Below are positions 1 through 26,398 of a stretch of 26,398 nt of DNA, one piece after another; position 1 is the first letter of the stretch; every line of letters starts with the position of its first letter. A program made the translations under genes and the position numbers. Below the pieces are notes generated by a model. It worked only from the letters and a program-made list of their open reading frames with translations. It was not told where the DNA came from and searched no databases. Where the stretch lies: IMG/VR virus record IMGVR_UViG_2534681993_000012; one strand, given 5' to 3'. Source of the stretch: a virus (lineage: Duplodnaviria > Heunggongvirae > Uroviricota > Caudoviricetes).

Positions 1-120
1 AACAAGTGCAACGCTCTGCTTTATGCCATGGTGATTGGTTTCGGCCTGGCTGCTGGTATCCGGGTTTATATTACCTGGGAGTCATTAATCAATCTGGCGT
101 GGAGTGCGATTCGTGGCTAA
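1..120 (+). CDS. 3' end of an upstream gene (partial, start outside window); hydrophobic membrane-like C-terminal tail
   Basis: Frame 1 is open from base 1 to TAA at 118-120; translation ...ALLYAMVIGFGLAAGIRVYITWESLINLAWSAIRG is hydrophobic. No start codon in window. Confidence 0.3.
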   Translation, partial: NKCNALLYAMVIGFGLAAGIRVYITWESLINLAWSAIRG

Positions 121-451
121 ATCCCCCGCAGAACGCAAAGCCGCGCAGCGCGCTCGGCAGTCCGCCGCCGGTGAGCGCAAAATTGAACTGGTGCTGGATA
201 AGCAGGAGCAGGAAATGCTGGCGCGGAACTGCGCCGCCCGGCGCCCTGGTCGCGATCCCTATGAAATGGCCGAGTACATCGCGCTGCTGATCCGCCAGGA
301 TGATGCACGTGTGCGCGGGCGTATAAAATCGATCAGCAGAAAACGTTGCGGTAAGTGCGGCGAGAGAGTTCCAGTTAATTCATGCCCGTGTAATGGTGAC
401 TCGCAATGCTGGGTGACTAAAGGCTGGCATGAAACGAAATTAATAGCGTGA
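104..451 (+). CDS. hypothetical phage protein with C-terminal Cys cluster (CGKCG...CPCNGDSQC, possible zinc ribbon); start uncertain
   Basis: ORF 104..451 (GTG start); an internal ATG at 215 has a better Shine-Dalgarno (AGGAG, 7-nt spacer). Charged helical N-terminal part, Cys-rich C-terminus. Stop TGA lies inside the 16-bp palindrome at 444-459. Confidence 0.5.
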   Translation: MRFVAKSPAERKAAQRARQSAAGERKIELVLDKQEQEMLARNCAARRPGRDPYEMAEYIALLIRQDDARVRGRIKSISRKRCGKCGERVPVNSCPCNGDSQCWVTKGWHETKLIA

Positions 452-459
452 CATGTCAC
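444..459. repeat. 16-bp motif TAGCGTGACATGTCAC (copy 1 of 2) containing perfect 12-bp palindrome GTGACATGTCAC; candidate protein-binding site
   Basis: Exact 16-mer repeated at 21801-21816. Here it extends to a perfect 14-bp palindrome CGTGACATGTCACG (447-460). Confidence 0.7.
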
Positions 460-500
460 GAGCAGATTATGCATGATGAATTTGACGGGTTTTGAATACT

Positions 501-526
501 GCCGCCAACTATGGCGGCTTTATTTT
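501..526 (+). terminator. intrinsic (rho-independent) terminator
   Basis: GCCGCCA-ACTA-TGGCGGC hairpin (501-518) followed by TTTATTTT (519-526). Lies inside the ORF-track extension of the terS ORF, which argues for the downstream start at 573. Confidence 0.6.
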
Positions 527-530
527 GCAT

Positions 531-562
531 GGTACTATTACCACAACGGTAACTATTACCAC
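531..562 (+). promoter_or_regulatory. tandem direct repeats GGTA(A)CTATTACCAC x2 immediately upstream of terS; candidate late-promoter activator or packaging-recognition site
   Basis: 531-544 GGTACTATTACCAC and 548-562 GGTAACTATTACCAC. The second copy runs into the palindrome ACCACGGTGGT and the terS ribosome-binding site. Confidence 0.45.
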
Positions 563-572
563 GGTGGTTATG

Positions 573-1166
573 ATGCCTGCTGAACCTAAAACCTATAAAC
601 GCAAATCAACGCAATTTAAGCCGCTCACAGCAATGCAGGAGGCTTATTGCCAGTCATACATCAAAACGCCTGAAAACCAGACTCAGGCAGCGATTAACGC
701 AGGATTCTCCCCAAATACAGCGGCAGTTAAAGCCAGTGTCATGATGCGCGATGAACGCATTCAAAAACGGATTGCCGAGTTGATGGAGGAGCGCAACAAA
801 CGAATGCGCGTCAGTGCTGATTACGTTCTCATGCGCCTGGTGGAGATCGACCAGATGGACGTGATCGACATCCTCAACGACGATGGGAGCCTTAAGCCAA
901 TCCGCGAGTGGCCGAAAATCTGGCGCACTACGCTTAGCGGCTTTGATCTGTCATCGACCATCATGAACATGAACGAGGATTCGATAGAGACAATCCTCAA
1001 AAAAATTAAATGGCCTGACAAGGTGAAGAACCTCGAACTGATTGGTAAGCACGTCGACGTCAACGCGTTCAAAGAACGCCTGGATGTTAATGTGAATGTG
1101 ACAATTGCTGATCGCATAGCGGCAGCCAGGAAGCGACTCAAAGAACGTCAGGATGGTAATCAGTGA
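573..1166 (+). CDS. terminase small subunit
   Basis: ORF track 492..1166 (TTG start); preferred start ATG 573 after GGTGG Shine-Dalgarno and downstream of the terminator at 501-526. Basic, helical protein of about 197 aa directly upstream of and overlapping (GTGA) the large terminase. Typical size and position for a terminase small subunit. Confidence 0.75.
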   Translation: MPAEPKTYKRKSTQFKPLTAMQEAYCQSYIKTPENQTQAAINAGFSPNTAAVKASVMMRDERIQKRIAELMEERNKRMRVSADYVLMRLVEIDQMDVIDILNDDGSLKPIREWPKIWRTTLSGFDLSSTIMNMNEDSIETILKKIKWPDKVKNLELIGKHVDVNAFKERLDVNVNVTIADRIAAARKRLKERQDGNQ

Positions 1167-2632
1167 CAGATACAGCGTTATCTCCTGAAGAGCAGTTGAT
1201 CGAGGATATTGCAGGGTTCACTCACGATCCGCTTGGCTATGCCCTCTATGCGTTCCCGTGGGGGGAAGAGGGGACTGAACTGGCACATGCCACCGGCCCA
1301 CGTCAGTGGCAAGCCGATGCGTTCCGAGAGATACGTGATCACCTGCAGAATCCAGAGACGCGCTATCAGCCGCTTATGCTGGCACGCGCTTCGGGGCACG
1401 GTATTGGTAAATCAGCATTCATCTCAATGCTGATCAACTGGGGCATGTCCACTTGCGAGGATTGTAAGGTCGTGGTGACCGCCAACACCGACAACCAGCT
1501 ACGAACGAAGACCTGGCCGGAAATTATCAAGTGGTCGAACCTTGCTATCACGAAAGACTGGTTTACCTGTACCGCTACCGCGATGTACAGCAATGACCCT
1601 GGGCACGACAAGCGGTGGCGGGCTGACGCAATACCCTGGTCTGAGCACAACACTGAGGCATTCGCCGGACTACACAACGAGCGCAAACGCATCATCGTGG
1701 TATTCGATGAAGCGTCGAACATTGCGGATCTGGTGTGGGAAGTTGCTGAGGGTGCGCTTACGGACGAAGACACTGAGATTATCTGGGTGGCGTTCGGAAA
1801 CCCTACACGTAATACCGGGCGTTTTCGCGAATGTTTCCGCAAATACAAACACCGCTGGAAAACTGCGCAGATTGACAGCCGGACGGTGGAAGGTACTAAC
1901 AAACAGCAGTTGCAGAAATGGGTTGATGACTACGGGGAAGACAGCGACTTCGTTAAAATCCGTGTGCGCGGCATATTCCCTGATGCATCTGAATTGCAGT
2001 TTATCCCTACCGGTCTTACTGATGAGGCAATGAAACGGGTGGTAACCGCTGCGCAGGTGGCACATGCTCCGGTGATAATCGGTGTTGACCCGGCATATTC
2101 AGGCGTTGATGACGCGGTGATATACCTGCGGCAGGGGTTGCATAGTAAGGTGCTATGGACTGGCAACAAGACCACTGACGATCTGATTATGGCGAAGCGT
2201 ATCGCTGACTTTGAAGACCAGTACCAGGCTGACGCAGTGTTCATCGACTTCGGTTACGGAACTGGTCTGAAGTCAATCGGTGACGGCTGGGGTCGTACAT
2301 GGCAACTTGTTCCGTTCGGTGGCGCGTCTACTGACCCGCAGATGCTCAACAAGCGTGGGGAGATGTTCAACTCATGTAAGACATGGCTGAGGCTGGGCGG
2401 GATGCTGGATGACCAGGAAACAGCGGACGATCTGTCTGCGGCAGAGTACAAAGTTCGCGTGGACGGTAAAATCGTTATCGAACCGAAGGAAGATATCAAA
2501 GAACGACTTGGGCGTTCACCTGGTAAAGGCGATGCGCTACTGCTGACGTTTGCGTTCCCGGTAGCCAAGAAAACTAATGACCCACGGCAGCAGCAGGGCA
2601 GGGCTATAACAGACTATGACCCATTTGAATGA
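1163..2632 (+). CDS. terminase large subunit (ATPase plus nuclease)
   Basis: 489 aa; Walker A-like ARASGHGIGKS; C-terminal acidic motifs (VIIGVDPAYSGVDDAVIY) consistent with an RNase H-like nuclease domain; position after the small subunit. Confidence 0.9.
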   Translation: MTDTALSPEEQLIEDIAGFTHDPLGYALYAFPWGEEGTELAHATGPRQWQADAFREIRDHLQNPETRYQPLMLARASGHGIGKSAFISMLINWGMSTCEDCKVVVTANTDNQLRTKTWPEIIKWSNLAITKDWFTCTATAMYSNDPGHDKRWRADAIPWSEHNTEAFAGLHNERKRIIVVFDEASNIADLVWEVAEGALTDEDTEIIWVAFGNPTRNTGRFRECFRKYKHRWKTAQIDSRTVEGTNKQQLQKWVDDYGEDSDFVKIRVRGIFPDASELQFIPTGLTDEAMKRVVTAAQVAHAPVIIGVDPAYSGVDDAVIYLRQGLHSKVLWTGNKTTDDLIMAKRIADFEDQYQADAVFIDFGYGTGLKSIGDGWGRTWQLVPFGGASTDPQMLNKRGEMFNSCKTWLRLGGMLDDQETADDLSAAEYKVRVDGKIVIEPKEDIKERLGRSPGKGDALLLTFAFPVAKKTNDPRQQQGRAITDYDPFE

Positions 2633-2635
2633 TTT

Positions 2636-3460
2636 TTACTTTTGTGTTTTTGATTTTCTTTGATAGGTGGAATTTAAATCACCATTTATATTTACTAGAG
2701 GATTATTCAATAATGTACTGATTTCTGGATTGTTAATTCCAGTAACGCCAAATTTCTTTACGGACTCATTAAGGTCTTGTAATGATTTTAGACCTACAAA
2801 CCCATTAGCAATTGTATTATTTGTTGCCAAAGGAATGTTTTCCTTATAGGACTCATATTCGTTTTTTAAATTTTTGTGAGCTTTTTCTAGATTTTCTAGT
2901 TTAGATGTTGTTTCATCAATAACCTTAGATAATTCTAAAATACGAGCTTGTGCTGCGCGCAGTTCTGTCTCCCTCTCTTTCAATTCAGATGTGAGTTGTC
3001 CCATTCTGTCTTTTGAAAGAATTATTTCCTCTTTCATGTCTTGAATGTTTTTTTCAGCGCCTGTTTTTACTTTTTCGTAAGTAATGTCTTTTTTAGCCAG
3101 CAATCTCTGTAGCCGTGTTTCACGTTGTATTTTTCTTGCCTTCCGGTGGTTTTCGATTGAGTCATTATTATCAAGAGGTTTTGCTTGCCATACGTTAATG
3201 ATATTGTTTACCCATGGTAATAGGCAGCAGATAGTAATTACAGATAAGCATGGATAAAACATAACAGTTTTCCATGTGCTGTTATCTGAGATGTATGAAA
3301 TTTTATCTATTATATTTGATTTGCTAAAAAACAGATAAAGAAGTGATTTCCAGTTGAAGGCGCACCAGGACATAACAAAAGCACCAAGCACAGGGTTTTT
3401 GGCTCTATGCACGGCAGTGTTTGCAGTAGATAAAAACAGCTCTTTGAACGATTCAAACAT
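2636..3460 (-). CDS. accessory (moron) membrane protein: two predicted N-terminal TM helices, long coiled-coil, C-terminal globular domain; function unknown (candidate superinfection-exclusion or abortive-infection protein)
   Basis: ORF track 2636..3556; preferred start ATG at 3460 (MFESFKELF...) with AAGGT Shine-Dalgarno, downstream of a TATAAT -10. Hydrophobic segments NPVLGAFVMSWCAFNWKSLLYLFF and VMFYPCLSVITICCLLPWVNNIINVW, then a heptad-rich KE/RL region. Visibly AT-rich relative to the flanking terminase and portal genes. Confidence 0.65.
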   Translation of the reverse strand: MFESFKELFLSTANTAVHRAKNPVLGAFVMSWCAFNWKSLLYLFFSKSNIIDKISYISDNSTWKTVMFYPCLSVITICCLLPWVNNIINVWQAKPLDNNDSIENHRKARKIQRETRLQRLLAKKDITYEKVKTGAEKNIQDMKEEIILSKDRMGQLTSELKERETELRAAQARILELSKVIDETTSKLENLEKAHKNLKNEYESYKENIPLATNNTIANGFVGLKSLQDLNESVKKFGVTGINNPEISTLLNNPLVNINGDLNSTYQRKSKTQK

Positions 3461-3485
3461 ACTAATTACCTTAAAGTTTTTCATG

Positions 3486-3514
3486 ATTATACCTTTAAGG
3501 TAATTTGTGGTCAT
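3486..3514 (-). promoter_or_regulatory. sigma70-like promoter with embedded operator dyad for the membrane-protein gene
   Basis: Minus strand: -35 ATGACC (3514-3509), 17-bp spacer, -10 TATAAT (3491-3486). The dyad aTACCT-TTA-AGGTAA (3489-3503) lies in the spacer and overlaps the -10. Confidence 0.5.
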
Positions 3515-3526
3515 CAGGCAAAAAAA

Positions 3527-3545
3527 TACCCGGCGAACCGGGCGA
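3527..3545 (-). terminator. intrinsic terminator (minus strand only)
   Basis: Minus strand reads CCCGG-TTCG-CCGGG then TATTTTTTT. No U-run on the + strand, so late-operon read-through is not blocked. Confidence 0.5.
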
Positions 3546-3620
3546 ACTGGAAGCAATGAGTTATGCCTTCCGTGGCTGTACTGGTTTACAGCATGAAGTC
3601 ATCGCAATGGCGTCCTGCTG

Positions 3621-3663
3621 TAAAAAGGGCGGTGATAGTCCTTCAAGGGAAACTATCACCGCC
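3621..3663 (-). terminator. intrinsic terminator downstream of the tRNA (minus strand only)
   Basis: 12-bp stem GGCGGTGATAGT/ACTATCACCGCC with 12-nt loop, followed on the minus strand by CTTTTTA. Confidence 0.55.
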
Positions 3664-3706
3664 AAGCACCTGGAACTTCTGGCATCACGGTCCTTAGGCG
3701 TGATTC

Positions 3707-3783
3707 TGGCGTGGCATGCAGGATTCGAACCTGCGACCAACCGCTTAGAAGGCGGTTGCTCTGTCCAACTGAGCTAATGCCAC
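3707..3783 (-). tRNA. tRNA-Arg (anticodon UCU, decodes AGA); phage-borne
   Basis: Minus strand folds as a 77-nt cloverleaf: acceptor GTGGCAT/ATGCCAC, D-arm GCTC...GAGC, anticodon stem ACCGC/GCGGT with loop CTTCTAA (U33-UCU-A37), T-arm GCAGG-TTCGAAT-CCTGC, discriminator G and encoded CCA. Resembles but differs from host argU as I recall it. Confidence 0.85.
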
Positions 3784-4106
3784 AACACTGAGAGCACTTA
3801 GCCTGTTAAGTGCGCCACACTTTGTCGCGGCTCCATAAATGCTCTCATCGTTGTACCCTCGTCTCTTCCGAGGCGTCACACCGAATCGCCGGGATGGTGA
3901 ATCCCCGTGCGCGGAATAAAACCGCTCGACTTGCACATTCCGGCTACCTGGTTCGTTTGCCCGAGCAAGGGAGGGTGCCCCTTAAACGTATCCAGACCGC
4001 TATCGGCGCATGTGCCATACGCCGTACTGCTCAAAATAAAAGCTCACTCCACCTGTTCAATTTAACGATAAGCCAGTCAGGTTAATAACCGGAATGAACA
4101 CTTTAC

Positions 4107-4121
4107 TTACCTGAAAGGTAA
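4107..4121. promoter_or_regulatory. operator-like dyad TTACCT-GAA-AGGTAA (perfect arms)
   Basis: Perfect 6-3-6 inverted repeat. Lies about 320 bp 5' of the tRNA on the minus strand and about 90 bp upstream of the + strand 68-aa gene; the target promoter is ambiguous. Confidence 0.55.
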
Positions 4122-4211
4122 TAATTCGTGCGTTAAATGTCAACTATCTACGATAAATAAATCATATGTGGTTAAATTGGTAATAATTTAATTGCGTACG
4201 GAGTCATTGAT

Positions 4212-4418
4212 ATGTGCATGGGTAGCTCACCGTCAGTGCCTGCAACACCAGAAGTTCAGGCAGCACCACAGGAGCAGGATGCCGCCGTTGTTGATGCCCG
4301 CGACGAAGAAACTCGTCGCCGTCGCGCTGCTGCTGGTCGTAGTTCTACGCTGCTTACCGGTTCTCAGGGCGACACATCAACCGCTAATACCAGCGGTAAA
4401 ACGCTGCTTGGTCAGTAA
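4212..4418 (+). CDS. small hypothetical protein (68 aa) preceding portal
   Basis: ATG with GGAG Shine-Dalgarno; the initiation context GGAGTCATTGA(T)ATG is nearly identical to that of the portal gene (GGAGTCATTGA(A)ATG at 4421-4435). Confidence 0.5.
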   Translation: MCMGSSPSVPATPEVQAAPQEQDAAVVDARDEETRRRRAAAGRSSTLLTGSQGDTSTANTSGKTLLGQ

Positions 4419-4432
4419 CCGGAGTCATTGAA

Positions 4433-6112
4433 ATGGCGGAAACAACTAAAGAGCGATTGAACAAACAGTTCGCACAACTTGAAAGCGAGCGTCAGTCGTT
4501 CGAGCCGCACTGGCGCGAGTTGAGTGATTACATCAACCCGCGTGGTTCCCGCTTTCTGACTTCTGAGGTCAACCGTAACGATCGACGCAATACACGCATT
4601 ATTGATTCGACCGGGACTATGGCGGCGCGCACTCTCGCCAGCGGCATGATGTCAGGCATCACAAGCCCCGCGCGTCCGTGGTTTCGCCTGGCTACGCCAG
4701 ATCCTGAAATGATGGATTATGGCCCTGTTAAGTTGTGGCTTGAGGCAGTGCAGAACCGCATGAACGATATGTTCAATAAGTCGAATCTCTATCAGTCGCT
4801 GCCGCAGTTATACGGAAGCCTCGGCACATACAGCACCGGTGCAATGGCGGTGATGGAGGATGACGAGGACATCATTCGTACAATGCCATTCCCGATAGGA
4901 AGTTACTACCTGGCTAACTCACCTCGTGGCAGTGTGGACACCTGTTTTCGCAAGTTCTCTATGACTGTTCGTCAGCTTGTTCAGGAGTTCGGGCTAAATA
5001 ACGTCAGCGAATCCGTAAAAAGCATGTGGGAAAGCGGCACCTACGAGAAGTGGATTGAAGTGATGCATTCGGTTTACCCGAACATTGACCGCGATACATC
5101 GAAGCTGGATAGCAAGAACAAGCCATTCAAATCGGTTTATTACGAGGTTGGTGGCGATAACGACAGGTTGTTGCGTGAGTCCGGATTCGATGAGTTTCCA
5201 ATTATGGCTCCGCGCTGGGAAGTTAACGGCGAAGATGTTTATGGATCATCATGCCCGGGTATGCTGGCGCTTGGACCTGTTAAGGCATTGCAGCTTCTCC
5301 AGAAGCGCAAGTCGCAGTTGATTGATAAAGCCACCAATCCGCCGATGGTTGCTCCGACTTCCCTCAAGAATCAGCGCGCCTCCCTTCTTCCTGGCGACAT
5401 CACGTATATCGATCAGATTACTGGTCAGGATGGCTTCAGGCCTGCTTATCTGGTTAACCCCAGTACAGCAGATTTGGTGGCAGACATTCAGGACACTCGT
5501 CAAATCATTAACAGCGCCTACTTTGTCGATCTGTTCATGATGTTGCAGAACATCAATACCCGCTCGATGCCTGTTGAAGCGGTGATCGAAATGAAAGAAG
5601 AAAAACTTCTGATGTTGGGGCCGGTTCTGGAGCGTCTGAACGACGAATGTCTTAATCCTCTCATTGACCGCGCTTTCTCGATGATGGTGCGTAAAAACAT
5701 GCTGCCGCCACCGCCTGACGCGATGGAAGGCATGCCCCTGAAGGTCGAATACATTTCCGTCATGGCTCAGGCGCAGAAGTCTATCGGCCTGTCCAGTCTG
5801 GCGTCCACGGTTAACTTCATTGGTCAACTTGCGCAAGCGAAACCAGAAGCTCTCGACAAACTCAACGTTGATCAGGCGATCGATGCATTCGCTGATATGT
5901 CCGGAGTGTCTCCAACCGTCATTGTTCCGCAGGAACAGGTTGAGCAGGCTCGCCAGCAACGGGCACAGCAGCAACAGCAGCAACAAATGATGGCGATGGG
6001 GATGGCGGCGGCACAGGGTGCCAAGACGCTAAGCGAAGCTAAAACTTCGGATCCGAGTGTGTTGTCAGCTATGGCGAATGCAGTTAGTGGTCAGGGTGGG
6101 CAATCACAATGA
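4433..6112 (+). CDS. portal (head-to-tail connector) protein
   Basis: 559 aa; position after terminase; C-terminal Gln/Ala/Met-rich tail (QQQQQQQMMAMGMAAAQGAK) of the kind I recall in podovirus connectors; strong Shine-Dalgarno. Confidence 0.8.
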   Translation: MAETTKERLNKQFAQLESERQSFEPHWRELSDYINPRGSRFLTSEVNRNDRRNTRIIDSTGTMAARTLASGMMSGITSPARPWFRLATPDPEMMDYGPVKLWLEAVQNRMNDMFNKSNLYQSLPQLYGSLGTYSTGAMAVMEDDEDIIRTMPFPIGSYYLANSPRGSVDTCFRKFSMTVRQLVQEFGLNNVSESVKSMWESGTYEKWIEVMHSVYPNIDRDTSKLDSKNKPFKSVYYEVGGDNDRLLRESGFDEFPIMAPRWEVNGEDVYGSSCPGMLALGPVKALQLLQKRKSQLIDKATNPPMVAPTSLKNQRASLLPGDITYIDQITGQDGFRPAYLVNPSTADLVADIQDTRQIINSAYFVDLFMMLQNINTRSMPVEAVIEMKEEKLLMLGPVLERLNDECLNPLIDRAFSMMVRKNMLPPPPDAMEGMPLKVEYISVMAQAQKSIGLSSLASTVNFIGQLAQAKPEALDKLNVDQAIDAFADMSGVSPTVIVPQEQVEQARQQRAQQQQQQQMMAMGMAAAQGAKTLSEAKTSDPSVLSAMANAVSGQGGQSQ

Positions 6113-6405
6113 CAGATTACGAAGACGATCAACTGAAAGAAGAAAACGACCGTAAGCAACGTGACATGGCACAGCGTGAAATTGATGACATTCGCTTTGT
6201 CATGAGCAGTGAACAGGGGCGTCGAGTTGTCTGGTCGGTGCTGGAGAAAGGCCGTGTGTTTTCCGCTATCTCACCGATGGACGCTATGGCAATGGCATTT
6301 AATGAGGGGCAACGCAATCTGGCGCTGGAACTGTTTCAGCGCGTTATGGCGCATTGCCCTGAACAGTATTTGAAGATGGCCAAAGAGGCCAGTGAACAGG
6401 AGTGA
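6109..6405 (+). CDS. small acidic head-assembly-associated protein (98 aa)
   Basis: ATGA overlap with the portal stop; no alternative-frame conflict. Confidence 0.55.
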   Translation: MTDYEDDQLKEENDRKQRDMAQREIDDIRFVMSSEQGRRVVWSVLEKGRVFSAISPMDAMAMAFNEGQRNLALELFQRVMAHCPEQYLKMAKEASEQE

Positions 6406-6407
6406 TC

Positions 6408-7103
6408 ATGAATTTATTTGAGTGTTTGCTGTATAGCCGTCTTTGCAATGAGCAACCAGTCGATGGTGGAGCAGCTCCGGCTGCGTCAGAACCGTCAGCG
6501 CCTGCAGGTGATAACCCTGCTCCAGTTGGTGCTCCATCACAACAGGAAGGTGATAAGCCACAACCTGTTGCTGATGGCGATAAACCTGCTGATGACAAAA
6601 AGCCTGAAAACGATAAGCAGGATGAAAAAAAGGACGGCGATAAACCAGATGGTGCGCCTGAGAAGTACGAGTTTCAGGCTGCCGAAGGCGTAGAGCTGGA
6701 TACAGAAGCATTGAAGGAATTCGAGCCGGTGGCGCGAGAACTAAACCTGACCAACGAGCAAGCGCAAAAGCTGGTTGATGCTTATCCGAAGATTCTGGCA
6801 GGTGTTCAGCAGCGCCAGGCAGAAGCCTGGCAGAAAACAACCGAGCAGTGGGCTGCGGATGTAAAAGCCGACAAAGAAATCGGTGGCGACAAGTTGATTT
6901 CTAACCTTAGCGCCGCACAGCGTGCGCTTGACCAGTTCGGGACACCTGAACTCAAAGAATATCTGAACACCACCGGGCTGGGTAATCACCCTGATCTGGT
7001 CAAAACGTTCGTGAAAATCGGAAAGGCGATGTCTGAAGATGGCATGGTCACCGGTGGTAATGAAGGCCAGCGTAGTGCGGCCGAAGTGCTCTATGGCAAA
7101 TAA
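6408..7103 (+). CDS. scaffolding protein (putative) with Pro/Ala/Asp/Lys-rich disordered N-terminal region
   Basis: ORF track 6402..7103 (GTG); ATG 6408 has better spacing to GGAG. Sits between portal and capsid; low-complexity region with GDKP repeats; helical C-terminal part. Confidence 0.6.
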   Translation: MNLFECLLYSRLCNEQPVDGGAAPAASEPSAPAGDNPAPVGAPSQQEGDKPQPVADGDKPADDKKPENDKQDEKKDGDKPDGAPEKYEFQAAEGVELDTEALKEFEPVARELNLTNEQAQKLVDAYPKILAGVQQRQAEAWQKTTEQWAADVKADKEIGGDKLISNLSAAQRALDQFGTPELKEYLNTTGLGNHPDLVKTFVKIGKAMSEDGMVTGGNEGQRSAAEVLYGK

Positions 7104-7117
7104 GAGAGGAAATGACA

Positions 7118-8104
7118 ATGGCTGTTAAAGGCTTAACTGCGCTAACGCTGGCTGACTGGGGTAAGCGCGTCGATCCAAACGGGAAAGTCGATAAGATTAT
7201 CGAGCTTCTCAATCAAACTAACCCAATTCTTCAGGATATGCCTTTTGTTGAAGGAAACCTTCCTACCGGACACCGAACCACCATTCGTTCTGGTTTACCT
7301 TCCGCTACCTGGCGTTTGCTGAACTATGGCGTACAGCCAAGCAAATCAACCACAGTGCAGGTCACCGATTCCATTGGCATGCTGGAAACCTATGCTGAAG
7401 TCGATAAGTCTCTGGCTGATCTGAACGGTAATACTGCCGAATTCCGTCTGTCTGAAGACCGAGCATTTATTGAAGCGATGAATCAGGCGATGGCGCAGAC
7501 ACTGTTTTACGGTGATTCCAGCGTTAACCCTCAGCAGTTTATGGGACTGTCCTCCCGATATTCCAGCCTGTCTGCGGGTAATGCTCAGAACATCATTGAT
7601 GCTGGTGGCACGGGTACAGATAACACTTCAATCTGGTTAGTGGTGTGGGGCGAAAACACCGTGCATGGCATCTTCCCGAAAGGACAGAAGGCTGGCATTC
7701 AGATGGAAGATAAAGGCCAGGTGACACTGGAAGATGCTAATGGCGGCAAGTACGAAGGTTATCGTACCCATTATAAGTGGGACAACGGGCTGACATTACG
7801 TGACTGGCGCTATGTAGTTCGTATCGCAAACATTGATGTCAGTAATCTTGACGCTCCTTCTACTGCCGCGAATATCGCAAAACTGATGATTCGTGCCCTT
7901 CATCGAATCCCAAATCGTGGGATGGGACGTCCTGTTTTCTACATGAACAGAACCATTAACGAAGTGCTTGACCTGCAATCTCTGGAGAAGAGTTCTCTGG
8001 CGATCAGCGTGAAAGAGACAGAAGGCGAATGGTGGACAGCACTTCGTGGTGTGCCGATTCGCGAAACTGACGCACTTCTGGAAACAGAAGCCCGCGTGGT
8101 GTAA
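7118..8104 (+). CDS. major capsid protein
   Basis: ORF track 7112..8104; ATG 7118 has better spacing to AGAGAGGAA. About 36 kDa protein after the scaffold, followed by a stable hairpin; typical capsid position and size. Confidence 0.8.
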   Translation: MAVKGLTALTLADWGKRVDPNGKVDKIIELLNQTNPILQDMPFVEGNLPTGHRTTIRSGLPSATWRLLNYGVQPSKSTTVQVTDSIGMLETYAEVDKSLADLNGNTAEFRLSEDRAFIEAMNQAMAQTLFYGDSSVNPQQFMGLSSRYSSLSAGNAQNIIDAGGTGTDNTSIWLVVWGENTVHGIFPKGQKAGIQMEDKGQVTLEDANGGKYEGYRTHYKWDNGLTLRDWRYVVRIANIDVSNLDAPSTAANIAKLMIRALHRIPNRGMGRPVFYMNRTINEVLDLQSLEKSSLAISVKETEGEWWTALRGVPIRETDALLETEARVV

Positions 8105-8120
8105 CGCCTGTTATTAACCT

Positions 8121-8140
8121 GTGGGCCGCAACAGGCCCAC
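8121..8140 (+). other. GC-rich hairpin after the capsid gene (no U-tract; possible mRNA stabiliser or processing site)
   Basis: GTGGGCC-GCAACA-GGCCCAC, 17 nt after the capsid stop. Confidence 0.3.
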
Positions 8141-8155
8141 TAATGGAGAAAGAAG

Positions 8156-8593
8156 ATGATCACCGACAAACTGTTGATGTTCTCCGAAGCACAGGCGGTA
8201 ACTGATACCGCGGCTTCTACTGACGTAATCGATCTCGGTCCAATTGACGGAAACCGTCGCGATATCGGTGTGGGTTACCCGCTTGAGTTTTGGGTGCTGG
8301 TTAACGAAGCCGCCACGGCAAGTGGTGAGGCAACTGTAAACATCCAGTTGCAGACGAGTGAGAATAACAGCTCATGGTCCACTATTTATGATAGTGGCGC
8401 ACTGGCAAAGGCTACCCTGACAGCAGGTAAACGAGTTGTTTCTGCAAAGGTGCCTGCCGGTGTTCAGCGATATCTGCGTGTTAACTACTCCGTCGCAACT
8501 GGCCCACTAACGGCCGGCAAATTCACTGCGGGTATCAGTCTGGATGTTGATGCCAATACGCCGTACCCGATCCGCTCAAAAGTAACTGGTTAA
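8156..8593 (+). CDS. virion protein (145 aa; Thr/Ser/Ala-rich, possible head decoration or fibre protein)
   Basis: ATG with GGAGA Shine-Dalgarno; composition typical of beta-rich structural proteins. Confidence 0.6.
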   Translation: MITDKLLMFSEAQAVTDTAASTDVIDLGPIDGNRRDIGVGYPLEFWVLVNEAATASGEATVNIQLQTSENNSSWSTIYDSGALAKATLTAGKRVVSAKVPAGVQRYLRVNYSVATGPLTAGKFTAGISLDVDANTPYPIRSKVTG

Positions 8594-8603
8594 GGTGATA
8601 TCG

Positions 8604-8939
8604 ATGTCAGGTGAGAAACCAAGATACCGCGTTCTGCGCCTCTCTCATATCCATAACACACTGTGGCCGGAGGGAGCAGAAATCGAATACGAAGGTGAGC
8701 CTGGTAGCGCACTGGAACCTGTTAACGATGCAGCCAGACAGGCAAAAGCAAAAGTTGCAGGAAAGGTGTCAATGGCAGCAACCAGCACCAAAATCATCAA
8801 CGATGCGTCAGATGATGGTGAACTGGATAAGCTCCGTGAAGAGTACGAATTGCTCTTTAACGAGAAGCCACACCATAACGCCAAAGCAGAAACGCTCCGC
8901 GAGAAGATCGCAGATAAGCGTAAAGAACTGGGCGTGTAA
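8604..8939 (+). CDS. small acidic head protein (about 12 kDa)
   Basis: ORF track 8595..8939 (GTG); ATG 8604 follows AAGGTGA. The overlapping ORF 8611..9021 in another frame looks non-protein-like. Confidence 0.6.
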   Translation: MSGEKPRYRVLRLSHIHNTLWPEGAEIEYEGEPGSALEPVNDAARQAKAKVAGKVSMAATSTKIINDASDDGELDKLREEYELLFNEKPHHNAKAETLREKIADKRKELGV

Positions 8940-8955
8940 GCCTCGCGAATCAGAC

Positions 8956-8977
8956 AAGGGGCTTCGGCCCCTTTATT
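8956..8977 (+). terminator. intrinsic terminator-like hairpin after the head-gene block (probably partial terminator)
   Basis: AAGGGGC-TTCG-GCCCCTT followed by TATT; weak U-tract. Confidence 0.45.
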
Positions 8978-8989
8978 GCAGGAGTGTAT

Positions 8990-9313
8990 ATGGAACTCGT
9001 AAACCTCAAAACCGGCACTGACAGCTACCAGGATGAGAGCGGAGAAACCAGAACTCGCGATGAATACCCGTGGGGGCTGTGCATCACTCTTAATAACGAC
9101 ACATTGAATAAGCTGAAGGCGCAACCTCAGGGCGTCGGAACAGAAGTGATGATAACTGCAAAGGCTGTTATTCGAGGCCTGTCTGCCAGAGAAACTGACG
9201 ATGGTGTTAATCGCAGCGCCGAGCTGCAGATCACTGATATGGCGATCGCTCCTGTTTCCGGGGATGTAGAAAAATCAGCGGCTGAAACTCTGTACGGCAA
9301 TGGGGGTGAGTAA
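8990..9313 (+). CDS. virion protein (107 aa)
   Basis: ORF track 8984..9313; ATG 8990 follows GGAG. TAATG overlap with the next gene. Confidence 0.6.
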   Translation: MELVNLKTGTDSYQDESGETRTRDEYPWGLCITLNNDTLNKLKAQPQGVGTEVMITAKAVIRGLSARETDDGVNRSAELQITDMAIAPVSGDVEKSAAETLYGNGGE

Positions 9314-9918
9314 TGGCCTCTGTAGTAGAGATCTGCAATCGTGCGCTGTCCAATATTGGCAATAGCCGCAGCATTAACAGCCTGAAGGAAGCCAGCAAGG
9401 AAGCGGGGGAATGTTCGCTGCACTTTGAGGCCTGCCGTGATGCTGTGCTTTCTGATTTTGACTGGAACTTTGCTACCAAACGCGTGGCGCTTGCAGATAC
9501 GAACAATCCACCTCCTGACTGGGAATATGCGTACCAGTACCCGTCCGATTGTCTGCGCATTACTGAAATTATGCTTCCTGGTGTACGCAATCCAACAGCA
9601 GCAATGCGCGTCCAGTACGAAGTGGGTGCAGACACCAACGGAACAGGAAAGTTGATCTACACAGACCAGCCGCAGGCATGGCTCAAGTATGTCTCTCGCG
9701 TTTCAGATGTAAACATGTTTGATGCCATTTTTATGGAGGCGCTGGCCTGGCGTCTTGCGGCAGCCATTAACATGGCGCTGACTGGGAATGCAGACCTCGG
9801 TACGTTTGCCCTCAATATGTACAATCGCGTGATTCTTAGTGCTGGCTCGCATAGTCAGAATGAATCACAGGAACCACAGCCACCGGTTGACGAGTTTACC
9901 ATTGCGAGGTTGTCCTGA
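9313..9918 (+). CDS. head-tail adaptor or tail-tube-like virion protein (201 aa)
   Basis: Coupled start (TAATG); size and position match an adaptor or gatekeeper protein. Confidence 0.65.
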   Translation: MASVVEICNRALSNIGNSRSINSLKEASKEAGECSLHFEACRDAVLSDFDWNFATKRVALADTNNPPPDWEYAYQYPSDCLRITEIMLPGVRNPTAAMRVQYEVGADTNGTGKLIYTDQPQAWLKYVSRVSDVNMFDAIFMEALAWRLAAAINMALTGNADLGTFALNMYNRVILSAGSHSQNESQEPQPPVDEFTIARLS

Positions 9919-12389
9919 TGGCTATCAGTTGGATCCAGCCCAGCTTTGCCGGTGGTGAGATTGGACCGTCGTTGTACGGTCGTATCGACATGGCGAAGTA
10001 CCAGGTGGCTTTGCGCAAGTGCGATAACTTTATCGTGCGGCAGTATGGCGGCGTTGAGAATCGACCTGGTACGCGTTTTGTCGGTGCCGCCAAATACCCA
10101 AATCGGAAATGCCGCCTGATCCCGTTCCAGTTCTCGACGGTTCAGACCTATGCTCTGGAGTTCGGACACCAGTACATGCGCGTTATCAAAGATGGTGCGT
10201 TGGTGCTGAACAGCAGCAATGTTATTTATGAAATTGCCACTCCATATACTGAAGCCGATCTGTTCCGAATTAAATTCACGCAAAGCGCAGACGTGCTTAC
10301 GCTGGTTCATCCGGCATACCCGCCGAAAGAGTTGCGTCGCTATGCGCATGACAACTGGCAACTGGTTGATGTGGTAACGAAGAACGGGCCATTTGAAGAT
10401 ATCAATATTGACGAGTCAGTGACGGTTTATGCCAGCGCCAGCACCGGGACAATTACGTTAACGGCAAGCGCCTCTATTTTTGGCGCGGAGCAGGTAGGCA
10501 AATTGTTCTATCTGGAACAGCCTGCAGTGGATTCAGTGCCGGTATGGGAAACCAGTAAGAGTACGTCGATTGGCGATATTCGCCGTGCAGACAGTAACTA
10601 CTATCGCGCCGTTACAGCAGGCAAAACAGGCACTTTGCGCCCTTCGCATACAGAAGGCACATCATGGGATGGCTGGGGCGGATCCGGTGATGATGATACT
10701 GGCATTGAGTGGGAATATCTGCACAGTGGTTTTGGCATTGCCCGTATCACTGCTGCAAATGGAACTACTGCAACTGCCGAGGTGATTTCCTATATCCCTT
10801 CGCAGGTAGTTGGCGAGGATAATGCCAGCTATAAATGGGCTAAATATGCCTGGAACAGTGTTAATGGTTATCCTGGCACTGTTGTTTATTATCAACAACG
10901 TCTTTACTTCGCCGCATCGACTGCGTTCCCTCAGACTATCTGGGCCAGCCGTACCGGGGATTATAAGGATTTTGGCAAAAGCAATCCTACGCAGGATGAC
11001 GACAGAATTATCTACACCTATGCCGGGCGTCAGGTTAATGAGATCCGTCACCTGATTGATGTTGGTTCGCTGGTGGCGCTGACTTCCGGAGGTGAGTACG
11101 TCATCACCGGCGACCAGAACAAAGTGTTAACCCCATCATCATTTGCATTCAGCTCTCAGGGATCAAATGGCTCAAGCAACGTCCCGCCAATTGCCGTGGC
11201 GAATATTGCTCTGTTCGTCCAGGAGAAAGGCAGCGTTGTCCGTGATCTGGCCTACTCATTCGATGTTGACGGCTATCAGGGGAACGACCTGACCATCCTT
11301 GCCAATCATCTTTTTCAGAAGCACAGCATTGTTGACTGGTGCTTCTCGATTGTCCCTTACTCCAGTGCCTTCTGCATTCGTGATGACGGTAAATTACTGG
11401 TGATGACCTATTTGCGTGATCAGCAGGTTTTTGCATGGGCACCACAATCCAGTACCGGAAAATATGAAAGCACATGCAGTATCAGCGAAGGCAATGAAGA
11501 TGCGGTGTATTTCGTCGTTAACAGAACCGTTAACGGGCAAACAGTGAGATACATCGAGAGACTGTCCAGCCGTTTATTTACCAGCGATGAAGATGCTTTC
11601 TTTGTTGATTCTGGCCTTAGCTATGATGGAAGAAATACGTCTGACAGAACGATGACCATCACTGGTGGTTCTGGTGAATGGGATTACCGTGCGGAATATA
11701 CAATCAGTGTTTCTGGTGGCGCGTACTTCACCAGTAGTGATGTCGGCGCGCAACTACAGTTCCCTTATACCGGAACCGATCCTGGTATTGGCGATGAAGT
11801 GTCAAAAGAATTACGTTGCGACATTATTTCTGTAACCAGCAATACTGCTGTAGTGGTTCGTGCTAACAGGAACGTCCCGCCATCCCTCAGGAATACGGCC
11901 ACCACGAACTGGCAGATGGCGCGCCGGACATTTGGCGGCTTGTCTCATCTTGAAGGCCAGACCGTAAACATTCTTTCTGATGCGAATGTTGAGCCACAGA
12001 AAGTTGTTTCCGGAGGTGCCGTCACACTGGAATCTCCGGGGGCTGTAGTGCACATCGGCCTGCCAATAACTGCTGAATTCGAAACACTGGATATCAACAT
12101 TAACGGACAGGAAACGCTGCTGGACAAAAAACAGGTGATCCCCTCCGTTACTCTGGTTGTGAATGCCAGTCGCGGCATCTGGGCGACTACGCCTGGCGGT
12201 AAATGGTACGAATATCCACAGCGTGAATTCGAGTTCTACGATGATCCTGTTGATGATGCTACCGGAAAAGTAGAAGTGAAACTGGACAGTAACTGGGGCA
12301 AAAACGGACGTGTAAAAATCCGTCAGCTTGATCCGTTGCCGCTGTCTGTTCTTGCCGTTATTCCTCGCCTTACTGTTGGGGGATTCTGA
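9918..12389 (+). CDS. large tail or nozzle protein (823 aa)
   Basis: TGATG coupling; beta-rich composition (S/T/G/N-rich); position in the tail block. Confidence 0.75.
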   Translation: MAISWIQPSFAGGEIGPSLYGRIDMAKYQVALRKCDNFIVRQYGGVENRPGTRFVGAAKYPNRKCRLIPFQFSTVQTYALEFGHQYMRVIKDGALVLNSSNVIYEIATPYTEADLFRIKFTQSADVLTLVHPAYPPKELRRYAHDNWQLVDVVTKNGPFEDINIDESVTVYASASTGTITLTASASIFGAEQVGKLFYLEQPAVDSVPVWETSKSTSIGDIRRADSNYYRAVTAGKTGTLRPSHTEGTSWDGWGGSGDDDTGIEWEYLHSGFGIARITAANGTTATAEVISYIPSQVVGEDNASYKWAKYAWNSVNGYPGTVVYYQQRLYFAASTAFPQTIWASRTGDYKDFGKSNPTQDDDRIIYTYAGRQVNEIRHLIDVGSLVALTSGGEYVITGDQNKVLTPSSFAFSSQGSNGSSNVPPIAVANIALFVQEKGSVVRDLAYSFDVDGYQGNDLTILANHLFQKHSIVDWCFSIVPYSSAFCIRDDGKLLVMTYLRDQQVFAWAPQSSTGKYESTCSISEGNEDAVYFVVNRTVNGQTVRYIERLSSRLFTSDEDAFFVDSGLSYDGRNTSDRTMTITGGSGEWDYRAEYTISVSGGAYFTSSDVGAQLQFPYTGTDPGIGDEVSKELRCDIISVTSNTAVVVRANRNVPPSLRNTATTNWQMARRTFGGLSHLEGQTVNILSDANVEPQKVVSGGAVTLESPGAVVHIGLPITAEFETLDININGQETLLDKKQVIPSVTLVVNASRGIWATTPGGKWYEYPQREFEFYDDPVDDATGKVEVKLDSNWGKNGRVKIRQLDPLPLSVLAVIPRLTVGGF

Positions 12390-12853
12390 TGATCGATGTT
12401 CAAATTATTCCCGCAACCGAAGAGCATCTTCAGATGATTTTGCCGGATGTTCGTCAGGCTGATATTGACGAACTGTATGCGGTATCACTGATGACTACCG
12501 AAGATGCGCTGCGTGTTGGTCTGCGTACTGCGACTATGGCCTGGTCAGGATTTGCGAACGGAGAACTGGTAACCATGTTTGGCGTATCTCCGGCGTCAAT
12601 GATCGGTGGCAATGGTACGCCATGGCTGGTCGGGACCAGCCGTATTGAAAAATATCAGAAGACATTTCTGCGCCACTGCCGCCCTGTATTGCAGCAGATG
12701 CTGGCAGTTTATCCGCGCCTGGAAAACTACGTCGACGAGCGAAACCATGTTGCCAAAGCATGGCTGCACTGGCTTGGATTCAGGCTTGAAGAAGCCGCGC
12801 CTTATGGTGCTCTTGGTCTTAATTTCCACAGATTTCACATGGAGAGAAAATAA
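12389..12853 (+). CDS. virion-associated protein (154 aa)
   Basis: TGATG coupling; clean ORF. Confidence 0.65.
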   Translation: MIDVQIIPATEEHLQMILPDVRQADIDELYAVSLMTTEDALRVGLRTATMAWSGFANGELVTMFGVSPASMIGGNGTPWLVGTSRIEKYQKTFLRHCRPVLQQMLAVYPRLENYVDERNHVAKAWLHWLGFRLEEAAPYGALGLNFHRFHMERK

Positions 12854-13428
12854 TGTGCGATCCGGTTATTGCTGGTGGCGCAATGCTCGCCATGAGTGGC
12901 ATTCAGGCATACACCCAGTACCAACAGGGAAAGTATGCCTCGAAGGTTGCAGAAGCGAACGCAGATATAGCCACTGCTCAGGCAAATGATGCAATAAACA
13001 GAGGTAACGCTGAAGCTGAGCAACGGCGCAGAGAGACCCGACAGCGGCTTGGTACACAAGCGGCGACAATGGGGGCGACCGGCGCCGATTTATCTACCGG
13101 TAACGCGCTGGATATATTTGGCGACACTGCCCAGTTTGGCGCTCTTGATTCGCTGACGACGGTGAATAACGCGCAACGCGAGGCTTACGGTTATCAGGTT
13201 CAGGCTGCCAACTATAAAGCAGAAGCCAGTTCAGCCCGTAAACAGGGGAATTTGGGAGCAGCAACAACATTGCTCACTGCGCCTCTGAAGGCATACGGTG
13301 CGTACCAGATGTTTGGTGGGACGTGGAGTCCGTTCTCTAAAGGAAGTACATCTAGTGGTGGGACGCCAATGTTATCTAACTCAGGTTTTATGAATTCTGA
13401 CTCCCGATTCAAAATAGGAGGTTACTGA
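12853..13428 (+). CDS. internal virion or ejection protein (191 aa; Ala/Gln/Gly-rich)
   Basis: TAATG coupling; composition like small ejection or core proteins. Confidence 0.65.
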   Translation: MCDPVIAGGAMLAMSGIQAYTQYQQGKYASKVAEANADIATAQANDAINRGNAEAEQRRRETRQRLGTQAATMGATGADLSTGNALDIFGDTAQFGALDSLTTVNNAQREAYGYQVQAANYKAEASSARKQGNLGAATTLLTAPLKAYGAYQMFGGTWSPFSKGSTSSGGTPMLSNSGFMNSDSRFKIGGY

Positions 13429-16175
13429 TGCCAGTTGTTCCTACTACATCCGGACGCCAGGTGCAAAGTCGTGGTGTGCAAACCGGTGGTTTTCAGACCT
13501 TCGATGTTCCTCAAGCAGGTCAGGTGCTGGCGAATGTCGCAGATCAGTATGCGGTGGCATATGGTGAAGCCAGGCAGAAAGCGAATGTTGCTATGGCCCA
13601 GGAGGCGTTACTGCAATTTAACCAATTTGCAGATGACCAGATTAACAACCCTGAAAGTGGGCTGATTTCTAAACAGGGTAAAAACGCTCTTGGTCAGAGT
13701 GACGCTGTTATGAAAAATATGCAGGAAAGGGCTCAGGCATTATTAGGCTCAATTCCTGAAAGTGAGGAAAGGAATAAATTATCCTTTCAACTCCAGCAGT
13801 CTATGCAGTCTTATTACAATCAGGCACGTCGATATGAAGTTGGGCAGTTTCAGCAATTCCAAGATCAAACGTATTTGTCAGGAAATGCATTGGCTGTCAC
13901 TCAGTCTGCGGGGCTATATAGCGATAACCAAGCATTTGTCGATTTAGCCAAGCAGCGATTTGAATCTATTGATCAATACGCTGATGCGCATGGGCTTCCT
14001 GATGAGTGGCGTGTTCAGCAGAAAACTCAGCTCAAGGAACAAATGGGGCAGCAAGCATGGATAGGAAATATCGCTCAAAAATACAACGAGTTTCTTCAGG
14101 TTAATGGAGAGCCAGGTGATCTTGATGGTGTGAGTCGTGCAATATCACATGGTAATTCATTGGATGCTCGTGGTTTACGTAATAATAATCCTGGTAATAT
14201 TGAAGCGAGCAAATCTAACCCGTGGGAAGGTCAGATCGGTAGCGATGGACGTTTTGCAACGTTTGCTACCCCTGAGCATGGAATCCGCGCGTTGGGTAAA
14301 AATATGTTGTCTTACCAGCGTCAAGGCTATGACACCGTTAGCGAGATTGTTAATCGCTATGCTCCGGCTAGTGATGGTAATAATACTGATGCTTATATTA
14401 GGGCATTGTGTGGTGAGCTTGGTGTTGGGGAGAATGATCAGCTTGATATCTCTAACCCAAAGACACTAGCTGCTTTATGTGCTGGGATTATTAAACACGA
14501 AAATGGCAGTATGCCTTATAGCACCGAACAGCTTGAAACTGGTATCTCGGCAGCCCTTGGTCTAACTAACCTTGATTCACCTAAGCGTTATACGGGCAAT
14601 GCGGCATTTGATGCTATGAGCCCTCAAATGCAAATACAGGCATTGAGGCAGGCTAATGAGCTGAGAAATCAGTACCGCCAGCAGTATGCGGACCAGCTTA
14701 GCACCGTAGTTAAAGATGCATATTCAGCCCTTGATGAAGGATTGAAACCTGAGAAGTTACCTTCTGAGGACGATTTTATCCGGGCCAATGGTCCGCGCAT
14801 TGGCGCTATGAAGTGGAAGGATATGCAGGCGCAGATACAATATGGAGGTGTCATTGGTGCCGCTAAAGACCTCACTCCAGAAGGACGACAAGACATTCTT
14901 GAACGTTTACGTCCACAGGATCCAAACGCTCCTGGATTTGCAGCTAACCAGCAACGCTGGGAGAAAATGCAGGCCAAATTTAAAGAGATGGATAGGGAGT
15001 GGGAGATTCAGCAGGGAAGAAACAGGTTCGTGTCTTCAATGCAAAATAACTTCCCGCTGGACCCGAACGACAAAAACAATCAGGCAGCGGTAGACCGTTA
15101 TTTCGCGCAGGATATCGCGCCTTCGTTTTCCATATCTGATCCGCAGAGCATCAATACACTGGTCACCGTCACAACTAAAAGCGGCATGATACCAACTCAG
15201 GTTAAAACAATGCTTAACAGTGGAGCAACATCAAGAGATCCTGCGCTGGTTGTCCCGATGGCAAAATTCTACGGTCAGTTATTCGATAATAATCCGGCGG
15301 CAGCGGCAACACTTGATAAAAGTACGATGGCATTTTACGGCAAGGTTTACGATTATTCCCGCGCTGGCGTGCCGGAGGATAAGGCTGTTGATATGGCTTA
15401 CAGCCAGGTGTTCCAACAGGATGACCGAATGAAACAGATGCTTTCCACTGCCATGCGAGACAAAAAATATGTCGCGGCGAGGGCAACTGCTGCACAAAAT
15501 AACGCCAGCAGTCTGACTTCCTTTGGTTCGTGGTCTCCGGATATTACCGATCCAGGAAAATCAAATGCGGCCTATCAGCGAGATTACCAGACAATTTACG
15601 ATGCTAACTTTGTACAGACAGGTGGCGATGCAGAACAGGCTGAGAAAATGACCAATGCCATGATCAGAACCACCTGGGGAGTTTCTACGGTTAATGGCAA
15701 AGCAGAGGTTATGAAGTATGCACCTGAGGCATTGTACGGAGTAAATAATGGTGCTGGTAACTGGATACAGGGGCAGTGGGAGCAGGAAAAACGCGAGCTT
15801 AAATCAAAATCCTTTGGCGGTCCTCGCAGTGATACGGACTTAATACTTGTTTCTGATGGCCTTACGGCAAGGGATAGGAGTTATGCTGTTATGGTTTTAC
15901 AGCCTGACGCAAACGGAGCGATAGAACCGAGAAATTATATTGGAGAAAATGGTCTCCCTGTTCGTTTCAAGCCGGATCAGCTGACATCTCCAATGTACAG
16001 GCAAACCATTCAGTTCCAGCAACAGCGTGTTGATGAGGCTAGAGTGCGGAGAGAAGGCAATCCGCTGCTGCAGTTCAGCAATAAAGATGGATATACTCCT
16101 CCAGATCTGACCAAACCATTCGGTTATGGTTCAGCCAATTACCTTCCGAGCAATATATACGCAGGGGGCAAATAA
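13428..16175 (+). CDS. large internal core or ejection protein (915 aa) with an embedded AT-richer domain bearing an RNNNPGNI motif (possible cell-wall-acting domain)
   Basis: TGATG coupling; long Q-rich helical regions; motif GLRNNNPGNIEASKSNPWEGQIGSDGRFATFATPEHG at about 14160-14290. Confidence 0.8.
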   Translation: MPVVPTTSGRQVQSRGVQTGGFQTFDVPQAGQVLANVADQYAVAYGEARQKANVAMAQEALLQFNQFADDQINNPESGLISKQGKNALGQSDAVMKNMQERAQALLGSIPESEERNKLSFQLQQSMQSYYNQARRYEVGQFQQFQDQTYLSGNALAVTQSAGLYSDNQAFVDLAKQRFESIDQYADAHGLPDEWRVQQKTQLKEQMGQQAWIGNIAQKYNEFLQVNGEPGDLDGVSRAISHGNSLDARGLRNNNPGNIEASKSNPWEGQIGSDGRFATFATPEHGIRALGKNMLSYQRQGYDTVSEIVNRYAPASDGNNTDAYIRALCGELGVGENDQLDISNPKTLAALCAGIIKHENGSMPYSTEQLETGISAALGLTNLDSPKRYTGNAAFDAMSPQMQIQALRQANELRNQYRQQYADQLSTVVKDAYSALDEGLKPEKLPSEDDFIRANGPRIGAMKWKDMQAQIQYGGVIGAAKDLTPEGRQDILERLRPQDPNAPGFAANQQRWEKMQAKFKEMDREWEIQQGRNRFVSSMQNNFPLDPNDKNNQAAVDRYFAQDIAPSFSISDPQSINTLVTVTTKSGMIPTQVKTMLNSGATSRDPALVVPMAKFYGQLFDNNPAAAATLDKSTMAFYGKVYDYSRAGVPEDKAVDMAYSQVFQQDDRMKQMLSTAMRDKKYVAARATAAQNNASSLTSFGSWSPDITDPGKSNAAYQRDYQTIYDANFVQTGGDAEQAEKMTNAMIRTTWGVSTVNGKAEVMKYAPEALYGVNNGAGNWIQGQWEQEKRELKSKSFGGPRSDTDLILVSDGLTARDRSYAVMVLQPDANGAIEPRNYIGENGLPVRFKPDQLTSPMYRQTIQFQQQRVDEARVRREGNPLLQFSNKDGYTPPDLTKPFGYGSANYLPSNIYAGGK

Positions 16176-19100
16176 TGCCGATATATGAACAGGATCCTAA
16201 AGAGTTGCTTGGCGAGGATATTCAGCAAATAGCAGCACCTGATGACAGTAATTTCTATATGGAAACACCTTCTTTGCTTTCTGCTGTGAACCCATTTACC
16301 AGTGATCAACGCGTTCAAAGGTCTAGACAAGCAGCATTTCGTATAGATAACACGCTGGGTAGCTTTATTGCCAGTGCTCCTTTCAGTCAGTTTGACAGGG
16401 TTGAAGGATATAACCCATTTGATAACGATGCAGCAGATATTAAAGGCTATGAAGATTTTGCAGATTCGTTTATCAACTCCGGTTCGCATGAAGAAACAAT
16501 GGCAATTAAACATCGAATCGATAAGCAAAGAACAGATAGAGAATATCTATCTGAAATGGGTGGTGCTGGTACTATTTCAAGCTTAGCAATGGGAATGATA
16601 GACCCGGTTAATGTGGCTGCAATGTTCATCCCTGTAGGGGCGGTAGCGCGTGGAGGAAGTATTGCTGAGACGGCAGGGCGTTTTGCCCTGGCGAATGCTG
16701 CTGGTGGGGGAGTATCAGAAGCCGCATTACAGGCCACTCAGGAAGCTCGCTCACCGATGGAGAGCGTATCGAACGTTGTTGTTGATGCTCTCGTTGGTGG
16801 GATCCTTGGTGCTGGTGCACAGCTACTTGCTGGACCTAGCGCGCGCGAGGCAGTGGTTAACTCAGTAGGTAATCATTTGCGAGGTATGGATTCTCCTCAA
16901 AGCATTGGTGCAGCTCAGGTTTTCAATACCACACTCGATCAGGAACAGCTCGCTGGACTTGGACTTGCTAACAAAACGTTGAGTGTCACTCCTGCTGGCC
17001 GCTTGGCTCAATCACCATCTCTTGTCTCCCGTCAGATTAACCAGCAGCTTGCCGAAAATAACTATTTCTTCGCCAAAAATGATGAGGGGTTGGCTACGTT
17101 TACGGCAGTCGAGACTAAGATTAAGCAATACGACGCCATGCTTTATAAGCAGATGGAAGCCACTCGTGATGCTTACCAGCAGTACAGCAAATCTGTTAGC
17201 GCCCGCGGCGTGAAGAGGATGAACTTTATTGATTTCAATGAAGCTGTTGGCATGGCTATGCGCCGTGGTGATCAGAGTGATATTCCTGAGGTTTCACAAG
17301 CAGCTGCCAGAATCCGCCCCATTTTCGAGACCACAAAAGCCCGTATGCAGGAACTGGGGATCCTTCCTGAGGATATCGATGTCGTGACGGCGAAAAGTTA
17401 TCTTCCCCGCATTTATAAGTTCGATAAGATACTTTCCGACCGCACTGAATTCAGAGGGCGAATTGCCAACTGGATACAAGGGATTAGTGCCAAAGGTGCT
17501 GACAAAGCAGGTCAGCGAATTGAAAGGATAAATTCATTGCTAAAAACTGCAGAGGAATCGGCACCGCGCGCTGATGCTCTCGCTAGTGAAATCGCTGAAG
17601 CGGAGAAATGGTCTGGTAAAAAAATTCTACTCATGGAAGAACTGGATAAACGAAATAAGCTTATATCTCAGGAGACTGACACACAGGCGCGTCTTACAAG
17701 AATAGAAAAAGAGTTGGCCGAGACTTCATCAGAAAAACTTCAGGCAAGAATGATGAAAGAAAGCTCTGACCTTAAAACACGCCTTGATGATATAGCGCAG
17801 GCAAAGAGTGAGCTTCCTGTCTATCAGCGCCATATGGAGTTGCTGGATAATCCACGGAAATATCGTTCTGAGCTTCGCCGACTGCAAAAACGGGCAAATT
17901 CAACCACAAGGCTGAATGCAAGCCGCGAACGAGCACTGAAGCAGATGGAGCCTCTATCCCGAGAGGAAGCAGAGGACGCTGCTGACGAGATCGTGAATAA
18001 AATAATAGGCGCACCTTCCGGGCTTGTACCAGCCGATATTATCCCAGAGAGACTCGTTGGTCGGGCTGGTTTCACTAAAAGCAGAACGCTGCTTATTCCT
18101 GATGAGCGTATAGAAGATTTTCTTGAATCAGATGTTAACTACATCATGGAAAGTTATCTCCGGCAGGTGGCACCAGAAATTGAGCTGACTGCGCAGTTTG
18201 GCCGTAAAGATATGGGGGAGCAAATCCGTCAGGTTAGTGAGGAATATACCCGGCTAATAAAAGAGGCTAAAACACCTAAACGACGTGCAGTTCTTGAGAA
18301 GCAACGGGAGGCTGATATTAGGGATATTACGGCTATGCGTGATCGACTGCTTGGTACTTACGGTGCACCTCAAGATCCACGCAGTTTCTTTGTTCGTGCC
18401 GGGCGAGTTGCTAGGAATATTAACTTCCTCCGTTTGCTTGGTGGAATGACTGTCTCCGCTGCAACTGATCTGATGCGACCGATGATGCAGCATGGCCTGA
18501 GAAAATCTCTCGGACCAATGGTAAGCATGCTTAAAAATATGGACTCAGTGAAAATTGCAACCAGGGATTTGCGAGAAATGGCCGTTGGGCTTGATTATGT
18601 CCTGTCTACGCGTACAAAGGCTATAGCGGATCTTACTGACCCCTATAGCCGGAGAAGCGCCGCTGAGCGAGGTCTGAACTGGATGACGCAGAAATTCGGT
18701 AACTGGACGCTGATGAATCAGTGGAACAGCGCACTTAAATCATGGTCCGGGATGATAGTGCAGTCGAGGATACTTGACGCGGCTCGCCAAGTTTCTGCTG
18801 GTGGCACGCTCTCCAAAAGTGAAATGCGGAAGATGGCACAGGTCGGCATCAATGAAGATGTTCTGCGCCGAATCGGGGAGCAATTCGGGAAGCACGGAGA
18901 GGATATGGACGGGCTGTTAACCGGGCATAGTCATCTGTGGGATGACCGTTTCGCTAGAGAGATTTTCCAGTCTGCAGTGCTGAAAGATGTAGACTCAGTG
19001 ATTGTAACGCCTGGCGTAGGTGATACACCGCTGTTTTTTAGTAAAGAAGGCTGGAAGATGATCACGCAGTTCAAAACGTTTATCTTCGCACAGCATAACA

Positions 19101-19564
19101 GGGTGCTAGTATCTGGTATCCAGCAGGGCGATGCTGCATTCTATCTTGGTGCGCTTGGCACGATTGCGCTTGGCTCAATGGTCTATATGATGAAACAGAA
19201 GTTAAGCGGTCGCGATATCGACTACAGCTGGAATAACCTTGTGAAAGAGGGGATCGACCGGGGCGGAATGCTTGGCTGGCTCTCTGAGCCGCTGAATACC
19301 GTTGAGAACATAAGCGGCGGTAGGTTTGGTCTTGGCGCGATGTTTGGTGCGCCTCCGGTATCAAGGTTTCAGAGTCGTAATGCTATTGGTGCTTTACTTG
19401 GTCCTACCTTTGATCTTGGCGGTGATGCCGCGACGGTTGCGAATGGTGTACTTAACGGAGAATTTGACAGCCAGCAAACCCACGCGGTCCGTAAAATGCT
19501 ACCTTTTCAGAACCTGTGGGCGATATCACCGTTACTAAATAAAGTTGAAGAGCAGATGAAATAG
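16175..19564 (+). CDS. largest internal core or ejection protein (1129 aa; coiled-coil-rich)
   Basis: TAATG coupling; long charged heptad regions (KLQARMMKESSDLKTRLDDIAQAK...); last gene of the coupled operon, stop TAG 19562-19564. Confidence 0.8.
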   Translation: MPIYEQDPKELLGEDIQQIAAPDDSNFYMETPSLLSAVNPFTSDQRVQRSRQAAFRIDNTLGSFIASAPFSQFDRVEGYNPFDNDAADIKGYEDFADSFINSGSHEETMAIKHRIDKQRTDREYLSEMGGAGTISSLAMGMIDPVNVAAMFIPVGAVARGGSIAETAGRFALANAAGGGVSEAALQATQEARSPMESVSNVVVDALVGGILGAGAQLLAGPSAREAVVNSVGNHLRGMDSPQSIGAAQVFNTTLDQEQLAGLGLANKTLSVTPAGRLAQSPSLVSRQINQQLAENNYFFAKNDEGLATFTAVETKIKQYDAMLYKQMEATRDAYQQYSKSVSARGVKRMNFIDFNEAVGMAMRRGDQSDIPEVSQAAARIRPIFETTKARMQELGILPEDIDVVTAKSYLPRIYKFDKILSDRTEFRGRIANWIQGISAKGADKAGQRIERINSLLKTAEESAPRADALASEIAEAEKWSGKKILLMEELDKRNKLISQETDTQARLTRIEKELAETSSEKLQARMMKESSDLKTRLDDIAQAKSELPVYQRHMELLDNPRKYRSELRRLQKRANSTTRLNASRERALKQMEPLSREEAEDAADEIVNKIIGAPSGLVPADIIPERLVGRAGFTKSRTLLIPDERIEDFLESDVNYIMESYLRQVAPEIELTAQFGRKDMGEQIRQVSEEYTRLIKEAKTPKRRAVLEKQREADIRDITAMRDRLLGTYGAPQDPRSFFVRAGRVARNINFLRLLGGMTVSAATDLMRPMMQHGLRKSLGPMVSMLKNMDSVKIATRDLREMAVGLDYVLSTRTKAIADLTDPYSRRSAAERGLNWMTQKFGNWTLMNQWNSALKSWSGMIVQSRILDAARQVSAGGTLSKSEMRKMAQVGINEDVLRRIGEQFGKHGEDMDGLLTGHSHLWDDRFAREIFQSAVLKDVDSVIVTPGVGDTPLFFSKEGWKMITQFKTFIFAQHNRVLVSGIQQGDAAFYLGALGTIALGSMVYMMKQKLSGRDIDYSWNNLVKEGIDRGGMLGWLSEPLNTVENISGGRFGLGAMFGAPPVSRFQSRNAIGALLGPTFDLGGDAATVANGVLNGEFDSQQTHAVRKMLPFQNLWAISPLLNKVEEQMK

Positions 19565-20005
19565 CTATTCACAATTAGTGATGGCGTATGTATCAAATAT
19601 ATTGCCATCACTAAATACATACCTATACTCAATCTCTCCGCCAAGGTGAATAAATGCTTTCATTTGCCTGTTGGAGCAAATGCTCGATTTTGAATAATTT
19701 CGCATTACACTCTTTAATTTATTTTCTAAGGTTACATCACCATTATAAACTTTTGATAAATAGCTGTTGTTGTAATTAAGATGCGCTACAACTAAAAGTT
19801 TGTTTAGTATTGCATTTATTGAAACAATAGACATATTATCATTCAATTTTATGGGAAGTGACTTTCCTGCTTCTGATGCAATTTTGTTTGCATGTGCACA
19901 CATATCCTCATTTATTAAATTCTTAAAACATATGTCGTTTGCAAACGAAAAAATTGGTAGGATAAACAAAACGGTAGCTGTAATAGCGTGCATCGGCTTA
20001 ATCAT
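19565..20005 (-). CDS. secreted or periplasmic moron protein (146 aa) with Sec signal peptide; function unknown
   Basis: N-terminus MIKPMHAITATVLFILPIFSFA then NDI (signal peptide); four Cys; very AT-rich. Its stop (CTA, 19565-19567) directly abuts the stop of the 1129-aa gene. Confidence 0.55.
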   Translation of the reverse strand: MIKPMHAITATVLFILPIFSFANDICFKNLINEDMCAHANKIASEAGKSLPIKLNDNMSIVSINAILNKLLVVAHLNYNNSYLSKVYNGDVTLENKLKSVMRNYSKSSICSNRQMKAFIHLGGEIEYRYVFSDGNIFDTYAITNCE

Positions 20006-20205
20006 TAGGTGACCTTTATGTTCAAGAAGATGATCAACAGATTAATCGGTGGTAAGGAGGTTAGCAATAAAATTCAACCTCTTATCTTTAAGGATAACTT
20101 TTCAGCTTTTGAGTATGCGTGTAAGTATCTTGACACAAGCCTTTCAGCCAATAAACCAATGCCAGCCATCATCATACCTGGTCCAAGTGGGGAACAGCCA
20201 GTTTT

Positions 20206-20210
20206 GCTAG
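20206..20210. repeat. IS2 target-site duplication (GCTAG), left copy
   Basis: The same 5-mer directly flanks both IS2 ends. Confidence 0.8.
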
Positions 20211-20221
20211 TGGATTTGCCC

Positions 20222-21127
20222 CTATATTTCCAGACACCTGTTATCACTTAACCCATTACTGGCTTGCTGCCGTAGATATTCCCGTGGCGAGCGATAACCC
20301 AGTGCACTATGCGGATGCCATTCGTTATAATGCTCGAACGCCTCTGCAAGGTTCTTTGCTGCCGTTAACCCGTCTGGTTTGGGCATGACACTGATGTAGT
20401 CACGCTTTATCGTTTTCACGAAGCTCTCTGCTATGCCGTTACTCTCCGGACTCCGCACCGCCGTGCTCTTCGGTTCAAGCCCCAACATCCGGGCAAACTG
20501 CCGTGTTTCATTAGCCCGGTAGCATGAACCATTATCCGTCAGCCACTCTACTGGAGACGCCGGAAGCTCGTTGCCGAAGCGGCGTTCCACCGCTCCCAGC
20601 ATGACGTCCTGTACTGTTTCACTGTTGAAGCCGCCCGTAGTGACCGCCCAGTGCAGTGCCTCACGGTCACAGCAGTCCAGCGCGAACGTGACTCGCAGTT
20701 TTTCTCCGTTATCACAGCGGAACTCGAACCCGTCAGAGCACCATCGCTGATTACTTTCTTTCACAGCCACTCTGCCTGTATGTGCCCGTTTCGATGGCGG
20801 TACAGCAGGTTTTCGCTCAAGCAACAGCGCATTCTGGCGCATGATCCGGTAAACACGTTTGGCATTGATCGCAGGCATACCATCAAGTTCTGCCTGTCTG
20901 CGAAGCAGCGCCCATACCCGACGATAACCATACGTGGGCAGCTCTCCGATAACATGGTGTATACGGAGAAGCACATCCGTATCATCAGTGTGACGACTGC
21001 GGCGGCCATCCATCCAGTCATCGGTTCGTCTGAGAATGACGTGCAACTGCGCACGCGACACCCGGAGACAACGGCTGACTAAGCTTACTCCCCATCCCCG
21101 GGCAATAAGGGCGCGTGCGCTATCCAC
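20222..21127 (-). CDS. insD: IS2 transposase OrfB (InsD)
   Basis: 301-aa translation [23 protein letters not shown]... recognised as IS2 InsD. Overlaps insC in the -1 frame with slippery CAAAAAAG at 21127-21134 (programmed frameshift typical of the IS3 family). Confidence 0.9.
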
Positions 21128-21450
21128 TTTTTTGCCCGTCCATATTCAACGGCTTCTTTGAGGAGTTCATTTTCCATCGTTTTCTTGCCGAGCAGGCGCT
21201 GGAGTTCTTTAATCTGCTTCATGGCGGCAGCAAGTTCAGAGGCAGGAACAACCTGTTCTCCGGCGGCGACAGCAGTAAGACTTCCTTCCTGGTATTGCTT
21301 ACGCCAGAGAAATAACTGGCTGGCTGCTACACCATGTTGCCGGGCAACGAGGGAGACCGTCATCCCTGGTTCAAAGCTCTGCTGAACAATTGCGATCTTT
21401 TCCTGTGTGGTACGCCGTCTGCGTTTCTCCGGTCCTAAGACATCAATCAT
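21085..21450 (-). CDS. insC: IS2 OrfA (InsC), HTH protein
   Basis: [25 protein letters not shown]...; ATG 21450 follows GGAGA. The ORF-track extension to 21495 lacks a ribosome-binding site. Confidence 0.85.
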
Positions 21451-21541
21451 CTGCTCTCCAATGACTAGTCTAAAAACTAGTATTAAGACTATCACTTAAA
21501 TAAGTGATACTGGTTGTCTGGAGATTCAGGGGGCCAGTCTA

Positions 21542-21546
21542 GCTAG
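21542..21546. repeat. IS2 target-site duplication (GCTAG), right copy
   Basis: See left copy. Confidence 0.8.
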
Positions 21547-21800
21547 ATTCTGGAAGACAAAGGGCAATGCTGAAGGTGTGCTCAGCTGATGGTGGATTTT
21601 TTGTTATTGCCGATTCATCTTACAGCAAAGGACCAAAGCTGAGGATTGGTGATCTTGTTGCTTGGTTGCCTGTGAGTTATGCCGAAGAATTAACGGATAA
21701 AATAGAAGATCCTCGCTCCGCTATGGTTGGCTTTATATTGGGAACCATTCATCCTGAACTAACATCTACTGGCTGGAAGGGTAAAGAAAGATTTCGCAAG

Positions 21801-21816
21801 TAGCGTGACATGTCAC
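21801..21816. repeat. 16-bp motif TAGCGTGACATGTCAC (copy 2 of 2)
   Basis: Exact repeat of 444-459; here its first 3 nt are the stop codon of the IS2-disrupted gene and it is followed at once by a terminator. Confidence 0.7.
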
Positions 21817-21841
21817 AGGCCGCTTTCGCGGCCTTGTTTTT
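21817..21841 (+). terminator. intrinsic terminator
   Basis: AGGCCGC-TTTC-GCGGCCT followed by TGTTTTT. Confidence 0.6.
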
Positions 21842-22001
21842 AACGAATGCCACCGCCGCCCGGGCGGGAATCCGCAGAACGCCCACCGCAGCGGGAGCCG
21901 TCAGCGGCAGTATCGCTGTCGTGCTGACAACGACCGGCAAAGGCCTGAGTTGAAGCTACCAGAGACAACAAAACGAACAGTGCAGCAAATGCTTTTTTCA
22001 T
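21840..22001 (-). CDS. small secreted peptide (53-aa precursor; about 31-aa mature, Gly/Arg/Asp/Ser-rich with 2 Cys)
   Basis: ORF track 21840..22073; the internal start MKKAFAALFVLLSLVASTQAFA gives a canonical Sec signal peptide with AFA cleavage motif. GC-rich, unlike its neighbours. Confidence 0.45.
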   Translation of the reverse strand: MKKAFAALFVLLSLVASTQAFAGRCQHDSDTAADGSRCGGRSADSRPGGGGIR

Positions 22002-22014
22002 TGTGACATTTCCA

Positions 22015-22042
22015 TCTATAAGCCACCTCAATGTGGCGTCAA
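22015..22042 (-). promoter_or_regulatory. candidate sigma70 promoter of the small-peptide gene
   Basis: Minus strand: -35 TTGACG (22042-22037), 16-bp spacer, -10 TATAGA (22020-22015). Confidence 0.35.
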
Positions 22043-22082
22043 TGAGTGTAGCACTGACTTTTGTTTCGTCCATAAAAAACTA

Positions 22083-22595
22083 CTATGCAGGCTTTTTGGA
22101 TTTGTACGAATAATCCCACGGATAAACATTTCTACTAAGTGGGGCTGTATTCGTTCGTTCATGAAATAATTTTGTGAAATTCAATACGGAATCCATCCAA
22201 ACTTTTGCGTTAGCTTTGGTGTGTGCGGGCGGGTCCCAATAAGCTAGTAAGGCTGCATCTCTTATTTCATTGACTGCATATATGAGATATGCGTTACTGG
22301 TTGGTTTTGGCCTGTAATTTCCTTGTTCATCAATCAATCCATATGACCACTCATCCCAACACTGTTCAGTACATGAGTATGAATATGATGCATATTCACC
22401 AATATTGACATGAACCTTTCTGAGATGGAAGCCTAATACTTCGTCTGGTCTTTCAAAAAGAGTATCTTTTCCCAGATCAGGATGATGACCATGACGCCAG
22501 TGTTGTTTAAAAGCATCTTTTAGCGAAATCAGAAAGTCATCAGTTTTAAACTCACCAGTAGGTATAACCTTCCCGCTATACTCACTCAAAAACAT
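22083..22595 (-). CDS. uncharacterised protein (170 aa), distal gene of a two-gene operon; His/Cys-rich segments (HWRHGHHP, CTEQCWDEW)
   Basis: ATG 22595 follows GAGGAA; the start overlaps the last 14 nt of the upstream gene (translational coupling). No family recognised by eye. Confidence 0.6.
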   Translation of the reverse strand: MFLSEYSGKVIPTGEFKTDDFLISLKDAFKQHWRHGHHPDLGKDTLFERPDEVLGFHLRKVHVNIGEYASYSYSCTEQCWDEWSYGLIDEQGNYRPKPTSNAYLIYAVNEIRDAALLAYWDPPAHTKANAKVWMDSVLNFTKLFHERTNTAPLSRNVYPWDYSYKSKKPA

Positions 22596-22908
22596 CGAAT
22601 TCCTCTTCCTTCATATGCGTTTCTAATGAGTTAAGCTGGCGGAAAGATATCTCTTTTGATTCTGCAGATGAGAGCTTTTTTATCCGCTTTATATTCTTTG
22701 TGATAGGAATAGACATTGTATGCACATCAGCGGATGCTCTTGGCTTTGTGCTGATAAAAATATGGCGCAATGCCGCATTTTCACTATTGAACGAGCCAAT
22801 AGCTGATTTACGTGCTACAACCTTACCAGTAAAAATACGACTCTTGCTACGCTTTGCATGAGTTCCGCTTCTTACCGGACCTCTCATCACGAATCCAAGT
22901 TTTGTCAT
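22582..22908 (-). CDS. uncharacterised basic protein (108 aa), proximal gene of the two-gene operon
   Basis: ATG 22908 follows GGAGA (7-nt spacer); Lys/Arg-rich N-terminal half, acidic C-terminus; operator dyad 43-57 bp upstream. Confidence 0.6.
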   Translation of the reverse strand: MTKLGFVMRGPVRSGTHAKRSKSRIFTGKVVARKSAIGSFNSENAALRHIFISTKPRASADVHTMSIPITKNIKRIKKLSSAESKEISFRQLNSLETHMKEEEFDVFE

Positions 22909-22950
22909 CTTTAATCTCCGGTAAGTTACAGGTATAAAATAAAAACAGGT

Positions 22951-22965
22951 TTACCTTTAAGGTAA
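22951..22965. promoter_or_regulatory. operator-like dyad TTACCT-TTA-AGGTAA (perfect arms) upstream of the 108/170 operon
   Basis: Perfect 6-3-6 inverted repeat in the 5' region of the minus-strand operon. Confidence 0.6.
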
Positions 22966-23031
22966 TATTACGCGAATCTACATCACATCGCCAATGATTA
23001 TTTTAAAGGCACATCCCTGTGCCGCCGCCCG

Positions 23032-23742
23032 TCAGAAGAACCCAGCCTTGTCGTTGATGTACTCCGCGTGGGTCTGGATATCACGCAGGCATTTGCTCAC
23101 ACCGACGATGTAGCAGAACATGGTGGTCAGCTCCGCCGCCGCGCCCGATACGTCGTGCCCGTCTTCCTGTAACTGGTTCAGCAGATTCATCAGCAGTGAG
23201 TGCTCCGTCAGGCCGAGAACACCAGACGGCGAATGAATCAGGCTACGGTAGCCGGGCTTCAGTGGGGCACTGTAGGTTTTGTTCTCTATCTTCATTGCCT
23301 GCATTACTGCTGACGCCGTGGCGTTGGCTACCTGGTCGGCAACCATCTTTATGCGTTCTTCCTGCGGTAGCGAGTTTTTAATGTAACTTCCGGTGCGGCG
23401 GATCTGAGGAAGAACCTCACCTGTAACCCATTTACGAAAGCGGTAGGGGATAGTGCCTGGTGTCACCGCATCGCGGCAGCGGAGGATCAGTGTGTAGAGG
23501 CCTGACTCGGAGATGATGTTGATCTCTTTTACTCGGCTGTCAAAAATTGCACGATGTTCATGCCCTATGTTGAACATAGACCTTTCATCATCATCCAGTT
23601 TTTCAAGTGCTTGGGTGACGTTTTGGATACGCAGCGCACTACAAACGTCTTGGGCTACAAACCATGGTTGGCCATCGATAATGATGGAACGGATAGGGTT
23701 AACAGATTCAAATTTGAAGATGGCAGTTTGAGCATTAGCCAT
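23032..23742 (-). CDS. phage antirepressor, BRO-N family (N-terminal Bro-N DNA-binding domain plus C-terminal Ant-like domain)
   Basis: ORF track 23032..23757 (GTG); ATG 23742 follows GGAG. N-terminus FKFESVNPIRSIIIDGQPWFVAQDVCSALRIQN is a typical Bro-N signature; the C-terminal 80 aa are homologous to the ORF at 24058-24315. Confidence 0.85.
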   Translation of the reverse strand: MANAQTAIFKFESVNPIRSIIIDGQPWFVAQDVCSALRIQNVTQALEKLDDDERSMFNIGHEHRAIFDSRVKEINIISESGLYTLILRCRDAVTPGTIPYRFRKWVTGEVLPQIRRTGSYIKNSLPQEERIKMVADQVANATASAVMQAMKIENKTYSAPLKPGYRSLIHSPSGVLGLTEHSLLMNLLNQLQEDGHDVSGAAAELTTMFCYIVGVSKCLRDIQTHAEYINDKAGFF

Positions 23743-23770
23743 GGTGGTTATCTCCACTTAGTGATTTTAA

Positions 23771-23801
23771 TCACCACCGCAACGCCAATTACTGGTGGTG
23801 A
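23771..23801 (-). promoter_or_regulatory. 5'-leader inverted repeat of the antirepressor gene (TCACCACC / GGTGGTGA, 15-nt loop) with a third ACCACC copy abutting the start codon
   Basis: Arms at 23771-23778 and 23794-23801; a GGTGGT copy at 23743-23748 lies directly beside the start codon. Alternative pairings could expose or occlude the ribosome-binding site. Confidence 0.35.
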
Positions 23802-23896
23802 ACTGGACAAGGTTGGCGTACCGGCCTAAGTGGTACCGGCGTCCTTTCGGACCCCTGCCCAGCCCACCATAATTCGGATATGGCTGTGCTTAACGC

Positions 23897-23921
23897 ATAA
23901 AAAAACCACGTCTGGCGTGGT
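23897..23921 (-). terminator. intrinsic terminator (minus strand) between the short paralogue and the antirepressor
   Basis: Minus strand reads ACCACG-CCAGA-CGTGGT then TTTTTTTA. Confidence 0.5.
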
Positions 23922-23954
23922 ATGCGCCACTTAGTAACTCGGGACGCCAATCCC

Positions 23955-23976
23955 GGCACTGGATTTTGCCAGTGCC
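23955..23976. other. stable GC-rich hairpin (8-bp stem GGCACTGG/CCAGTGCC, 6-nt loop), no U-tract
   Basis: Perfect inverted repeat within the structured intergenic region. Confidence 0.35.
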
Positions 23977-23990
23977 CGATTACTATGGCA

Positions 23991-24044
23991 CAAGAGGAGT
24001 GCGATGTAAATTTACCGCAAAGGTAAATATAAGCACTCCTCTTG
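23991..24044. promoter_or_regulatory. nested palindrome: 12-bp arms CAAGAGGAGTGC/GCACTCCTCTTG enclosing a 30-nt loop that carries the dyad TTACCg-CAA-AGGTAA (24012-24026)
   Basis: Perfect 12-bp inverted repeat, 14 nt downstream of the short paralogue's stop; the inner dyad matches the motif family with one arm mismatch. Confidence 0.5.
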
Positions 24045-24057
24045 GTAATTTCAAATC

Positions 24058-24315
24058 TTATCTGGTTTGTTTTCGTAATTGTTCGGCACAATAGTCGAGA
24101 TGTGTTTGCAGATCCCGCATAGACATCTGTGAGCTGGTGACGTAGTTAATCAGTGCAGTCAGTTCGGCAAGTGGGCCATCGACATTAAATCCATCCTTAT
24201 CGAGATCCCGGAGTAATTTCATCAAGTGCGATCCCTCCACCAGTGACCTGACGCCTCCCGGCGTGTGAATCCTTTCGGTAAATCCGTCTTCCAGTGGATA
24301 GTGATACTGCTGCAT
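24058..24315 (-). CDS. short antirepressor paralogue (85 aa) corresponding to the C-terminal domain of the adjacent BRO-N antirepressor; LexA-controlled
   Basis: ORF track 24058..24333 (TTG); ATG 24315 follows GGAGA (8-nt spacer). HTPGGVRSLVEGSHLMKLLRDLDKDGFNVDGPLAELTALINYVTSSQMSMRDLQTHLDY aligns with the antirepressor segment HSPSGVLGLTEHSLLMNLLNQLQEDGHDVSGAAAELTTMFCYIVGVSKCLRDIQTHAEY. Confidence 0.7.
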   Translation of the reverse strand: MQQYHYPLEDGFTERIHTPGGVRSLVEGSHLMKLLRDLDKDGFNVDGPLAELTALINYVTSSQMSMRDLQTHLDYCAEQLRKQTR

Positions 24316-24334
24316 CTTATCTTCTCCATGCAAT

Positions 24335-24354
24335 AACTGTATAAATATACAGTA
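24335..24354. promoter_or_regulatory. LexA (SOS) box
   Basis: AACTGTATAAATATACAGTA: CTGT-N8-ACAG with AT-rich spacer, about 18/20 to the consensus TACTGTATATATATACAGTA; sits 10 nt upstream of the ribosome-binding site of the short paralogue. Confidence 0.75.
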
Positions 24355-24391
24355 TCAAATAATTTGTTTGCTATCCAGCACGTTTTGCGAA

Positions 24392-24406
24392 TCACCTGAA
24401 AGGTAA
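24392..24406. promoter_or_regulatory. operator-like dyad TcACCT-GAA-AGGTAA upstream of the LexA-controlled promoter
   Basis: 6-3-6 inverted repeat, one arm mismatch; lies in the divergent intergenic region between the short paralogue and the tailspike. Confidence 0.55.
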
Positions 24407-24510
24407 TATCTGTTCGTATTTATGGGTTATATATCCATATGTGGTTTTTCAGGTAATAGAATAACCGGATATGCGGCGCAACGGGTGCTGCGACTATCTG
24501 GAGATTTAAC

Positions 24511-26398
24511 ATGACGGTCTCAACCGAAGTTGACCACAACGAATACACCGGTAACGGTGTTACAACGACATTCCCTTATACCTTCAGGATTTTTAAGAAG
24601 TCTGATCTGGTAGTCCAGGTTGTAGACCTGAACGATAACATCACTGTTCTGACGCTAGATACTGACTACACAGTAACCGGCGCAGGTGGGTATGTAGGTG
24701 GTAATGTAATACTGGCAACAGCTCTTGCTAATGGTTACCAGATTTCCATATCACGTGAATTGCCGGTTACGCAGGAAACGGATCTCCGTAACCAGGGTAA
24801 GTTCTTTGCTGAGGTGCATGAGGATGCGCTTGATAAGTTGACAATGTTGATTCAGCAGGTTCGTAGTTGGTTTAGCCTGGCGCTACGTAAGCCGTCATTT
24901 GCTGCTAACTATTACGACGCAATGGACAACTATATTCGTAATCTTCGTGCCCCATCCAGGCCGAAAGACGCAGCAACGAAAGATTATGTTGATATTCTTT
25001 CTGGTGCCAGCCTAAGCAGAAGCTTGAGAGTACCTGAATCGTTTATAAATGAGTTACCTGATGCGGATGGGAGAAAGAATAAAACACTGAGTTTTGATAA
25101 TTCTGGATCACCGCTTCTTCTTGATCCTGAAAGTAGTGGGTTATGGGGATATTCCCTTATTGATTCGTTTCAGGATGGTGCTTCAATAACAACTAGATTT
25201 CAGGCACTTCACTGGAAACGTCCTGATGGAAATGGCGAGTACTACCGTTGGGATGGATCTTTACCAAAAGATGTTCCTGAGAATTCAACCCCTGAATCAA
25301 CAGGTGGGGTTTCCCTTGGTGCCTGGGTATCTGTAGGGGATGCATCGTTGCGGAGCGACCTGATTAGTCAAGAGACAGATAAAGGCTCCTCAATAGTTAC
25401 ATATACCCCTAAATTTAATGATGCCGTCTCGATGTCGGTATATGAAAAACTTTCTGTAGATTTGGTGACACTTTCAGACTACGGATTTAAAGTTGGCAAC
25501 ACCGGTGCTCAGAACAAAGCGGCGTTTCAGAAGGCTATTGATGATGCTACGTTGCCAACTGAGATTGTTATACCAGAGGGGGTGTTCATTGTTGACCCTG
25601 GTATTACGATTAAGAATACTGTCACCATGATACGAGGTGCTGGCGCATATCAGTCCAGAATTTTCTCTACGGGTACAGCGGCACCGATAATCACGCAACA
25701 AGATGGAGTAATTACGTTCTGCGAGTTCAGGGACTTTGGTCTTGACGGAAATGGCTACGCAGCTAACGGCATCAGTCTTACTGAAGCCAACCACATTAAA
25801 ATAGAAAATATTGACGTGGTTAATACTAATAACAACGCAATATTAGTTAACGGTTACTCCATTGACATCATTGGGTGCCGATTGTTTCAAAACACCGGTA
25901 ACGGTATTAATGTTGGTGGCCACTGCAATAATATTAATATAATCAACAACCGTATCTATGGTAACGGAGCCGGTGGAGTTTTACTTACGCCAGCTTACGC
26001 TGAGGGCGGTATGAGCGTCAGAGTTAATGGCAACGATATAGAGCAAAATAAGTTCTACGGACTTTTGGCTTACGGGGTTAAAGGCCTTAACCTTGATGCT
26101 AACTATTGGGAACGCAACGGTGAGATTGGTTACCAGTATAGTGTACCTGAGTCTATTACAGTACGTGCGGATATCCACCTTATCGCGAACAATTTTACAT
26201 TAATTCCTGACCTTTCAAAAATTAATGATACCGTATCTATTCGCGGGAATCAGCAGACCGCGATTGGCTACGCCAGCGCGCTACCTAACCAAGACGGATT
26301 TATTTTCACGAACTATGCGAAAAACCTGACGATTGAAAATAATCAGTTATTAGACGCATCGAAAGTGAATAATTTATTAGCAATGTACCACAATAATA
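24511..26398 (+). CDS. tailspike protein (3'-truncated by window end): conserved N-terminal particle-binding domain plus right-handed beta-helix receptor-binding or depolymerase domain
   Basis: ATG 24511 follows GGAG; open to the window end (about 629 codons). N-terminus MTVSTEVDHNEYTGNGVTTTFPYTF...; C-terminal part has parallel beta-helix repeats (IIGCRLFQNTGNGINVGGHCNNINIINNRIYGNGAGGV). AT-richer than the virion operon. Confidence 0.85.
   Translation, partial: MTVSTEVDHNEYTGNGVTTTFPYTFRIFKKSDLVVQVVDLNDNITVLTLDTDYTVTGAGGYVGGNVILATALANGYQISISRELPVTQETDLRNQGKFFAEVHEDALDKLTMLIQQVRSWFSLALRKPSFAANYYDAMDNYIRNLRAPSRPKDAATKDYVDILSGASLSRSLRVPESFINELPDADGRKNKTLSFDNSGSPLLLDPESSGLWGYSLIDSFQDGASITTRFQALHWKRPDGNGEYYRWDGSLPKDVPENSTPESTGGVSLGAWVSVGDASLRSDLISQETDKGSSIVTYTPKFNDAVSMSVYEKLSVDLVTLSDYGFKVGNTGAQNKAAFQKAIDDATLPTEIVIPEGVFIVDPGITIKNTVTMIRGAGAYQSRIFSTGTAAPIITQQDGVITFCEFRDFGLDGNGYAANGISLTEANHIKIENIDVVNTNNNAILVNGYSIDIIGCRLFQNTGNGINVGGHCNNINIINNRIYGNGAGGVLLTPAYAEGGMSVRVNGNDIEQNKFYGLLAYGVKGLNLDANYWERNGEIGYQYSVPESITVRADIHLIANNFTLIPDLSKINDTVSIRGNQQTAIGYASALPNQDGFIFTNYAKNLTIENNQLLDASKVNNLLAMYHNN

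Follow-up and report, generated by a model that had tools for sequence, protein, structure and literature searches.

The ant locus in the window

The stretch of DNA analysed here, referred to as the window at its full length of 26,398 nucleotides, is identified from its nucleotide matches as belonging to an E. coli prophage of the epsilon15/phiV10-like (Uetakevirus) kind. The locus region described below is 99% identical to phage HEMP4, ~93-95% identical to phages phiV10, TL-2011b and ZX5, and 100% identical in three E. coli chromosomes. Among 5,426 complete E. coli genomes, 534 match this region, and 216 of the 5,426 carry the whole region from ant to the long antirepressor gene (at least 80% of the query). 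The protein-coding features at the locus are the following:

24058..24315 (stop codon included), minus strand: ant, encoding an 85-aa small antirepressor that matches PDB 5D50_E and SPC32H Ant
23032..23742, minus strand: gene for the long antirepressor (236 aa; ATG at 23742), with a BRO-N domain and an Ant-like C-terminal domain
23407-23694 (residues 17-112), minus strand: Bro-N domain (PF02498; Pfam E = 9.6e-20, 71 bits against a cut-off of 25.6)
23050-23280 (residues 155-231), minus strand: Ant-like C-terminal domain (match to 5D50_E residues 3-79, E = 2e-13)

For the short gene, the program-made open reading frame covers 24058..24333 on the minus strand, beginning at a TTG and giving 91 aa. 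The ATG at 24315, with a Shine-Dalgarno sequence GGAG (24324-24327) 9 nt ahead of it, gives the 85-aa protein. This protein is ~87% identical (E = 1.4e-46) to chain E of PDB 5D50, named 'Anti-repressor protein', whose sequence is the translation of SPC32H ant; the match spans 83 of the 85 residues, with residues 2-84 set against residues 3-85. The Ant proteins of E. coli Uetakevirus phages are 98-100% identical to that of the window, and the slot that the gene occupies, between the structural operon and a divergent tailspike gene, is the same in phiV10 and SPC32H. On these grounds we identify the 85-aa gene as ant, an orthologue of the SPC32H gene and its counterpart in an E. coli prophage. 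In comparisons with SPC32H and Tyrion, ant has a dN/dS of 0.06-0.07 with dS above 1.3, that is, with saturated synonymous sites, and we regard it as a real, expressed gene under strong purifying selection. The prospect that the reading frame might be a pseudogene remnant, which the sequence-only reading had named as a way in which its proposal could fail, is contradicted by this ratio and by the conservation of the gene.

What Ant does in SPC32H has been worked out. The Rep protein of that phage reportedly stays uncleaved in the SOS response and is inactivated by the small Ant, and LexA is said to repress the promoter of SPC32H ant. LexA-controlled, antirepressor-mediated induction is summarised, with reference to Kim & Ryu 2013, in a later review (PMC7380047), and an Ant tetramer that disassembles the Rep tetramer is described in another (PMC9638917). 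The SPC32H-type switch is already known, and with the ant gene of the window we have rediscovered a solved system.

The LexA box upstream of ant

Upstream of the ant start codon lies the element that would place the gene under SOS control:

24335..24354, no strand assigned: LexA box (SOS box) AACTGTATAAATATACAGTA, 18/20 to the consensus, in the ant promoter region

This is the only site in the whole 26.4-kb window that lies within three mismatches of TACTGTATATATATACAGTA, from which it differs at two positions, and none of 100 dinucleotide-preserving shuffles contained a match. The arrangement CTGT-N8-ACAG occurs elsewhere in the window at 3576 and 8119, in both cases with a GC-rich spacer and far from ant. 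AACTGTATAAATATACAGTA itself has the CTGT-N8-ACAG core, the AT-rich spacer and the closeness to TACTG(TA)5CAGTA by which an enterobacterial LexA box is recognised. The sequence-only reading, which had put the box before the 85-aa reading frame at about 18 of 20 positions, had both its coordinates and its count right.

The box of the window aligns column for column with that of SPC32H, and phages of E. coli, Salmonella and Enterobacter have a box scoring 16-18/20 at an equal distance from the start of ant; the left half is ATGT in the phages of Klebsiella. Box and short reading frame are conserved together across four host genera. We consider the box, from its alignment and position, to be orthologous to the SPC32H box, and LexA would be expected to bind at 24335-24354 in this prophage. 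A natural variant bears on the function of the element. Across the ant locus, SPC32H and SPC32N differ at only two positions, one of which is inside the LexA box, where a C in the CAG half-site is changed to A (ACAG to AAAG). SPC32N is the spontaneously lytic sibling of SPC32H, and a single LexA-box mutation reportedly makes Ant constitutive and the phage lytic; the C-to-A change fits this account. As to the promoter that the box would control, a sigma-70 scan at a threshold of 9/12 called none at the LexA box. The best candidate that we could find by eye, TAGCAA-18-TATATT, has its -10 element within the box.

It was also proposed from the sequence that the short protein might be the real SOS-triggered antirepressor. 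The ~87% identity to SPC32H Ant and the aligned box bear this out, and for the orthologue the role is established experimentally.

The long antirepressor and the distribution of the two genes

Over 74 residues, free of gaps, the 85-aa protein is 43% identical to the long protein (residues 155-228 of the latter; E = 4e-16), so the homology of the short protein to the C-terminal end of its BRO-N neighbour, as first noticed from the sequence, is real. The long protein is 81% identical overall to its orthologue, ORF4 of phage vB_EcoP_ZX5, and near-identical to it from residue 72 onward, a stretch that takes in the Ant-like domain. Overexpression of ZX5 ORF4 lowered the number of lysogens from 1e9 to 1e6 (~1000-fold) and cut rep mRNA by 75% (PMC9782041). 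The long protein is a second, accessory antirepressor, a fusion of a BRO-N domain with an ancient Ant-domain paralogue, and it would act on Rep, and bind it, through that Ant-like domain. Since the window holds a single LexA-like site, no LexA box belongs to the long gene, as had been stated, and this gene would not sense SOS directly.

The two genes differ in their distribution. Ant homologues were found in 35 phage records and Rep homologues in essentially the same set (36), and short ant is a core gene of all 35 related records. In Salmonella members of the group (SPC32H, epsilon15, SPN1S and others), the short gene occurs without the long one and has an intrinsic terminator directly after it, and the extra long gene downstream of ant is found in E. 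coli, Klebsiella and Enterobacter members. The long gene belongs, by this comparison of genomes, to an accessory module that the Salmonella relatives lack. Its accessory status is also seen within E. coli phages: vB_EcoP_PAS61 has short ant only, together with an E. coli-type Rep (41.8% identity), and the long gene of phiV10 is frameshifted, so that the long antirepressor must be dispensable for at least one viable phage.

Identity between Ant domains is 62-86% within the short clade, 55-80% within the long clade and 36-45% between the two, and both clades are under purifying selection. Two separate clades, taken with the distribution of the genes, indicate that the short gene is a complete, ancestral, stand-alone domain and did not arise by truncation. 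The description of the short gene as a truncated paralogue, made from the sequence alone, has to be given up on these grounds: the gene is core in the 35 records, and the Salmonella members do without the long gene. An exhaustive profile search with the Ant domain, run against 1.84 billion representatives, returned only 61 clusters, all Ant-like. Most of these are stand-alone proteins of ~86 aa, and in the longer proteins the domain is C-terminal, behind Bro-N, AntA, Phage_pRha or ORF6N heads; it thus looks like a portable C-terminal module. A word-indexed protein search with Ant found close stand-alone relatives only, and the fused forms needed the profile search.

The IsrK and C4 RNA cassette

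Between ant and the long gene lies a group of predicted RNA elements:

23899..23988, minus strand: IsrK-like sRNA / c4-a1b1 element, with decoy copies of both C4 target motifs and ending in a terminator
23975..23899, minus strand: isrK (RF01394), Rfam 67.2 bits against a gathering score of 50
23988..23936, minus strand: c4-a1b1 (RF03163), Rfam 44.3 bits, just under the gathering score of 46.7
23950..23944 and 23934..23927, minus strand: decoy motifs in IsrK, UUGGCGU and CUAAGUGG respectively, copies of the C4 targets
23921..23905 (stem) plus U-run, minus strand: IsrK intrinsic terminator, from a terminator scan
23791..23874, minus strand: C4 antisense RNA (RF01695), Rfam 66 bits against a gathering score of 45
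23833..23826 and 23819..23813, minus strand: C4 loop a' CCACUUAG and single-stranded b' ACGCCAA, from an RNA fold
23752..23788, minus strand: part of the 48-nt long-gene leader with the C4 targets, b2 UUGGCGU (23788..23782) and a2 CUAAGUGG (23761..23754)

The loop sequence CCACUUAG is perfectly complementary to CUAAGUGG, and ACGCCAA to UUGGCGU. Each target occurs twice, once in IsrK and once in the leader, where a2 overlaps the Shine-Dalgarno sequence GGAG (23755..23752) of the long gene. Apart from the terminator of IsrK, no intrinsic terminator lies between the two genes. The pair of IsrK and C4 was found in all seven scanned relatives that have the long antirepressor (7/7), and it is absent from SPC32H.

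Pairing between the cognate elements is maintained at eight loci. The a'/a2 pairs run to 8-9 nt and the b'/b2 pairs to 7-8 nt, in perfect Watson-Crick register except for a G-U wobble in two cases. The eight loci fall into five specificity classes, in which C4, IsrK and leader change in concert, and in most cross-class combinations the match at one or both motifs shrinks to 0-7 nt. At every locus, a purine-rich tract resembling a Shine-Dalgarno sequence, 8-13 nt ahead of the start codon, is overlapped by a2 or directly preceded by it. Covariation was scored by explicit motif matching, as the duplexes that RNAduplex predicted for whole C4 with leader and IsrK were over-extended and told little; when the complete RNA module was aligned with MAFFT, the a2 motif fell out of register. 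The pattern of pairing supports a model in which C4 would block translation of the long antirepressor and IsrK would carry decoy sites for C4. A C4 of the phiV10 type was also seen: CCUUUUAG.

A leader reading frame comparable to icd or orf45 was not found conserved across the loci. The sole candidate in the window, a 20-codon TTG reading frame inside C4, has no Shine-Dalgarno sequence and is missing at the other loci.

Rep-type operators, promoters and the ant-IsrK spacer

Further candidate control elements surround ant and the start of the cassette:

24392..24406, no strand assigned: Rep-type operator palindrome TCACCTGAAAGGTAA (TTACC-N5-GGTAA family), ~38 nt upstream of the LexA box
24012..24026, no strand assigned: Rep-type operator palindrome TTACCGCAAAGGTAA, between the two promoter-like sites of the module of IsrK, C4 and the long antirepressor gene
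24054..24026, minus strand: sigma-70-like promoter candidate 1, TTGAAA-17-TATATT, from a promoter scan
24010..23982, minus strand: sigma-70-like promoter candidate 2, TTTACA-17-CATAGT, with a predicted start at ~23975, where the IsrK model has its 5' end
23991..24044, minus strand: hairpin/palindrome with a 12-bp stem in the ant-IsrK spacer, enclosing the operator (-28.6 kcal/mol, z = -5.3)

Palindromes of the form TTACC-N5-GGTAA are in large excess: the window has 7 where 0.4 would be expected, and SPC32H has 18 where the expectation is 0.74. Of the 18, three are in the rep-divergent intergenic region and another three follow closely downstream of rep, and in HEMP4 five copies flank rep. Besides the two sites listed above, 22951-22965 is a candidate Rep operator in the window. 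From this excess and the clustering at rep we infer that TTACC-N5-GGTAA is the Rep operator, and Rep would be expected to bind the palindromes of this prophage. The site at 24392..24406 lies between ant and the divergent tailspike gene, a position kept in 10 of 10 ant loci, SPC32H included. In the cassette, an operator-like palindrome directly upstream of the -35 hexamer is conserved in 8/8 loci, and the promoter-like arrangement TTTACA-N17-CATAGT in 7/8. With an operator on its promoter, the long-antirepressor cassette is probably repressed by Rep as well as by C4. The sequence-only reading was right that the long gene has no LexA box, but it had missed these other control elements, namely IsrK/a1b1, the terminator, C4 and the Rep-type operator.

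Since no U-tract follows the spacer hairpin, it is not a canonical terminator, and from the stop codon of ant as far as the terminator of IsrK the terminator scan turned up nothing terminator-like. TL-2011b has a terminator and a 1.1-kb insertion between ant and the cassette, so transcriptional coupling from the ant promoter cannot be general.

A switch of the SPC32H type calls for a non-cleavable Rep in the same phage, with an HTH N-terminal domain and a tetramerising C-terminal domain. The rep gene lies outside the window. A full-length homologue of Rep, 42-43% identical to that of SPC32H, is encoded by the 99%-identical phage HEMP4 and by every E. coli relative. That this Ant would bind this Rep is extrapolated from SPC32H, because the E. 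coli-type Rep is only ~42% identical to that of SPC32H whereas Ant is 87% identical. The evolutionary rates of Rep and Ant are mismatched in this respect.

Relation to known immunity systems

The closest known system is the Ant-Rep-LexA switch of SPC32H (PDB 5D50). The window shares with it the orthologous Ant (~87%), the orthologous LexA box at an equal distance from the start codon, the slot beside the tailspike gene, the phage genus, the Rep family (in the sister genome) and the TTACC-N5-GGTAA palindromes. It differs in that ant has no terminator of its own and runs into a cassette of IsrK, C4 and long antirepressor that is missing in SPC32H, and in that the cognate Rep of the E. coli lineage is only ~42% identical.

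The cassette itself resembles the immI operon of P1 and P7, which consists of a C1-controlled promoter, a1b1, the c4 antisense RNA, a2b2/icd and ant. The a/b nomenclature of the P1 C4 targets reportedly goes back to Citron and Schuster (1990/1992). The order of elements is the same in both: an operator-bearing promoter, upstream decoys, a C4-family RNA and ribosome-binding-site targets before an antirepressor gene. As between P1 and P7, covariation of loop and target defines specificity classes. However, P1 has a leader reading frame, icd, and its Ant is under the control of C1, C4 RNA and Icd (PMC8201110), whereas the target in the window is the antirepressor's own Shine-Dalgarno sequence. 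The BRO-N::Ant-like fusion is, moreover, unrelated to P1 Ant1/2, and the phage of the window is a podovirus with an additional, LexA-controlled Ant.

A similar comparison can be made with isrK-orf45-anrP of Gifsy-1 (PMC4825925), which likewise has an IsrK-family sRNA, a leaky intrinsic terminator, a stable processed RNA and an antirepressor gene; the stable processed RNA of Gifsy-1, STnc1160, stands at the position of C4 in the window. In Gifsy-1, the short IsrK acts in trans to turn on translation of the antirepressor (PMC4825925). This proceeds by coupling to orf45, for which the window has no conserved counterpart, and the downstream output of Gifsy-1 is AntQ toxicity. Without a leader reading frame here, the details of P1 and Gifsy-1 do not transfer fully. 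We also considered whether Gifsy-1 AnrP might share the Ant-like domain and found this unsupported, as no Gifsy records were among the phage-collection matches to either the short Ant or the long protein.

Finally, Tum of phage 186 and GfoA/GfhA of the Gifsy phages (PMC3121763) are also LexA-repressed small antirepressors that act against a non-cleavable repressor. They have no sequence relationship to Ant, and the 61 clusters of the profile search held only Ant-like proteins. Ant is said to be structurally distinct from Tum and GfoA/GfhA.

Proposed mechanism and alternatives

We consider it likely that the locus combines the known SOS-Ant switch with a second antirepressor controlled in the manner of P1 immI. 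In the lysogen, host LexA would occupy its box, which overlaps the ant promoter. Removal of LexA upon DNA damage would allow Ant to be made, and Ant would then bind the non-cleavable Rep and take it off the TTACC-N5-GGTAA operators, leading to prophage induction. The path from DNA damage through loss of LexA to Ant and the inactivation of Rep is strongly supported by the likeness of the locus to SPC32H. In the E. coli, Klebsiella and Enterobacter lineages, a P1 immI-like or Gifsy-1 isrK-like cassette would have been inserted downstream of ant, consisting in order of an operator-overlapped promoter, IsrK/a1b1 decoys with a leaky terminator, C4, and the a2/b2 targets on the Shine-Dalgarno sequence of the long gene. 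Within it, C4 would keep the long antirepressor from being translated until an IsrK-type RNA titrates C4 and relieves the block. The two tiers may be coupled because loss of Rep derepresses the cassette, because SOS-driven ant transcripts supply decoys for C4, or both; ant transcripts that read past the U-less hairpin into IsrK could add such decoy RNA. That the Uetakeviruses of E. coli, Klebsiella and Enterobacter have a two-tier immunity of this kind, with a LexA-gated short Ant and a Rep-operator-guarded IsrK/C4 switch that releases the long BRO-N::Ant, is a tentative proposal, which we hold to be possible but somewhat doubtful as a whole.

The roles of the two proteins could also be divided differently. 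We think it very unlikely that the long BRO-N::Ant-like protein is what effectively induces the prophage in the E. coli lineage, with the LexA-wired short Ant as a conserved but secondary sensor that has little or no activity on the diverged Rep. Such a division would suit the divergence of Rep in HEMP4, phiV10 and ZX5, which is only ~42% identical to SPC32H Rep against 87% for the short Ant, as well as the phages themselves: the Salmonella phages with an SPC32H-type Rep all lack the long gene, most phages with a diverged Rep have it, and overexpression of the long protein shifts ZX5 towards lysis. Yet short ant has kept its LexA box and a dN/dS of 0.06 in the E. coli lineage, PAS61 pairs an E. 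coli-type Rep with short ant alone, phiV10 has a frameshift in its long gene, and a long gene without a LexA box would not be directly responsive to SOS.

Another possibility, raised in part by the sequence-only reading, is that the short protein mainly modulates the long one, forming mixed oligomers through the Ant-like domain that activate or inhibit it, and has no action of its own on Rep. The two proteins do share a homologous domain at 43% identity, their genes are adjacent in eight loci, and the tetrameric state of SPC32H Ant (PMC9638917) makes hetero-oligomers conceivable. But SPC32H, epsilon15 and SPN1S do without a long gene, and there Ant alone inactivates Rep, in SPC32H reportedly with no need of another factor; the 36-45% identity between the clades marks separate lineages and argues against a co-evolving obligate pair. 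Modulation is therefore very unlikely to be the primary role. The idea that the short reading frame is an untranslated remnant, or the LexA box a chance palindrome, could appeal to the small size of the frame and to its having no named function in Pfam, NCBIfam or PHROGs. It is contradicted by the shuffles, none of which gave a LexA-like site, by the dN/dS of 0.06 at saturated synonymous sites and by the crystallisation of the orthologous protein, and the conservation of box and frame over the four host genera effectively refutes it. The combination of an SOS-controlled Ant with a P1 immI-like second antirepressor is the reading that we retain.

Significance of the composite locus

The core system being known, the composite locus is a lead of moderate interest and no surprise. 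In the literature that we searched, we found no description of an SOS-gated short Ant together with a long paralogue gated by C4/IsrK and by an operator, and the bipartite immunity of the Uetakevirus group may not have been described yet. No Pfam or NCBIfam model exists for the Ant family, which PHROGs lists under 'unknown function', and RefSeq and phage records call ant a 'hypothetical protein' even though 534 of the 5,426 complete E. coli genomes match the region. Some records, too, translate the C4 RNA region as protein. The ZX5 record annotates short ant in the same way, as 'hypothetical protein', and the ZX5 study treated the BRO-N protein as the antirepressor, with neither LexA nor SPC32H turning up in a search of its text (PMC9782041). 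The induction model for ZX5 is thus probably incomplete.

If the two-tier reading is true, the long protein would serve as an amplifier of commitment after Ant has removed Rep. It would also be a weapon of anti-immunity in superinfection, whose reach is set by the specificity classes of C4, at least five in number. The ant mRNA, which in this prophage meets no terminator ahead of IsrK, would carry a C4 decoy in its 3' end that links SOS directly to derepression of the long antirepressor, and the Ant domain would be a portable unit for binding Rep, joined in the fusion proteins to heads of the Bro-N, AntA, Rha and ORF6N types. Overall, the locus offers a tractable case in which to ask why temperate phages keep two antirepressors, and it helps to ask what the C-terminal domains of BRO-N, AntA, Rha and ORF6N 'antirepressors' bind.

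Conservation of Ant, Rep and the LexA-like box

The short antirepressor (Ant) and the phage repressor (Rep), its presumed partner, were compared across phages in these regions:

Window 24058-24315, minus strand
L012, 1201-1779
Phage SPC32H (L005), 33742-34335

We found that short Ant is 83-87% identical among the E. coli, Enterobacter, and Salmonella phages, with synonymous sites saturated, and that Rep identity among the same phages is 42-46%. Judged from these sequences, short Ant is far more constrained than Rep across this group. In the Klebsiella phages the two proteins have diverged about equally, at ~60-64% identity for Ant and ~64% for Rep. The LexA-like box upstream of ant in these phages (L006, L008, and L009) reads ATATGTATATATATACAGTA, with ATGT replacing CTGT in the left half-site; in the Klebsiella lineage, regulation by LexA may be weakened or changed.

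C4 specificity and the long antirepressor in relatives

Loop a' of the antisense RNA C4 is CCACUUAG in the window (23791-23874) and in its close relative HEMP4, and CCUUUUAG in the close E. coli relatives phiV10 (L001), TL-2011b (L004), and ZX5 (L010), and the changes between the window and these three phages are matched by changes in both targets. By this covariation, the C4 of the window and HEMP4 is a separate antisense specificity amid DNA that is otherwise ~93-95% identical. In two public records the C4 region is labelled as a protein or as similar to one, in both cases probably an RNA gene annotated in error:

ZX5 (L010), 1779-1892: 'ash family protein'
phiV10 (L001), 3797-3864: 'similar to hypothetical protein SF0880'

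A frameshift near residue 186-192 divides the long antirepressor gene of phiV10 (L001 3015-3685), which is recorded as two genes, p23 and p22; barring a sequencing error, the phage probably does not produce the Ant-like domain of this protein. In TL-2011b (L004 4280-5368 and 7277-8221), a terminator and a 1.1-kb insertion separate ant from IsrK, and gp42, annotated 'anti-repressor Ant', is a third Ant-domain protein. Over its C-terminal 101 residues, gp42 shares 83% identity with the long protein of the window, and its gene is not preceded by a C4.

Accessory genes and putative Rep operators

Two further gene groups were examined in the window:

20222-21495, minus strand: two overlapping ORFs (136 and 301 aa)
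21567-21803: 78-aa ORF adjoining them
22083-22908, minus strand: two-gene unit 3' of the long antirepressor gene (108- and 170-aa proteins)

Judged from their translations, we take the overlapping ORFs to resemble an IS3-family orfA/orfB transposase. The 78-aa ORF matches the PHROG 9944 profile at positions 72-149 of 149 only, and the adjoining insertion seems to have disrupted its gene. In the two-gene unit, the 108-aa protein matches PHROG 5933 and the 170-aa protein has a sub-threshold match to YafO_toxin; the homologue of the latter protein in TL-2011b is annotated as a YafO-family toxin.

Copies of the putative Rep operator, TTACC-N5-GGTAA, also lie beyond the immunity region of the window:

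538-552
556-570
3489-3503
4107-4121
22951-22965

Copies are placed ahead of the operons for terminase and portal and, at 22908, ahead of the accessory two-gene unit, whose own operator-like palindrome is the one at 22951-22965. SPC32H has 18 such sites. The distribution of these putative operators suggests that many transcription units, late ones too, are directly guarded by Rep.
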